Shown: positions 1 to 64,000, counted from the first letter of the stretch. The stretch is DNA of 64,000 nt from a virus (IMGVR_UViG_3300010344_001170:15078-79077), one strand, 5' to 3'. The notes: generated from the letters alone by a model not told the origin. A program made the numbers and translations.

Positions 1-1
1 T

Positions 2-163
2 ATAATTGGGCTGCTTCAGAAGACCTCCAAGGAGCTCCTAATGAATATTTTCATCATTAATCATGCTCCACTACCCATAGAGTATTTTGATTATAAAATT
101 TCTATTGAAAAAAGAGATGGATTTAGTGATTTAACTGTTGAAACTTTATCAACAGACAATTAG
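2..163 (+). CDS. C-terminal end of probable gp46/SbcC-like recombination ATPase (partial)
   Basis: Frame open from window edge: ...LLMNIFIINHAPLPIEYFDYKISIEKRDGFSDL*, resembling the H-loop (IINH) and KxxGFS tail of Rad50/gp46. Confidence 0.5.
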   Translation: MIGLLQKTSKELLMNIFIINHAPLPIEYFDYKISIEKRDGFSDLTVETLSTDN

Positions 164-546
164 AACCAGCCTTTATAATATTGGGTGCCTGGTTGCCAAC
201 TTTTGTATTTAGATAGGGATTTCATACCTTCGATATATCCTTCAATTGTTTCTTGGGCATCTTTGATACTTTTGTCCCATAATTCCAAATTATCCATTAA
301 TTTACTAAAAGCTTGAACAACATCAAAAAGTTTTTGTTCATCTTTACCTTCAAAGCTTACTTCTAAATCTTTTAATAATGGAGCATAAAAATTGTTAGTA
401 ACTAAAACATCTAATAATTTTTGTGCTTTTTCATCAAATTCCACATATATTTTTAAAATAGTTGTTTTAAACTTATTTCTAATTTCATCACCAGAAACAG
501 GTTTTAAAATACTTTCTACAGATTCATTCGTAAACTTAGCTCTCAT
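160..546 (-). CDS. Hypothetical protein with shared leader (MRAKFTNESVESILKP)
   Basis: ORF; leader motif shared with many genes here. Confidence 0.7.
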   Translation of the reverse strand: MRAKFTNESVESILKPVSGDEIRNKFKTTILKIYVEFDEKAQKLLDVLVTNNFYAPLLKDLEVSFEGKDEQKLFDVVQAFSKLMDNLELWDKSIKDAQETIEGYIEGMKSLSKYKSWQPGTQYYKGWF

Positions 547-598
547 GTAATCTTTTATTTTATTTATCTGATAATATATAAAAAAATAAGGGATTTAT

Positions 599-880
599 AT
601 GCGTGCCAAACGTATAAATGAAAATGTTTTTAAACCAAAAAATGTTAGTGATATAATTCATAATCACATAATAGAAAAGGTTTATGATGATTTAAGAGAA
701 CCCCTTTATCAAATTTTTAAGCGTTTGGATGAGCAAAAACTTCTTTTTCCAAATATTAAAGAGGTTAAGAAAAAATTTGATGAAGCAGCAGATCTATTGT
801 TTGAAATGGTCATAGACGATATATCAGTTTATAATGAGCAAGACGAACAAGAAGAATTACTAAGGCAATCTGAAGAATAA
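599..880 (+). CDS. Hypothetical protein with shared leader (MRAKRINENVFKPK)
   Basis: ORF; ATATATAAA late-type motif at 574-582. Confidence 0.7.
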   Translation: MRAKRINENVFKPKNVSDIIHNHIIEKVYDDLREPLYQIFKRLDEQKLLFPNIKEVKKKFDEAADLLFEMVIDDISVYNEQDEQEELLRQSEE

Positions 881-894
881 ATAAATAAAAGGCT

Positions 895-1476
895 ATGGGA
901 AAATATTTAGAAGATTTTAAAAATCGTTTTAAAGATAAGGGCATGGATGAAGAAGAAATTCTTGATTTGATTGAAATCCACGGTCCTCATAAAGCTATTT
1001 CCATAATTCGTAAAAAATATCCGCAAGCTACTGATCAAGACATTGATGATCTTATCGGAAGATATGCAACAACCCCATATAAATTAAAAGAAAATCAAAA
1101 GATGAAAGCAAGATTCGTAAAAGAAAGTCTTGAACAGGATCAAGATATTTATGACGAAGAAAATGGTGAAGAAGTAGAAGTTACTGAGTCTCCGTTTGAT
1201 AAAGTTGAAATGACAGAAGATCCTGAAGAAGATGATGATTTAGTCATTCAAGATGAATTTGAAGCAGCATTAAATAATGAATTAAAAGTTCCTGAATATG
1301 CAAGAAGAACAGTTTCTTTTAAAGTTAAAGGAGAAAGAGGAATTGTAGATGCTGTTCCTATGGCAAAAATGAAAGACGGCGCATTCCTTATGAAAGTCGG
1401 AAATTCATATCGTAAATTTAAAATGGATGACATTGTTGAAGAGTCATTTAAGGCTAAAACAATTTTTAATAAATGA
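895..1476 (+). CDS. Acidic hypothetical protein with internal leader-like motif (MKARFVKES)
   Basis: ORF. Confidence 0.7.
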   Translation: MGKYLEDFKNRFKDKGMDEEEILDLIEIHGPHKAISIIRKKYPQATDQDIDDLIGRYATTPYKLKENQKMKARFVKESLEQDQDIYDEENGEEVEVTESPFDKVEMTEDPEEDDDLVIQDEFEAALNNELKVPEYARRTVSFKVKGERGIVDAVPMAKMKDGAFLMKVGNSYRKFKMDDIVEESFKAKTIFNK

Positions 1477-1775
1477 AATTTGTTAACGAAGATTTAGAAG
1501 ATGTTTTAAAACCTAAATCTGAAGAAGATTTAGAATCTGCATTTCAAGAGCGTCTTTGGGCATTTGAGGAAATGGATCCTAAAGAAATAGTTGATGCTAT
1601 TGCTGATGAATTTGGTGTTGGAACTCTAGATGTTGCAGTTCATATTCTTAATAACATTGAACATGACGAACTTCATGAATCTGTTAAGTTAGTTTATAAT
1701 GATTATTTAAGAGAAAATCGAAAAATTGATATGGGTCATTTGGGACTTCCAAAAGGAAAATTGACTTTCAAATAA
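1473..1775 (+). CDS. Hypothetical protein with shared leader (MKFVNEDLEDVLKPKSEED)
   Basis: ORF, coupled start/stop. Confidence 0.7.
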   Translation: MKFVNEDLEDVLKPKSEEDLESAFQERLWAFEEMDPKEIVDAIADEFGVGTLDVAVHILNNIEHDELHESVKLVYNDYLRENRKIDMGHLGLPKGKLTFK

Positions 1776-2242
1776 TGTTTGTTGCCGAATCTATAGAAGA
1801 TGTTTTAAAACCTAAGGATCGAGATGTCATAAATCGAGAACTTGATCAAGCTACTGATTCATTTATTAATGAAGCTACTCTAAAGGATTTTCTCAAATCC
1901 TTTAATAATATCAAAGTGTGGCAAGGAGGATTGAATTTTAATAATGGATTTATGCGAAAATTAAAAAAGGGAGATCAATATTTCTTTCTAATGGATCGCG
2001 ATTCTTTGTTTAATGTTGTAGATGATTTAGCAAGTTCATTTAAATTTGATGAACCTTTAATGTCCGATATAGATAAGGCTATGAATGATCATGACTATGA
2101 TGCGTCCTATAAATTCCCTGAATTTAACCATTTTTGGACACATACCCTTCATACAAATCAAAATATAACTAGAGAAAATTATGATTATGTGGTTAATCGA
2201 GTATTAGAAAAAGTTGCCCAGAAATTTAATGTAGAATATTAA
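1775..2242 (+). CDS. Hypothetical protein with shared leader (MFVAESIEDVLKPK)
   Basis: ORF; 22-bp identity (1794-1815) with the previous leader (1495-1516). Confidence 0.7.
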   Translation: MFVAESIEDVLKPKDRDVINRELDQATDSFINEATLKDFLKSFNNIKVWQGGLNFNNGFMRKLKKGDQYFFLMDRDSLFNVVDDLASSFKFDEPLMSDIDKAMNDHDYDASYKFPEFNHFWTHTLHTNQNITRENYDYVVNRVLEKVAQKFNVEY

Positions 2243-2267
2243 GCACCCTAAAAACTTGGGTGCTTTT
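2241..2267 (+). terminator. Rho-independent terminator-like hairpin
   Basis: AAGCACCC/GGGTGCTT stem followed by T run. Confidence 0.6.
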
Positions 2268-2283
2268 AGTTTATACAAACAAT

Positions 2284-4062
2284 ATGGGAATGCTCGATAT
2301 CTTAAAACCAAAATCCAAATCGGAATTAAATTCGGTTATTGATGATTATATAAAAGACTTTGAAGACACTTATATGCCTGCTGGATTTCAATGGCGTAAA
2401 GGTCAAAAAGAAGTTGTCGAGCAAATAGTTCAAACTTATTTAGAGAAAAAATATAAAGTAGTAATACTTGATGCCCCGGTTGGAAGTGGGAAATCACTTA
2501 TCGCTATGGCGGTATCTCATATTTTAAACTCTACTAAAAAACGTGGATATATTTTAACATCCGAAATTTCTCTTCAAGACCAATATCAAGACGACATAAA
2601 TAGATTTAAATTGCCATGGGGTTTGGTAAAGGGGGTTGATCATTATAAATGTACTGATAATGATGAAAAGCATTCATTAGGAACATGCAAGATTCGAAAC
2701 AAAAATCCCCGAAAAATGTTATGTTATAATGAATGCCCTTATTTTTCCGCAAGAGATATGGCTGTTAACGCTGATACAGCAGTTTTAAATTATAATTATT
2801 GGCTTATCATGCAGAATTTTGTGAATTCTCATGAGAACGAGAACGGTACAATGTCGACACCATTATTTCCACCAAGAGATTTTACAATATGTGATGAAGG
2901 ACATAAAGTTCTTGATATTGTTCAAAACCATTATTCACCCCGATTTACAAAAGGAACAACAGAAAAGTTAAAAAAACTTTCTGATTTCTTTTGGAATCAT
3001 AAAGTTAAAGATCACACTTTAGATGTGGATGTTGTTGCAAGCGCAATAGAACAAATGTGGGAAGAAGAAGATCAGGATTACTTACATGGGCATTTATGTT
3101 CTATTGAAAAAGCTCTCAAATCTTTCTTAATGTCAATTGAAAAATTAAAAGATAGGGTTGAAGCTGAATACAAAAATAAAAAACCTCCGATAGAATGGAG
3201 AGAAGCTTTATTTCTTTCTGACTGGGTTAAGGATATTCATTGTAAAGTCGAGGATTATAATTACATTATTCGCCAAACTACAACAAGGAATTTAGTAAAA
3301 AATCCTACTGTTGATGAATTAGTATTTAACTGTTTGCAAGAAAGCTTTTTGATGAATAGATTTTTTCATCAATTTACTGGATTTACTGTTTTAATGAGTG
3401 CAACATTTGCAGATCCTTTAGAGTACATGAAAACTATAAACATTAAAGGAGCTAAGTACATTAAAATGGATAACTTATTTCCATTTGAAAAATCCCCAAT
3501 TTATTATTATCCAAAAAGAAGAATGACATACAAGGAAATTGATAATAATAAAGAATGGCTTTACAAGAAAATAAATGAAATCATATCGAATCATGCTGGT
3601 GAAAGTGGAATTATTCACTCTGCTTCTTATGATTTGACAATGAAAATAAGAGATAATCTAACACCTGAAAATAGAAAAAGAGTTTACGTTTATGAAGGGA
3701 CAGAAGAAAAACGAGCAATGCTCGACATGATGAAACTTCAAAAAGGCAAAATAATAATGGGACCTTCCATATTAGAGGGGTTAGATTTAAAAGATGACTT
3801 TTCTCGTTTTCAAATATTTGCCAAAGTCCCATATCTATCATTAAGTGATCGCTTTGTAAAAACGAAATTGGCAATAAATCCTGCCTGGTATAGATGGAAA
3901 GCCATTGTAAGTATACTTCAGGGAACAGGCCGTAGTGTTCGTAATGAAGATGACTGGGCAGTAACTTATATTCTTGATGGCTCATTAGGTGATTTGATTC
4001 ATAACAATAGACGTTCATTTCCGGCTGAATTTTTACGGAGGATCGTCGTTGTCAATGAATAA
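2284..4062 (+). CDS. DinG/XPD-family SF2 DNA helicase
   Basis: Q motif (WRKGQ), APVGSGKS Walker A, Cys cluster, DEGH Walker B, SAT, EGLD and QGTGRSVR motifs; ATG at 2284 preferred. Confidence 0.85.
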   Translation: MGMLDILKPKSKSELNSVIDDYIKDFEDTYMPAGFQWRKGQKEVVEQIVQTYLEKKYKVVILDAPVGSGKSLIAMAVSHILNSTKKRGYILTSEISLQDQYQDDINRFKLPWGLVKGVDHYKCTDNDEKHSLGTCKIRNKNPRKMLCYNECPYFSARDMAVNADTAVLNYNYWLIMQNFVNSHENENGTMSTPLFPPRDFTICDEGHKVLDIVQNHYSPRFTKGTTEKLKKLSDFFWNHKVKDHTLDVDVVASAIEQMWEEEDQDYLHGHLCSIEKALKSFLMSIEKLKDRVEAEYKNKKPPIEWREALFLSDWVKDIHCKVEDYNYIIRQTTTRNLVKNPTVDELVFNCLQESFLMNRFFHQFTGFTVLMSATFADPLEYMKTINIKGAKYIKMDNLFPFEKSPIYYYPKRRMTYKEIDNNKEWLYKKINEIISNHAGESGIIHSASYDLTMKIRDNLTPENRKRVYVYEGTEEKRAMLDMMKLQKGKIIMGPSILEGLDLKDDFSRFQIFAKVPYLSLSDRFVKTKLAINPAWYRWKAIVSILQGTGRSVRNEDDWAVTYILDGSLGDLIHNNRRSFPAEFLRRIVVVNE

Positions 4063-4081
4063 ATAAAATAAAATCATTTAA

Positions 4082-4558
4082 ATGAGAGCCAAATCCGTAA
4101 ATGAAGGATATGAAGACTTTGGTCTTTCTGCTGATGAAGCAAAAAAACTAAAGAAAACTGATAATCCATTTTATAAGTTAGAACAAATGGTTAGAGGATT
4201 TATGTCTGAAGACAAAATTTATTTTGATGACATGGTTCGATCATTTGATAAAACGAAACAACAATTTCTTTATAGTATTATTACTGATTATATAAGAAAA
4301 ACATTAGATATTGATTTTCAAAATATAGGAAATCCTGAAGGCCAATATGATTGGCAAAATGCCTATAAAGCACAATATAAGATCTATGATTTATATTTAG
4401 AAAAGAGTCATTCAGGATATAGTTATTATGTAAAAATGTATAAAAGAGCAAGAGAAAGAAATGAGAGAAATTTAGTCGCCGAAAGTACGTATTCCAAATC
4501 TCTTCACAGCCTTGCAAAGAATATTCAAAAAATGCTTAAAGAACATGCCAAAGTTTGA
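4082..4558 (+). CDS. Hypothetical protein with shared leader (MRAKSVNE)
   Basis: ORF; GAATAAATAAAATAAAATCAT upstream, identical to 29511-29531. Confidence 0.7.
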   Translation: MRAKSVNEGYEDFGLSADEAKKLKKTDNPFYKLEQMVRGFMSEDKIYFDDMVRSFDKTKQQFLYSIITDYIRKTLDIDFQNIGNPEGQYDWQNAYKAQYKIYDLYLEKSHSGYSYYVKMYKRARERNERNLVAESTYSKSLHSLAKNIQKMLKEHAKV

Positions 4559-4916
4559 TAATGTAAATGTGTTGCTGGATTTGACTCCAGAGCAAATAGA
4601 AGCCATAGATTGGTTTATGAAAAACCCACCTAAGTATTATAAGTGGTTTTATCCAATTTATCAGAAATTTATTCGTTATGTTATTTTCCTTGCAATTGTT
4701 GCTGCAATTATTTTGGGAATTATACATACTGCATCAGAAAGAGTAGATCTTTTTGACACCATAAAATATATCTTTTTTGGAGATTTTATTTTAATGTTAT
4801 GGCCACTTGGATCTTATCTTTTTAAACATTTTTATACAAAAAGATTTGCTAAAAAAATAGGTCTAACTATGGAGCAATGGAATTTAGCTACCTTAGGAAT
4901 GGCTTGGGATATTTAA
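4545..4916 (+). CDS. Two-TM membrane protein
   Basis: Two hydrophobic stretches; ATG 4545 preferred. Confidence 0.6.
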   Translation: MPKFDNVNVLLDLTPEQIEAIDWFMKNPPKYYKWFYPIYQKFIRYVIFLAIVAAIILGIIHTASERVDLFDTIKYIFFGDFILMLWPLGSYLFKHFYTKRFAKKIGLTMEQWNLATLGMAWDI

Positions 4917-4918
4917 TT

Positions 4919-6127
4919 ATGAGAGCAAGATTTATAAATGAAGATATACGAGATGTTTTGAAGGGAAAATCTGAAGAAGATATAGCAAAATCTATGTCTA
5001 AAATAAGAAATGTTAATAGAATTTTTAGAGACGGCCAAACTAGATTACATATGGCCTCAAAACAAGGACAAACTAATATAGTCAAATCATTAATACAAAG
5101 TGGAGCAGATATTAATATTAAAGATGCTTATAGGGCAACCCCTATTATGTATGCAAAAACCCCGGAAATTATAGATATTTTTAAAGAAGCAGGAGATACA
5201 ACACCATATGAAAATATATTTGAATTTATAATTAAAAGAGATATACATGACGAGGATGTTACTTTAAAATTAATAGATTATTTTCTAAAGAAGGGGGCAA
5301 AAATAAATCTTAATTACGCTTTGTATATGGCTAGTAGTTTTAGCCCTAAATTAATCAAATCGTTAGTTGATAAAGGAGCGAATATTAATTATATTGACAG
5401 ACATGGTCAGAATCTTTTAATGCATGTTATATTAATGAGTTTTTATGGAGAAGATAATAAAAGGATTGAAATTATTAAAACATTAATAGATAATGGTATA
5501 AATGTAAATTATATAAATAAATCTCCGGATTTAAATTCATTTGGGCAAGATTTAAAACGCCATCCAACAGCAATGGATTACACTATTCGTTACATGAACA
5601 ATTTATCTGAATCAGAAAAAATACAAATAGCAAAATTGCTTATGGATGCTGGATTTAAAGTTTCAAATGTTAAAAGTAAATATGATCAACAAGATATTAA
5701 TAAATTTTTAAGAAAACATAAAATTATAAAATCAAAAGGCGATAATAAAAAACAAGAAATTATTGAAGCCTTAGATGATGAAAATAAAACTTTATTAAAA
5801 GATCTTTTACAAAATGGTTCAGGAGACATCGTATGGGAATCTGATTTTAATGATATGACAACAAAGGGTATCGATGAATCTTTAGTTTATGTTATTGGCG
5901 CAGATAGAAATAATTTGAAAGTAAAATCTGTTTTATCTGGAAAAACATTTAATGTAAGTTTTGATGATGTTATAGAATATGGACACTATCATATAATGGA
6001 AGATACCAAAAATATTAAAAGTTTTATAAAAGATATTGAAAAAGAAGTTGATGAATTGCAACAATCAATAAATGAATTGGATAAAGGCCTTAAAAAATTA
6101 AAATCATTTTTTAAAAAATTAAAATAA
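4919..6127 (+). CDS. Ankyrin-repeat protein with shared leader and C-terminal coiled coil
   Basis: GQTRLHMAS..LIQSGADIN, GATPIMYA, LVDKGANIN repeats; MRARFINEDIRDVLKGKSEEDI leader. Confidence 0.8.
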   Translation: MRARFINEDIRDVLKGKSEEDIAKSMSKIRNVNRIFRDGQTRLHMASKQGQTNIVKSLIQSGADINIKDAYRATPIMYAKTPEIIDIFKEAGDTTPYENIFEFIIKRDIHDEDVTLKLIDYFLKKGAKINLNYALYMASSFSPKLIKSLVDKGANINYIDRHGQNLLMHVILMSFYGEDNKRIEIIKTLIDNGINVNYINKSPDLNSFGQDLKRHPTAMDYTIRYMNNLSESEKIQIAKLLMDAGFKVSNVKSKYDQQDINKFLRKHKIIKSKGDNKKQEIIEALDDENKTLLKDLLQNGSGDIVWESDFNDMTTKGIDESLVYVIGADRNNLKVKSVLSGKTFNVSFDDVIEYGHYHIMEDTKNIKSFIKDIEKEVDELQQSINELDKGLKKLKSFFKKLK

Positions 6128-6128
6128 A

Positions 6129-7481
6129 ATGAGTTTATACCACAAATATAATAATGAGAATATTCTAATACGTGCAGTTCTAGCTGGATTACTTGATATT
6201 TTGAACAATCAAATCAAGTATGAACAAGCATGGGCAGACGATGATATTGAAACTGTTCAAGTTCCTTGGTTCTATAATCAATCTGGCGATGAACGATTCA
6301 ATCAAGATTTCTATACACACTACGCTGAGTGTATGCCACCAAGGCCAGTAGATGGAAATTTTGATGTAATTCCTCGTGGAGTTATAACATACACAGGATC
6401 AAGCATAGTAGCTCAACGTATAACTTCTCGTTATGTTCAAGGTCGTTATGTAAAAGAAGTTGATGGACAATTAGAATCATATGTATCTTATTTATATTCA
6501 ATACCTTTGAGTGTAAGAATTGATTGCGAAATATGGTGTGATCGTCAAATAACCGCTCTTAAAATAGAACAAGCTATTAGAGAAGTATTCTATAAAACCG
6601 TTACTTATTATGTTTATTTTAGAGGATTAAGAATTGGAAGTACTGTTGGATTTCCTGAAGATATAACTCTTGAAAAAAATATCCAATATTCTTTTGAACC
6701 AAACAATCCAATCAAAGTAAATTTTCAATTAGAAATTGAAACATATCAGCCTGTATTTGATCCTACAACTGAAATGAAAACAACCTCTAGAATAAAAGGA
6801 TTTTCATACAATTTATATCCAGTTCCAGAAAAAAATAATATCAATACAATTACTCCATCAAATAATTTATATTTAGGATCTCAATTTCAAATTGTGACAC
6901 CGCGAGAAGGCGCCACTATTCCAAAAGGCACTCCTGTGTGGGTTGAATGGGTATTTAATGATAGAGGAAAAATAATTAACAAAGTAAATCTTCAATGGGC
7001 TTATTATGGGCAAAATGAATTTTATGATATTGAATTAGCCGTTCCAAATCACGAATATTATGTTTGGAACATTCCAGATACATTTACTGATTTTAAAGAG
7101 CCTCATATTATATGGGAAGAAACCAATGACATTAAGGTTACAAAAGTACCTATTGTCAAAATTATTCCGGATTTAGTTACGAGACAAATTTCATCTACTT
7201 CTTTTGAAATTATTGATGAAGGATATTTTACATCAGTTAATGGAGATACATCAATAAATTTACAATTGGAAATGAGAGATCGACATAATGAAATTTCATA
7301 CAGTCCTGATGGAGCTATATGGGGCAATATCCAATACAATACATTAACATCAATTTCTGTAGACCCAAGTACATTAGTTTATTTCCCAGAACCTATAGAT
7401 TTCAAACATATTGACATATACATAACCAATACTAATGATGGGACAACATTTGGAATAGCTAATAACATAAAAATTGTCTAA
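6129..7481 (+). CDS. T4 gp15-like tail terminator/sheath stabiliser with C-terminal extension
   Basis: VPWFY..DERF..PRG..VP/IP..EIW..ALKIEQAIREVF pattern resembles gp15. Confidence 0.6.
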   Translation: MSLYHKYNNENILIRAVLAGLLDILNNQIKYEQAWADDDIETVQVPWFYNQSGDERFNQDFYTHYAECMPPRPVDGNFDVIPRGVITYTGSSIVAQRITSRYVQGRYVKEVDGQLESYVSYLYSIPLSVRIDCEIWCDRQITALKIEQAIREVFYKTVTYYVYFRGLRIGSTVGFPEDITLEKNIQYSFEPNNPIKVNFQLEIETYQPVFDPTTEMKTTSRIKGFSYNLYPVPEKNNINTITPSNNLYLGSQFQIVTPREGATIPKGTPVWVEWVFNDRGKIINKVNLQWAYYGQNEFYDIELAVPNHEYYVWNIPDTFTDFKEPHIIWEETNDIKVTKVPIVKIIPDLVTRQISSTSFEIIDEGYFTSVNGDTSINLQLEMRDRHNEISYSPDGAIWGNIQYNTLTSISVDPSTLVYFPEPIDFKHIDIYITNTNDGTTFGIANNIKIV

Positions 7482-7548
7482 AACGAGGCAAAAATCATAA
7501 ATATATAGAAAAAATACACCTATATTATATCAAATAAATTAATTGGCG

Positions 7549-10326
7549 ATGATAGAAAAAATTAATCAATTAAAGAGCAAAACCAATTCAGACGAGGTAA
7601 AGAATCTTTGCGAAAGTGCTATTGCAGCAATTAGTTCAACCATTTACAATGGTGTTACACCAGAGGCAAGATTCGAAATTGAAAGGGTTGCTATTACTAA
7701 CTTATTTGAAGGACTCTCCAAACATACAAAAGTCGAAGGAGTTAAAGAATGGTTAGATGTTCAAAAGAGACTTTTCACGATCAAAAATCTTGGAATTCGC
7801 GAAGCAGTTAATTCTTTGAATGAAAGCAAAGAGTTAAAAACAGTTCTTGAACAATTTAAAGATGCTCTTGATAAAGGGGTTCATGAATCTCGTTTATATG
7901 AACAGTTCATTACTGCTTTAAGCCCATTTGGATATTTTCCAACTGTAGGCAATGCTATTAAAGCAGTTAAAGATCGTGTAGATCTTTATAAAAATGATGT
8001 TGATATTATCAAGATTCTTGAAACAATGAAAGAATCACGAAGTAATTATTTAGTTCCTCTTATTGCTGATGTCGTTGATAATTATCTATCAAATAAAAAC
8101 ATGCAAACCAGACATCAGTTATCTGAAACTTTAATGAAGTTCACCTATGATCCATTTGTTCGTGATATCGCCAGCATAATTACAATGGATGCTACTGATC
8201 TTCAGTTAGAGTATGCAAATGCACAATGTGATATAAACAAGGTGTATTCTCCAGTTCTTTATATTGGAGAAAATGAAGCTGTTTTTGCTGTCAATAAAGT
8301 GTACTATGTTAAAAAGGGAAATAACGTTAGCAGACTTTCAAATGTTGATGTTATGAAACTTGATGAAGAATTCAAAACACTTTGTGAAGCTTTAGCACAA
8401 CCAAATGTTGTTGTTGAAAGAGATGGAGTTTCTGTTTATCTTGGAAAAGATAAAGCATTCATTACTGAAAATGGTGTTCATGTTAATGATAAACCTATGA
8501 CTAATGAAGAATTCCAGAATGCAGCTTCAATATCTTCATGGGCAGGAAATACTGGTTTCTTCCAGTTAGTTGAATTTTTAAGAAGCAATTTCGCTGAAAT
8601 TGCTGAAATAGATTTTGTTAAGAGAGTATTCTTAAAAGAAGATGTTAATCATTCAGCTGATATATTTAAGTTGAGAGATAATGTGTTCATTACAACTCAT
8701 AATCCTGAATTAGGCAAATCTACATTCTATCGTAATGTAAATCCAATTCAAGCAAGAGGAATTATGATGGAACATTTAAGATTTGACGTTACTTCTCTTT
8801 ATCAAGGATTACTTCCTGATGAAGAAAAAATCAATGAACAAATTAAGGAAACAAAGGAAGAATATAATACTTACATTGCTGAATTAACTCAGAAGATAAA
8901 TGATTTCAATTCAAATCCTTATAAGAAAGATGTAACAATTAAAGTTGTTGAAGCTCTTGAAGAAGAACTCAAAGCAGTTAAAGACGAATATAAGGATTAT
9001 TTAAATAGAATTGAGAAATATTTTAGACCAGAAGTTAATGAAGAAATATCTATAGATATTAATGTTGATGGAAAAAAATATACTGTTCCAATTCCACAAG
9101 AAGTGAATGGTGCCAAACCTAAAGGTGATGAAGAAACCGAAAAAACCGGAACAGAGGTTGGTGCAGAACACCTTCCAGATCAACCAGCATCTGCTGTAAC
9201 ATTTGATCAAGATCAAACTGAACTTATTGGTGATACACCTACTATTCCTGAAGATGAAATTGATTTAGGTTCAGGAGAAACCGAAGAAGAAGCTGAAGAG
9301 GCTGAAGAAGAAAAAGAAGAACAAGAAGCTGAAGCTGAAGAAGAAGGAGATGACATCAAAGTTGAAGATGAAATTGATCTAGATGATGAAGAAAAAGATG
9401 AATTAAAAGCCGAAGACGACAAAGAAGAGGAAGAAGAAAAAGAAGATGAAGAAAAGAAAAAGAAAAAAGTGGAACCTCTTGAAAGTGCTGAAGGTGAAGG
9501 CTTGAAGAAAAATAAGTTCATCAAAGAAGCTGGTGAAGGTAAAAAGAAGAAAAAAGTCTTCCTTAAAAGAAAGATTCACGAAGATGCCGAAAGTGCAGCT
9601 GAAAAAGCTATGAAAGCTGAGGAAGAAAAACGTATGCAGGCTGAACGCGAAAAAAGAGCTAAAGAAGCTCAGGAAAAAGAGGCAGTTAAAGAATCTAAAA
9701 CTGTAAAAGACGTAAAAAAAAAGTTAAATGAGGCCCAAATAGGTGATACAGTCCTTTTAGATAAACAGAAAGGATATATCATTGGTCAAATGGGTGATAA
9801 GGTTCTTGTTCAAGTACAAGGATCAACTAGTTGTGTAACTCCAAGCGATGTTAAAGTATTAAATGCAAAGGTTGAAACTCAAAAACCACCTTATGAATTT
9901 GATAAATTAACTCTTCAGAATTTAACTACCAAAGCTTTATTTGAACAATTTGTTCGTTGTGGTATCTATGTAGGTAACATCCCAGTTAAATTAAATAACT
10001 GCTATACTAAATATAGTGATTGGAAAGATTCCGAAAATGACAAACCAATCAATGTATTAGTTGAAGGATCATTGACACTTCTTCCTAAATCACAAGTAAG
10101 AATACTTGAAGATGTTAATGATTTTGCTAACTTAGATAATTACATCGAAGGTGTTGAAATAGATGAATCTACTGGAGAAGCTATCGCTAATGTTAAAATA
10201 AATGCAATTGATTATACCAACGCATTAGGAGATGCTGACTCAGTAAGAATTATTAGAGGAGGAAAATCTGAAGAACCCGCAGTTGACACAGTTCCAAAAG
10301 CCACATTAAGAACATTAGCTGTTTAA
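7549..10326 (+). CDS. Large acidic protein, probably head-related/structural
   Basis: About 925 aa, long Glu-rich tract, late-type motif upstream; function not recognised. Confidence 0.5.
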   Translation: MIEKINQLKSKTNSDEVKNLCESAIAAISSTIYNGVTPEARFEIERVAITNLFEGLSKHTKVEGVKEWLDVQKRLFTIKNLGIREAVNSLNESKELKTVLEQFKDALDKGVHESRLYEQFITALSPFGYFPTVGNAIKAVKDRVDLYKNDVDIIKILETMKESRSNYLVPLIADVVDNYLSNKNMQTRHQLSETLMKFTYDPFVRDIASIITMDATDLQLEYANAQCDINKVYSPVLYIGENEAVFAVNKVYYVKKGNNVSRLSNVDVMKLDEEFKTLCEALAQPNVVVERDGVSVYLGKDKAFITENGVHVNDKPMTNEEFQNAASISSWAGNTGFFQLVEFLRSNFAEIAEIDFVKRVFLKEDVNHSADIFKLRDNVFITTHNPELGKSTFYRNVNPIQARGIMMEHLRFDVTSLYQGLLPDEEKINEQIKETKEEYNTYIAELTQKINDFNSNPYKKDVTIKVVEALEEELKAVKDEYKDYLNRIEKYFRPEVNEEISIDINVDGKKYTVPIPQEVNGAKPKGDEETEKTGTEVGAEHLPDQPASAVTFDQDQTELIGDTPTIPEDEIDLGSGETEEEAEEAEEEKEEQEAEAEEEGDDIKVEDEIDLDDEEKDELKAEDDKEEEEEKEDEEKKKKKVEPLESAEGEGLKKNKFIKEAGEGKKKKKVFLKRKIHEDAESAAEKAMKAEEEKRMQAEREKRAKEAQEKEAVKESKTVKDVKKKLNEAQIGDTVLLDKQKGYIIGQMGDKVLVQVQGSTSCVTPSDVKVLNAKVETQKPPYEFDKLTLQNLTTKALFEQFVRCGIYVGNIPVKLNNCYTKYSDWKDSENDKPINVLVEGSLTLLPKSQVRILEDVNDFANLDNYIEGVEIDESTGEAIANVKINAIDYTNALGDADSVRIIRGGKSEEPAVDTVPKATLRTLAV

Positions 10327-10377
10327 CGGTAAAAATAAAATAAATCCTTCGGGATATATACCAAAAATTTTCTTAAA

Positions 10378-10863
10378 ATGGCTTTACCTCTAGAAAAATT
10401 CAACTTAAATCGTTTCTGGGAAAAGACCCCGTTAGTTTTAAAGTATGTTCTTGTGTTTGCTGTTTTATTGGCAACGCTCTACTTTGTTATGTCTAAACAG
10501 ATGGATGACAATCACGTAAAAGAAATTGAACAGATGAAAGTTGGTATAAATGCCACATATGAATTAATAGACAATTTCGAAGACTTTAGAATAGAACAAG
10601 ACGCTTATAATAAAGAAGTTTTAACATATCTAAAAAATTTACACGCATTAGTTGAAGAATTAAATGAAACAACTAATCGTAAATTTGACATGATATTAAA
10701 ATCGGGAAATAGAAATGCTGATGACATTATTGAAAAGATAATGTTATTAAATGAATCATTTGAAAAAATATCAAAAGCATATAATAATAGTGCTATAACA
10801 ACTCCAACAATAGACCCTCAAATACAAGTAAAAAAGCTGGATAGCCCTCCAGTCATAAAATAA
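10378..10863 (+). CDS. Membrane-anchored coiled-coil protein
   Basis: N-terminal TM followed by heptad-rich region. Confidence 0.6.
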   Translation: MALPLEKFNLNRFWEKTPLVLKYVLVFAVLLATLYFVMSKQMDDNHVKEIEQMKVGINATYELIDNFEDFRIEQDAYNKEVLTYLKNLHALVEELNETTNRKFDMILKSGNRNADDIIEKIMLLNESFEKISKAYNNSAITTPTIDPQIQVKKLDSPPVIK

Positions 10864-10868
10864 GCCGC

Positions 10869-11150
10869 ATGAGCATGGAAACAAAAAAATGGAAATCTGC
10901 ACAGGCATACATTATAGTTGCAATAATACTAACTATATTTGTATACATTGGTGTTGATGCTTTTTCTACAAAACCACAAATAAGAAAAGATTTAACTGAA
11001 GTAAAGGGGCAATATACTGATTTGTCCAAATTTTTGGAAATAAAGATTCCAGAAATTGATTCCACATTCAAACTACAAGCAGACCAAATTAAAGAGCAAA
11101 AGACTCAGATGTCAGAGCTTGAGCAGACTATCGACAAACTTTCAAAATAA
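10869..11150 (+). CDS. Membrane-anchored coiled-coil protein
   Basis: N-terminal TM followed by coiled coil. Confidence 0.6.
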   Translation: MSMETKKWKSAQAYIIVAIILTIFVYIGVDAFSTKPQIRKDLTEVKGQYTDLSKFLEIKIPEIDSTFKLQADQIKEQKTQMSELEQTIDKLSK

Positions 11151-11320
11151 ATTCTACCACCTCTTAATGTGATGTACTTTTACTAATGGTGCGCCAAAAC
11201 TTGGTGTGCCTTTTGTCATAAAATAATAGTAAGTGTGAATTTGAAGTGCGAGAGCTTGTAAAACCACTTCAAATTTAAATAAAAAAATCGACTATTAATG
11301 TTAAAAAATTGTTAAAATTT

Positions 11321-11671
11321 ATGGGAACACACCACGTTAAAAATAAGGATTTAAGAGAGGCATTGATACTTTCCAAAGAAAAAGATGAATTGACAAAGGA
11401 AACATTGGACATGTTTATTTTAATGGCTAAGAAATTTTCAACCAACTTTACATACATATATGAAGAAGATAAAGAAGATTGCATCTCTTTTGCTATAATG
11501 GATTGTTATCAATATTGGAGAGGGTATGATCCCGAAAAATCTGCAAATGCATTCGCATATATCACGCAAATAATTAAAAATGGTTTCGCTAAAGGATGGC
11601 GAAAATTATATGGCAATATGCCAAAATCCAAAAAGGTTTCTGTTTCTCATAATAACATCTATAGTTTATAA
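11321..11671 (+). CDS. T4 gp55-like late-transcription sigma factor
   Basis: HHVKNKDL..DCISFAIMDC..YDPEKSANAFAYITQIIKNGF matches the gp55-type region 2 pattern. Confidence 0.75.
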   Translation: MGTHHVKNKDLREALILSKEKDELTKETLDMFILMAKKFSTNFTYIYEEDKEDCISFAIMDCYQYWRGYDPEKSANAFAYITQIIKNGFAKGWRKLYGNMPKSKKVSVSHNNIYSL

Positions 11672-11694
11672 ATATATAAAATAAACCTATAGAT

Positions 11695-12165
11695 ATGAAA
11701 TTCGTTAAAGAAAGTTTAAATGAATGGTTCGTTGAGGATCCTCAAGTTGATGGTGAACCTGAACCAAGATCCAAAAGTGGATTTCATAGTAATATTGAAG
11801 AAGATACTCTTGAAAATGAAGATTTTCGTCGTGTTTTATATACAGGAGAAAATATGCAGCTTGTAGTTATGACCCTACAAGAGGGCGAAGAAATTGGCGT
11901 AGAAACCCATGAAAACGACCAATTCTTTAGATTTGAAGAGGGAACTGGAAAGTGCATTGTCAGTAATGCAGAATATGAAGTAGAAGATGGAGATGCTGTA
12001 ATTATTCCTGCCGGCTCAGAACATAATATTATGAACACAGGTCAAGGTCCACTTAAGATGTATACTCTATATGCCCCTCCTCACCATCAAGATGGTATCA
12101 CTCACACGACTAAAGAAGAAGCTGAAAATAGTGATGAGGAATTTGATGGTGAAACAACCGAATAG
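11695..12165 (+). CDS. Cupin-domain protein with shared leader (MKFVKESLNE)
   Basis: ETHENDQFFRFEEG..IIPAGSEHNI cupin motifs. Confidence 0.8.
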   Translation: MKFVKESLNEWFVEDPQVDGEPEPRSKSGFHSNIEEDTLENEDFRRVLYTGENMQLVVMTLQEGEEIGVETHENDQFFRFEEGTGKCIVSNAEYEVEDGDAVIIPAGSEHNIMNTGQGPLKMYTLYAPPHHQDGITHTTKEEAENSDEEFDGETTE

Positions 12166-12176
12166 CCCCTAACAAT

Positions 12177-12280
12177 ATTATCTAAATAAAATATTATATT
12201 TGTTTTGGTGACCTTCAGTGTCTACATGTAAAGATTCTTTGCATTGCAACGAAGCAAATATAATATTTTATTTAGATAAT
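12177..12280. repeat. Perfect 26-bp inverted repeat with 52-bp spacer
   Basis: ATTATCTAAATAAAATATTATATTTG (12177-12202) and its reverse complement (12255-12280). Confidence 0.9.
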
Positions 12281-12347
12281 GTATGTTAAAAATGCGTTAA
12301 AAATTACCAGTTTTTATAAGGTTCATTAGAATATATAAATAAAACTA

Positions 12348-12998
12348 ATGAAAGATTATAATTTTGTTTATGTAACAACTAATTTAGTTAATGGCAAACA
12401 ATACATTGGCGATCATTCGACTAATGATCTAAATGATGGATATTTAGGAAGTGGCAAATATTTTATTAATGCTGTTAAAAAATATGGTAAACAAAATTTT
12501 AGTCGAAAAATTTTAGAACATTTTAAAACAAAAGAAGAAGCCTTTAATTGCCAATCAATATATATTGAAAGATATAATACCGTTGTACCTAATGGATATA
12601 ACATTTCGATAGTTGGCGGAACAAATATAAAAAATAATCGTTTATCAGAACATCATAAAGAACAACTATCCATAGCAATTAAAAAATGGCATCAAGACAT
12701 TGGTTTTTCACAAGAAACGAAGAAAAAAATAGGAGATAGTCAAAGAGGAAAAAAACGTTCAGAAAAATCAAAAGAAAATTATAAAAGAGGAAATGCCCTA
12801 AAGAACAAAGGGAGAAAAATGAATGAAGATTCTAAAAAAATAATGATACAAAAATTAAAAGGGCAAAAAAGATCTAATCAATTTAAAATTAATGTTAGTT
12901 TAGGATCTAAAAATTCTAGAAAGCAATGTGAAAAATGCAATAAAATAATACCTCTAAATGTTTATAATAGATGTCATGGAAAAAAATGTACTAAATGA
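12348..12998 (+). mobile_element. Free-standing GIY-YIG homing endonuclease (Seg-like)
   Basis: [28 protein letters not shown]; basic NUMOD3-like tail. Confidence 0.85.
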
Positions 12999-13642
12999 GT
13001 TTCAATTCTTCATATAAGAGATGGCATAAGCCGAAAAGAGATGTTATCAATGATGATGGATCTTTAAAGAAAGGACAAACTCATCAAGGATATTACAGGG
13101 TTGCTAATAGAGACAAATATGTTGGCGATCCTAATCTAGTAATTTATCGAAGTTCATGGGAATTTGCATTCTGCAAATGGTGCGATGCTTCTCCTTCTAT
13201 TAAAAGATGGTCGTCTGAGCCAATAAAGGTTCCATATTATGATAGGGTTTCAAAATTAGAAGAATGTCGTAAACTTGGTCTTGACCCTAATAATCCAAGA
13301 AATTGGGTTATAAAGAACTACAATACAGATTTTTGGGTAGAAATAGATAAAGGAGGAGAAAGACCTGAAAAATGGTTTATAGAAATAAAACCAAAGGACA
13401 AATTATCTAAACCAAAACAAATTGCAGCACATGCCCCGTTAAAGGAAATTCGTCGATATAATATGCTCATGAAAGAATATCTTATTAATGAAGCTAAATT
13501 TGCTGCGTTAAAAGATTGGGCCGAAAAAAATGGATCTAAATTTTACGTATTTACAGAGGACACTCTTATTCATTATGGAATAATCGGAGGAAGATTTGAT
13601 TATGATAATGAAAAAACTAAATATCAACAACGTTTAAAATGA
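12995..13642 (+). CDS. T4 gp4-like head completion nuclease (TnsA-like)
   Basis: YRSSWE..WCD..RWSSE..Y..DF..EIKP..NEAK..WAEKNG..FTE. Confidence 0.85.
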   Translation: MSFNSSYKRWHKPKRDVINDDGSLKKGQTHQGYYRVANRDKYVGDPNLVIYRSSWEFAFCKWCDASPSIKRWSSEPIKVPYYDRVSKLEECRKLGLDPNNPRNWVIKNYNTDFWVEIDKGGERPEKWFIEIKPKDKLSKPKQIAAHAPLKEIRRYNMLMKEYLINEAKFAALKDWAEKNGSKFYVFTEDTLIHYGIIGGRFDYDNEKTKYQQRLK

Positions 13643-13772
13643 TGTTAGTTAACGAATCATGGATATGAATTGAATAGCGATGTGGATTTAAGATTATTAT
13701 TAAAATTCATACTTTATGGCCCAGATACTGAGCATTAATTTTTAAATATCAAAATAATTGTTATATTTGCAT

Positions 13773-14486
13773 ATGATTTACAACGAACTATACAATTTCT
13801 GCAAAGTAAGAGACACTGATAGGAGAAGCTTTTCTAATAGAGCAAAATTCCTTATAGACCTTCTTACCCGCTTGGGTATCGAACACAAGGTTGTTCGTAC
13901 AAAGAGCGAACGATATAGAAAATATTTCTATAACATCTACGCATTCGGCAACTCCGATAAATTCCTATCGGCACACTATGACATCATAGATATTCGTGCA
14001 GATAATGCGAATGATGATAGTGCTTCAATCATAAACATGATTGCCTACAAACAAAAGAACCCATCGATAAATCTTCTTATTCTTGACGGAGAAGAACCCC
14101 CTTATGGTGGTTCAGGTTCACAGTTTGCTTCAAGATATTTGAAAGCTAATAACATTCCTGTAAAATGGATTTTTAATCTAGAATTGACAGGAGTTGGAAA
14201 ATCTTTCTTTATTGATAATGCTGATACAAAGCTTGGAGCCTGCATTGAGAAACAATTTCCTGGATGTATTCGAATCAGCACTCCGTTTAATGATGCAATG
14301 ATATTTCGAGCGAATGGATTTGACTCTTGCGTATTGACTACAGTTGACGTAGATGAACAAGGAAAACCTGATATGGGTGTTCTTTGGCATTCACATTCAC
14401 CACAAGATAGTGTCGACAAAATGAAAATTGAAGACATGAGAAACTTTGTGGATAATGTACTCGATAAAATAGTAAAAAATTGTTAA
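13773..14486 (+). CDS. M28-family metallopeptidase
   Basis: SAHYD, ANDDSASI, DGEE, NLE and HSPQD zinc-ligand motifs. Confidence 0.8.
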   Translation: MIYNELYNFCKVRDTDRRSFSNRAKFLIDLLTRLGIEHKVVRTKSERYRKYFYNIYAFGNSDKFLSAHYDIIDIRADNANDDSASIINMIAYKQKNPSINLLILDGEEPPYGGSGSQFASRYLKANNIPVKWIFNLELTGVGKSFFIDNADTKLGACIEKQFPGCIRISTPFNDAMIFRANGFDSCVLTTVDVDEQGKPDMGVLWHSHSPQDSVDKMKIEDMRNFVDNVLDKIVKNC

Positions 14487-14487
14487 T

Positions 14488-14571
14488 ATGGCCGGTATTT
14501 TATTTTTAGCAGCTGTTGCACTTCTAATCATTCTAGTTACCATAAGAGAGAGAAGAGCAAAACAAAAATAA
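14488..14571 (+). CDS. 27-aa single-TM peptide (not in ORF track)
   Basis: MAGILFLAAVALLIILVTIRERRAKQK*, fills the gap exactly. Confidence 0.55.
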   Translation: MAGILFLAAVALLIILVTIRERRAKQK

Positions 14572-14580
14572 TTTAATTTG

Positions 14581-14916
14581 ATGCTTGTTAATGAATCTGT
14601 TGAAGACGTATTAAAAGCAAAGTCTGAAGAAGAAATGAAAAAGGCTTTTGAAGGTAAAAAAATTGCCTTTTATCATGGAGATACAGACGAATTTGAATAC
14701 AAAGGAAAGAAACGTACCTATAATGTAACTCCAACCATTGCATCATTCTTAAGAACCAAAGATTATCTTGTTTATGTTTGGAAAGGAGAACCAATTGCAT
14801 TTACTGATGCAGATATAATGGCTTCATCTATCAGCTCAGGATATGGAGCTCTTTACACAAGAGAAGATAAATACAGCCACAAATTTTCAAAATATCTTCC
14901 TAAACCAAATGCTTAG
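14581..14916 (+). CDS. Hypothetical protein with shared leader (MLVNESVEDVLKAKSEEE)
   Basis: ORF. Confidence 0.7.
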   Translation: MLVNESVEDVLKAKSEEEMKKAFEGKKIAFYHGDTDEFEYKGKKRTYNVTPTIASFLRTKDYLVYVWKGEPIAFTDADIMASSISSGYGALYTREDKYSHKFSKYLPKPNA

Positions 14917-15583
14917 ACCTAGTGAAGAATACGATTTTCTCAAAAATGTAAACAACATTAAAGATATAGCTCATTACGAGTTGTACCAAAAGTATATTGA
15001 GCAAAATCTAAGGGGTGAAAAGAAGCTTACTGAAATTGAATCCACTGATCAGGAAAGTATAATCATATCTCGTAATGGGGGCTATCCAATTCCTGGAATG
15101 ATTTACACATTTCTTTATGGAGAACCTGATCAAATAATGTTGAGGGTTGGCCAAAAAGATTTCATAGATGTAGTTCCCCTTGTATTTTGCATGAATAATG
15201 AACCTAAATCATTTAAGGGTATAAACATGAATATGCTCCCAAGTGAAATACGATTGAGATTTCTGGATTCATTCTATGATGTATTTGACGACTTCTTTAA
15301 AAGAGAAGCAGAAACCCTTGCACAAAATAATAAATTAGCTCTTAATAAAAGATTCATTGAGTATGTTAAGTCAGGAAAAGGACAAAACATGCTTAAATTA
15401 TTCAATCAACGCCATGGTGCAAACTTTAATTATGGTTATCGTTCTTATAAGATTGAAAAGGTTAGAAGACTAAGGATGGTAGAATATAACGAGTGGCTTT
15501 ATATTCCCTTCCTGGAGCCTAAGGAGGCATTCAGGGGGATGAATCAAAGCCAAATGCATAAGTTATATTATAGAACGAAATAA
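14909..15583 (+). CDS. T4 gp2-like DNA end protector
   Basis: PGMIYTFLY..D..PLVF..GINMNMLP..RLRFL pattern; near gp4. Confidence 0.55.
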   Translation: MLRPSEEYDFLKNVNNIKDIAHYELYQKYIEQNLRGEKKLTEIESTDQESIIISRNGGYPIPGMIYTFLYGEPDQIMLRVGQKDFIDVVPLVFCMNNEPKSFKGINMNMLPSEIRLRFLDSFYDVFDDFFKREAETLAQNNKLALNKRFIEYVKSGKGQNMLKLFNQRHGANFNYGYRSYKIEKVRRLRMVEYNEWLYIPFLEPKEAFRGMNQSQMHKLYYRTK

Positions 15584-15602
15584 ATAAAATAAAGGTGCCT
15601 AG

Positions 15603-15995
15603 ATGAGAGCTAAAGCAACCAATTTATTTAAACCAAAATCTGAAAAAGAAATTTCTTCTGCATTTAAAAAGAAGTACAATCTTCCTTATTCTGATTTACA
15701 GGAAACATATAAACAATTAAAAGAATTTGGAATAGATGCTCGCATAAATAAACAAGATCAAACACTTCAATTATTTAATTGGAAACTTTATATGACAGAA
15801 CCGGATTATGGAGAAGAACGATTAATTGGTGAAGCTTGGACAAAAGAAAAAGTTGATAAAGTTATTAATGCATTGTATAATTTGGAATCAGAAATAGATT
15901 TTTATATTACAAAATCTAAAATAGGAACCACAATGAGTCTAATTGATGCAATAGATTTATTAACATCCTTAAAAAAAGAGCAAAAGAAAAAATGA
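15603..15995 (+). CDS. Hypothetical protein with shared leader (MRAKATNLFKPKSEKEI)
   Basis: ORF. Confidence 0.7.
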   Translation: MRAKATNLFKPKSEKEISSAFKKKYNLPYSDLQETYKQLKEFGIDARINKQDQTLQLFNWKLYMTEPDYGEERLIGEAWTKEKVDKVINALYNLESEIDFYITKSKIGTTMSLIDAIDLLTSLKKEQKKK

Positions 15996-16429
15996 TAGTT
16001 TATGAATCATTAGATCAAGTATTGAATGAATGGCGAGAACCAGTCATTAATCGTCATGCAAATGAATTTAACGCTGATTTTACGATAGAATTTAATGTAA
16101 AAAATCCTGATTATCGAGGAATCCCTGATAAAGCTGCTGAAACAGAAGCTCACTTTGGCAGCATTACAAATAAATTAGGACAAGAGTGTTTTGATGAAAT
16201 CAACGAAAACATTGGAGTACATGAAGATTGGTACATTGATGATTGGTCATTTACTGGAAGAATGAATGGGTGGTATGCTCTTTTATGCAAAGGAGAACAA
16301 GAAAGTGTTTCTGACGACGATCTAAATACAATGGAATCTATTGTGGAAAAATACTTTAGAAGCTTTAATGCGAGATTTAAAGAACACTATAAGGACCAGT
16401 TCAACCAACGATCATTTTTGAGTAAATAA
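15992..16429 (+). CDS. Hypothetical protein with shared leader (MIVYESLDQVLNE)
   Basis: ORF. Confidence 0.65.
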   Translation: MIVYESLDQVLNEWREPVINRHANEFNADFTIEFNVKNPDYRGIPDKAAETEAHFGSITNKLGQECFDEINENIGVHEDWYIDDWSFTGRMNGWYALLCKGEQESVSDDDLNTMESIVEKYFRSFNARFKEHYKDQFNQRSFLSK

Positions 16430-16452
16430 TTTTGCCGTTACAACCCTTTCCA

Positions 16453-16968
16453 TTACTTAGGAAGAGATTTATGATATGATACCTTTTCAAGATTTTCCAT
16501 CATACCCCAAATGGCCATCATTTCTTCAAGGGTAAGTTTTTTTCCACCTTTTCCACCACCATTTCCAAACAATTCATGCTGATGTATGTAAGCAGTAAAG
16601 AAAGCTTTTTCGGCTTTTCTTTTTTCTTTTTCGAACTGTTTACGATGGAAGTCAAGTTTATTCAGAACCTCAACATATTCAAGGTCTGATAACTCAACAA
16701 GTATGTGACCAGGATAATATGAATTGCGATAAAATGAAAGTTCTCTTTCGGTACATGAAGCAACAGTCTGAAGAACTAATTTCTTGTTCCATGCACCTTT
16801 ATATTTTATATGGCGCATTTTCAACTCATTGTCTTCAATATCATGAATTGAAAGATTATACTTTGCGAGTAGCAACTCAAGTTTATGCTTCGCTGCAATA
16901 GCTTCTCCTTGATAGCCGCGGTCAGCAAGCTCTTTAATTTTTTTGATTTTTTCAATTATTGTCTCCAT
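16453..16968 (-). CDS. DUF2786-like protein
   Basis: IIEKIKKIKELA..GEA..AKHKLELLLAKYNL N-terminus; TATATTAG promoter-like motif at 16988-16995. Confidence 0.6.
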   Translation of the reverse strand: METIIEKIKKIKELADRGYQGEAIAAKHKLELLLAKYNLSIHDIEDNELKMRHIKYKGAWNKKLVLQTVASCTERELSFYRNSYYPGHILVELSDLEYVEVLNKLDFHRKQFEKEKRKAEKAFFTAYIHQHELFGNGGGKGGKKLTLEEMMAIWGMMENLEKVSYHKSLPK

Positions 16969-17034
16969 GTGTGTGTAAATCTTAGTGCTAATATAACAAA
17001 AATTAGCGAGACAATAAAATTATTTTAACATTTT

Positions 17035-17583
17035 TTAAATATTTTCCACCCAAAGAGGCTTTACAGGTCCTCTTGAAGAACCCCCAGTACTTCTTGAATA
17101 ACATATAACAGGTTTGCCTTCTTTGTTGGCAATATCCTGGGCAATTTCGGTAACGCGTTCAAACTTACCTACAGTTGGTTTTTCATCCATCCAGATGACA
17201 TCTATCATAATACCTTGTCCATAAGGATTTTTAGGATTTTGGCCGCAATCCCTGGCAATAACACCGAATGTTAAGTGTTTATCACGAATGTCGTATCCGG
17301 TGTCCATAAATAATGCGGTTGAATTAGAATGCCAAGGACCTTGAACTTGATCAACTGTTCCATCTTCTAATTCGAATGGAATAGTGGCACCACCAAATCC
17401 CTGAAAACCTTTATATCCAGGTTTCGTTTCTCTTACGTCAGGAGTTACATAAATGTTGTCGGCTTCATTTTCCTGAATGGCAACATACCAATATCTGCTT
17501 TTTCCCTGTATCTTTTTGTACTTTCTTGATGCAGCTTCTGATTGGCCACAAATCATTGGTTGATTTTCAATTTCGTAATCCAT
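17035..17583 (-). CDS. Hypothetical protein
   Basis: ORF. Confidence 0.6.
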   Translation of the reverse strand: MDYEIENQPMICGQSEAASRKYKKIQGKSRYWYVAIQENEADNIYVTPDVRETKPGYKGFQGFGGATIPFELEDGTVDQVQGPWHSNSTALFMDTGYDIRDKHLTFGVIARDCGQNPKNPYGQGIMIDVIWMDEKPTVGKFERVTEIAQDIANKEGKPVICYSRSTGGSSRGPVKPLWVENI

Positions 17584-17585
17584 AT

Positions 17586-18068
17586 TTAATCTTTTAAATA
17601 TTCAAATCTAAGTATTGTTAATATCTGTTTGTATTCTTTATCTTTCCATTTTATTCCTCTTGTTGATCCTCTCTGACAATAATTTAAAGCGGTTTCGTTG
17701 CTTCTGTCTTTGAGTTCTTTTTTAGCCCCGTGTTCTATTAAACACTCAACGATTTCTCTATTGCCATAAAAAGAAGCTTGCATTAATGCAGTGGTTCCAA
17801 ACGTATTTTTCAAGTTTACTTTAGCGCCATTTTCTATTAATAATCGAACAATCCCTATATTTCCTTTAATACAAGCTAACATTAGAGCTGTTGTACGGCC
17901 TGAATCGCGGCAATTTATATTTAAAAATGGAATGTGTTCAATTAAAAGTTGTAGTGAAATATATTGATGTGTACGTGCGGCCATCAATACCATATTATTT
18001 TTTTCCTTTTCTGTTAATGAACCTAAAAGATTAATAATTTCTTCTTTATTTTTTGGTGCCAATATCAT
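17586..18068 (-). CDS. Ankyrin-repeat protein (MILAPKNKEEI leader variant)
   Basis: GRTTALMLAC..LLIENGAKVN..GTTALMQAS..ETALNY. Confidence 0.85.
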   Translation of the reverse strand: MILAPKNKEEIINLLGSLTEKEKNNMVLMAARTHQYISLQLLIEHIPFLNINCRDSGRTTALMLACIKGNIGIVRLLIENGAKVNLKNTFGTTALMQASFYGNREIVECLIEHGAKKELKDRSNETALNYCQRGSTRGIKWKDKEYKQILTILRFEYLKD

Positions 18069-18469
18069 CTTTGAGGGTATCTTAATTTTCTTTCTGGGTC
18101 ATTTTTTCTTAAAGTAACTCTTTGGTTTTTATCACTTGGCATAATCTCCCATTCTCTAAACTTGTCTTGAATTTTTTTCTGGTTACAAGTTCCGAGTAAA
18201 TAAGCAACTGTTGGTGAATCAGGAGATTCAGCTTTACAATAATATAAAAAACAATCGAGATTAGGGGAAATTTCAATATAACAAGCTAATATTTTATCAG
18301 CAAATATTGGGGCCATAAATCCCACATGAACAAATTCTCTTGCATCTTCATAGATATGTGGGTCAAGAGAATTAAATCGATAAGTAAACGCTGATTTAAT
18401 TTTACTACCATAGCAAAGATTTGCAATTTCGATTCCTTGTTCAGGAGTTAGATCTGCTATCGTCTTCAT
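18065..18469 (-). CDS. Hypothetical protein
   Basis: ORF; ATG 18469 preferred. Confidence 0.5.
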   Translation of the reverse strand: MKTIADLTPEQGIEIANLCYGSKIKSAFTYRFNSLDPHIYEDAREFVHVGFMAPIFADKILACYIEISPNLDCFLYYCKAESPDSPTVAYLLGTCNQKKIQDKFREWEIMPSDKNQRVTLRKNDPERKLRYPQR

Positions 18470-19124
18470 GCCTATTAATTGCTTCCTCCCATGCTTTTTG
18501 TTGATTTTCAAATAACATTTCTTTAGTCACAAATGTTTTTGTTAAAATATACATGAAATTAGTTGAAATATTTTGTACTACTTGTCCTAATTCAATTCCA
18601 CTCTCAATAGCCGCCTCCATATTGGTAATAATTTCTGTCTCTGTATTTTCTTGTTTCCATTGACTGAATTTTCTTGTTTGCACTTCACTAAAATAAATCT
18701 TAGCTACATCAATAATAGAAGAGAAATCAGTCTGCAAGTATCTTTCATTATATCTTTCAAAGAAGTGTTTTGTCCAAATTCCCCACATATCATATAAATC
18801 TTCTTTTCCATTTTCTTTTCCTGTCAATGCTAATTGTGAGAAAAAGTCAATACCTCTTTTATGAACAAAATATACGAAACAGTTAGGATATTCTGTATTA
18901 TAGAGATGCCTTACGTATCGATCTCTTTTTATACGAACTTTAAACACCCATTTATTATTTCGAGGAGATGTCCAAACTATCCATTCATTACAAAAACCGA
19001 TCTTCTTTTTGTTTAATTTAAGAACCAGTTTTTTCATAAAATCATTGACATATGTTTCATAATTGGGAAGGTCTTTTGAAAGTTCCCGAATCTTTTCTTC
19101 ATATGTCATTGACTCTACTATCAT
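18441..19124 (-). CDS. Hypothetical early protein
   Basis: ORF directly after TATATTTG (19129-19136). Confidence 0.65.
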   Translation of the reverse strand: MIVESMTYEEKIRELSKDLPNYETYVNDFMKKLVLKLNKKKIGFCNEWIVWTSPRNNKWVFKVRIKRDRYVRHLYNTEYPNCFVYFVHKRGIDFFSQLALTGKENGKEDLYDMWGIWTKHFFERYNERYLQTDFSSIIDVAKIYFSEVQTRKFSQWKQENTETEIITNMEAAIESGIELGQVVQNISTNFMYILTKTFVTKEMLFENQQKAWEEAINRHEDDSRSNS

Positions 19125-19128
19125 AGTA

Positions 19129-19187
19129 CAAATATAATAAAAAACTTTGACATTTAGAATAGTTTTAAGAAATTTTTATTATATTAG
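19129..19187. promoter_or_regulatory. Divergent Bacteroidota-type promoters
   Basis: TATATTTG on minus (19129-19136) and TATATTAG on plus (19180-19187), each 4 nt before an ATG. Confidence 0.6.
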
Positions 19188-19191
19188 CTTC

Positions 19192-19623
19192 ATGGAAGAT
19201 GAGTTCAAACAGAATATTAGGACATTATTAAAACCTAAATCAAAGGAAGAATTCCTTAATGATGTTAAGGGTCAATACATTACGAAAGAAATTGAAGTAA
19301 CTTATCTTCAGCATTATAAAGAAGAATTTCCTGAAGAATATCTAGAGTTAAAGCAGCGAGTTGATCGTTTATTGAAAAAAAGATACCCTCAGTATTCAAG
19401 AGGTAATGGTTATCTTAACATTAAAAGAACTCGCATGTATTATTCCTCATCAAAAGCTAATGTGCAAATTGATGGAAAAAAATATGAGGTAAAGATTGTC
19501 TTATTAAACATGACTCCAACAAGAAGAATCCCAGAAATTGAAAATATAAGAAGCGGGACTCATTTTTATATCACAAAAGTTGGACAAGTAGAAACAATTA
19601 TTAAATTCTTAGAAACACACTAA
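19192..19623 (+). CDS. Hypothetical protein with LLKPKSKEEF leader motif
   Basis: ORF. Confidence 0.65.
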   Translation: MEDEFKQNIRTLLKPKSKEEFLNDVKGQYITKEIEVTYLQHYKEEFPEEYLELKQRVDRLLKKRYPQYSRGNGYLNIKRTRMYYSSSKANVQIDGKKYEVKIVLLNMTPTRRIPEIENIRSGTHFYITKVGQVETIIKFLETH

Positions 19624-19709
19624 AATTTTAACAGAATTTTAACAGTATTTTTGGTATGATTTTGAAATTTAAGTATTAATTTTACTTTTACATCTTAAAC
19701 ATTTACGAC

Positions 19710-20255
19710 ATGACAAAAACTTTTTACTTTTACCATTTCCCTGATCGAAATGTAAATATTTTTGAGGGAATTCCTAATGATGTAACAAGTATCGACGTTA
19801 CATACATAAAAAATGGGAGAACAACGAACTATCCTATTACTGGTGGTCTTCAGGGGCTTGCTAAATACATGGCGGTCATGAATAGAAATAGAAGTAACAT
19901 AAACAACATATCAAAAATTTCTGTTAATTGGCCAACACCCGTACTTGTAAACACTTTAAACATAAATAACATGAATAAATTTCCAATTGAATCCGGAATT
20001 CCGATTCCGGCAGCTAAAACAGCTAAAAAACCCAAAGTTGAAAACATCAACGAAGAATGGAGAAAGAATTTTCGAAAAATGAAGGTTAATGACTCATTTT
20101 TTGTTCCTGCTTTACCAAATGATTTAACAAGCACTCAGGCAAGGCTAATGTCTTGTGCGTATAATTTTCGTAAATACGAACCTTCAATCAAAGTATTCAG
20201 CACACGAACAGAGCGAAAAGGAATTACTGGAGTACGAATCTGGAGATTAAAATAA
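19710..20255 (+). CDS. Hypothetical protein, probable small DNA-binding C-terminal domain
   Basis: FPIESGIPIP..FRKMKVNDSFFVP..GVRIWRL. Confidence 0.55.
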   Translation: MTKTFYFYHFPDRNVNIFEGIPNDVTSIDVTYIKNGRTTNYPITGGLQGLAKYMAVMNRNRSNINNISKISVNWPTPVLVNTLNINNMNKFPIESGIPIPAAKTAKKPKVENINEEWRKNFRKMKVNDSFFVPALPNDLTSTQARLMSCAYNFRKYEPSIKVFSTRTERKGITGVRIWRLK

Positions 20256-20276
20256 ACCGGATTCAATAACAAAGAT

Positions 20277-20308
20277 AAAGCCCTTAATATAGGGCTTTAT
20301 TTTTTTTC
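20277..20308. terminator. Terminator between convergent genes
   Basis: AAAGCCC/GGGCTTT stem with T run. Confidence 0.65.
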
Positions 20309-20691
20309 TCAGTGGAGCGCCAGTTAATAAAATCCCATGTGAGGGCATTATGGCATATGATGTTCTTGTCTAATATATTCTTTGCCTCTTTATGATAGTC
20401 CTTTGGGATCAACTCTAAGAGCCTCTCCTTCATTTCTTCAACATTATCAGCCATTAGTTCTACACCATAAATTGTGGATAGAGCTTGAAGTGGTGGATGG
20501 TTGTTGGAAAGTTTACGACGTAAGACTTCAACTAAAAAGTTGCCATTGCCAGCTGAGTTATCACAAAAAGTTTTAGATGGATCGGACCAAACTTCTTGTG
20601 GAAGTTTGTCAAGCATTTCATTAACTAATGGAAGAGGAGTGAAGTCTTCGGCTGTTTGTTTGCGGCGGGCTTTACGTTTTTGTTCTATCAT
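20284..20691 (-). CDS. N-terminal (SAM-binding, motif I) half of an amino-methyltransferase
   Basis: EDFTPLPLVNEMLDKLP..FCDNSAGNGNFL..IYGVEL; no NPPY/F motif. Confidence 0.8.
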   Translation of the reverse strand: MIEQKRKARRKQTAEDFTPLPLVNEMLDKLPQEVWSDPSKTFCDNSAGNGNFLVEVLRRKLSNNHPPLQALSTIYGVELMADNVEEMKERLLELIPKDYHKEAKNILDKNIICHNALTWDFINWRSTEKKNKALY

Positions 20692-21640
20692 AGATCTTCT
20701 CCATCATTAAAACGTTCAACCCAAGATTTAGGAATCTTTTTAAAAATTGAAAGAGGAACATGATAACCATTTTCATTATATTCAATTATAAACATTTTAA
20801 TAATTTTTGAATTGTTTAAAAAATTTTCAAGATTTTTACCTTCCTCTTTATTGTTAACTATAAATCCAGAAGAATTATGACCGCAACCATATTTTCCTTC
20901 ATCATAAAAACTCAAATAATTTCCAGGTGTATTTAAACTAACACTGTTACTTATTATGACCTTTTTATCATTAATTCCAAATGTTTTTACATCATACCAA
21001 TCAAAAAATCCTTGTTTGTACTGAGCTATTGTATTGACATGCTGATATGGATGATCATTATCTCCTTCTTTTGTTTTTCTTAAACAATTAAATTTTCTAC
21101 TATCATTTGATTTTATATTTAAAATATAATCATTTGAAGAAGTTGATAAATCTTCGAAATATTTTTTAATTAAATCTTTATCCGTTTTTATGGGAAAAAA
21201 TTTATAACGATTAAAAATTTTATCCATAGTATTTGGTTTACCTTTATGTATTAACCATGAATCTATTTGCATAAAACCAGCAACCCCCTCAAACTCCTTT
21301 GTTACATCTTTTATAGATACAATATGATTTTCCCACATTATACTTTGAACATTTTCTACCACGCTTTTTGAAAAATTTCCAAGTCTCCAATGGGCTGGAG
21401 TTATAAGAGAAATCAATCCGTTATCTTTTGTTATTTTAAAACTTAAAAAGATAAACTTGTGCCATAATTTAGCGCCGGATTGTCCTTCTCGCTTAGAAGG
21501 TGGTTGAAATGGCGGGTTCCCTACAACAACATCAAATTTTGGCATACTATTCCAATTTAATTCTAAACTATCACCCTGTATTAGATGATCTATCATAGAT
21601 CTTCTCCATCATTAAAACGTTCAACCCAAGATTTAGGAAT
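20684..21640. repeat. Perfect 52-bp direct repeat (20684-20735 and 21589-21640)
   Basis: Encodes IPKSWVERFNDGEDL* plus the overlapping ATG of the next gene. Confidence 0.95.
20688..21596 (-). CDS. Catalytic (NPPF) half plus target-recognition domain of an amino-methyltransferase
   Basis: FDVVVGNPPFQ..LISLITP; no motif I; paralogous to the C-terminus of 21593-25630. Confidence 0.85.
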   Translation of the reverse strand: MIDHLIQGDSLELNWNSMPKFDVVVGNPPFQPPSKREGQSGAKLWHKFIFLSFKITKDNGLISLITPAHWRLGNFSKSVVENVQSIMWENHIVSIKDVTKEFEGVAGFMQIDSWLIHKGKPNTMDKIFNRYKFFPIKTDKDLIKKYFEDLSTSSNDYILNIKSNDSRKFNCLRKTKEGDNDHPYQHVNTIAQYKQGFFDWYDVKTFGINDKKVIISNSVSLNTPGNYLSFYDEGKYGCGHNSSGFIVNNKEEGKNLENFLNNSKIIKMFIIEYNENGYHVPLSIFKKIPKSWVERFNDGEDL

Positions 21641-22477
21641 TCTTTTAATTAGTTGTAAAGGAAATCCAGTAAATCCCTTTTCATTTTGTGTTTCCTTTTC
21701 AATCATTTTAATAATCTTACTATTATTTAAAAAATTAACTAATTGATCCCCCTCATTTTTGTCTTTAACTAAATATCCAACAGAACTATGACCCGTTCCT
21801 ACTTTTCCAGGATCATAAAACGAATTTAAATTTTTTGAGATGGTTGTTGATGTTATAACCTTAGGATGATCAAATCCTTCAGTTTTATATTCATACCAAT
21901 CATATAAATTTTTCATATATTGTGTGATTGTACTAACATGAGGAAATTTTCTATTTTCATCTCCCTTTTCACTTTTTCTTATTTCATTTGGATAATGAGA
22001 ATTTGATTTAACATTCATTTCAAAATTATCGTTTTTTTCAATATCTTTGTAAAATTGTTTAATTTGAGAATTTTTTGATATTGGTAAAAATTTGTTCTTT
22101 TTAAATATAGGATCTATTGTAACCCCATCCAAATTAAAATTTTTAGAAACAATCCAATAATCAATATTAACAATTCCTCCGACATCAAAAAAATTATTAG
22201 CCGAATCAAAAAATATTATATTATTATTCCAAATTAATTCTTGCGCTTCTTTAATTGTTTTTTTAGGACCGGTTCTCCATAAATCTGGAGTTATAAAAGC
22301 TATTATTCCATTTTTATTTAAAATAGAAAATCCAATTTCAACAAAATAATGCCATATTTTTGCTCCTGCATTAGAAACATTAGTACCTTTTTCTCGTTTA
22401 ACTTCTTTTTGGAATGGCGGATTTCCTACAACAACATCGAATTTTGGCATTTTATTCCAATCTAAATTTAAACTATC
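21505..22477. repeat. Imperfect 68-bp direct repeat (21505-21572 and 22410-22477; 59/68 identical)
   Basis: Encodes DSL.L.W..MPKFDVVVGNPPFQ. Confidence 0.85.
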
Positions 22478-25400
22478 TTTATTTAATAAATTATCTTTAT
22501 ATCCCTTATTATTTATAAGCTTTTTGGCTATAGAAGTTTTACCTCTTGCAATATCTACTCCCCATATCATTTCTTCTATTATATGTTTCTCTCTTTCTTT
22601 TTCATTTGGAATTGAATTCTTTAATCCTTCCATTAATCGTTCTTTTATTCCTAAAATATATTTACCTGTACCCATACAAGGGTCACAAAAAGTTTTTTTT
22701 GGATCAGTCCATGTATCTTTTGGAAGTTTATCTAACATTTCATTAACAAGTTTACCAGGCGTACTTCCTTCTGCCGCACGAATAGCAAAATGTTGATTAA
22801 CAAACTCATCAACCTTTTCTAAACTTGCATTTCTTAAAATATCTCTTTCTTCATCTAAAAAATATTTTATATTTCTGTTGATTAAAACTTTGTTTATTAA
22901 TCCTTTATCAACCCACATTTTAAGAGTATCTACATTTATCCCTGTAGTTTCTTCAAATAAATCCGGCGAGTCCGTATAAATTATATCGTCAATAGTTTCT
23001 TCTTCAGCAGCACTATTAAATAAGAATAATGGAATAGCAGATAATACTCCTGAAATTTTTTCAATTGTTTTTTTAATTAAATTTCGGTCTCCTTTTGTTA
23101 AATCTACATTAGCATCTGTAGATTTGGCAGCTGTTTTAAATGACCTCTTTATATTTTTACCCAATTCAATTTCCTGATCATTTAATTCTATTTCTTTTCC
23201 TCTTTTTCCAACTATTAATCCAAGTAATGAGCCAATAACATCGTCATCAATTTTTTCAGGATTAAAATTCTTAATATTAGCAAATTTTTCAGAGAAGGAT
23301 CCATAAACTCTAAAGTTCTCAATAACATTATCAAAATTAACTTCAGTTAATTTATTATCTCTATGATCTAAGATTGGAGCATAATCCAAAAATTCTGTTA
23401 TAGTTTCGCTTAATTTTTTAGATCCAGTTTTGTCCATGTTTTCACATGATTCATAAACCATTGATAAACATCTTTGTGGATTAAAATCAAAAACATGACA
23501 TTCTTGTTTATTATTTTGAACATCAGGATTTTGACATCTAAATATAGCTTGCAGATATTCTTCAATTGATTTTCCACTATCTAACATTAAAACTCCGTTC
23601 CACTCAGGAACAGTTACCCCTTCTTTAAATCTATAACATGATAAAGTTATTGTTCTTTGTCCTTCATTTTTGGCTTTATTTATTTTTTCTTGGACATCTT
23701 TAATATTTGTAACAACATTTGATGTAGCTGGAATTATAATATAATCCTCATATTCGGGCATTTTTTCCATTAATTTGGCCATTGCCTTAATTCCCTTTAC
23801 ATCTTTATCTAATACCCAGAAAGTATGATCTAAATTTGCGACACTTCGATATGGTGACATCGTTTTATGTACTCCTTCACCTGCAATTTGACGCAACAGA
23901 ATTTCCATGGAACCTTCATCTTTTAATTTTCCTCCTTCAGTAGCTAACATTTTTCGCATTGTAAATCCTTCTTCAGGAGTATAAAAAGATGCTCGACTTT
24001 TTGCCTCTTCACTTATTTCCATTAAATGAAAATGCATAGTTGGCATTTGTAAGTGTGTTCCATATCCTTTATCTTTTTCTTCTCTTTTCTTTTGTTGTTC
24101 GTCGATGTAAGACCAAGAATATATTTGATCATCATCAAATCTTCCCATGGCAATATCTTTCATAGAAGATCCCAAAACATACACCATGTATTTATATTTT
24201 AACGCTTCTAATAATTTCTTAAATCTAAATGTACTGCCTCCATAATGATATTCATCAGCAATAACCATATCGAAATTAATTTTGGCTAATTTTCGAATAT
24301 TTCTAGCCATATCTTGAATGACCTCTGTTTCTATTCCTTCTTCCTCTTCATATCCAAAAATATTTATATTTTCATTTTCGTGTAATGCTAATTGAGCTGA
24401 TGACATAAATACTGTTGGAGCTTCTTTTGATTCTTCTAAGTTTCTTTCCTTTTTAAAATCAACGATTTTCCATCCATCAAAATTGACATGACCTTTTATA
24501 TCTTGTTCAAGAGAATCAAATACATGAGGTTTATAAGTAAGAACTAAAATATTTTTCATTCCCATTGTTTTAGCCACATTTAATAAGGTGAAATTTTTTC
24601 CAAATCTCATTTTTGCAGCTAATAAGAATTCTTTTCCTCCTTTTTCAAAATAATTAACTATCTTATCATGTGCTTCCTTTTGTTCAGGACGCATGTCGTA
24701 TGATTTTGGTTTTTCGGAATCATATAAAACACCGCTGATAATTTCTTTTAATTTTTCAAATGAAACACCTCCAAAAACTTCAGTACTTTTGCCTACAGTT
24801 CCTCGAAAACCTCCTTTTTCTCTAATCTTCTTTTGAACAGCATGTTCTGCATCATAGGCGTGTTTAAATCCTTTGTTGGATTCTGACGATAAATATTCAT
24901 CTAATCGTTTAGCATAAATGATAACAGTCCCATCCATTGTAACCCCTCTATAACTTTTTATAGTTTGAAGGGGAGTTTTGGCTTCTCCTTGAGATCCATA
25001 TTGACCAAATTTTAGAGGAATATTTCCTTTTTTAGGATCTTCTTTGAGATATTTAATTTCAGTCCAAATATAAAGACCTTGACCCGGCTTTTTTAAATCA
25101 TCTGTTTGATATAAATCTGTTAAACAATAAAAACCTTTTTCTAATCTTTTTATTCCTAATGATTTCTCATCAACTGAGAACATTCTTGAATTCATATCAT
25201 CGTCTGAATAATTATTATCATCTTGTTGAGCATAAATATCAAGAGTTCTAGGAGGCTCTTGTTTTAATTTAGTATCTGGAGAAACTATATTCTGAGGAGG
25301 TTTTTCTTCAATCGTGTTTTTTTCTCTGTGTTTCTTTTGCACTTGAAATTGATATTCTCTAAAACTTTGAAAATTATTAATATCTTTATCTAATTTTAAA

Positions 25401-25630
25401 TTCTTTTCTTTTTGTACATTAAATGTCTGTTTCAAATCATTGAAATTAATTCCCTGAAAAACCCATTGTGCAAATTTACCTGCATAATCTGGATCATTTT
25501 TGATTAATTCAAAAAATTCTTTATATTCAGGATCATTTGTGGAAATATCATTTTGAGCAAATAATTCTTGCGCTTGCTCAATATTTTCTAATAATTTGAA
25601 TTGTGGTAAGGATTCACAAACCAATATCAT
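21593..25630 (-). CDS. Single-chain restriction-modification-like enzyme: leader, GIY-YIG/T5orf172-like nuclease, SF2 helicase, N6A/N4C methyltransferase, TRD (Type ISP-like order)
   Basis: MRPEQ Q motif, AKMRFGKN Walker A variant, DEYH, EGVTVP, QAIFRCQ; FCDPCMGTG motif I; GNPPF motif IV. Confidence 0.85.
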   Translation of the reverse strand: MILVCESLPQFKLLENIEQAQELFAQNDISTNDPEYKEFFELIKNDPDYAGKFAQWVFQGINFNDLKQTFNVQKEKNLKLDKDINNFQSFREYQFQVQKKHREKNTIEEKPPQNIVSPDTKLKQEPPRTLDIYAQQDDNNYSDDDMNSRMFSVDEKSLGIKRLEKGFYCLTDLYQTDDLKKPGQGLYIWTEIKYLKEDPKKGNIPLKFGQYGSQGEAKTPLQTIKSYRGVTMDGTVIIYAKRLDEYLSSESNKGFKHAYDAEHAVQKKIREKGGFRGTVGKSTEVFGGVSFEKLKEIISGVLYDSEKPKSYDMRPEQKEAHDKIVNYFEKGGKEFLLAAKMRFGKNFTLLNVAKTMGMKNILVLTYKPHVFDSLEQDIKGHVNFDGWKIVDFKKERNLEESKEAPTVFMSSAQLALHENENINIFGYEEEEGIETEVIQDMARNIRKLAKINFDMVIADEYHYGGSTFRFKKLLEALKYKYMVYVLGSSMKDIAMGRFDDDQIYSWSYIDEQQKKREEKDKGYGTHLQMPTMHFHLMEISEEAKSRASFYTPEEGFTMRKMLATEGGKLKDEGSMEILLRQIAGEGVHKTMSPYRSVANLDHTFWVLDKDVKGIKAMAKLMEKMPEYEDYIIIPATSNVVTNIKDVQEKINKAKNEGQRTITLSCYRFKEGVTVPEWNGVLMLDSGKSIEEYLQAIFRCQNPDVQNNKQECHVFDFNPQRCLSMVYESCENMDKTGSKKLSETITEFLDYAPILDHRDNKLTEVNFDNVIENFRVYGSFSEKFANIKNFNPEKIDDDVIGSLLGLIVGKRGKEIELNDQEIELGKNIKRSFKTAAKSTDANVDLTKGDRNLIKKTIEKISGVLSAIPLFLFNSAAEEETIDDIIYTDSPDLFEETTGINVDTLKMWVDKGLINKVLINRNIKYFLDEERDILRNASLEKVDEFVNQHFAIRAAEGSTPGKLVNEMLDKLPKDTWTDPKKTFCDPCMGTGKYILGIKERLMEGLKNSIPNEKEREKHIIEEMIWGVDIARGKTSIAKKLINNKGYKDNLLNKDSLNLDWNKMPKFDVVVGNPPFQKEVKREKGTNVSNAGAKIWHYFVEIGFSILNKNGIIAFITPDLWRTGPKKTIKEAQELIWNNNIIFFDSANNFFDVGGIVNIDYWIVSKNFNLDGVTIDPIFKKNKFLPISKNSQIKQFYKDIEKNDNFEMNVKSNSHYPNEIRKSEKGDENRKFPHVSTITQYMKNLYDWYEYKTEGFDHPKVITSTTISKNLNSFYDPGKVGTGHSSVGYLVKDKNEGDQLVNFLNNSKIIKMIEKETQNEKGFTGFPLQLIKRIPKSWVERFNDGEDL

Positions 25631-25643
25631 GACAAGATTTTAT

Positions 25644-25694
25644 TTTATATATTTAGAAAAACTAAGTTCCACTAAACCAATATAAATATATAAA
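25644..25694. promoter_or_regulatory. Divergent late-type promoters (ATATATAAA)
   Basis: Minus copy 25644-25652 before the RM gene; plus copy 25686-25694 before portal. Motif also at 574, 11672, 12331, 31965, 32204, 34613, 54633, 57282, 59260, 59971 and 63083; resembles T4 late TATAAATA. Confidence 0.65.
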
Positions 25695-25711
25695 GAAAAA
25701 GTATATAGCTC

Positions 25712-27559
25712 ATGGCAGGATTTACCTTGCGTTCGCTCGATAACAAAGGAGCAGGTTTAGTTTCAAGAATACAACGTAATATTCGTTACCTTGCATCCTT
25801 AGGGATGAAATGGGATCACGAACTTCTTCAGCAATCAAAATCTATAGGTATTGCTGAGGCCCAAATGGATTCAATGTATGGCCTCTATTATCAACAGGGT
25901 CAATACATGGGGCTCGACGTTGGTCAAAAAGAATTCATTGCATTTTATGATAAAGAGTACCCTACACGTAGAGATTTTCTACGTAAATTTGCAATGAATG
26001 GAGAAATCGAACACGTTCTTGAAGTAATCTCTGATGAAACAATTATTTTTGACGATCAAAACTATTTTGCTTACCCAGCAACCAGAGAATTGAAATCTGT
26101 TTTAAAACAAGAAAAAGCAAAAGAAATTATTGACGATTTAAACGAATCTTATAAGAAAATATACTTTGCCTTTGGTTTCAACAAAGGACATGATGCATGG
26201 CATTATTGCAAAAAATTCTTAATTGACGGTTTCTTAGCATTCGAAGTTATTTATGATGGCGAAGGAACAGATGATGCAAAGAATGTTATTGGTTTTAAAG
26301 AATTAGATCCTGTTTCTCTTGAACCAGAAATAAGAAAAGATACAGATGGAAAAGAATATCGTGTTTGGATTCAGTATCGTGGTGATTCACAACGTCAAAG
26401 AGAATTATTAGATTCCAACTTAATTTATATTTCATGGGCACGTGGTAATTTCATTTCAAGACTTTCATATGTTGAACGTTTAGTTCGTTCATTCAATATG
26501 TTAAGAACTCTTGAAAATTCACGTATTATTTGGAACGTATGGAACGCTCAGATGCGTGTTAAAATAATCGTGCCGATTGGAACTCAATCAGAAGCAAAAG
26601 CACGTACAAGACTTTCCGAACTTCGTGGTATGTATAAAGAAGAACTCTCGATTGATGATCAATCAGGAGAAGTTAATTACAATGGACAAGTTCAGTTCCC
26701 ATTTGCAAAAACATTTGTTATTCCATCAAGAGATGGACAGCAAACTGAAATTGATGGTTTCCAACCAACTGGTTATGACCTTTCAAATATCGATGCATTA
26801 AAGTATTTCTGGCAAAGATTTATTATTGAGACAAAGGTTCCATCATCTCGTTTCTCAAATGATCCTGCAAACGGCCCAGTAGGCACCTGGAGTGCCAATG
26901 CCGAAGGTATTGCTAGAGAAGAATTAAGATTTGAAAACTTCATTACAAGAATTAGATCTATTTTACAAGAAATAGTTTTAAAACCAGCATGGTTACAATT
27001 CTGTTTAAAACATCCTGAATTTGCAAAGGATGAATCTTTAAGAGCTGCAGTTGGTCTTGATTATGTTGATGAAAACTTATTTGCTGAAGCTAAGGAAAGA
27101 GACCTTGCTGAAAAGGCTGCAAATACAGTTACAACCCTTATGAACATCAAACAACCTACTGTAATGCCAGACGGAAGTCCCGGTGAAGAAAACTATTTTG
27201 ATGCTAAGTTCTTAGTTGAGAAGTACATGTCATTAACTGATATGGATATTAAACTCAATGAAAAATATAAGAAAGAACGTAGAGATGAAGTACGTAAACT
27301 TGCTGCTGCTTATGCACGTATAGCTGCTGCTAGAGGAACTGCTGCTGGTGGTGGAATGGAAGGTGGTGCAGGTGGATTTGGTGGTGCTGGAGGATTAGGC
27401 GGCGGTGAATTTGGTGGATTAGGTGGTGCTGAAGCCGGAGCAGGAGAACTTGGTGGTCTTGGAGGTACTGAAGAACTTGGCGGATTAGGTGGAGAAGAAG
27501 AAGGTGGCGAATTAGGAGGAGAAGAAACAGCAACCGAAGAAACTCCACCAGCAAAATAA
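25712..27559 (+). CDS. gp20: Portal protein (T4 gp20-like)
   Basis: FLIDGFLAFE..ELDP..LSYVERL..LRTLENSRIIW..A.MR..DIDALKYF..KVPSSRF..REELRFENFITRIR; Gly/Glu-rich tail. Confidence 0.9.
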   Translation: MAGFTLRSLDNKGAGLVSRIQRNIRYLASLGMKWDHELLQQSKSIGIAEAQMDSMYGLYYQQGQYMGLDVGQKEFIAFYDKEYPTRRDFLRKFAMNGEIEHVLEVISDETIIFDDQNYFAYPATRELKSVLKQEKAKEIIDDLNESYKKIYFAFGFNKGHDAWHYCKKFLIDGFLAFEVIYDGEGTDDAKNVIGFKELDPVSLEPEIRKDTDGKEYRVWIQYRGDSQRQRELLDSNLIYISWARGNFISRLSYVERLVRSFNMLRTLENSRIIWNVWNAQMRVKIIVPIGTQSEAKARTRLSELRGMYKEELSIDDQSGEVNYNGQVQFPFAKTFVIPSRDGQQTEIDGFQPTGYDLSNIDALKYFWQRFIIETKVPSSRFSNDPANGPVGTWSANAEGIAREELRFENFITRIRSILQEIVLKPAWLQFCLKHPEFAKDESLRAAVGLDYVDENLFAEAKERDLAEKAANTVTTLMNIKQPTVMPDGSPGEENYFDAKFLVEKYMSLTDMDIKLNEKYKKERRDEVRKLAAAYARIAAARGTAAGGGMEGGAGGFGGAGGLGGGEFGGLGGAEAGAGELGGLGGTEELGGLGGEEEGGELGGEETATEETPPAK

Positions 27560-27568
27560 AAACTATTT

Positions 27569-28858
27569 ATGGGGTTATTACGACATAATGGAAAATTATT
27601 AAGATTTTCTAATAAGCTTGTTTCTTTTGGAGGTGAAGAACCTACTTATGAACTTACATTTGATTTGACTGTTATTCGTAATCAAGAAATGGATAACACT
27701 GTCGGAGATGCAGGTTCTACAGATCTTTATGTATCTGCTATTGACGGAAACACTTTAACTGTTCCTAATCTTCCTTCCTATTCGAAATTTTATGAAACAA
27801 ATACATGGATAGTTAAAAACACGTCAGTTAACGGCACTGCAGTATTATGTACAAGCATAAATGATGTAGCTAAAACAGTTACATTAACGAGTGTATCTGG
27901 TTTTTCAGTAGGAACAAGAATAGCATTATTAAATCCATATTTAAACTGGGAATTTTCAGGAAATCAATCATCAAGCCCTTCTATACCTGCTAATGGTGGT
28001 ATATCATGGATGAGTTCAGAAACCGGTGGAGGGACTATTCTTCCTCCTAAAGATGGTGTAAAAAGATGGTTATTTTTTGGAAACAACGGAGCAGTTAATA
28101 GCATGGGATTGGCAACTTCTTCTGATTGGCAAACTTGGGATGTATCAAATAATCAACAACCAGTTTTAATGGCGTCAGAAGTTCCTGGAGGTCCTACAAG
28201 TATTTATGCGGCAGGAAGCTACGTAATGGTAGATAATAGCATATGTTGTTTGCTCGGAACTAACTTAGGAGCAAGAATAATGTGTTTTGATAATGATGTT
28301 TCAAATTTTTCGTTTGGACCAATAATTTCAGCAACAGGCGTATCAGCACCTGGAGGGTTGGCAAAAATAGGAGATTATTATCATATTCTCATAATGGATA
28401 CGAGCTCTGGATTTACGAAACGAGAAATTCAAGCTCTAAAATCAACCAATGTTGAAGGCCCTTATACAAAATATCAGAGTATTATTCATGGTGCTATAGC
28501 GCCATATGGAACTGCGTGGGATTATGCCTGTGATATGCCGGTAATAATCAATGACGGGGTAAATATAATGGGAATTTTTGGTGGGCAGCAACAAGCAGGT
28601 TCTCTCGGTTCAGGAGTAGGTTATCAAAATAGAGAAGGAATATTGTTGGATTTTGATAAAGATACAGAAACATGGTCTATAAATACAAAAGGGCCGGCCT
28701 TTATAAATCCAGTTGACTGGCCCGGGGCTCCTTGGTATTATGATCATGTTGGAGCAGCAATTTCTACTTATATAGATGGTAGTACAATGTATATGGGAGC
28801 AACTTTTAAGGGATATGCTGCTACTATGCTTAAGTTAAAAAATTTTAATCAAATATAA
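27569..28858 (+). CDS. Probable virion-associated protein with glycoside-hydrolase-like beta-propeller C-terminus
   Basis: Propeller-like blade motifs (GLATSSDWQTW, STNVEGPYTK, DKDTETWS); directly after portal. Confidence 0.4.
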   Translation: MGLLRHNGKLLRFSNKLVSFGGEEPTYELTFDLTVIRNQEMDNTVGDAGSTDLYVSAIDGNTLTVPNLPSYSKFYETNTWIVKNTSVNGTAVLCTSINDVAKTVTLTSVSGFSVGTRIALLNPYLNWEFSGNQSSSPSIPANGGISWMSSETGGGTILPPKDGVKRWLFFGNNGAVNSMGLATSSDWQTWDVSNNQQPVLMASEVPGGPTSIYAAGSYVMVDNSICCLLGTNLGARIMCFDNDVSNFSFGPIISATGVSAPGGLAKIGDYYHILIMDTSSGFTKREIQALKSTNVEGPYTKYQSIIHGAIAPYGTAWDYACDMPVIINDGVNIMGIFGGQQQAGSLGSGVGYQNREGILLDFDKDTETWSINTKGPAFINPVDWPGAPWYYDHVGAAISTYIDGSTMYMGATFKGYAATMLKLKNFNQI

Positions 28859-28863
28859 TTATT

Positions 28864-28971
28864 ATGGAAACAGCATTAGAATTATTACAACAGTTATGGC
28901 CTATTGCAGTAATAATGGTATTACTTATTGGAATACTGATAGCGACCAGAGAGAAAAAGCAAAAGAAATAA
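28864..28971 (+). CDS. 35-aa single-TM peptide (not in ORF track)
   Basis: METALELLQQLWPIAVIMVLLIGILIATREKKQKK*. Confidence 0.55.
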   Translation: METALELLQQLWPIAVIMVLLIGILIATREKKQKK

Positions 28972-28995
28972 AAGGGGGATTATTCCCCCTTTCTT
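28971..28995. terminator. Bidirectional terminator-like hairpin
   Basis: AGGGGG ATTATT CCCCCT flanked by A and T runs. Confidence 0.6.
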
Positions 28996-29471
28996 TCTAA
29001 TGACTCGATATATTTACTGATCGTTTCGTCTGGACAACTCATTAACTCAATTCCTAAAATGGAAGCAGACCTTGTTGCTTGAATCAGCAATTTTCTGGCT
29101 TCAACCTGAGCGTTGTGTTTTATTTCAGAAATAGAAATTAATCTCTTCTGAACTTCACCGGTTTCAGAGGTGTTCTTTTTGTTGTCAAAATACCGGGTAG
29201 TTTGTTCTTTTACAATTTTTCTCATTTCTTCAATGATCGCATCAGCCATAAGCATCGATGGTTCTTGGGTGGTCTTGAGAATAAAACTTCTGTTCGTTAC
29301 TTTTGCAAGAATTCCTTTTCTTTGAAGAGCCATACCAAAGATGTTTTTTGAGACCCCGTATTCTTCTGCTATCGCAGATACATGGTTTACCTCTCCATTG
29401 TTCTGATGGCATACATCAAAAACATGTTGTATTGCCTTTAGAGTTTGTTCTCTTTTTGTTTGTATATTCAT
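28980..29471 (-). CDS. Hypothetical early protein
   Basis: ATG 29471 preferred; TATATTCG at 29491-29498. Confidence 0.6.
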   Translation of the reverse strand: MNIQTKREQTLKAIQHVFDVCHQNNGEVNHVSAIAEEYGVSKNIFGMALQRKGILAKVTNRSFILKTTQEPSMLMADAIIEEMRKIVKEQTTRYFDNKKNTSETGEVQKRLISISEIKHNAQVEARKLLIQATRSASILGIELMSCPDETISKYIESLERKGE

Positions 29472-29538
29472 ATTTTTAAGTTTTAGTAAGCGAATATAAA
29501 CAAAATTTTTGAATAAATAAAATAAAATCATAAAAATT

Positions 29539-29826
29539 ATGAAAAAACTTTGGGAAAAAATTAAAGCTTTTGCCCTATCAATATGGGAAAAGATTAAAAA
29601 ATGGTTTTTAAATACAGCTTGGCCATGGATCAAGAAATCTTGGATTCAAATTGTAAACGTATTAATTGTACTATTTGCATATGGTAAATTAGATGATCTT
29701 GGATCTCCAGCAGCAGGTCTCGTTGGATTATGGGGATTTATCCTATTAGTTTATTGGATTTTCTGGAAATTCTTTGGTGCTGACAAAGTTATTAAAGCCT
29801 GGTGGGAACAAAGAAAGAAAAAGTAA
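29539..29826 (+). CDS. Small membrane protein (amphipathic N-terminus, 2 TM, basic tail; holin-like topology)
   Basis: Hydropathy pattern only. Confidence 0.45.
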   Translation: MKKLWEKIKAFALSIWEKIKKWFLNTAWPWIKKSWIQIVNVLIVLFAYGKLDDLGSPAAGLVGLWGFILLVYWIFWKFFGADKVIKAWWEQRKKK

Positions 29827-30744
29827 ATGCGTGCGCGTTTAGTAAATGAATCGTACAATTTAGGTTTTAAAAAATCCTATCAATATCTCCAAGAGGTAAT
29901 TAAGAGATTAATGCCTCTTGAGAGATATTTCGCTTATAAGAATTATCAAGATAGAACAGATAATTTAGATGATTCGACGTATGGACTTAGATTAATTGTT
30001 AGAACAGAAGACGATTTATCACAAGAAATAAAAGATTTACTAGAAGGATTTGACGATAATCTTGATTTAAATAAAGTTGACAGAGATGAATCTCGATCTC
30101 CTCATTATGAACAACACGGACTTTATGATTGGAGAATTCCTAAGAAAAAAAATTATTGGGATTTTGTGAAAGAAAATCCAAAAATGTTACAGAGTGATGC
30201 TGATACCATGACCCATGATGTAGTGTTAACTTTAATTGACATGGCTGGCGGGGTAGGAAGTATGTTAGCTAACTATAATTATTATAGCTTAAAAGACTTC
30301 TTAAACAGCATGAGAGATTTCATGGATAAAAAAGAATTTAAAGATTATGTAAAAAGAGTCCATGAAAAATTTCCATATCTTGGTGATAACAAAAGAAAAT
30401 TCTTAGGAAAAACAAATGAAAGCATACGAAATCCAAATCCTGTTTTACGTCCAAAATCTAAAGAAGAAATAGAAAAAGAATTTGGAAATCAATACGCTGG
30501 ATTTAAAGAAGCAAGAGAAGGATTTGAACCTTTTGTAGTTAAAGCTTGGATGAGAGATCCAGGATACGGTTATCAATATGTTCTTTTGTTTTTAATAAAA
30601 TTTACAGAGTTAAGAGAATATGGTCTTTGCATTTATGACTATGAGAAAGAAGAATTTGTACAAGAACCTGGAACTCTTGATGATTATGGATTAACATATG
30701 AAGAGTTCATGATTAAATACGAAGACTATTTAAATTTTATTTAA
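29827..30744 (+). CDS. Hypothetical protein with N-terminal and internal leader motifs
   Basis: MRARLVNES...; internal KTNES..VLRPKSKEEI. Confidence 0.7.
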   Translation: MRARLVNESYNLGFKKSYQYLQEVIKRLMPLERYFAYKNYQDRTDNLDDSTYGLRLIVRTEDDLSQEIKDLLEGFDDNLDLNKVDRDESRSPHYEQHGLYDWRIPKKKNYWDFVKENPKMLQSDADTMTHDVVLTLIDMAGGVGSMLANYNYYSLKDFLNSMRDFMDKKEFKDYVKRVHEKFPYLGDNKRKFLGKTNESIRNPNPVLRPKSKEEIEKEFGNQYAGFKEAREGFEPFVVKAWMRDPGYGYQYVLLFLIKFTELREYGLCIYDYEKEEFVQEPGTLDDYGLTYEEFMIKYEDYLNFI

Positions 30745-30773
30745 CAGATTTTTAACAGATCTTATTTTTGTTT

Positions 30774-30796
30774 TTGACATATAATTATTATATTTG
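30774..30796 (+). promoter_or_regulatory. Host-type promoter
   Basis: TTGACA (30774-30779) and TATATTTG (30789-30796). Confidence 0.65.
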
Positions 30797-30816
30797 TAAT
30801 CCTTAAATCAAATTAC

Positions 30817-31089
30817 ATGTTACTAGTTGCAGAAATTATTTTAACTATCTTCGCCTGGAAAAAAGGCTGGAGATGGTGGGCTTTAGTACCTGTTGCACTC
30901 GCATTATTAATTGGTCTCTTTATGGGAATGGGTGTTGGCGCATCCGGTGGTGATGTTGACAGTGTCAGAGGTATATCCATTGTTCTCGACGTAATTGCAG
31001 TCATAGCTCTTATAGTTATGGTTACAAAAGGGCCGAAAACTAACGAAGTAGAAGAAACTAAAGATATTGAGAATGCTCCTCGGAGCTAG
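30817..31089 (+). CDS. Small multi-TM membrane protein
   Basis: Three hydrophobic segments. Confidence 0.6.
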   Translation: MLLVAEIILTIFAWKKGWRWWALVPVALALLIGLFMGMGVGASGGDVDSVRGISIVLDVIAVIALIVMVTKGPKTNEVEETKDIENAPRS

Positions 31090-31421
31090 TTATAGAGTAG
31101 GTATGTAAGACGCGGGTTCGAATCCCGCCACCTCCACAGCGAAACAAGTCGCTAAACGAGTTCCAATTTACTCATTCTTAAATTGGTGGTGGAATCCTGA
31201 CCATCGTCCAGTTTCTGGACACCGGTTAGCCCTGGGTTTTCGGAATTGAACCCTTAATCAATTCCAAACGGGGGTGACTTGGCTTTGATTGCATACTGAG
31301 GGAAATAATGAACGTCTCAATGAACGCAATAAACGGCGAACAGTTTAATGAAATGAAAATGGCTGCTTAAGAAGCACCCACTTTCAGGAGACTTGCCGGC
31401 AGCCTTAGTGCCGGCTTTTTT
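31090..31421 (+). ncRNA. ssrA: Circularly permuted (two-piece) tmRNA gene
   Basis: 3' piece (GTATGTA, T-arm GCGGG-TTCGAAT-CCCGC, CACCTCC-A; 31101-31136) precedes 5' piece GGGGGTG (31270). Acceptor stem has G3:U. TGCATAC pairs with GTATGTA. Tag frame 31335-31370 (A)GEQFNEMKMAA*. Confidence 0.9.
31388..31421 (+). terminator. Terminator after tmRNA, duplicated at 31925-31959
   Basis: GCCGGCA/TGCCGGC stem plus T6. Confidence 0.8.
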
Positions 31422-31424
31422 ATT

Positions 31425-31925
31425 ATGAAAAAATTTAATTATTTTTATAAAACTACAAACATCATAAATGAAAAATTTTATTATGGTGTTCATTCTTCTG
31501 ACAAAGATAACGATAATTATCTAGGATCAGGAAAATTATTATTAAAGGCTATCAAAAAATATGGCCGTGAAAATTTTAAAAGAGAAATCATCCAATTTTT
31601 TGATTCTTTTGACGATGCCTTAAATTTTGAAAAACAATTTGTTATCGAAGATATAATAACAAATCCATTATGTTATAATATTAACATTGGAGGTAAAGGA
31701 GGGTCAAAAAGAGGAAGACAATCTCCAATGAAAGGACGAATACATTCTGAAGAAACAAAAACAAAAATTAGTAACTCTGAAAAGGGAAAGTCTAAAAATA
31801 AAGGAATAACTCGCTCAATAGAAACCCGGCAAAAAATTAGCGAGAATAATGGTATGAAAAACCGAGGTTATCTTGTTTCTGGTTCTCGTAATGGAATGTA
31901 TAAGAAAAAATACAATATAATTTAG
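31425..31925 (+). mobile_element. GIY-YIG homing endonuclease flanked by duplicated terminator
   Basis: YFYKTTNIINEKFYYG..YLGSG..KYGRENF; NUMOD3-like HSEETK. Confidence 0.85.
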
Positions 31926-31989
31926 AGACTTGCCCGCAGCCTAAGTGCGGGCTTTTTTTGTGTGATATATAAATAAATTAATAGTTTAT

Positions 31990-32196
31990 ATGCGCGCTAA
32001 ATTTGTCTTTGAAAGCCAACATATATTAAATAAGATCGATCTTATCAATGAAATACTTCAACAATTCGATGAAGAAATTCGTGATGAATTGAAAAAGGAT
32101 TTAATGGCTATGTCCAAAGATGAATTTGATGAATGGGTTAAGTACGCAGGGTACAATAAAATGGGAAAATATTGGACAGCATCAACTGTCTATTAA
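31990..32196 (+). CDS. Small protein with shared leader (MRAKFVFES)
   Basis: ORF with late motif at 31965. Confidence 0.65.
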   Translation: MRAKFVFESQHILNKIDLINEILQQFDEEIRDELKKDLMAMSKDEFDEWVKYAGYNKMGKYWTASTVY

Positions 32197-32228
32197 GATT
32201 AAGATATATAAAATAAAATATTAGCATT

Positions 32229-32777
32229 ATGAAAGCCGGAAGTTTTAATATTCATGAATATTTAGGAAAACTTTATGATAAAGTAAATGAAGAAGATTTA
32301 ACTAAGTCTTTATCATTAAACGAAGAAGAAAAGGCGGGAAATTTACCTGATGATAATGGTATGATTATACCTGAAGAAGGTAAAAAGGCTTATGACTGGC
32401 TTAAGAAAGAATACCATAAAGGTAAGACAGAAGTAAAAGTAGAAATGTCATATCATGAATTCAAACCTGGCTACCATCTTGATACTAATTTGAAATCTGT
32501 AAATGATTTTAAACCTGGTTTATATGGTGACATTAAGACCAAAGACACAGAAGGTGGAAAGAGAGAAAAAGCTGTGCCATTTCCTGAAACAAAATTCCCT
32601 GGGGGCGAAACTAAAGCACCTGAAGAAGGTAAAAAAGAAAACGAATCTTCTGAAAAGAAATCAACGGGGATAACTGTTGAAGCTAAACCAAAAGTAGAAG
32701 CTAAAGCTAAGAAAGAAGATCAAGAAATTGGAAAAGAAGTAAAAGAAGATACCAAGGATAAAGTTGTTAAAAAATAA
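32229..32777 (+). CDS. Charged hypothetical late protein
   Basis: ORF with late motif at 32204. Confidence 0.65.
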   Translation: MKAGSFNIHEYLGKLYDKVNEEDLTKSLSLNEEEKAGNLPDDNGMIIPEEGKKAYDWLKKEYHKGKTEVKVEMSYHEFKPGYHLDTNLKSVNDFKPGLYGDIKTKDTEGGKREKAVPFPETKFPGGETKAPEEGKKENESSEKKSTGITVEAKPKVEAKAKKEDQEIGKEVKEDTKDKVVKK

Positions 32778-33172
32778 TGTTAGTTAGAGAAACAGTATAT
32801 CCTATTATAGGTCATTTCAATAAAGCTACAGTAAAGGGACGAGCTAGAGAGTTACCAACAGTATTTCAAACATTAGCTCGAAGATTTAAAAACATTCCTG
32901 GCACTGATAGCTTTTATGTTGATGATATAGAAGAAATGGTTAAAGTTCTTCGAAGACATGATGACAAATGGGCAGGAAGACATGCAGTACCTTATGTAAC
33001 CCCAGGATTTGTCCCCTATTTTAAAAAGAAATCATATATCGAAGAAGATGGTAAAAAACTTTGGACTAACAATCCATATAAATTATCACCAGAAGGATTT
33101 GACCAATATCACATAAGCGTACATATGGTTCTTGATAAAGAAGACGATTTTATAGGTTGGATTTGTAATTAG
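32777..33172 (+). CDS. Hypothetical protein (MLVRE leader variant)
   Basis: ORF. Confidence 0.6.
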   Translation: MLVRETVYPIIGHFNKATVKGRARELPTVFQTLARRFKNIPGTDSFYVDDIEEMVKVLRRHDDKWAGRHAVPYVTPGFVPYFKKKSYIEEDGKKLWTNNPYKLSPEGFDQYHISVHMVLDKEDDFIGWICN

Positions 33173-33176
33173 ATTT

Positions 33177-33515
33177 ATGATAAACAATGATTCATTAGGA
33201 GACAGATTGAATGCGGTGAAAAGAGGTAAACCGCTGCCTCCTCCACCACAACAGCAAACGTTTGTGCCTCCTCAATCAATGCCGACACAGCAATCTCAAT
33301 CTCAACAACCTACTCAACACACTGTTAAATTTTATTTTCTATCTAAACTTTTCGTTGTATTGGATTCAGCCTTTGCATCATTATTATATGGAATTGCAAT
33401 TAAAGCTATATTTAATTTAGATTGGTCATTAATTGAAGCTTTCGCAGTAGGGTTTCTTCTAAATCATGCCATATCAATATTTCCAAGAGTTTTATTTCCA
33501 AAATTATTTAAATAA
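33177..33515 (+). CDS. Pro/Gln-rich two-TM membrane protein
   Basis: ORF. Confidence 0.6.
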   Translation: MINNDSLGDRLNAVKRGKPLPPPPQQQTFVPPQSMPTQQSQSQQPTQHTVKFYFLSKLFVVLDSAFASLLYGIAIKAIFNLDWSLIEAFAVGFLLNHAISIFPRVLFPKLFK

Positions 33516-33570
33516 ACAAAACTTTTTACTCATTGACTTATAGAATAGATAATTATCTAAAACTATATTT

Positions 33571-34296
33571 ATGTCAAGAGGTAAACTAATCGTTCTCGAA
33601 GGAATTGATGGTTCGGGAAAATCTACTCAAACTGATAAAGCTAAACAATATTTTGAAGAAAAAAATCTGAAATATGCCTATTATCATTTTCCAATGTATG
33701 GGCACAATCAGTTTTCTGATGTGATCGCAAGATTTTTAAGAGGAGAATTCGGAAAAGCAAACGAAGTTGATCCTCTTTTTGTTGCTAATATCTATGCAAT
33801 GGATCGATTCAGGTTTTTACCTGAATTAGAAAAGGCATTAGAAGAAAATGATGTAGTTCTTTTGGATCGATATGTGTACTCGAATATCGCGTATCAGTGT
33901 GCAAAATTTGATAATGAAGAAGATATTACTCGAATGAAAGAATGGATTTTTGAATTCGAATTTCAATTTTTAAGTCTTCCATATCCTGATTTAAACATTT
34001 TCTTTGATGTTCCTAATGCTGTGGCCGAAGAAAGATTAAAAGTAAAAAGAGAGGGAGACGATCGCAATTACTTACAAGGAAAAACTGATATTCATGAAGA
34101 AGATCTTGAATTGCAAAAGAAAGTACGAAATAATTATCTAAAATTCATGAGTGGTTCTGTTAATTGTTTAGTAATTAAATGTGCTCATGAATTTGGAGAT
34201 GAAAAGAACCTTAACTATATGGTTTTACCTCCTGATGAGTTATTTAACTCATACAAAAGATATTTTGATTATGTGCTTTTTAATAAATCATTATAA
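33571..34296 (+). CDS. tmk: Thymidylate kinase
   Basis: LEGIDGSGKSTQ P-loop, DRYVYSNIAYQ, PDL.IFFDVP. Confidence 0.9.
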   Translation: MSRGKLIVLEGIDGSGKSTQTDKAKQYFEEKNLKYAYYHFPMYGHNQFSDVIARFLRGEFGKANEVDPLFVANIYAMDRFRFLPELEKALEENDVVLLDRYVYSNIAYQCAKFDNEEDITRMKEWIFEFEFQFLSLPYPDLNIFFDVPNAVAEERLKVKREGDDRNYLQGKTDIHEEDLELQKKVRNNYLKFMSGSVNCLVIKCAHEFGDEKNLNYMVLPPDELFNSYKRYFDYVLFNKSL

Positions 34297-34538
34297 TGAA
34301 AGACGATAACATAGAGAATTTTAAAAATTATAAAAAATTACATAAGCTTACAAAACCAAGGTCACCTTTGGTCATAGAATTTATGACAGATGATTTTCCT
34401 AGCGAGTGGCTAACAACGATCATTACTTACAAAGCAAAAACAGGTTCTGTTACAAACCACGTTCTTATCCTACAAAATGAAATTGAACATCGTATTGAGA
34501 TGCTTCAAAAGGAAGGTTACATTTTAACAGAGACTTAA
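34296..34538 (+). CDS. Hypothetical protein
   Basis: ORF. Confidence 0.55.
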   Translation: MKDDNIENFKNYKKLHKLTKPRSPLVIEFMTDDFPSEWLTTIITYKAKTGSVTNHVLILQNEIEHRIEMLQKEGYILTET

Positions 34539-34653
34539 CTTTTTTAAAAAATATTAACAGCAGTACGGATGTTAAATTAGCATATCCCGGGAAAATTCTT
34601 GAAAGTCAAGATATATATAAATAAACTAATTGTAAAATCTAAAATTAAATTTT

Positions 34654-34941
34654 ATGGCAGAAGCACAGAAACCTCAGGTTGACGCAACTCAGCAAGTCGA
34701 AACCAAACCATATGTTCCAACATATAGAGTCAAGCCTGAATTTAAGGATGCCGTTTTAAAATCGATCGGACAACATCCTTTCAACCAGATCGCTGGAATT
34801 ATCAATGCAATTAATGTTGAGGTCATGGACCATAATACATTAACTCAGGTTATTAACGTTCTTGGAAATTTCCCATACGTTCAAGTAGCAGGAATCCTTA
34901 CTAACGTTAACTCTTACGTAGAACAAATAGTTGAGGATTAA
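34654..34941 (+). CDS. Hypothetical late protein with internal duplication
   Basis: IGQHPFNQIAGII vs LGNFPYVQVAGIL. Confidence 0.6.
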   Translation: MAEAQKPQVDATQQVETKPYVPTYRVKPEFKDAVLKSIGQHPFNQIAGIINAINVEVMDHNTLTQVINVLGNFPYVQVAGILTNVNSYVEQIVED

Positions 34942-35000
34942 TTTCTCAACTATTTAGTTCTATTATGTGATTTCTATTTTTTGGAAAATAATATTGGTGT

Positions 35001-35636
35001 ATGCATAGAAAAGAAAAAGAGAAGTCGATTCAAGTATTAGCAGTTAATTTCTTAGAGGATAAAAATCAATATGCCTTTAAGGAACTAATTGAACGTCTAA
35101 AACCAGGATTGTCTTTGTTTGTTGGTAAATATGTTAATGGAGATAAAGATTTATGTCAAGAAATTGTCTCTGCTACATTTGTTAGCATTTGGGAAAAAAT
35201 AAACCAGTATGATACTAAATGGAGTTTTTCTACATGGGTTTATGCAATTGCAAAGAATGAAGCACTTGGACAATTACGCCTTAACAGAAGAAATCTTTCA
35301 CACGAACAATTATCAGAAAACCAGTCAAAAGTTTTAAAACTTTATTCAAATCCTTTTTATATGGATCTTGAATGTATCGGACCTACAGGTGAAGAATTAA
35401 CACAGCATCTTTACGAATTAACTCTTAAAGAGATTGATTTATTAGAAGAACCTTATAAAACAGTAATGTTTGAAAGGGAAGTAAACAAAAAACAGTTACA
35501 GGATATAGCTGATAGTTTAAATTGGAATTTAAACACAGTTAAAACAAGACTAAGAAAAGCACGACAAGATGTAGCTGATAGTCTTACTAAAAAATATCCT
35601 GAACTTATTGAAGCTTATCACGAAGAAAATGAGTAA
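35001..35636 (+). CDS. ECF-type RNA polymerase sigma factor
   Basis: AFKELIER..QEIV..F..IW..Y...SFSTWVYAIAKN; region 4 LQDIA..L..NTVKTRL.KAR. Confidence 0.85.
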   Translation: MHRKEKEKSIQVLAVNFLEDKNQYAFKELIERLKPGLSLFVGKYVNGDKDLCQEIVSATFVSIWEKINQYDTKWSFSTWVYAIAKNEALGQLRLNRRNLSHEQLSENQSKVLKLYSNPFYMDLECIGPTGEELTQHLYELTLKEIDLLEEPYKTVMFEREVNKKQLQDIADSLNWNLNTVKTRLRKARQDVADSLTKKYPELIEAYHEENE

Positions 35637-36120
35637 AATACATCCGTTCAATCCAAAAAAATGGGCGGTTTGGATGGTCATAAAAGACTTCCAAAATTAT
35701 GCCGCATGGATCAAAGTTATAGATAGAGAAAAGGATGATCCTCAATCTACTTATAATAAGTATGACATGCGACATAACTTTTTTTATACAGTTTATTTTC
35801 CTATAAGATTACCAGAGGAAGATAGAGCATTGCCTGACAGTATCAAACGATTAAGAGTAGTTGAAACTCTTGGGCCTATTCATCGTTATATTGATGAGGA
35901 TTTACAATTTGCGGAATACATTGTTCCAGAATTCAATCAATTCTATGATGAAAATAATGAGCCAACTTTAGCTTATGGTATTGTCTACAGATTCGCATTT
36001 AAAAGACTATCATTAAAATGGGTAGTTTCAAGAACAGTTATTATAGGATTATTGACATGGGCATTAATAAAATTTCCTATAATTAGTACAGTAGCAGAAT
36101 GGATTAAAAATGTTTTTTAA
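35629..36120 (+). CDS. Hypothetical protein with C-terminal TM
   Basis: ORF. Confidence 0.6.
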   Translation: MSKIHPFNPKKWAVWMVIKDFQNYAAWIKVIDREKDDPQSTYNKYDMRHNFFYTVYFPIRLPEEDRALPDSIKRLRVVETLGPIHRYIDEDLQFAEYIVPEFNQFYDENNEPTLAYGIVYRFAFKRLSLKWVVSRTVIIGLLTWALIKFPIISTVAEWIKNVF

Positions 36121-36646
36121 CGCCCAATCCTATTTTAATTTTTGTTTCCTCAGAAAGTTTTTTACCTTTATGTGAGTTACTAATTTTGTCTCTTGTTTCT
36201 TTTGAAACTATATGTCCGTTTAAAGAATTTTTTAATTTTTTCTTTGTCTTATTAGAAAGTTTTCTTCCTATTCGGCTAATTGTCATATTTTTTATATGTT
36301 CTTCAGATAATGAGCGTCCAGATAATGTACGACTAATTTTTTTCTTTGTTTCATCAGAAATACCATTTGATATTTGATGACCACCTTTTGGACTAATATT
36401 ATATCCGTTTGGTTCTAATGTATCAAATTCTTTAATATATCTTTCTTGAGCATTAAAAGCTTCTTGTTTTGTATTAAACTCTTCAAGAACTTGTTTACAA
36501 AAATTTTTTGAACCATATTTTTTAATAGCATTATTTATAGCTAATCCACTCCCTAAATAATTATCATTTAAATTAGTTGTTGAATGGTCTCCTATATATC
36601 GTTTACCATTAATTAGATTAGTTGTCATATAAACAATATGATACAT
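36104..36646 (-). mobile_element. GIY-YIG homing endonuclease
   Basis: IVYMTTNLINGKRYIG..YLGSG; NUMOD3-like repeats. Confidence 0.85.
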
Positions 36647-36699
36647 AAAACTTTTTATTAATTTATTATATAAATATATATTACAAAATTTAGAGACCC

Positions 36700-37494
36700 T
36701 TGAGCCAATTAACTATAAACAATTTTAACCCAAAGAAAATAAAGTGGTTAAAGGATTATTATGGAAACCCGGCGGCCTATTATCCGCTCAAAGTACCAGG
36801 AGTCACAACTGTTTTAGGTGATATGATTGTTGATCCTGAGTATTTAAAGTTTATTGAAGAAGTAGGAGAAGAAAAAGCAAAGCAAATAACGGAAGCCGCT
36901 TGGCATCGTGGAACAGCGATGCATTCATTCATTGAAAATTTTGTAAAAGAATTAGCGAAGAGTAAAGATCCCTCTATGGCTCTTCAACACACTCAACAGG
37001 TTTCACCAATGTTGTTGGAACAGGAAGGTGTGCCGATGGAGAAAATAGATAAAGGACGAGAATTATTTTTGAATTTCTATTATTCGGACTATGCCAACTC
37101 ATATACTGATCTTATAGGAACCGAACTCGTCCTTTATTCTCCATCTTTATTTTATCGTGGCAAAACAGATGTTTTCTTCAATGAAAATGGTATTGGCCGC
37201 GTAATCACCGATTTTAAAACTACTAGTAAATTTATTGTCAAAGGATCTGTTAAAGAACAGATTTATAAACATCAGCTTGGCGCTTATGCCATTGCTGCTG
37301 AAGAAATGTTTGCTGAAAAACAAGTTAAAATTGCAAAGGCATCTATTTTAGCAGTTCATACAAAATCCACATTAATACAAGAAATTGTATGTCAAGGAGA
37401 TGAACTTGAAGAGCATAAAGAAGCATTTAAAACTATTGTTAAAGCTTGGCATATAAAAAATAACCAAGGTTTTTTATTTGATGAGAGGGCTTGA
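36700..37494 (+). CDS. PD-(D/E)XK exonuclease (Cas4-like phage family)
   Basis: PGVTTVL, RGTAMH, E..L....YRGKTD, DFKT, QLGAYA. Confidence 0.85.
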   Translation: MSQLTINNFNPKKIKWLKDYYGNPAAYYPLKVPGVTTVLGDMIVDPEYLKFIEEVGEEKAKQITEAAWHRGTAMHSFIENFVKELAKSKDPSMALQHTQQVSPMLLEQEGVPMEKIDKGRELFLNFYYSDYANSYTDLIGTELVLYSPSLFYRGKTDVFFNENGIGRVITDFKTTSKFIVKGSVKEQIYKHQLGAYAIAAEEMFAEKQVKIAKASILAVHTKSTLIQEIVCQGDELEEHKEAFKTIVKAWHIKNNQGFLFDERA

Positions 37495-37885
37495 TGAAGC
37501 ATTAAAAGGGTATAATGTACAGTATATTGATCAACCAGTTTTCATGACATTTTGTATTAAGAAAAATCAATTGATCAGCAAGCCACAATCAGTTTGTGTT
37601 TATCCGATAGAAAACTTTATAAGATTATTAAAATCGCACAAAGGAATACGACAAATTTACATTTATAAAGATCCATCGACAAATCAACCCTTTTGGAGAA
37701 CTTCTCTTGTTACAGATGGTCAAGAAGAAGTTTTAATAGTCAGAGGATTGATTGAAACTGGTAACAATAGATATTCCTTAAAAGAAAGAGGAAGATCAAA
37801 AGAAACAGAAACACATCATTATTATGCACAGAATGCAACTATAGATAGCAATTTAGATTTTAATTATAATTCAAATAATACGTAA
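37481..37885 (+). CDS. Hypothetical protein
   Basis: ORF. Confidence 0.55.
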   Translation: MRGLDEALKGYNVQYIDQPVFMTFCIKKNQLISKPQSVCVYPIENFIRLLKSHKGIRQIYIYKDPSTNQPFWRTSLVTDGQEEVLIVRGLIETGNNRYSLKERGRSKETETHHYYAQNATIDSNLDFNYNSNNT

Positions 37886-37888
37886 AAA

Positions 37889-38515
37889 ATGGCAGAACTA
37901 GAAATTAACAACACTCAGGAACTTACTGAGAAACTTAATGAAATTGTTGGCGACCCATCAATAAATAAACCTTCTGAAGAAGAGGTTGCTCAAGCAAAAC
38001 TTGATTATGAAAATGCAGCTAAAGAATGGAAAGAAACTATTTATAAAATAGGAACTCCAGAAGAAGGACAAGAAATATGTGATTATTTAAAGCATTTCAT
38101 AATGCACAGATGTATGTGGAAAGAAAATGCATGGATGGGGGTTATTAAATTAGCTGAAGAAATTGATGCAGCTAATACTTTATTTAAAGGGAAAAAAGGC
38201 AAAGGTTTAGAGCTTGGGTATCAAGCTGCTGAATTTACATTCTATATTCTATCAAATCCTGGTGGAATTGGTCTTCAGTCAGCATTAGATTTTGAATCAG
38301 AACATGAGATTTATTTCAAATGTTTTAATCTTTTTGGACAAACAGTTCAAGATGCAAGAGATAATTTAAAAAATGTTGAGTTTTTACAACAGAGATGGGG
38401 TGCAATGGCACAAGGATTCTATCTTGAAATGGAGCCTGAACAAGAACCTGAGATTAATGAAGAGTCTGTAGGCGAAGTATTCGATCCAGGCGTGGATGAT
38501 GTCCCAAAAGAATAA
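37889..38515 (+). CDS. Hypothetical acidic protein
   Basis: ORF. Confidence 0.6.
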   Translation: MAELEINNTQELTEKLNEIVGDPSINKPSEEEVAQAKLDYENAAKEWKETIYKIGTPEEGQEICDYLKHFIMHRCMWKENAWMGVIKLAEEIDAANTLFKGKKGKGLELGYQAAEFTFYILSNPGGIGLQSALDFESEHEIYFKCFNLFGQTVQDARDNLKNVEFLQQRWGAMAQGFYLEMEPEQEPEINEESVGEVFDPGVDDVPKE

Positions 38516-38535
38516 TATATAGTTTAAAAAGCATA

Positions 38536-38889
38536 ATGGAAAAGTGGTTTAATAAAAATCTTAAATGGATTGCATTAATACTTTTAGTATTATTTGTATT
38601 TAAATCCGCACAAAGTTGTAGTCGTAATATGAAATTGAATATTACTGACAAACAATACATACACACTATAGATTCGTTAAATACAAAATTTAACACTTAC
38701 TATGAATTATCACAGGATAGTATTAAGAAATTAAATTTTGAATTGAAATTGGCTAATGACAGAGCTGCTTCTTCTGAAGATAAAGCAAGGGCAGTTCAAA
38801 GTGCTGTAGAAAAAATTAGAGCCAATACAACGACGACTGTAGTAGTTAAAGGGGCAGAAGAAGTAAAAGACACTAATAACAAAAAATAA
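38536..38889 (+). CDS. Membrane-anchored or lipoprotein-like coiled-coil protein
   Basis: TM, then AQSC, then heptads. Confidence 0.55.
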   Translation: MEKWFNKNLKWIALILLVLFVFKSAQSCSRNMKLNITDKQYIHTIDSLNTKFNTYYELSQDSIKKLNFELKLANDRAASSEDKARAVQSAVEKIRANTTTTVVVKGAEEVKDTNNKK

Positions 38890-39158
38890 TGAAACCATTT
38901 AACGAAGAATTGGCAAGTACATTTTTCACTGTTTTGAAAGAATTTTTAAATTCATCAGACAGAGAAATGGAGCCATATGTTAGAGAGAAAATACAGGAGT
39001 TTGTAAAAGAAGAACATACTCCTGGAGAAATTTATGATTTTTGTGATGAAATTTCTAAACTTCCATGTCAACGAATTTCGGAAAAGATATGTGTCGGTGA
39101 TATTAGTGCTTTTATGCAGTCTGTATTCGACGTAACAAAATATTATGAAAAAGTATGA
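38889..39158 (+). CDS. Hypothetical protein
   Basis: ORF. Confidence 0.55.
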   Translation: MKPFNEELASTFFTVLKEFLNSSDREMEPYVREKIQEFVKEEHTPGEIYDFCDEISKLPCQRISEKICVGDISAFMQSVFDVTKYYEKV

Positions 39159-40054
39159 AATTAGGAAATTTAAAAATTACGAATAAAGGACTTTATTGGG
39201 GGTTAATCATAACCTTTGCCTTTTTGTATTTGTTTGTAGGATTTGTATCGACCTTACATTCAATTACATTCTTTAATTTGGCAAACACAATGAGTCTTGC
39301 AATACTTCTTGGTATAACATATGAAATTGGCCAAGCATCAGTATTGTTTTCGATATTAATGACCAAAAACAAAGATAAATTTCTTCCTTGGGCTTTAATG
39401 TTTCTATTAACGGCATTGCAGGTTACGGCAAACGTTTACGCTTCGTTTAAATATATGGCCACATCTGGAAGCAATGATTGGATGTATTGGCAGAAATCTA
39501 TTCTTATAGGGGTGCAGGCTGAGAATGCGGAAATGTATCAAGTAATTATATCTTGGATTGCAGGCGCGTTACTTCCTATTGTTGCTCTTGGTATGACAGC
39601 TTTAGTGGCACAAAATATTAAATTGATGACTGAGGATTCTCCTGTACAGTCTACAGAAACAGGAGAAATAAATTCAGAAAGAATGGAAGCCATTATCGAA
39701 AATGAAGTTGAAAAAAGAATCAGAGAAAGAGATCAATTAGATGAAGAAGCTGCATCATTATCTCCTCCTGTTGAAGATTTAAAACAACAATATGATAAAT
39801 ACGATAAAGCAAATGATATTCCTGTTAAACTCGAAACACAATCAGGTGTGATACAAGAGCCTATTTCAATTCCTCTTCAAAAAGAACCAGAACCAGAACC
39901 GGAACCAGAAGTTGTTCAAGTTATTAAGCCAGTCAATAAAGTTCAAGGATGGCATTTCCTAAAAGAATTTGTGGATGACGATCATAATGTTTTTCAGAAG
40001 GGAAAATTTATAGGAAACGATCCAACTAAAATTCCAACCTCAAAAAAAGCATAG
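39155..40054 (+). CDS. Four-TM membrane protein with acidic tail; -1 frameshift extension to 40371
   Basis: Four hydrophobic helices; A_AAA_AAA slippery site and hairpin at the 3' end. Confidence 0.75.
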   Translation: MKLGNLKITNKGLYWGLIITFAFLYLFVGFVSTLHSITFFNLANTMSLAILLGITYEIGQASVLFSILMTKNKDKFLPWALMFLLTALQVTANVYASFKYMATSGSNDWMYWQKSILIGVQAENAEMYQVIISWIAGALLPIVALGMTALVAQNIKLMTEDSPVQSTETGEINSERMEAIIENEVEKRIRERDQLDEEAASLSPPVEDLKQQYDKYDKANDIPVKLETQSGVIQEPISIPLQKEPEPEPEPEVVQVIKPVNKVQGWHFLKEFVDDDHNVFQKGKFIGNDPTKIPTSKKA

Positions 40055-40088
40055 GGACCGGCAAAGATGAGGGGAAACATCCGGTCCC
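40042..40088 (+). promoter_or_regulatory. Programmed -1 ribosomal frameshift signal (candidate)
   Basis: A AAA AAA (40042-40048), 5-nt spacer, GGGACCGG/CCGGTCCC stem (40054-40088); -1 frame open to TAA 40369-40371 with no ATG/GTG/TTG. Confidence 0.75.
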
Positions 40089-40372
40089 TGAAGATACAAC
40101 CCCAGAAAAAGTTCTTGAAGAAATACGAAAACCTAGTAAAGGTGAAGAATTAATTAAGAGGCTTCAGGAAAGTAAGACTTCTTCAGATGTAAGTATCAAT
40201 GAACCAACAGAAGAAATCGCCCTAGCATCCTCCCAAGAGCCTGGGAGTGATAAGAAAACTGACTTTGCAAGTGTTGTTTTAGATGGAGTAGAAGTAGTTG
40301 ATGTAAAAGCTATTCCAAAGGATGGCATACCTGAAAGAGGACCAAGAAAAACATGGGATAAACCTATTTAAT

Positions 40373-40594
40373 ATGATAACTAAAATTCAAAAATTCGGAA
40401 AAGAACTTGCTGTGCAAGAACAACTAGTTGGTAAACATCGTGATCATTGTTTATGCTGGCAAAAATGTAAATATTTCAAACCAAACGAAGAAGATAATTG
40501 TCCTATAGCACAGGATTTATTTGAGTTTGATAAGAAATTTGGAGTAACTACCCCAGTATGGGAATGTGAAACCTACGAACCACTGCCAGAATAA
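40373..40594 (+). CDS. Small Cys-rich protein
   Basis: HCLCWQKC..C..C; ATG 40373 preferred over 40322. Confidence 0.6.
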   Translation: MITKIQKFGKELAVQEQLVGKHRDHCLCWQKCKYFKPNEEDNCPIAQDLFEFDKKFGVTTPVWECETYEPLPE

Positions 40595-40968
40595 ATCAGT
40601 TCAATTGCTTCTACAGGGATAGGCTCGAAAGTTATAATGAATGGATTATTCTTTTCCCAAGAAAAATTAGGATCATAAAACCATTGATTGGATATTTTTG
40701 ATGTATCAATTCTGTAGATGTCATCATCATATGTACTTTGAAACCAGTCATCTTTATTATCTGAATTACATGCAAAAATAACTTTACCTTCGATTGGAGT
40801 ATTTGAAAGCCAAGTTTCACTTTTTCCTTTCGGTATTAATCCTTCTTTTTGAATTTGATCTCGGAAAAATGGATTCGATACATGGTAAACATAACGATTT
40901 GGTTCTATAGGAACTAGATCGTTTTTGTTTTCAATTAGCCATTGATCTATGCCGATAAAATTATCCAT
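40573..40968 (-). CDS. Putative ADP-ribosyltransferase-fold protein
   Basis: YVYHVS..I.KEGLIP..IF..IYRID..IP.EAI pattern. Confidence 0.5.
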   Translation of the reverse strand: MDNFIGIDQWLIENKNDLVPIEPNRYVYHVSNPFFRDQIQKEGLIPKGKSETWLSNTPIEGKVIFACNSDNKDDWFQSTYDDDIYRIDTSKISNQWFYDPNFSWEKNNPFIITFEPIPVEAIELIYSGSGS

Positions 40969-40986
40969 ATAATTATATATAAATGG

Positions 40987-41012
40987 AGAAAGGGGCTTAT
41001 CGCCCCTTTCTT
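40987..41012. terminator. Terminator-like hairpin
   Basis: AAAGGGGC TTATC GCCCCTTT. Confidence 0.6.
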
Positions 41013-41341
41013 TAATCCTGGAGTAGATTAACACTCAGCCCTCTACCCTTAGGAAATAATTCGCCCTGCCTAACCATTTCGCTCACTTTCCAGTACATTT
41101 TCTGGTATCTTCCTTTTCCCTTTTTGGAATAGGGTAAAAGTTTTCTCACCAGGTCTTCACGGCGAATACCGTCGTTTCTTCGAACCTCATTAATAATAGC
41201 AATCTTCCACTGATTTGATTCAGCTTTAGTCATCTTCTTACTCTTACGAGGTTTGCTTGTAGAGTTCTGCGAACGTACTTCATTCTGAAGTTGTTTCGCC
41301 ATTTCAATTAGAGCACTAAGCTCCATGTCAAAATTTTTCAT
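41012..41341 (-). CDS. Basic early protein, possible winged-helix DNA binder
   Basis: IINEVRRNDGIRREDL..VSEMVRQGELF; TATATTTG at 41486-41493. Confidence 0.5.
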   Translation of the reverse strand: MKNFDMELSALIEMAKQLQNEVRSQNSTSKPRKSKKMTKAESNQWKIAIINEVRRNDGIRREDLVRKLLPYSKKGKGRYQKMYWKVSEMVRQGELFPKGRGLSVNLLQD

Positions 41342-41589
41342 ACGCGATACTTTTTAAATTACACAATTAGAAACTAAGCGGTTGTCTGGCCGCCTATATC
41401 GTTTGTGTTCCTTAATGGATTCGTTTTGATTATTGGTTTATACCGCGATGAATCCTACAAACAATTCAAAGAACGATTTCGAAAGCAAATATAAATAATA
41501 TCCGTGAGATAAAAAAATGTTTTTGAAAATATTTTTCGTTTAAGCCCTCTTTTTTTACGCGAATAAATAAATAAAATAATACTCTCATA

Positions 41590-43254
41590 ATGGCTATAGA
41601 TTTATTTAATAATCCATCAAACGATTATATTTATCCAGGACTTTCCCCTTGCCCAGGTGTAGGAGACGACCAATATCTAGTATGGACTGAGAATGGATTA
41701 GCAATCATAAAAGGGAGTGATGTAATCAGTGAAATTGGATTCAGTGATTTACAAGTTCCTGTTAATTCTTTTAGCAAGCAACAATTGATACTTGGATCCG
41801 GCGAAGTTGTTTTTATTCCTGGATTAACAAAAGGATTATGTAATAAGGCATTAGGATTCTTTTTACCATCATTAGATAGTTCTGATTTAGATTTAAATTC
41901 ATATTTTTTAGGTATTGATTTTTCCATAAATTATTATAAGAATTTTAGTTATACATCAACACATATAGATGTATCAGCTAATTATGAACAAAATTTAGGA
42001 ATTGCTGATGCGTTAAATATCAAATTCGATGAATTAGGAATTAAAGTATCATCATCTTATGATCCAAGCATTCTTTGCTTTGCAGGAACTACAGCTGGTT
42101 ATGAATATTTTATTACGAATGCAACTTTAAGAGTTTATGATACTTCAGAAGCATATGGTTCTCCATTCCCAATTGGAGGTAATGCTCAAACATATGATTT
42201 AATTGAAGACCCATCTGCTTATATTCCTGCATTTAAATATCCTAATACAGCAATGCAAGGAATTGCTCTTAAGGGAATTTATCCAAACGAACAAGCAGAA
42301 TGTGATAAATGGTTCTATTTACACCATGTTACGGATTATGTAATCGTATTTGATCCATATAATGTAAATTATGATACAGAAGTTTCTACTAATTTAGCAT
42401 TATCATATCCTGTAAAATATCCAGGAATTCCTACTATTGCTGATTATCTTACAACAGTTGATCTTTATGGAATAACTATTGATGGATCAGATATGGCTGA
42501 TGTTAGTATAGCAAATTCAATAATAACAAATTCAAATATTGAAACATCGAATATTCGTGATTGTTCAATTGACTTATGTAATCTAACAGAAGTTTATGTA
42601 GCTAACACAGAAATTGAACAAAGCAGTATCGATTTAGGAGAATTAACTAATAGTATCGTAAATAATGGTTCATCTGTTCAGAACAGTATATTAATTAATT
42701 CTTGGATTAATGTTTACAAACTAGTCGTAAATCCATCATCAGGAGAAATAATTTGGGTTACTGACGATGCGTCATTTGTAAATGTCGTTGTTAATGGAGG
42801 AGAAATTTGGGATTCATCTATTAATAATGCAACTCTTTATGATGTTTCATTGTATAATTGCTGGATTGAAGATTCTTCTGTATCAGGATGTACATTTCAC
42901 AATTGTGCATTCGATTCAAGAACTATTGTAGAAGATACAGTAGACATTATGATGGATCCATCCATAGCTTGTGAATTTGATATTGTTCAAGATACTTCAA
43001 TATTCTATCTAAGACGTAGAAGAAAAATTGAAATTGGAATGAGCGGATGTAGTGTTGAAGACTTAATGAGTGCTGGAGATTATTTGAATTTAGTAACAAA
43101 TAGAGGATGGTGGAAAAAAGTTGGAGATATTTACATTTGGATTTCATCTCCAGATTGTGAAGGTGATTGTTTAAACAAAAACTTAATAGAAGGATTTTAT
43201 GTTTATAATCCGCATGAATTTACAATGCAAATCGAATATATGATTATAGTATGA
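41590..43254 (+). CDS. Probable structural protein with pentapeptide-like beta-solenoid
   Basis: Five-residue periodicity (NSIIT NSNIE TSNIR DCSID). Confidence 0.5.
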   Translation: MAIDLFNNPSNDYIYPGLSPCPGVGDDQYLVWTENGLAIIKGSDVISEIGFSDLQVPVNSFSKQQLILGSGEVVFIPGLTKGLCNKALGFFLPSLDSSDLDLNSYFLGIDFSINYYKNFSYTSTHIDVSANYEQNLGIADALNIKFDELGIKVSSSYDPSILCFAGTTAGYEYFITNATLRVYDTSEAYGSPFPIGGNAQTYDLIEDPSAYIPAFKYPNTAMQGIALKGIYPNEQAECDKWFYLHHVTDYVIVFDPYNVNYDTEVSTNLALSYPVKYPGIPTIADYLTTVDLYGITIDGSDMADVSIANSIITNSNIETSNIRDCSIDLCNLTEVYVANTEIEQSSIDLGELTNSIVNNGSSVQNSILINSWINVYKLVVNPSSGEIIWVTDDASFVNVVVNGGEIWDSSINNATLYDVSLYNCWIEDSSVSGCTFHNCAFDSRTIVEDTVDIMMDPSIACEFDIVQDTSIFYLRRRRKIEIGMSGCSVEDLMSAGDYLNLVTNRGWWKKVGDIYIWISSPDCEGDCLNKNLIEGFYVYNPHEFTMQIEYMIIV

Positions 43255-44387
43255 GAGCACAATTAGTTAAAGAAAATATTCAAACTATTTTAGTTCCTAA
43301 AACTCCTGAAGAACTAGGAGAAGCAAAGGAAAAAGTGCAATTAGTTATGTATCGTATTGAGAAATCATTCAACGAACGATACCCAGAAAATCCTATAACT
43401 GATTTTAATTATTTCTTTGACGGAGGAGGAATTAATTTAACTATTGAGTTTAGAGATCCAATTAAAGATATGAATTTAATAGAAGACATTTTATATCCCT
43501 ATCCACAAATAAGTAACGAAGTAGAAGTATCTGATGAATTTCCATATCAACCACAATCAGAAGAAGAGTTTCCACCTGAAATAGAATATGTTGAAACAAA
43601 TATCGTAAATGTTGTGTTTCCTTTAAGTATTGTTAATGAAAACTGGGGAGGTGGAGGAGTTGGATATGCAGTTTGGGGTGGTGGTACAGGAAGAAATTTT
43701 GGCAACCCTTCAATGAGAGGAGGATTTGCTGGAAGAGGATTTGGCTTTGGCGGATCTATGAATTTATCCGGTGGTCCTAACCTAATGTATACTTATGCTG
43801 TAAAACCATTAAATACAGTTCTGCAACAACCTGCAACACCACAGGATGATGAACAATATATTCATGTTGGTAGTAAAATAAAAGGAAAAATATTAAATAC
43901 AAACAAAGATATTGAAGGACAAATTCTTAGAATAGAAGAAGATGAAGATAACAATATAAAATGGTATGTTGTTCTTGATAAAGAAGGAAGAAAAAGAAAA
44001 GTAGATCCAACAAGTGCTTATCTAGATGAACCAGAACAAATTATAGATCCAAATGTAATGGATATAGCTAATGAGAGTTTTTATCCTACGTTATATGAGA
44101 GAATGACACATGATGAAGCGGCGACGGACGTTGAAGAAAAAGTTAAAAGAAGCAAAAAACTTCCTGCAGAAATTAAAGAAAAGATTTATCCTTTAATTGT
44201 AAAAGGAGAAACTGAATACAGAGATGGTAAAGTGTTTAGACTTCGTTATCCAAAATCTAAAGGATGCGATTTAGGTGCCGATAAAAATGGATTCTTTGTA
44301 TTCACACATCGTGCTAGATCAAAATCAAAAGAAGATATAGATAAAATTCCTGAAAAGGACATTAAATTTATAAAAAGCACAGGATGA
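43251..44387 (+). CDS. Multi-domain protein with shared leader (MRAQLVKENIQTILVPKTPEEL) and Gly-rich linker
   Basis: ORF. Confidence 0.65.
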   Translation: MRAQLVKENIQTILVPKTPEELGEAKEKVQLVMYRIEKSFNERYPENPITDFNYFFDGGGINLTIEFRDPIKDMNLIEDILYPYPQISNEVEVSDEFPYQPQSEEEFPPEIEYVETNIVNVVFPLSIVNENWGGGGVGYAVWGGGTGRNFGNPSMRGGFAGRGFGFGGSMNLSGGPNLMYTYAVKPLNTVLQQPATPQDDEQYIHVGSKIKGKILNTNKDIEGQILRIEEDEDNNIKWYVVLDKEGRKRKVDPTSAYLDEPEQIIDPNVMDIANESFYPTLYERMTHDEAATDVEEKVKRSKKLPAEIKEKIYPLIVKGETEYRDGKVFRLRYPKSKGCDLGADKNGFFVFTHRARSKSKEDIDKIPEKDIKFIKSTG

Positions 44388-44686
44388 AATTAGTAAAAGA
44401 AAGTTTGAATGAACAAATGGTATATAATTTTCATGAAATTCCATCAGACGAAGAACGCGTAAACAAAAGATTACGTGATCTTTTAGTAGATATTATAATG
44501 AATGAGCGAGGTGTTTCTGAAAAATCTTTTTCAGAAGTGGACCAGATAATACAAGAGGTGAAAACTTTTTGTGATAGTAAGCTGATAATATATACAAAAG
44601 CAAGATTGTATGATCAGGCAAAGAAACGATTACAATTTTTGGCCGAAAAAATTTATGAAAGATATTTTAACTTAAAATCAAAATAA
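44384..44686 (+). CDS. Hypothetical protein with shared leader (MKLVKESLNE)
   Basis: ORF. Confidence 0.65.
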   Translation: MKLVKESLNEQMVYNFHEIPSDEERVNKRLRDLLVDIIMNERGVSEKSFSEVDQIIQEVKTFCDSKLIIYTKARLYDQAKKRLQFLAEKIYERYFNLKSK

Positions 44687-44744
44687 TCAATTAATGCAAA
44701 ATTAGTGTGGAAAACCAGCACGTAAATTACATTATGAATATAAA

Positions 44745-46643
44745 GTGGTTTTTAATTTAAAAAGAGGCCTGAGTCTCTTTTTCTTTTTATGTTGGACGAT
44801 CTTATTGAAAGCGGAAATCTATTACGTTTCTCCAACAGGAAACGACAAAAATCCAGGAACATACAGCAATCCATGGAAGACCATAGCTTATGCCTCATCC
44901 CAAGCAACTTCAGGAGATGTAATTAATTTAAAACCAGGTACTTTTCTAGAACTTTTTCCAAGCTTAATAAAGCCTAATGTCAACCTTGAGGGGGTAGGCC
45001 CTGGATCTATTATTAAATCTAATGTAGAAAATGGCCCCACAATCATTCTTATGTCCCAGGAGGGAGCATATGGTAATCAGTATATTGCCAATTTGACTAT
45101 TGACGGAGATAATCTAAAGGGATATGGGGGAATTCTTGTAAGTGGAAGAAGTAATGTGAGCATTCATCATTGCAATTTTAAAAATTTAAGAAATTATGCT
45201 GCAGTATTTAATGCAAGTACTGATACTGCAAACTACGAACCTAGATTTTTCTTTGGAATTGATACAGCTACTCACTTAGAGCCAACAGTTTATGCAAATG
45301 GAAATAAATTCTTTCAAAACACCATTGAAAACTGCGCTATTTTTTATCCAGCAAAAAGAGCATTAGGTGCTTTAATGATTGGGGGTCAAAATGAAATAAA
45401 CATTTTTGATAATAATATTAGTCAGGATCAAAGAGAAGTTGGAAATAATGGTTATCCAATAAAACATTATAGAGGTGGATATAATAAGAATCCAAAAATA
45501 TTCAGAAATACTTTAATAAAAACCCCAACAATTTTATCAAGAGATGAATTCTTTTTAGGTTGTGCTATTGAACTTTGGCATACGATCGGTGGTGAAATTT
45601 ATGAAAACAAATTAAGAGGCGGAATGTTTTTTGTTTTTCTTAAGGACATAAAAATTCATCATAATACAATTGGATATGACTCATTAACAGTTGTTCCTAA
45701 AACTGGAATTTACGTTTCTGGAGATGTGAATAATGTTACTATAAACAACAATTATTTCGAAAATTTAGCATTACAAATAGCATTTAGTCCTTTTGCAGCT
45801 ACCAAATTAGATAGTGTTTTCATACACACTAATGTCATGTTTAATATTGGTGTTTCCACAGATGAATGGTGGGGATGCGGTATTAGTTTTGCAGGATTAA
45901 CTTCAGATACAGTTTCTAATCTTCATGTTGTTGGCAACACAATGATTGCAAATCCCGGAAGTAGAAATACAAGAATCGGGCTTTATTTACCAACTACAGG
46001 TTACGCAACGAATATCAATATTCGAAATAATATAATGTCAGGATTTAGATATGCAACTATTTTTGCTGCAGGTCCTGATCGTACTTTAGATTTGCTTTCT
46101 ATACAAAACAATATTTTGTGGGACAACACATCAGATACAACTAAAACTTACTGTACAAGTGATTCAGCATATTTTACAAATATAAAACCCCCTCTTAGAT
46201 ATGTTGACGAAAATAATTTTTATCAAGATCCTATGTTTATTGATGATCAATTTCATTTGTCATCAAGTTCTCCTGCTCTTAATAATGGAATTTATATTCC
46301 ATGGATAGATAAGGATTTTGAAGATAATTTAATTATGAATCCTCCTGATATTGGGGCTCTTGCCTTCAATATTCTGATCATTGATGAGCCAGTTATTGCC
46401 GATGAAAATGGCTTATTAATTTATCCAGTTCCCGTAACAAATTATTTTACATTAGTTATCAAAGATCCCATGTTTCAACAGGCGAATATGGAGATATACG
46501 ATTTTGCAGGAAAATTAATTTATCGTGAAAAAATAATTGAAAATATTACTCATTTTTCACAAATAAATTGGAAGGCCGGCTTATATATATTAAAAGTACA
46601 AACGAGTAGGGAACTATTGGTATCTAAAATTATAGTTCTCTGA
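44745..46643 (+). CDS. Secreted right-handed beta-helix protein with T9SS type A C-terminal domain
   Basis: Signal peptide (..LLKA/EIYYVSPTGND); beta-helix repeats; IYPVP..IYDFAGK..AGLYILKV..SKIIVL. Confidence 0.85.
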   Translation: MVFNLKRGLSLFFFLCWTILLKAEIYYVSPTGNDKNPGTYSNPWKTIAYASSQATSGDVINLKPGTFLELFPSLIKPNVNLEGVGPGSIIKSNVENGPTIILMSQEGAYGNQYIANLTIDGDNLKGYGGILVSGRSNVSIHHCNFKNLRNYAAVFNASTDTANYEPRFFFGIDTATHLEPTVYANGNKFFQNTIENCAIFYPAKRALGALMIGGQNEINIFDNNISQDQREVGNNGYPIKHYRGGYNKNPKIFRNTLIKTPTILSRDEFFLGCAIELWHTIGGEIYENKLRGGMFFVFLKDIKIHHNTIGYDSLTVVPKTGIYVSGDVNNVTINNNYFENLALQIAFSPFAATKLDSVFIHTNVMFNIGVSTDEWWGCGISFAGLTSDTVSNLHVVGNTMIANPGSRNTRIGLYLPTTGYATNINIRNNIMSGFRYATIFAAGPDRTLDLLSIQNNILWDNTSDTTKTYCTSDSAYFTNIKPPLRYVDENNFYQDPMFIDDQFHLSSSSPALNNGIYIPWIDKDFEDNLIMNPPDIGALAFNILIIDEPVIADENGLLIYPVPVTNYFTLVIKDPMFQQANMEIYDFAGKLIYREKIIENITHFSQINWKAGLYILKVQTSRELLVSKIIVL

Positions 46644-49600
46644 TGATCAAAAAGCTCGTATTTGTCTTAACGTTTCTTCTAACATTTTTAACTAATTTTG
46701 CGCAGATGGCTGACTTAACATACCAAGGCCAAACGTATGTCAATAATGAGACAGGCGTATGGACGGGGGTGAATGTTCCCAGAACGTCACCAACGAACTT
46801 TAAATTTTTATATAACTCTTTAACATCTGTTAATGTTCAGGGTTATATGTTGCAAGCTGGAGATGAAGGCGTTAATGCATACAATGGAAACTTAAATGGT
46901 GAACTTATTCAAGGAAACCAATTCATTTGGAATGGAAATTTTAGTGGTTTAGGAACCTCAATGACAATTACTCATGGAGTGTTTACAGGTTGTAATATAA
47001 ATGTAAACATTAAGCATAATTATTTGTACCGAGTTCCTATGGGAATCATACGAAAATCAGCAAGTAGTATGGTCAACACTTCAGGTGGAGTTTCGTACAA
47101 TATTCTTAAAACATTTAATGTTGGTGGTGTAGTAAAAGGGATGAGTGGAGTAAAATGGTATAATAACACATTTTATCAAGACAGACCAACATATAGTAGT
47201 TCAGATCCAACAGCTGGAACATGGAGAGGAGCAATAGACGTATATACAAATACTGATGTTACTCCTAATTCTATTTCTCATGGAACGAAAATTAAAAATA
47301 ATATATTCTATTCCAAATACAAAACATTAGCCATAAATGTAATGGATGCAGCAAGTTTAACAGACTTTGAATGTGATTATAATGTTTATTGGGTAGAAGA
47401 AGGAGATCATAAACCTGTATTTAATGCAGGCGGCACGACAAAAACATGGGATCAATGGAGAGCTATGGGATACGATGCACATTCTGTTGTCATGAATCCT
47501 AATTTTATTGATTTTGTTAATTTTGTTCCAGCAACACGTTTAGATTATGGAACAGATTTAGGAAGTGAATTCAATACAGGTTTATCAACTACTGCTGTAT
47601 GGACAGTAGGTTCTATGCCTGCAACGACAGTTCAAAATGGAACTTGGCAAGTTGGGGCACGAATTTATGCAGCAACCCCTGTAGTTCCAACTAGTCCATA
47701 TTTTGTTGCTCCAAATGGAAATGATGCAACGGGAGATGGAACAATTGATAAACCTTGGTTTACTCTTAATAAGGCATGGTCTTATGTAAAAGCAGGAGAA
47801 ACTGTTTACATGCGTGGGGGCACATATGCTTATCATCAACAACAAAGATTAACCGGAAAAAATGGAACTTCAACATCAAGAATAAAACTTTTAGCATACA
47901 ATGGAGAACGTCCAATTATTACAAGAGGAGATCCTTACACTTATCCTGGATGGCCACACGCTATAATTTATTTTACAGCAAATTATGCTGATGTAAAGGG
48001 ATTAGATGTTTCAGGTGTATCTCAGCCAGCAAGTTCCCCAGATATGCATGAACCATTTAGAGCTTATGGATGTAATTATTGTACATTTGAATTACTTGAT
48101 ATTCATCATAATGGAGCTGGATTTCAATTAACAAATAGCAATCAATGTTATGTTATAAATAGTGATTTCCACCACAATCAAGATCCTTATACAACAAGTG
48201 CTGGAGCTTACGGAAATGCAGATGGTATGGGTATTGATGGAACTAATCCAAATGCAATAAACTATGTTATAGGATGCCGTTTCTGGTATAACTCAGATGA
48301 TGGTATTGATGGATGGGCAGAAGAAGGAACGATTGTTATTGAAAATTGCTGGGCTTTCTGGAATGGATTTATTCCTGATACTTGGAATAAAGGTGGTGAC
48401 GGAAGTGGATTCAAACTTGGAAAAACAGATGCTATAGTTCCAACAATTGTTAAGAGAAAATTATACAACAACATTTCATTCCAAAATAAAAAATGGGGAT
48501 TTTTAGATAATGGAATTCAATGTAATGCTGAATTATACAATAATACTGCTATAGAAAATGGTTATAAAAATTTAGATTCGTGGGCAGGAGGATTTAATTT
48601 TACTTTAGTTCCTACAACAAAATTCTTTATAAAAAATAATATCGCTTATAAAAACAACATAACACAAGTAAGTATTGGAGATGACACGAATGTCGATCAT
48701 AACACATGGGATTTGTCAGTAACTGTTACTGATGCTGATTTTGTAAGCATAATTCCTACAGGTGTAGATGGTCCAAGACAAGCAGATGGAAGTTTACCAA
48801 ATCTTACTTATTTAAAACTTGCGCAAGGTTCTGATTTAATCAACAAAGGTGTTGATGTAGGTCTGCCTTATAAAAGCACAGCTCCTGATTTAGGTGCGTA
48901 TGAATCCGATTATTCATCAGTTCCTGTAAGTCCTTATTTCATTGCTCCAAATGGTAATGATACAACAGGCGATGGAACAATAGATCATCCTTGGTTTACA
49001 ATAAACAAAGCGTGGAGTTATATAAAACCTGGCGAAATAATTTACATGAGAGGGGGAACTTATTATTATAATGAGACTCAAAATCTTACTGTAAAAACAG
49101 GGACCGTGGGAAATATGCTTAAACTTTATGCATATCAAGGTGAAAGAGTAATCATTCGTCCTTCGGCAACATATACTGCTACAAGAGGGGTTTATGTTCG
49201 TTCAAACTTTGTTCATATGAAAGGACCTATGGAAATTTGTTATTATGAACAAATGACTCCAACTGAATGGTATAATGGTATAACAGCTTATAGTTCAAAT
49301 GATTGTATCTTTGAACAAATTGATGTTCACCATAATGGATTTGGATTCTCAATTGGTGGTATTTCAACAAGAAACTTAGTATTGAATTCTGATTTTCATC
49401 ATAATTACGATCCTATTACAGCGATTACAACTAATGTTCCTTATGGAGGTTCAGATGGTTTAACCATTCGTGTAGCTGACCCATCTTCAGTAAACACTAT
49501 GAAAGGATGCCGTATGTGGAACAATAGTGATGATGGTTTCGATGGATGGTATAATTCTGGAATGTTAATATTTGAAGATTGCTGGTCATTCAACAATGGT

Positions 49601-51349
49601 TATCGTGAAGATGGAATTACAGAAGGAGGAGACGGTAATGGATTCAAAATGGGTCCTTTAGTAGCAGATCCTTGGACTGGATTCGAAACTGAACACAAAC
49701 GTACAATGACCAATTGTATTGCATTTAATAACAGAATGAATGGATTTGATCAAAATGCGGCCTTATGTGTTATGCATTTTTACAATTGTGCTGCATTCGG
49801 AAATGGCAATCATGGATTTGTGATGAACAACAATTCTACTATTTACATGATTGCGCGTAACAATATATCATACAAAAATGCTAAAGGAGCTGCATACTTC
49901 ACTTCTATTTCTACTGTTGATCATAATACATTCACATATAATAATGGAGTTAATCCAGCTTATTCTGTAACTGATGCTGATTTTGTTAGCATAAATCCAG
50001 CAGGAATGGATGGCGCTCGTCAAGCTGATGGAAGTTTACCAAACCTTAATTTCTTGAAACTAGCTCAAGGTTCCGACTTAATTGAAACTGGAATCGACGT
50101 TGGTTTACCTTATAAAGGGATTGCACCTGATTTAGGGCCCTTTGAATCTAATTATAATGCAACTTTACCAATATTAAATACAACAACTATGACTGATGTA
50201 ACGAAGAATTCGGCTGTTACTGGAGGAAATGTCACTAGTGACGGAGGTTCTCCAATTATAGCTAAGGGAGTATGTTGGAATACATCTCCGAATCCTACAC
50301 TTTCTAATTTCTTCACTGATGAAGGAGCAGGAAGTGGAATTTTTACAAGTAATCTCACTGGCTTGACACCTAATACAACGTATTATGTTCGGGCGTATGC
50401 TACCAACGCTGTTGGGACCTCTTATGGAGAGGAATTATCATTTAATACACTAAAAGAATTATTCTTAGCAACTGTTACAACCAAAGCAGTTACAGATATA
50501 ACACAAATATCTGCAGTTTGCGGTGGTAATGTAACTTCTGATGGAAATGCAGAGGTTACTTCTAGAGGAGTTTGCTGGAATACAACTGGAAATCCTACAA
50601 CTGGTGATAACATTGTTTATAGTGGTAATGGTGTTGGAGAATTTACTAGCACATTAGCTAGCTTATCTCCAAATACTACATACTATGCCAGAGCATTTGC
50701 TATCAATAGTGTAGGTATTGCTTATGGAGAAGAAGTTATTTTCACAACACTTAAACAAATGCAATTACCTGTTGTTACAACTTCAGCCATCATAAACATT
50801 ACACAAACATCTGCGCAAGGTGGGGGTAATGTAACTTTTGATGGATTTGATTTTGTTGCGGCGAAAGGAGTGGTTTGGAACACTTCACCAAGTCCTACTA
50901 TTGAAGATAATAAAACCAATGATGGAACTGGAACTGGAGAATTCTCCAGTTCCTTTTCAGGTTTATCACCAAATACATATTACTATGCAAGAGCCTATGC
51001 AGAGAATTCGGTAGGAATAGCTTATGGAGATGAAAAATCATTTAAAACTGAAGAAGTTGTTAATGAAATATTAGTATATCCGAATCCAGTTCCAATATAT
51101 ACAGATAGATTTACCATAGAAGTCTTAATTCCTAATTTTGATTCAACACGTGTTTACATTTACGATATTATAGGAAAATTACGTTATACAGAGAAAATGA
51201 ATTGTTGTATTAGAAATTTCTTTGAAGGTCACGATAGAAATCAAGCGATTATAAATAAAAACAAAGCTAAATTAACTCCTGGAGTTTATATTATAAAGGT
51301 TATTAATAAGAGAAAAGTTTATGCCACTGGTAAATTAATTATATTGTAA
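46643..51349 (+). CDS. Secreted modular polysaccharide lyase: beta-helix, 2x PL9, 3x FN3-like repeats, T9SS CTD
   Basis: Signal peptide; NSDDGID..GFKLG and NSDDGFD..GFKMG; three PNTTYY.RAYA.N..G..YG repeats; VYPNP..IYDIIGK..PGVYIIKV..KLIIL. Confidence 0.85.
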   Translation: MIKKLVFVLTFLLTFLTNFAQMADLTYQGQTYVNNETGVWTGVNVPRTSPTNFKFLYNSLTSVNVQGYMLQAGDEGVNAYNGNLNGELIQGNQFIWNGNFSGLGTSMTITHGVFTGCNINVNIKHNYLYRVPMGIIRKSASSMVNTSGGVSYNILKTFNVGGVVKGMSGVKWYNNTFYQDRPTYSSSDPTAGTWRGAIDVYTNTDVTPNSISHGTKIKNNIFYSKYKTLAINVMDAASLTDFECDYNVYWVEEGDHKPVFNAGGTTKTWDQWRAMGYDAHSVVMNPNFIDFVNFVPATRLDYGTDLGSEFNTGLSTTAVWTVGSMPATTVQNGTWQVGARIYAATPVVPTSPYFVAPNGNDATGDGTIDKPWFTLNKAWSYVKAGETVYMRGGTYAYHQQQRLTGKNGTSTSRIKLLAYNGERPIITRGDPYTYPGWPHAIIYFTANYADVKGLDVSGVSQPASSPDMHEPFRAYGCNYCTFELLDIHHNGAGFQLTNSNQCYVINSDFHHNQDPYTTSAGAYGNADGMGIDGTNPNAINYVIGCRFWYNSDDGIDGWAEEGTIVIENCWAFWNGFIPDTWNKGGDGSGFKLGKTDAIVPTIVKRKLYNNISFQNKKWGFLDNGIQCNAELYNNTAIENGYKNLDSWAGGFNFTLVPTTKFFIKNNIAYKNNITQVSIGDDTNVDHNTWDLSVTVTDADFVSIIPTGVDGPRQADGSLPNLTYLKLAQGSDLINKGVDVGLPYKSTAPDLGAYESDYSSVPVSPYFIAPNGNDTTGDGTIDHPWFTINKAWSYIKPGEIIYMRGGTYYYNETQNLTVKTGTVGNMLKLYAYQGERVIIRPSATYTATRGVYVRSNFVHMKGPMEICYYEQMTPTEWYNGITAYSSNDCIFEQIDVHHNGFGFSIGGISTRNLVLNSDFHHNYDPITAITTNVPYGGSDGLTIRVADPSSVNTMKGCRMWNNSDDGFDGWYNSGMLIFEDCWSFNNGYREDGITEGGDGNGFKMGPLVADPWTGFETEHKRTMTNCIAFNNRMNGFDQNAALCVMHFYNCAAFGNGNHGFVMNNNSTIYMIARNNISYKNAKGAAYFTSISTVDHNTFTYNNGVNPAYSVTDADFVSINPAGMDGARQADGSLPNLNFLKLAQGSDLIETGIDVGLPYKGIAPDLGPFESNYNATLPILNTTTMTDVTKNSAVTGGNVTSDGGSPIIAKGVCWNTSPNPTLSNFFTDEGAGSGIFTSNLTGLTPNTTYYVRAYATNAVGTSYGEELSFNTLKELFLATVTTKAVTDITQISAVCGGNVTSDGNAEVTSRGVCWNTTGNPTTGDNIVYSGNGVGEFTSTLASLSPNTTYYARAFAINSVGIAYGEEVIFTTLKQMQLPVVTTSAIINITQTSAQGGGNVTFDGFDFVAAKGVVWNTSPSPTIEDNKTNDGTGTGEFSSSFSGLSPNTYYYARAYAENSVGIAYGDEKSFKTEEVVNEILVYPNPVPIYTDRFTIEVLIPNFDSTRVYIYDIIGKLRYTEKMNCCIRNFFEGHDRNQAIINKNKAKLTPGVYIIKVINKRKVYATGKLIIL

Positions 51350-51350
51350 A

Positions 51351-51377
51351 AAGGAGGTCTTAAACCTCCTTTTTTTC
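51351..51377. terminator. Terminator between convergent genes
   Basis: AAGGAGG/CCTCCTT stem plus T run. Confidence 0.7.
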
Positions 51378-52190
51378 CTTTAGCCAAGGAACCTCAAATT
51401 TGTGAATTTTAACATCGAGCTTTCTTACATCCACATTATTTTCTGGAACATTAAATAGCATTATAGCGGTTTCTCCTTCTTTCCAATTTTCCCATCTTTC
51501 AACAGCTTTATTAATTAATTCTTTTGGAAAGTGATTCTTTGCACTCCAATTAACTAATTTCTTTCTAATATCTCTTCGAATCCAAGCTGCGTGACCCATT
51601 CTAATCACTTCATCAGGAAATACATATGTTCCTAAATTTGATGGGTTTAAAATCCTTCTAGTAGGATCTGTAGGTCCTGGGGCTGGTCCATTATACGTAT
51701 ATTTAAAGAATGTAGAATGAATTCCAGGAACAAATGGTCTAAATGGATAAACTAAATAATGTTCAAAATCTTTATAGTAGTTTACATAACTCCAATATGT
51801 AATACCCCATCCTATTTCGTTTATTTGTTTTTTGGCTTCTCGAAATTGGTCCTTATCATAAAATTCGTCTGCATCAATATTTAAAACATGGGAGCATCCT
51901 CGTTGTGCAGCCAATTCAATTCCTTGATTTCTTTTTTCACATTCTTGTTCTCGAGAATATTTGTTGAAATTTGGTTTAAATTCAATTAGTTCATCAACAA
52001 GGCCAAGTGACTTTAAACGCATCAACTCATCCATGTCTGTTTTTGACATTGGATTCCCCCAATAAGATTTCTTTTGGTAAATAGCGGCAACCCAATCTAC
52101 TTGATCTCGAATTTCAGTAATTAATTGATCTAATAATTCGGACGCGTCAAATGCATTTATTGTTAGCCCTAATTTTTTAATTTTTCCCAT
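51360..52190 (-). CDS. GT-A fold (GT2-like) glycosyltransferase
   Basis: KRNQGIELA..SHVLNIDADEFY (DxD motif). Confidence 0.7.
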   Translation of the reverse strand: MGKIKKLGLTINAFDASELLDQLITEIRDQVDWVAAIYQKKSYWGNPMSKTDMDELMRLKSLGLVDELIEFKPNFNKYSREQECEKRNQGIELAAQRGCSHVLNIDADEFYDKDQFREAKKQINEIGWGITYWSYVNYYKDFEHYLVYPFRPFVPGIHSTFFKYTYNGPAPGPTDPTRRILNPSNLGTYVFPDEVIRMGHAAWIRRDIRKKLVNWSAKNHFPKELINKAVERWENWKEGETAIMLFNVPENNVDVRKLDVKIHKFEVPWLKEKKEV

Positions 52191-52456
52191 TATGAAATAT
52201 TCTTTAGTTTTTTATTTATATCTTTATCCCCTAAACTTGTAAATAATATTTTTCTGATTCTTTTTTCTATTTCTTTTCGTTCTCTTCGTATCTTATGTGT
52301 GCTTATAATCAATTTAATTACAAATATCCAAGCTACTACCAAAAGAATTATGAACAAAATTGTAAATATATGGCAGTAAGTTGGGTCTTCTATTTTTAAG
52401 TAATAATTAGGTAAATCATACGCTGATTCATACATTTGTTTTAATAACTCGATCAT
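52190..52456 (-). CDS. Small single-TM protein
   Basis: ORF. Confidence 0.55.
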   Translation of the reverse strand: MIELLKQMYESAYDLPNYYLKIEDPTYCHIFTILFIILLVVAWIFVIKLIISTHKIRRERKEIEKRIRKILFTSLGDKDINKKLKNIS

Positions 52457-52841
52457 CTGAGTGGTTAATTTGAGCTAGTTCGTGTTGATATTTAGCAAAA
52501 TCAATATCAGCACTATACATAACATCGATCACCGGGGATTGTTCTAAAATCCAAGGTGCTATTAAGGTTCCATAATAATATCTATAAGCTTCTGCTATAT
52601 CTTTATTTTTTCTTTTTTTACAAAGTTTGCCCATTTTTTTCATTATTAATCCCATGGGCTTTTTGGTAGATTCAATTTTTTTCGTTATAAACCATCTACT
52701 ATTTTTTTCTTCATAGTATATGGCAGATTCGATCCTTTTTCCAAACATAGCAACCATGTCATCAATGTTATATTGATGCTTGGGTATTATTGTTTTAATA
52801 TGTAAATTAAGTTCTCTAATGCCCACGTTTTCTGTTTTCAT
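52428..52841 (-). CDS. Hypothetical protein
   Basis: ORF. Confidence 0.5.
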   Translation of the reverse strand: MKTENVGIRELNLHIKTIIPKHQYNIDDMVAMFGKRIESAIYYEEKNSRWFITKKIESTKKPMGLIMKKMGKLCKKRKNKDIAEAYRYYYGTLIAPWILEQSPVIDVMYSADIDFAKYQHELAQINHSDDRVIKTNV

Positions 52842-52989
52842 AAAGATCAAAATAACAATCTTGACATAATTGTCCTACACCTTCGATATAGTAATCTCTA
52901 TAGTCTATGTGTAGATCTTTTGGAACATTTGTTTCCTTTTTACAAAGGACACATTTTTCCATTTCTGTTTTTTCTTCTTCCTTTTTCAT
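52816..52989 (-). CDS. 57-aa zinc-finger protein (not in ORF track)
   Basis: MKKEEEKTEMEKCVLCKKETNVPKDLHIDYRDYYIEGVGQLCQDCYFDLYENRKRGH*; CxxC...CxxC; start overlaps thyA stop. Confidence 0.7.
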   Translation of the reverse strand: MKKEEEKTEMEKCVLCKKETNVPKDLHIDYRDYYIEGVGQLCQDCYFDLYENRKRGH

Positions 52990-53933
52990 ACTGCTACTGG
53001 TACATCTTTCCAGTTTGGATGCGCATCATAGTTCTGAAGTTCAAAATCATTTGGTTCAAATTCCCAAAATCCTTTGTTTGGATTTAATTTCATAATTGGT
53101 TCAGAAGCTTTTGATGAACGACCAAGCTGTTTATATATGTATTCCAAATGATTTTCATATATGTGAACATCTCCTGCTGATATCGTTAGAGTTCCTGGTA
53201 TCATATCAACTTCTTGAGCTAACATTAACAATAATATAGCGTAAGAAGATATATTAAATGGGCCGCCTAAGAAAATATCCCATGAACGAATATTCATTTT
53301 CAAATTTAATCTTCTTTTTTCTTCATTAGGATATTGACGAGATTCGCACTGAAAACTCCAATGACATGGTGGTAAAGCCATTTCTGAAATTTGTGCCACA
53401 TTCCAGGCATTTACAATCATTCTCCTATCATCAGGATTTTTCTTTAATGTATCTATAAGATTTTGAATTTGATTTATCTCTAAAGGAATTTCCATTCCAG
53501 GCCCGCTTATTGCGTCAATCCAACGAGTTTTATAATCTCTCCATGCAACCCATTGATGACCATAAACGGGTCCTAATTCTCCAGTTTTATCATCACCCCA
53601 TTCATCCCAAATTGAGACACCATATTTTTCTTTTAACACATGTTTATTGGTTGATCCTGACAAGAACCATAATAATTCGCCAATAACAGATTTAAGATGA
53701 ATCCTTTTGGTTGTTAATAATGGAAATTTATTGGCTACATCATGAAACTCTACTTGTGGTCCAAAAATAGAAATAGTTTTCACTCCAGTTCGATTGGTTT
53801 TCCAAACCCCTTCTTCAAGAATTTGAATTAAAAGTTTATGATATTGATAATCAGCCCAATTTAAATTTGACGCACTAAAACTAGGTAAAGCTTCTACTGG
53901 AAACTTATCTCCATGAAATACGTTTTTAATCAT
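52986..53933 (-). CDS. thyA: Thymidylate synthase
   Basis: RTGV.T, FPLLTTK, ELLWFL.GSTN, GPVYG.QW, MALPPCH, RSWD.FLG.PFNI, GDVHIY.NH. Confidence 0.95.
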   Translation of the reverse strand: MIKNVFHGDKFPVEALPSFSASNLNWADYQYHKLLIQILEEGVWKTNRTGVKTISIFGPQVEFHDVANKFPLLTTKRIHLKSVIGELLWFLSGSTNKHVLKEKYGVSIWDEWGDDKTGELGPVYGHQWVAWRDYKTRWIDAISGPGMEIPLEINQIQNLIDTLKKNPDDRRMIVNAWNVAQISEMALPPCHWSFQCESRQYPNEEKRRLNLKMNIRSWDIFLGGPFNISSYAILLLMLAQEVDMIPGTLTISAGDVHIYENHLEYIYKQLGRSSKASEPIMKLNPNKGFWEFEPNDFELQNYDAHPNWKDVPVAV

Positions 53934-53940
53934 AAAATGT

Positions 53941-54627
53941 TTATTGATTATATGATTTAATGATCTTTTTGTTTTTAAGAGTTTCACTTATTTTTCGTTT
54001 AACTTCTTCTGACCATCTTTTCCCAGTATTATGAGGGGACTTACCGAACATAGGATTTTTACTTCCTTTTTTAGATTCAGATAATTTTGATTTATGTTCT
54101 TTAGAAAATCTTTTCCCTTTGTGAGATTCTTTCATTTTTTCAATTGTCTCCTTTGTGTGTTTTCTACCTTTATTTTTTTCTCGAATTTTTCTTTTTGTTT
54201 CTTCTGAATGTTGCTTATTATAAAAACCATTTTTCTCACCAGAAATTGCTTCACTAATTTTTTGACGAACTTCAGGTTTATTTAGTGTTTCGGTTACAGA
54301 TTTTCTAATTTTTTGTTTTGTTATTTCGCTGTGTACGCCCCAAGATTTTCCAGTTATTCCAGAACCGCCAATTTCAGAAATATTATATCCATTTGGAGAT
54401 AAAGTATTTAGAGTGTGAATATAGTGTTCCTCTAGACGTCGTGCTTCTTCAATAGATTCGCATTCTTGTAAAATTTCTCTCTTAAAATTATTTCTTCCAT
54501 ATTTTCGTATTGCTAAATGAAGAGCTTTGCCACTCCCTAAATAATTATCATTTAAATTATTAGTATAATGACTTCCGATATACTGTTTGCCATTGACTAA
54601 ATTAGTAGTTAGATATACAAAATTCAT
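53941..54627 (-). mobile_element. GIY-YIG homing endonuclease
   Basis: [21 protein letters not shown]; several HSEETK NUMOD3-like repeats. Confidence 0.85.
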
Positions 54628-54662
54628 TTTATTTTATATATCTAAGGTTGCCAATAGATTAG

Positions 54663-57266
54663 TTATTTGGGGCTCCAATAATAAACGCCTCCGCTCTTGG
54701 TTGTATCGAATTCAAAAATAAATTGTCCACTCTTCAATGAAGCCGCAACTTTTGCTCCAACTTGGTCTCCAATTATCTTGGAAATTTCTGCCCAGTCTTC
54801 TTGTTTTGCTGGTAAAGATCCAGATGCAGCTGCAGCTACTGTAGAAGAAACACTTGAAGCCGGAGCAACTGTTTCTGAAGCAGGCGCATTTGTAAATACA
54901 ATTCTTGAACCGGCTGATGCTGTTTTATCAAGTATTTGAGCTAACTTTTCTGCATTTAATTTATCAACGTTAACAGCAAGTAATCCAATTCCTTCAGCTA
55001 ATTGAGATACTGTTGTGGTCATCTTAGTTAAGCCATCCATTGATGTAGATAATTTACTGAGCTGTTCTATTAATTTGTCGTATTTTCCAATAGCTTTAGA
55101 AGCGTCTTTAACTGTTCCTTTAGTTTCTAGTTTATCAGCTAATGTATCAGAGAATGTCGTAAGAGCTTCAACTATATTATCCGCAATGTCACCCATTTTA
55201 AGAGTTTTTGGTCTGCCATTAATCATAACAGGTTGGCCCTTTTCATCTAAAACAGGCATTTCATTATTTTCTCCAAATTTAGCAAATAAATCTAAAACGT
55301 TTGCAAATTCCACAACTGCTCCAAGAATACCGTGTTTACCAACTAAAGCTTTGGACATTCTCTTCATTCGACGTTTTTGTCTTCCAGAAATTCCAGCTTC
55401 ATCTGGTTCTCCATCTCCAAATTCATCTTCTGATTTATTGAATAATCTATTAGTGAAATATAAGAATGAACTTATTACATTATCGACAACTTTTTCGGCT
55501 TTAACTTTTTTGTGAATTTCATTTCCTTTGTCGTCATAATCAACATATCCAATTTCATTGGCTTCTCCAAAGGCCGCATATGTTTTTAATGCATCTGCAA
55601 ATTGAATAACTGCTGTTAAAATACCACGTCGACCAGTTAAAGCTCTAGCCATTTTTCTAATAGCTCCTGCTTGTCTTCTAGTTAATCCATCTGTTGAATC
55701 AATTAAAGCTTGTAAGAATGTAGAAATAGAATAGCTAATGTTGTCTGCAACTTTTGTAACGTTTACATTTTCTCCGAATATAGGTTTGCCATTGTTATCA
55801 TATCCTTCGATGATACGCATATTCTCAAGTTGAGCGAAAGCAGTAATGGCTTTTGCAAACATCGATAGAGCTAATGACATTGACATTAGGACACTTACGC
55901 CTGCGAATATTTTAGCACTATTCTTAATAAACGCAGCTATCCCTGCGGGTCCCCGTTTGCCTTCAGAAAGGCTTGATAAACCACCAATAAATCCATCAAT
56001 GGTTCCACCGATTAAATGCGTAAGAACTGCTCCAATATCTTCTCCAGCAAGTTCTTTTCCAGTTTTCACTAATTTTCCAACGCTAGTTGCCATTAAAATC
56101 AAAGCAACACTCATTAACATCATTGTTATAGCGCCAGATTTAATTAAACCTGAAAAACCAGGAATTCCTAATATTGCAAATAAAGCAACTGCTGAAAGCA
56201 TTATCAATCCCATTGTACCAAGACCTCTAAGAATTTCTTTCTTTCCTTCATCCTTTTCGGATTTTTCTGCATCTTTTCCAGTAAATCCTGTGGACAACAT
56301 TTTAGCTACTTGAGCCATTCCAATTATGGCTACACTAAATACTGCAAGACCTAATGACATCCAAACGATGGACATAAATCCTTTCTTAGTAACATTTCCA
56401 GCAAGGCTTAAAATGCCATACATTAGTGTCATTGCGGCAACAATACCCAACATTATTAACAAGCTTCCCGCTATTGTTCCTCCAGATTCTCCTCCTAATA
56501 TTGCAGGTAAAAATCTTATAGTTAATGCAAATGATAAAATACCAATAGACAACGCAATCATTCCAAGTCCCATTTCAGCTATAGTGCTTACACCCCCTTT
56601 AACTATTTTATGGGCTAAATATAACGCTCCAAACATTACTATAAATCCTATAACTGTGATTCCTAAGAATAATAAAACGTCTGTTGGTTTTCCTAATTTA
56701 AGAATAGCTGCTGTTAATAACAAAGCTCCTGCGAATCCTAAAATTCCTAAACCTAAATATAAGAATCCCAGTGAAATTTCTTTTATAGGTTTTGATATTT
56801 CTTGTAATGATTTTCCTATTTTACTAAATAAATCGATAGCTTTTTCAACCCTTCTTGCATGACGTCCATCACCCATTTCATGCATAAATTCATATAGCTT
56901 TCTTAATGTTGCTATACCTGCGTCAACACGTTTTTGTTGTAAGTTTCCTAATTCTTTTAAGTTTTTAACTAAATTTGGAAGTGCTGCAGAAATTTTAACC
57001 ATTCCTTCTGCAAATGAACTAAAGTTTTTACCTTTATCTTTTTCTGTGATTTTCGAAATATCCTTCATAAAACTGATGAAGGATTTTTTGGTTGATTCCT
57101 TTACTGTTCCAAAAGATACTAATGATGTCGCCATCGATAAAGCCCCTTTGATGCCTCCAGGAATAGTTCCTCCTGCAGTTCCAGGCTTTTGATCACCCAT
57201 CTTTTTTTCGATTTTTGATACAGTGGTTAATATCCCCTGTAATAGCTCATTAGCATTTTTAGCCAT
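54663..57266 (-). CDS. Probable tape measure protein
   Basis: Long helical Ala/Gly/Leu-rich protein with hydrophobic stretches, downstream of sheath-tube-chaperone genes. Confidence 0.65.
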   Translation of the reverse strand: MAKNANELLQGILTTVSKIEKKMGDQKPGTAGGTIPGGIKGALSMATSLVSFGTVKESTKKSFISFMKDISKITEKDKGKNFSSFAEGMVKISAALPNLVKNLKELGNLQQKRVDAGIATLRKLYEFMHEMGDGRHARRVEKAIDLFSKIGKSLQEISKPIKEISLGFLYLGLGILGFAGALLLTAAILKLGKPTDVLLFLGITVIGFIVMFGALYLAHKIVKGGVSTIAEMGLGMIALSIGILSFALTIRFLPAILGGESGGTIAGSLLIMLGIVAAMTLMYGILSLAGNVTKKGFMSIVWMSLGLAVFSVAIIGMAQVAKMLSTGFTGKDAEKSEKDEGKKEILRGLGTMGLIMLSAVALFAILGIPGFSGLIKSGAITMMLMSVALILMATSVGKLVKTGKELAGEDIGAVLTHLIGGTIDGFIGGLSSLSEGKRGPAGIAAFIKNSAKIFAGVSVLMSMSLALSMFAKAITAFAQLENMRIIEGYDNNGKPIFGENVNVTKVADNISYSISTFLQALIDSTDGLTRRQAGAIRKMARALTGRRGILTAVIQFADALKTYAAFGEANEIGYVDYDDKGNEIHKKVKAEKVVDNVISSFLYFTNRLFNKSEDEFGDGEPDEAGISGRQKRRMKRMSKALVGKHGILGAVVEFANVLDLFAKFGENNEMPVLDEKGQPVMINGRPKTLKMGDIADNIVEALTTFSDTLADKLETKGTVKDASKAIGKYDKLIEQLSKLSTSMDGLTKMTTTVSQLAEGIGLLAVNVDKLNAEKLAQILDKTASAGSRIVFTNAPASETVAPASSVSSTVAAAASGSLPAKQEDWAEISKIIGDQVGAKVAASLKSGQFIFEFDTTKSGGVYYWSPK

Positions 57267-57303
57267 TCAATAGGAATTTTATTTATATATCCTTATAAAA
57301 AGA

Positions 57304-57328
57304 AAAAGTGCCGCTTGGGCACTTTCCT
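57304..57328 (-). terminator. Terminator-like hairpin
   Basis: AAAGTGCC/GGCACTTT. Confidence 0.55.
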
Positions 57329-57799
57329 TTAATGTTTCTCGAACGCTTCAAAAACCGCATCGATAATTTCATCTAGGGAATCGAATATGGTTATTTCTGG
57401 TCTTGCTAATTGAGTTTGAATCCTGACATCTTGTTGTCTTTCATATTCAGGATCAAGTCCTATTAATATTGGTCTTTGACTTGAAAGACCCCATTTCCCT
57501 AATTCAAAAAGAACTATTGGATTTAAGGATCCTCTAGAAAACCAATAGATAATAATATCGGCATCGCGTAAATGATTAAATTCCCATGTTATTTGTTGTT
57601 CAGCAGCATTAGGATCTCCAATTGGAAAATTGGCTCTTCTAGGATTATAGATTGTAAGATTTGGAATATCTTTTAGCTGATCTAATACTTCTTTTTGCCA
57701 ATCAGGACAATTTGTAATCCCTCCAGCTAAGAACATTTTTACATTTCCATTATTTTCTAATGAATAAACTTCATTTGGAGCTTCAATTATTAATGCCAT
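57329..57799 (-). CDS. Nucleoside 2-deoxyribosyltransferase-like protein
   Basis: FLAGGI..WQ..YNPRR..QITWE..AD..YWF..PIVLFELG. Confidence 0.75.
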   Translation of the reverse strand: MALIIEAPNEVYSLENNGNVKMFLAGGITNCPDWQKEVLDQLKDIPNLTIYNPRRANFPIGDPNAAEQQITWEFNHLRDADIIIYWFSRGSLNPIVLFELGKWGLSSQRPILIGLDPEYERQQDVRIQTQLARPEITIFDSLDEIIDAVFEAFEKH

Positions 57800-57800
57800 A

Positions 57801-58154
57801 TTATCTTAATTTAGGTGGTGAAATTTTAGGTAAATCTATTTTTGGTGTTTTAAATCCACCATAATTAGTATTTCCGGTTTTATAGTCACTCATTTTAGGT
57901 GTTTGAGTTTTATATTGCTTTTCATACTCTTTCTGTTGTTTCTTATATTGCTTTTCTTCTTCGTCTAAGGCTTCTTCGAAGTTTTTAAGCATGTATTCAA
58001 TTCTATAGAACTCCATCTGATCCAAGTCTAATGGAGTCAGATGAAGTCTATAAGTACAAATAAATTCGATCTTAAACCAATTCTCCGAATGGATCTGAAA
58101 TAAGGAAAATAGATTTAATCCCGCCTTGAAAGGAAAGCGGCACGGTGCGCTCAC
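57801..58154 (-). CDS. Tail/baseplate-hub chaperone second frame (candidate frameshift extension)
   Basis: ENWFKIEF..LDQMEFYRIEYML..EEE; only a GTG start inside the upstream gene. Confidence 0.55.
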   Translation of the reverse strand: MSAPCRFPFKAGLNLFSLFQIHSENWFKIEFICTYRLHLTPLDLDQMEFYRIEYMLKNFEEALDEEEKQYKKQQKEYEKQYKTQTPKMSDYKTGNTNYGGFKTPKIDLPKISPPKLR

Positions 58155-59049
58155 CTCCTTCCTCGTCCTTGTATTTGACTACAGGGTCGACGGTGTCCAT
58201 AAAGATTCTTCTTATTTCAGTTAAAAGAGAAATCTCTGCTGCAGTCCAGTTATGAGATTCCATTATGATCTTGGAATAATTATCATCACTTAATCCTTTC
58301 CAGTCTAGGATAACAAATGGAGCAAAAGATATAAAATCCTCATCAATGATTTCGTTTAATTGTCTTTTGCGTGTAATATAATTTTTTAACCAATTTGTTA
58401 CACCAACTGAAGGAAGAGTGACTTTCATTTTCTTCCCATTTTTGAATTGTAATACAAACATTCTTTCAACTGGAGAATAATATCTCATTAATCTCTCGTC
58501 AAATGTAATGTATTGAACCATATCTTTTGTTACATCGATTTTGGTGGTTTCAGATGTTTTAACCTGAAGTTTATTTTCACCATTTACGAATGTAAATTCA
58601 CGAATAGCTAAAAGAATATAAAATCTATCGATTTCTTTGATGTCTTTCCAAGAAGAAATAGCTGCATTTGGATATTTTATTTTAGCACATCTCTCTAAAA
58701 CATAGTTTAACATATCATCTAATACAGATAGATTTTCTTCGTTCAATGTTGACCAGTGACGAATTTCTCCTGCTGTTGCAGCACGAATTAAGATCTCAGT
58801 TCCTTCAGGATAAAATAATCCCTGTGTAGGGAGATCCTGAATCGGAAGTTTTTGCCAACCTAACTGATTAGCAAATTGAACTTGTTCCGGAGATTTTTCC
58901 CATGGTTTTTGAACATTAGACATATCTTGAATAGGGGCTCCTACTGATGGCGTATTTATTTTTGACACAGTAGATTGAGCGTTGCTGTTTTCTATTCTCT
59001 CAGCAAATTCCTTTAATTTTTCCTCGTTAAGTTCTGATTGGCCTGGCAT
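58072..59049 (-). CDS. Tail assembly/baseplate-hub chaperone (gp26-like)
   Basis: LPTQGLFYPEG..IR..TAGE pattern; lies between tube and tape measure. Confidence 0.6.
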   Translation of the reverse strand: MPGQSELNEEKLKEFAERIENSNAQSTVSKINTPSVGAPIQDMSNVQKPWEKSPEQVQFANQLGWQKLPIQDLPTQGLFYPEGTEILIRAATAGEIRHWSTLNEENLSVLDDMLNYVLERCAKIKYPNAAISSWKDIKEIDRFYILLAIREFTFVNGENKLQVKTSETTKIDVTKDMVQYITFDERLMRYYSPVERMFVLQFKNGKKMKVTLPSVGVTNWLKNYITRKRQLNEIIDEDFISFAPFVILDWKGLSDDNYSKIIMESHNWTAAEISLLTEIRRIFMDTVDPVVKYKDEEGGERTVPLSFQGGIKSIFLISDPFGELV

Positions 59050-59051
59050 GA

Positions 59052-59243
59052 TTATAGTAATTTAACATTAATTGCACTCATTCCTCTTGATCCTTTTCTA
59101 AGATCAAATTTAACTTTATCATCTTTTTTGATTTTATCAACACACTCGGATGAGTGTACAAAATATTCGTCTGATGAATTTTTATCTTTAATGAATCCAA
59201 AACCTTTTGTATCATCAAAGAATTTTACTGTTCCTTCGTTCAT
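59052..59243 (-). CDS. cspA: Cold-shock protein
   Basis: GTVKFF..KGFGFI (RNP1), YFVH (RNP2). Confidence 0.9.
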   Translation of the reverse strand: MNEGTVKFFDDTKGFGFIKDKNSSDEYFVHSSECVDKIKKDDKVKFDLRKGSRGMSAINVKLL

Positions 59244-59358
59244 AAATATACAATTTCTTTTTATATATCATTATATGTAAAAAAGTTGCCTAGGTTTTAA
59301 AATAAAAAAGGGAGATATATATAGAATACCTCCCTTTGGAATGATACGCAAACGGGTT

Positions 59359-59955
59359 TTAAACAATAGATTCATCCCAAGAATCTACAGCAAGAGTAAA
59401 GTTTTCAATTTTATAATGTTCATCAGACATATATCCTAATTCTGGAGCTGGAAGTTGTGACATTGGAAATACATTGTAACATTTCCATTGCCAGAATGGA
59501 TTAGCGGCTCTATCATACATAGTTATTAACATCCAAGGCGCAACATAATCTACTTTCAATCCAGTTCTACCTGTAAGTGGATCATATACTAAGTCACACC
59601 ATTTTCTTAAAGTTTTTAGAACATATGCACTTGGAGTTCTATCAAGGTTTACTTCAAAAGTAATTCCTATATCCATTGTGGTTTTATCTGGCTTAGCACC
59701 AGCAAATCTTCTAGTAGCCCATTTATACTGTTGTTCCATAGGCGAACCAGGGAATGAATGTGAAACTAATCCTGTTATATTTTGAACTTGTTCAAGCAAG
59801 AGATTAGTATTCTCGTCACTAGATCCTACTCCAACAGGAAGTGCTATTTGAATCGTAAATAGGTTAAGATATACGGGTTCATATAGCTCTTGAGCCGCTC
59901 TTGAGTTTTTCCAGTGAGGTAGTCCGAATGAACCTTGACTCTTAAAATCTGCCAT
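59359..59955 (-). CDS. gp19: Tail tube protein
   Basis: EPVYLNLF..R.FAG..TF..N..L.KW.DL.YDP.TG; follows sheath. Confidence 0.8.
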   Translation of the reverse strand: MADFKSQGSFGLPHWKNSRAAQELYEPVYLNLFTIQIALPVGVGSSDENTNLLLEQVQNITGLVSHSFPGSPMEQQYKWATRRFAGAKPDKTTMDIGITFEVNLDRTPSAYVLKTLRKWCDLVYDPLTGRTGLKVDYVAPWMLITMYDRAANPFWQWKCYNVFPMSQLPAPELGYMSDEHYKIENFTLAVDSWDESIV

Positions 59956-60017
59956 ATTGCGTTAATTTATTTTATATATTAAAATTCGTTTGCATTCAAT
60001 GAGCCAATCTCAATGAA

Positions 60018-62507
60018 TTATACTGCTGTAAATCCACCACTGCTAGCAGTTCCTAATTTGTTAACAGTGATTCTGTTTATAATTTTTTCCATTCCTTTGT
60101 TAATCCAAACTCCAATATCAATTATGGCAAAACCTTCATCTATTAATTCATTAGTGTTATTGGATTCATCCATAACAATTTCATAATCATAGAGTGCTCC
60201 AGCATCTTTAATTGATTCTAAGATTGGAGTTACGGAGTTTACAATATTTAATCTTGAAACTGGATTATTATAATCGAATACGAAATTCTTAAGAACTTCT
60301 TCAACTTGTAACTCAATTGTATTGAGAAGCTCTCTTACATGTAGGAAGTTGTAATCACTTCTAACAGTTTGGAAAGAAGTTCTGTTAGAGTAAATCATAA
60401 CTTGTGAACTTGTAGGTCTCTCGATAATTGAGTTATATCCGAATGGTTCTAGATAATCTCTATCGGTTTGGTCTAAGTTGTATTCAACACCACCAACATT
60501 TGAGTTAGCAATGATACCATTTTTGTTTGCACAAATTGCAAATGGATCACCACCTAAAAATTTTCTAACAAATGTGTTAGATACGTCAGCAGCTGGTGGA
60601 ACTAAGAATACTTTATCGTTATCAACATATTTTAAGTATGGTCCGAATATACCGCAATAACGTGCTCCACTATCTTCTGATGGGAAGCTAAATGTAAACG
60701 ATCTTGGCATATCTGGGTTACCACCTTCAGGAATCCATTCTGTTGAGAAGATGGGTTTAGGATCTACTCCTGGAATAAACATATCGCAGAAGTATGGATC
60801 TTGTGATGTTGAGAATTGTGCGATTGAAGGTGCACTAATTATAGCTGTGGTTTTACCTCTCTTCTTAGCAAGTCTTGATAAGTAAACTTTACCTCCGAGT
60901 TCTGGTCTTAAACCATAAGCCATAGTATCAACAACATAACGATATTGAATCATATCAGGATTTGTTAATCCTCTAAGAATTCCTTTATCTTCAAGCATTG
61001 AGTAAATTTTCTCAACACCTTCTTCATTACTTGGAGCTCCGTCTTCATCATATCCTGGAAGATGATTTGCATTTATAGTTAATCCTTCTAATTTAATCAT
61101 CTTATAGCATGTGGTGATAGCTGGATCATCAATAGGTTTTTGAACTATAATCTTGCCAGCTGTAACTAATACAGGCTCTGCTGTTTGAATTTCATAGGTT
61201 CCATTTTTGAAAATTTTTGAAATAACTCTTGTAACACCAAATGGAGATCCTAAATTTATTCCTGTATCATCTTTTTTCACAAAAGTTCCAACGGTAATAA
61301 ATGTGTTATCTACAGAAGAATCCAAGGTAAATTTTTTTACCATATATGCTGGATCAGTTGTTGTAATATTAATTTCTGTGTGTAATACAGTATCAGGAAC
61401 GTCTATTGCATAACTTAAGAAGTTTTTCTGTACTGGACATACGCAGCCTGCATAATCTATTAAATTATGACCTACTAAATCAACTACATATTGTGCTGGA
61501 TCGAATGCTGCTCCATCTCCAATTTCCCACTGCTGATCATTTTCATCCCAAATAAGTTGATCAAGTGCTTGATGGTTAACATTTAAGAGGACACCAGTTA
61601 ATGGGGTGGATGAGTTAACAATATCTTCAATGAATTGATTAGCTCCAGTTTGATCTCTAAATTCAGGAATAATAGTTCCAGTCCAAGAACCAATTAAATT
61701 AACTTGTGGAAGATTAATAAAATCTGTTAGTTTACTTGGAATTAAACCATCACTATTAAAATATTGTGAGAATATAGGATCAGTAGAAAGTTTATTATAT
61801 TTTGTCCAGTCACCTTCTACGGCAAAAATTTGAATGAAGAAATCCTTCATCAAATCATATGGTCTAATCCACTCAAATGGAATATTTGTATCTGCTCCAT
61901 ACCATTCTTTAGCATATACACTATATCCCTGTAATCCAACGGCTTTTCTTACAATAAATGACAAATCTCTAGTTCCAACGTTAGCTAATTGAAGCAATGG
62001 TGCACTTTCCGCGTTAGGTGCAGCATATTTGTTTTGAACTACTCCTTGAAGATAATCAGCATCTGATTTCCAAAATCTTTCTCTGTTAAAGAAATTAACA
62101 TAGAGATCCATTGGGATGTTATCTAAATCATCCTCTTGAACAGATGTATTTGAATCAACAGAAAGAGCAATTAAACTAACCTGATCCATATTTGTCGATG
62201 TATCAGGACTTGCGTCTGCTTTTAATAAGTTCAATGCGAATACTGGAGCTTGTAACAAGCAAGTATCAATAGATCTGTGGAAGAATGATCCCTTTCTTTC
62301 TAATTTAAGATCAATTTCACCGAAATATTTTTGACGATCTCTAGTGGATCTAATAAATACTGGCGTATTAAAAGGTCCAATTTTTGAGAATCCTACAACT
62401 AATCTCAATGACTGTGTAGTAACTACGATTCTTTCAGATTGGTCAATCTCGATTGTATATACTCCCGCGGATTTAAACTGAGATAAATCTAAAGCTAATT
62501 TTGCCAT
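60018..62507 (-). CDS. gp18: Tail sheath protein
   Basis: SAGVY..E.D.S..VGFS..GPFNTP; C-terminal VRELL..FVF..N..DESNNT..I.EG..IDI. Confidence 0.9.
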   Translation of the reverse strand: MAKLALDLSQFKSAGVYTIEIDQSERIVVTTQSLRLVVGFSKIGPFNTPVFIRSTRDRQKYFGEIDLKLERKGSFFHRSIDTCLLQAPVFALNLLKADASPDTSTNMDQVSLIALSVDSNTSVQEDDLDNIPMDLYVNFFNRERFWKSDADYLQGVVQNKYAAPNAESAPLLQLANVGTRDLSFIVRKAVGLQGYSVYAKEWYGADTNIPFEWIRPYDLMKDFFIQIFAVEGDWTKYNKLSTDPIFSQYFNSDGLIPSKLTDFINLPQVNLIGSWTGTIIPEFRDQTGANQFIEDIVNSSTPLTGVLLNVNHQALDQLIWDENDQQWEIGDGAAFDPAQYVVDLVGHNLIDYAGCVCPVQKNFLSYAIDVPDTVLHTEINITTTDPAYMVKKFTLDSSVDNTFITVGTFVKKDDTGINLGSPFGVTRVISKIFKNGTYEIQTAEPVLVTAGKIIVQKPIDDPAITTCYKMIKLEGLTINANHLPGYDEDGAPSNEEGVEKIYSMLEDKGILRGLTNPDMIQYRYVVDTMAYGLRPELGGKVYLSRLAKKRGKTTAIISAPSIAQFSTSQDPYFCDMFIPGVDPKPIFSTEWIPEGGNPDMPRSFTFSFPSEDSGARYCGIFGPYLKYVDNDKVFLVPPAADVSNTFVRKFLGGDPFAICANKNGIIANSNVGGVEYNLDQTDRDYLEPFGYNSIIERPTSSQVMIYSNRTSFQTVRSDYNFLHVRELLNTIELQVEEVLKNFVFDYNNPVSRLNIVNSVTPILESIKDAGALYDYEIVMDESNNTNELIDEGFAIIDIGVWINKGMEKIINRITVNKLGTASSGGFTAV

Positions 62508-62558
62508 GGAATTTTTTCTTTATTTTAATTATATATCAGTCTTATTTTAGGACAAAAA

Positions 62559-63083
62559 TTACGTTTTAAACCGATTTATATAATTAGGATTAAATTTTCT
62601 TTTTTCTTCTATACCTCTTTTGGTTTTTTCACAAAATTCTTCGGACATTTTTAATCCTTTATTCCAAATGGTATATTTTTTCTTTTTATTTTTATGAATC
62701 TTAGAAAGTTTCTTTCTTGTTTCTTCATTGTGATGTATAACTCCTCCTCTTCGGTTTAATCTTTGCTTTTCCTTTGTTTCTTCAGAATGTTTGTGCCATC
62801 CTTTTACTCCTCTTCCTCCAGTCGGACTTATATTATATCCATTAGGTACAAGTGTATTGAAATCTTTTATGTATTTTTCTTGAGCATTAAACGCATCTTC
62901 TTTGGTATCAAAAAATTCTAAAATTTTTCTTTGAAAATTTTGTTTGCCATATTTTTTGATTGCTGGAAGTAGCGCGGTTTTTCCACTACCAATATACCCG
63001 TCTTCTAAATTAGAGGTGGAATGATCTCCAACGTATTGTTTTCCATTAATCAAATTAGTTGTTATGTAAACAAAATGTTTCAT
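62559..63083 (-). mobile_element. GIY-YIG homing endonuclease
   Basis: FVYITTNLINGKQYVG..YIGSG; HSEETK repeats. Confidence 0.85.
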
Positions 63084-63105
63084 TTATATATTTATCTATT
63101 AAATA

Positions 63106-63999
63106 TTAGAAGGTTTTTCCTGGCCTATATTTGAAATGTCGTTCGCTATTTACTTTAAAAATTTCTTCAATTTTATTTTTTTGTACGTTATCCTCAAACA
63201 TTGAAGAAAATAATTCATCACTTATCTCGTTCTCATCATAGGGTTCTTTTAGAATTTCCATAGCATATTTTTTTGTAGGACTATCTTCCATAGCATCTAA
63301 AAAATCATATAGCCAATCGCCATATTCAGACTCAGAATAAAGTCTAGCTAAGTTTAATTCAGCCATTACTGTATCATCGTGTCTTGCTATACCTTTGTAT
63401 TTTCCTTCTTTATCTTTTCCAAATGCATTAAATTCATGATAAGTTTCTTCATGTGTTGGAACCAGGGTTTTATTTCCTATTAATTTTTTTCCTAACTTTG
63501 AAAAATATTCTTTATCTGATCTAACTTTAAATCCTGGTTTCTTTCGAGGAGGTTTTTCTCCTGGGATTGGGGCTGTATGATATGAATTCATTACAATGGA
63601 GTCATTAAACTTTTCATGATTTGAAAATTCAGCTAAATAAGCTTTTCCATTGAAATTCATTTCAACAACCAATTTGCATATTTCATCATTTAATTGATCG
63701 AAAACAATGGCTTTTGTTACTTTTGCCATAACATTTTCATCCTTTACATTATCTCGATATAATCCAACTTGTTCCATTCTAAACAAGTTTTCTATTCTTT
63801 GTTCGTCTCGTCTTAATTTTCTAAGTTGAACTAAACTTTTTAATTTAATTTGATGAATTGCTGCAACGTTATAGTCACTGTCTTTTTTCTCATTAACGTC
63901 TTTTCCTTCAGCTATATCAACAGATATAACGTATCTATCTGTTTTATTATTAATATCTTTGTTTGGATCGAAATCTTTTCTCCATTGTAAATTTCGTAT
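63106..63999 (-). CDS. terL: Terminase large subunit, C-terminal nuclease domain (partial; frame open to window edge)
   Basis: Frame upstream of the track ORF reads YVISVDIAEG..DSDYNVA; later HDDTVMA. Confidence 0.85.
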   Translation of the reverse strand: MRNLQWRKDFDPNKDINNKTDRYVISVDIAEGKDVNEKKDSDYNVAAIHQIKLKSLVQLRKLRRDEQRIENLFRMEQVGLYRDNVKDENVMAKVTKAIVFDQLNDEICKLVVEMNFNGKAYLAEFSNHEKFNDSIVMNSYHTAPIPGEKPPRKKPGFKVRSDKEYFSKLGKKLIGNKTLVPTHEETYHEFNAFGKDKEGKYKGIARHDDTVMAELNLARLYSESEYGDWLYDFLDAMEDSPTKKYAMEILKEPYDENEISDELFSSMFEDNVQKNKIEEIFKVNSERHFKYRPGKTF

Positions 64000-64000
64000 A

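Follow-up and report, generated by a model that had tools for sequence, protein, structure and literature searches.

Candidate type IX secretion cargo in an activated-sludge megaphage: a tandem PL9 lyase and a beta-helix partner

Why should a bacteriophage carry genes whose products have the architecture of cargo for Bacteroidota's type IX secretion system (T9SS)? The question is raised by two adjacent genes in a 64,000-nucleotide stretch of viral DNA (IMGVR_UViG_3300010344_001170:15078-79077), hereafter the window. The source DNA represents part of an activated-sludge megaphage whose genome measures roughly 400 kb. The record measures 79 kb at an estimated completeness of 20%, and one relative measures 260 kb at 64%. 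The window encodes a portal, a tail sheath, a helicase, ThyA and a GIY-YIG homing endonuclease, the tail sheath being closest to that of Lak phages (43-46% identity).

The two genes encode proteins of 632 and 1568 residues (P0001 and P0002; Table 1), the first reading from a GTG and the second from an ATG, and they are the final two genes of a plus-strand block. An initial annotation of this DNA had described them as coupled genes set among phage-type genes. The description holds: the stop codon of the first overlaps the start of the second in TGATG, and the phage flanks have been identified. Shuffled sequence yields promoter-like sites at least as often as the locus does. The convergent neighbour is 69-95% identical in five related contigs (L004, L005, L007, L008 and L016); its match to PF00535 lies below the cut-off (E=0.012), and its neighbours in the Atlas are viral, with one cluster 32% GT2.

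Table 1 Features of the locus, in window coordinates.
Feature	Position	Strand	Basis
P0001: putative signal peptide, right-handed beta-helix, T9SS type A C-terminal domain (CTD)	44745..46643	+	profile searches; AF2 pLDDT 88
P0001 signal-peptide-like N-terminus, residues 1-23 (boundary LLKA-EIYY)	44745..44813	+	hydropathy heuristic; AF2 helix 3-20
P0001 T9SS type A CTD, residues 559-631	46419..46637	+	TIGR04183, PF18962, AF2 strands, motifs
P0002: putative signal peptide, then an N-terminal beta-helix, tandem PL9 modules, three Fn3-like repeats and the CTD	46643..51349	+	
P0002 signal-peptide-like N-terminus, residues 1-20 (boundary NFA-QMADL)	46643..46702	+	heuristic; AF2 helix 2-17
P0002 N-terminal domain, residues 22-345, unnamed right-handed beta-helix family	46706..47677	+	AF2 pLDDT 92.9
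PL9 module 1, residues 352-755; DDGID 552-556, Lys591 in GFKLG	47696..48907	+	1RU4 and 5OLQ alignments
PL9 module 2, residues 763-1169; DDGFD 963-967, Lys1002 in GFKMG	48929..50149	+	alignment to module 1
Three Fn3-like 'GVCW' stalk repeats, residues 1176-1475, about 100 aa each	50168..51067	+	weak fn3 matches; NF049889
P0002 T9SS type A CTD, residues 1478-1567, with an insertion of about 20 residues	51074..51343	+	TIGR04183, motif alignment
Terminator-like hairpin with T run	51348..51374	+	between convergent genes, 3' of P0002
Convergent neighbour, 276 aa, possibly GT2-like	51360..52190	-	adjoins cargo locus in 5/7 related contigs examined

Both products appear to begin and end as exported proteins would. 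In a hydropathy heuristic applied to 72 ORFs, P0001 and P0002 ranked second and fifth; by the same heuristic each N-terminus has a positively charged n-region followed by a hydrophobic core and then an A-E or A-Q site, and these features are conserved in homologues. At the other end, P0001 scores 42.3 bits against TIGR04183 (cut-off 23) and 40.6 bits against PF18962 (cut-off 27), the match ending at residue 631 of 632. It contains the motifs YPVP, IYDxxGK, GxYIxKV and KII, and the AF2 model has seven strands at 557-631 preceded by a low-confidence linker at 543-554, in keeping with a compact beta-sandwich that stands apart from the passenger. The CTD of P0002, whose match ends at residue 1567 of 1568, is borderline as judged by sequence: it carries an insertion, its TIGR04183 score of 24.8 bits is just above the cut-off and its PF18962 score of 22.2 bits lies below that model's. 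A search in the genome frame returned 45.8 and 29.8 bits for the two domains, and the CTDs of P0002 orthologues score 28.6-35.5 bits, above the cut-off in every one.

The beta-helix of P0001 falls in no assigned CAZy family. Its best Foldseek matches are GH136, Pel9A, RbmB and tailspikes, all at low TM-scores and none naming a specific family, and neither Foldseek nor profile searches returned a recognised catalytic signature. The N-terminal domain of P0002 is likewise a beta-helix to which Foldseek assigns no specific family; it has no Pfam match and matches PDB entries weakly (GH136 and PL6). Its family comprises 470 representative proteins at E<=1e-3, and a Por_Secre_tail domain is present in 15 of 28 aligned short relatives. 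We regard this unnamed family and that of P0001 as candidates for new carbohydrate-active enzyme families.

The central part of P0002 is more readily named. PF22842 matches in two stretches (E=3.7e-40, 138.4 bits, cut-off 25.2), and module 1 matches the solved structures 1RU4 (Pel9A; E=2.3e-34) and 5OLQ (E=1.8e-31). Its motifs NADG 525, DDGID 552 and GFKLG 589 correspond to Pel9A chain positions 208/209/212 and K248; those of module 2 (SDG 937, DDGFD 963, GFKMG 1000) align with them, and the two modules (346-757 and 758-1171) are 50.4% identical. By sequence, then, each module has the Pel9A-like beta-helix, the Ca-1 aspartates and the lysine base of PL9, residues whose roles in this family have been described (PMC6627557). 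The PelN equivalog NF041899 also matches in two stretches (E=6e-123), at 410.8 bits against a cut-off of 740, so that P0002 is a relative of PelN and not an orthologue. Three stretches behind the modules match the N-terminal repeat of NF049889 (BT0360), and there is a weak BT_4170-like_C match. The initial annotation had thus correctly read P0002 as a tandem PL9 lyase with two duplicated beta-helix modules bearing DDGxD and GFKxG motifs, followed by three FN3-like repeats; its module coordinates were right to within a few bases, and the T9SS CTD that it placed on each protein is borne out by TIGR04183 at both extreme C-termini.

A colinear protein without either tag occurs elsewhere. Residues 1-1401 of P0065, encoded in the tail-fibre region of a crAss-like phage contig of about 100 kb (100.7 kb) beside genes with tail fibre and virion structural protein matches, align with residues 22-1384 of P0002 at 43% identity. 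Like P0002, these crAss-like proteins have the N-terminal domain, two PL9 modules and GVCW repeats; unlike P0002, they start at the equivalent of Met22 and so have no signal peptide, and they end in Laminin_G_3-type domains instead of the CTD. One enzyme body therefore seems to be delivered by two routes. In P0002 itself Met22 is an internal methionine just after the signal-peptide-like segment and offers an alternative start; gene callers took its equivalent as the start for two relatives (P0057 and P0072). Since it is also the start of the tag-less relatives, P0002 may have a non-exported form.

Taken together, these features amount, in silico, to a complete T9SS type A cargo layout in both proteins, and we think it probable that they are encoded by resident megaphage genes, leave the cell via Sec and the host T9SS and act outside it on surface polymer. 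The signal peptide would carry each product across the inner membrane of the infected cell; after folding in the periplasm, it would be handed by its CTD to the host translocon, where the CTD would be removed and the enzyme released or fixed to the cell surface. We infer this route from the two tags and the established behaviour of such cargo. Once exported, the PL9 pair, to judge from its catalytic residues, would cleave a uronic-acid-containing polysaccharide by Ca-dependent beta-elimination, and the beta-helices of P0001 and of the P0002 N-terminal domain would probably process or bind glycans nearby. The likeliest benefit would be to strip the infected cell of its outer layer, which could allow progeny to escape, prevent re-adsorption to debris or remove receptors, this purpose being the weakest inference of the explanation. 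We know of no phage in which T9SS export of a protein has been demonstrated experimentally.

The substrate bears on a different account, in which the infected cell secretes pectin or rhamnogalacturonan lyases as an auxiliary metabolic cassette and harvests plant polysaccharide in the sludge to sustain a prolonged megaphage infection. Among solved structures the best matches are indeed Pel9A, a pectate lyase, and BT4170, an RG-I lyase, and BT_4170-like_C also matches weakly; bacterial homologues lie near fucosidase, GH95 and rhamnose genes, and megaphages have room for such functions. Identity to characterised PL9 enzymes is low, however, the PelN score falls far short of its equivalog cut-off, and the closest architectural relatives are phage proteins from a tail-fibre region. 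Moreover, a scan of flanking genes revealed none for uptake or downstream catabolism, and extracellular products would be a public good from which a cell near lysis gains little. We consider this account unlikely, and the pectin reading of the substrate to be a family label only. The most likely substrate, given where the tag-less body occurs, would be a bacterial capsule, exopolysaccharide or floc-matrix polymer; members of PL9 are known also to cut a bacterial sheath polymer (PMC11412304).

A tail-fibre context invites the further thought that P0001 and P0002 are depolymerases carried on the virion, as tail spikes or fibres, or set free at lysis, whose hydrophobic N-terminus and Ig-like CTD go unused for export, through an internal start or with the CTD serving as a binding module. 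Beta-helix depolymerases are typical of tail spikes, which also appear among the Foldseek matches; the colinear protein has such a context, its Met1 aligns with Met22 of P0002, and the 735-kb phage LR756501.1 has a Por_Secre_tail domain in an internal position and not at the C-terminus. Yet in 11 of 11 phage-clade homologues of P0001 the signal-peptide-like N-terminus is retained directly before the beta-helix cap, with no alternative methionine, and P0002 relatives that read NA-QTVLTYQGQTY at the corresponding boundary have no internal methionine in that segment (NAQTVLTYQ). In every orthologue the CTD forms the very end of the chain and shows the complete set of type A motifs. A tailspike depolymerase would be expected to be a cytoplasmic protein with an N-terminal particle-binding part and no export signal, whereas P0001 and P0002 begin with a signal-peptide-like segment and have no N-terminal particle-binding domain; P0001, in addition, matches no PHROG family at E<=1e-5. 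A role on the virion is, in our judgement, quite improbable.

The genes appear to be residents of the phage. At least six related phage contigs carry the 632-aa gene at this same place, each time with a predicted signal peptide and the CTD. In L007 the locus is syntenic (flanks 80-95% identical, P0001 75%, P0002 62%), and in distant relatives P0001, at 54-58% identity, is as conserved as the flanking phage genes (35-57%). P0010 and P0011 adjoin thymidylate synthase near a tail sheath gene, and P0005 lies within a block syntenic with the window. Signal-peptide-like N-termini persist despite sequence divergence and in-frame changes of length. The gene for P0002, by comparison with P0001, is a variable cassette that is missing from some relatives. 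A scan of IMG/VR with the CTD profile, a pattern too specific for wider recovery, returned the same relatives only; tblastn of the P0001 CTD against deposited phages gave no match at E<=0.01, and blastn of the locus against them gave none. Neither Lak-A1 nor LR756501.1 offers a clean parallel: the former has no TIGR04183 match, and the latter has two, of which one is internal and the other, in an ORF of 136 aa, lies at the cut-off.

The assembly is also independently attested. Contigs from a 2023 wastewater run bridge 44561-45217, 45460-46868 and 50716-52007, thereby spanning both junctions at which a chimera had been a concern, and an 11.8-kb contig of another run covers 43200-50757. GC content is even across the region. 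Contigs of two activated-sludge RNA libraries match P0002 at >=99% and fall only on P0002 and the downstream genes, with none on 43200-47123; they are compatible with transcription, of which coverage is not proof because such libraries may contain DNA, and we do not read the uncovered part as silence. In run X1 a joint from 46855 to 50896, whose shorter side is only 21 letters, gives a weak hint of a cassette-less variant. That the locus is a chimeric assembly, or else a bacterial passenger (moron) picked up not long ago and without a phage role, is highly improbable: its domains are typical of Bacteroidota chromosomes, P0002 is missing in some relatives and loose ends with the weak joint point to variants, but both junctions are bridged, several phage contigs have the locus in synteny and in diverged form, its composition fits the flanks and the stretch is present in runs of 18 studies.

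The host is probably a member of the Bacteroidota, and we assume that it possesses a T9SS. In a genome scan with the narrower alignment A6, the family-wide A3 being too diverse, cellular relatives were all Bacteroidota (Bacteroidales, Chitinophagales and Ferruginibacter), and bacterial chromosomes encode both PL9 and the unnamed N-terminal domain as T9SS cargo. Such chromosomal cargo (P0118, P0182, Tangfeifania and Bacteroidetes MAG proteins) shares with the phage proteins the predicted signal peptide, catalytic domains, Fn3-like repeats and type A CTD; it differs in its identity (at most 45-55%), its mostly single modules and its sugar-utilisation context. The Dickeya enzyme Pel9A (1RU4) and the Bacteroides thetaiotaomicron enzyme BT4170 (5OLQ) have the same right-handed beta-helix, Ca-site aspartates and lysine base, whereas P0002 is phage-encoded, joins two such modules in a single chain and adds to them a further beta-helix at the N-terminus, the Fn3-like repeats and a T9SS CTD.

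The concept of phage T9SS cargo has a precedent, contrary to the initial annotation, which knew of no such description: Bellas et al. (2020, Nat Commun, PMC7468147) described, in a Bacteroidetes phage of 76 kb ('Cryophage'), three genes for T9SS type A cargo (endoglucanase, GH39 and PA14) and suggested that the host T9SS is hijacked. Literature on T9SS in connection with huge or jumbo phages, viral lyases and auxiliary metabolic genes, or viral contigs yielded nothing beyond that report. In Cryophage, as here, carbohydrate-active phage proteins end in a type A domain, and cargo that varies between phage variants has its parallel in the long gene as a swappable cassette. The present phage is an unrelated myovirus-type megaphage from activated sludge; its cargo, compared by description, is a tandem PL9 lyase with two further beta-helices, and, unlike the flexible Cryophage cargo, P0001 keeps a fixed position across the whole clade. 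What is new here, at the level of sequence, is the colinearity of the P0002 body with a tag-less crAss-like protein. This counterpart, the third beta-helix at the N-terminus of P0002 and the clade-wide conservation of P0001 had been absent from the initial annotation.

It is tempting to extend export via the host T9SS into a broader scheme, which we put forward as speculation that may well prove wrong. One depolymerase body would be deployed by two routes: tag-less, and maybe virion-borne, in crAss-like phages, and in the megaphage clade with a signal peptide grafted before Met22 and a T9SS CTD behind the stalk repeats, such that the enzyme is displayed or shed before lysis. Were both starts used, exported and cytoplasmic or virion forms would arise from one gene. 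The conservation of P0001 across the clade would then identify T9SS-dependent reshaping of the host surface as central to megaphage infection of Bacteroidota and not accessory to it.

With and without its tags, the same enzyme body offers a natural pair for probing tag function. If export is true, Bacteroidota phages act on the cell exterior during infection through the T9SS of their host, in a manner distinct from that of virion depolymerases and lysis enzymes. In activated sludge, lyases secreted by way of abundant megaphages could affect the floc matrix and capsule turnover.

The cargo interval, 44745-51349, is occupied by two plus-strand ORFs encoding P0001 and P0002, the TGA stop of the first and the ATG of the second overlapping as TGATG. 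The 276-aa product of the convergent neighbouring gene is 69-95% identical in five of the seven related contigs examined, always adjoining the cargo locus. It has a DADE motif, its GT2 match stays below threshold (E=0.012), and its Atlas neighbours are viral, one cluster being 32% Glycos_transf_2. This protein may be a phage glycosyltransferase, a reading that would suit a surface-remodelling locus. GAATATAAAG stands immediately 5′ of the P0001 GTG, and ATATATAAA occurs at 15 sites in the window against 4.3 expected (e.g. 25686, 54633(-), 57282(-), 63083(-)), many of them 0-25 nt upstream of start codons.

Coordinates of features in the window
Feature	Position	Strand	Description
P0001 gene	44745-46643	+	ORF, GTG start, 632 aa
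P0002 gene	46643-51349	+	ORF, ATG start, 1568 aa
P0002 N-domain	46706-47677		Residues 22-345; unnamed right-handed beta-helix (AF2)
Hairpin with T run	51348-51374		3′ of P0002 gene; overlaps stop of convergent gene
Convergent neighbour	51360-52190	-	276 aa
Two genes directly 5′ of P0001	43251-44686	+	Start MRAQLVKEN and MKLVKES; cargo genes carry predicted signal peptides instead
GIY-YIG/NUMOD3 homing endonuclease	53941-54627	-	Overlaps thymidylate synthase start
Permuted tmRNA	31047-31461	+	ARAGORN; tag peptide GEQFNEMKMAA
ORF	38536-38889	+	Strongly hydrophobic N-terminal segment; ...KSAQS|C, may be lipoprotein-like site
ORF	39155-40054	+	Strongly hydrophobic N-terminal segment

The DNA of the cargo locus is that of a phage and not a chimera. 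The source IMG/VR record (79 kb, completeness estimate 20%), of which the window takes up bases 15078-79077, contributes portal, tail sheath, helicase, thymidylate synthase and GIY-YIG endonuclease genes to the window; the nearest relatives of the tail sheath are Prevotella Lak megaphages (43-46% identity), and GC content is uniform over the locus. The junctions that the initial annotation had listed for read mapping (44686-44745 and 51349-51360) are bridged by contigs from an independent 2023 wastewater run (44561-45217 and 50716-52007), which also yielded 45460-46868, and an 11.8-kb contig from another run covers 43200-50757. Runs of 18 studies, of activated sludge, wastewater and digester, contain the stretch. 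P0002 is matched by contigs from two RNA libraries, as expression would allow, though this is no proof of it. The homing endonuclease is only 40% identical in a close relative whose flanks are 86-89% identical.

C-terminal sorting domains (CTDs) of type A, as used by type IX secretion systems (T9SS), had been proposed for both proteins, and profile searches bear this out, if narrowly in P0002. P0001 gives a whole-model match at residues 559-631 of 632 (TIGR04183 42.3 bits, cut-off 23; PF18962 40.6 bits, cut-off 27). In P0002 the match spans residues 1478-1567 of 1568 and, at 24.8 bits, lies slightly above the NCBIfam cut-off and under the 27 of Pfam; this CTD contains an insertion of ~20 residues, and those of its orthologues score 28.6-35.5 bits. 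The usual CTD motifs, YP(N/V)P, IYDxxGK, GxYIxKV and K(I/V)I, are present in an alignment of ten phage CTDs. The N-termini are likely signal peptides: in each, a basic n-region is joined by a hydrophobic core and by a site of small residues (LLKA|EIYY; NFA|QMADL), AF2 models place helices at residues 3-20 of P0001 and 2-17 of P0002, and by a simple hydropathy measure the two come 2nd and 5th of 72 window ORFs of at least 100 aa. An unusual domain order was seen in a 735-kb phage (LR756501.1, 652754-655969), where the Por_Secre_tail domain (84-154) of a 446-aa protein is internal; the start of this protein resembles a signal peptide, and its C-terminal domain is Fib_succ_major.

P0002 contains two Pel9A-like modules of polysaccharide lyase family 9 (PL9), as the initial annotation held (PF22842, E=3.7e-40, two stretches), and its match to NF041899 (E=6e-123, 410.8 bits) falls under the equivalog cut-off of 740. 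Pel9A (1RU4, E=2.3e-34) and the RG-I lyase BT4170 (5OLQ, E=1.8e-31) both align with module 1, whose DDGID here corresponds to Pel9A chain positions 208/209/212 and whose GFKLG lysine corresponds to K248. In PL9 the catalytic core consists of a lysine base together with the aspartates of the Ca-1 site (PMC6627557). Module 2 is 50.4% identical to module 1, with SDG, DDGFD and GFKMG in register. Before the CTD come three Fn3-like repeats (~100 aa each) that carry a GVCW motif, in agreement with the earlier reading.

That reading missed the N-domain of P0002, for which we found no Pfam match. Its model is a right-handed beta-helix (pLDDT 92.9) with weak PDB neighbours only. The family comprises 470 representative proteins at 50% clustering, in which the domain stands alone, N-terminal, internal or C-terminal, often with a T9SS CTD; among short relatives aligned with it, 15 of 28 end in Por_Secre_tail. 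We propose it as a candidate new carbohydrate-active family. Both PL9 and the N-domain occur as T9SS cargo on bacterial chromosomes. The model of P0001 (pLDDT 88) shows a beta-helix joined by a linker to a seven-strand sandwich; PL9 motifs are absent from the protein, and its Foldseek matches (GH136, Pel9A, RbmB, tailspikes) all have low TM-scores, so that family assignment is not possible.

The body of P0002 also exists without export tags. A colinear counterpart of residues 22-1384, 43% identical, makes up residues 1-1401 of P0065, a 1646-aa protein of a crAss-like phage (100.7-kb contig) that has neither a hydrophobic N-terminus nor a CTD and starts exactly at the predicted mature start of P0002. 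Near it lie an auxiliary-capsid-like gene of the crAss kind and genes whose PHROG matches are to tail fibres and virion structural proteins; several further P0065-like proteins exist. The occurrence of tagged and untagged forms argues that the megaphage tags are functional additions, and that a bacterial surface polymer would be a more likely substrate than plant pectin. PL9 includes an enzyme cutting the Sphaerotilus sheath (PMC11412304). Met22 of P0002 (an internal ATG, 46706) coincides exactly with the predicted mature N-terminus, and the residue aligned with it in the tag-less crAss-like proteins is Met1. Close relatives have kept it, and in two of them gene callers chose it as start; hence a second, non-exported form is possible, and Met22 may be a second start or a relic of the original one.

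The two cargo genes differ in how far they are conserved. Searching 5.8 billion proteins gave 55 P0001 homologues, the closest eleven all with a predicted signal peptide and a CTD. Three of these were examined for context: two (P0010 and P0011) adjoin thymidylate synthase with a tail sheath gene nearby, and the 345-kb contig of P0011 also has a Gp23-type capsid gene; the block around the third (P0005) is syntenic with the window. In distant relatives P0001 (54-58% identity) is as conserved as the flanking phage genes (35-57%); the gene has thus long belonged to the megaphage clade. P0002, by comparison of relatives, is a variable cassette. In a syntenic IMG/VR contig of 259,840 bases (64% complete, hence a genome of ~400 kb) the flanking genes are 80-95% identical, P0001 75% and P0002 62%, and the first PL9 module is swapped for a different beta-helix; one relative has the P0001 gene only, another the P0002 gene only. 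These three relatives (L004, L005, L007), with 46548-46855 and 50883-50919 of the window, are where the locus varies, and one sequencing run has loose ends together with a joint, 46855->50896, that is weak. All cellular relatives of P0001, at 29-37% identity, belong to the Bacteroidota (Bacteroidales, Bacteroidia, Chitinophagales, Ferruginibacter); one comes from a bin with a name that hints at activated sludge.

Tags and catalytic residues are thus present in the predicted cargo proteins, and from established T9SS biology we infer export through the host system. Most likely, both proteins would undergo Sec export and fold in the periplasm; CTD-dependent transit through the host T9SS and CTD removal would then lead to release or surface attachment, and the exported enzyme would perform Ca-dependent beta-elimination on an acidic glycan. 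It is tempting to speculate on substrate and benefit: clearing of capsule or floc matrix for release, avoidance of re-adsorption, or receptor removal. Putative phage T9SS cargo is itself of an already known kind, contrary to the initial annotation, since Bellas et al. 2020 had reported three genes for T9SS type A cargo from a 76-kb Bacteroidetes phage and had put forward hijacking of the host system (PMC7468147); our literature search found no paper tying T9SS to huge phages or viral lyases. To this the present locus adds a cargo gene that is conserved throughout a megaphage clade, a lyase with three beta-helices as predicted T9SS cargo, and a natural tag-less counterpart of the cargo enzyme.
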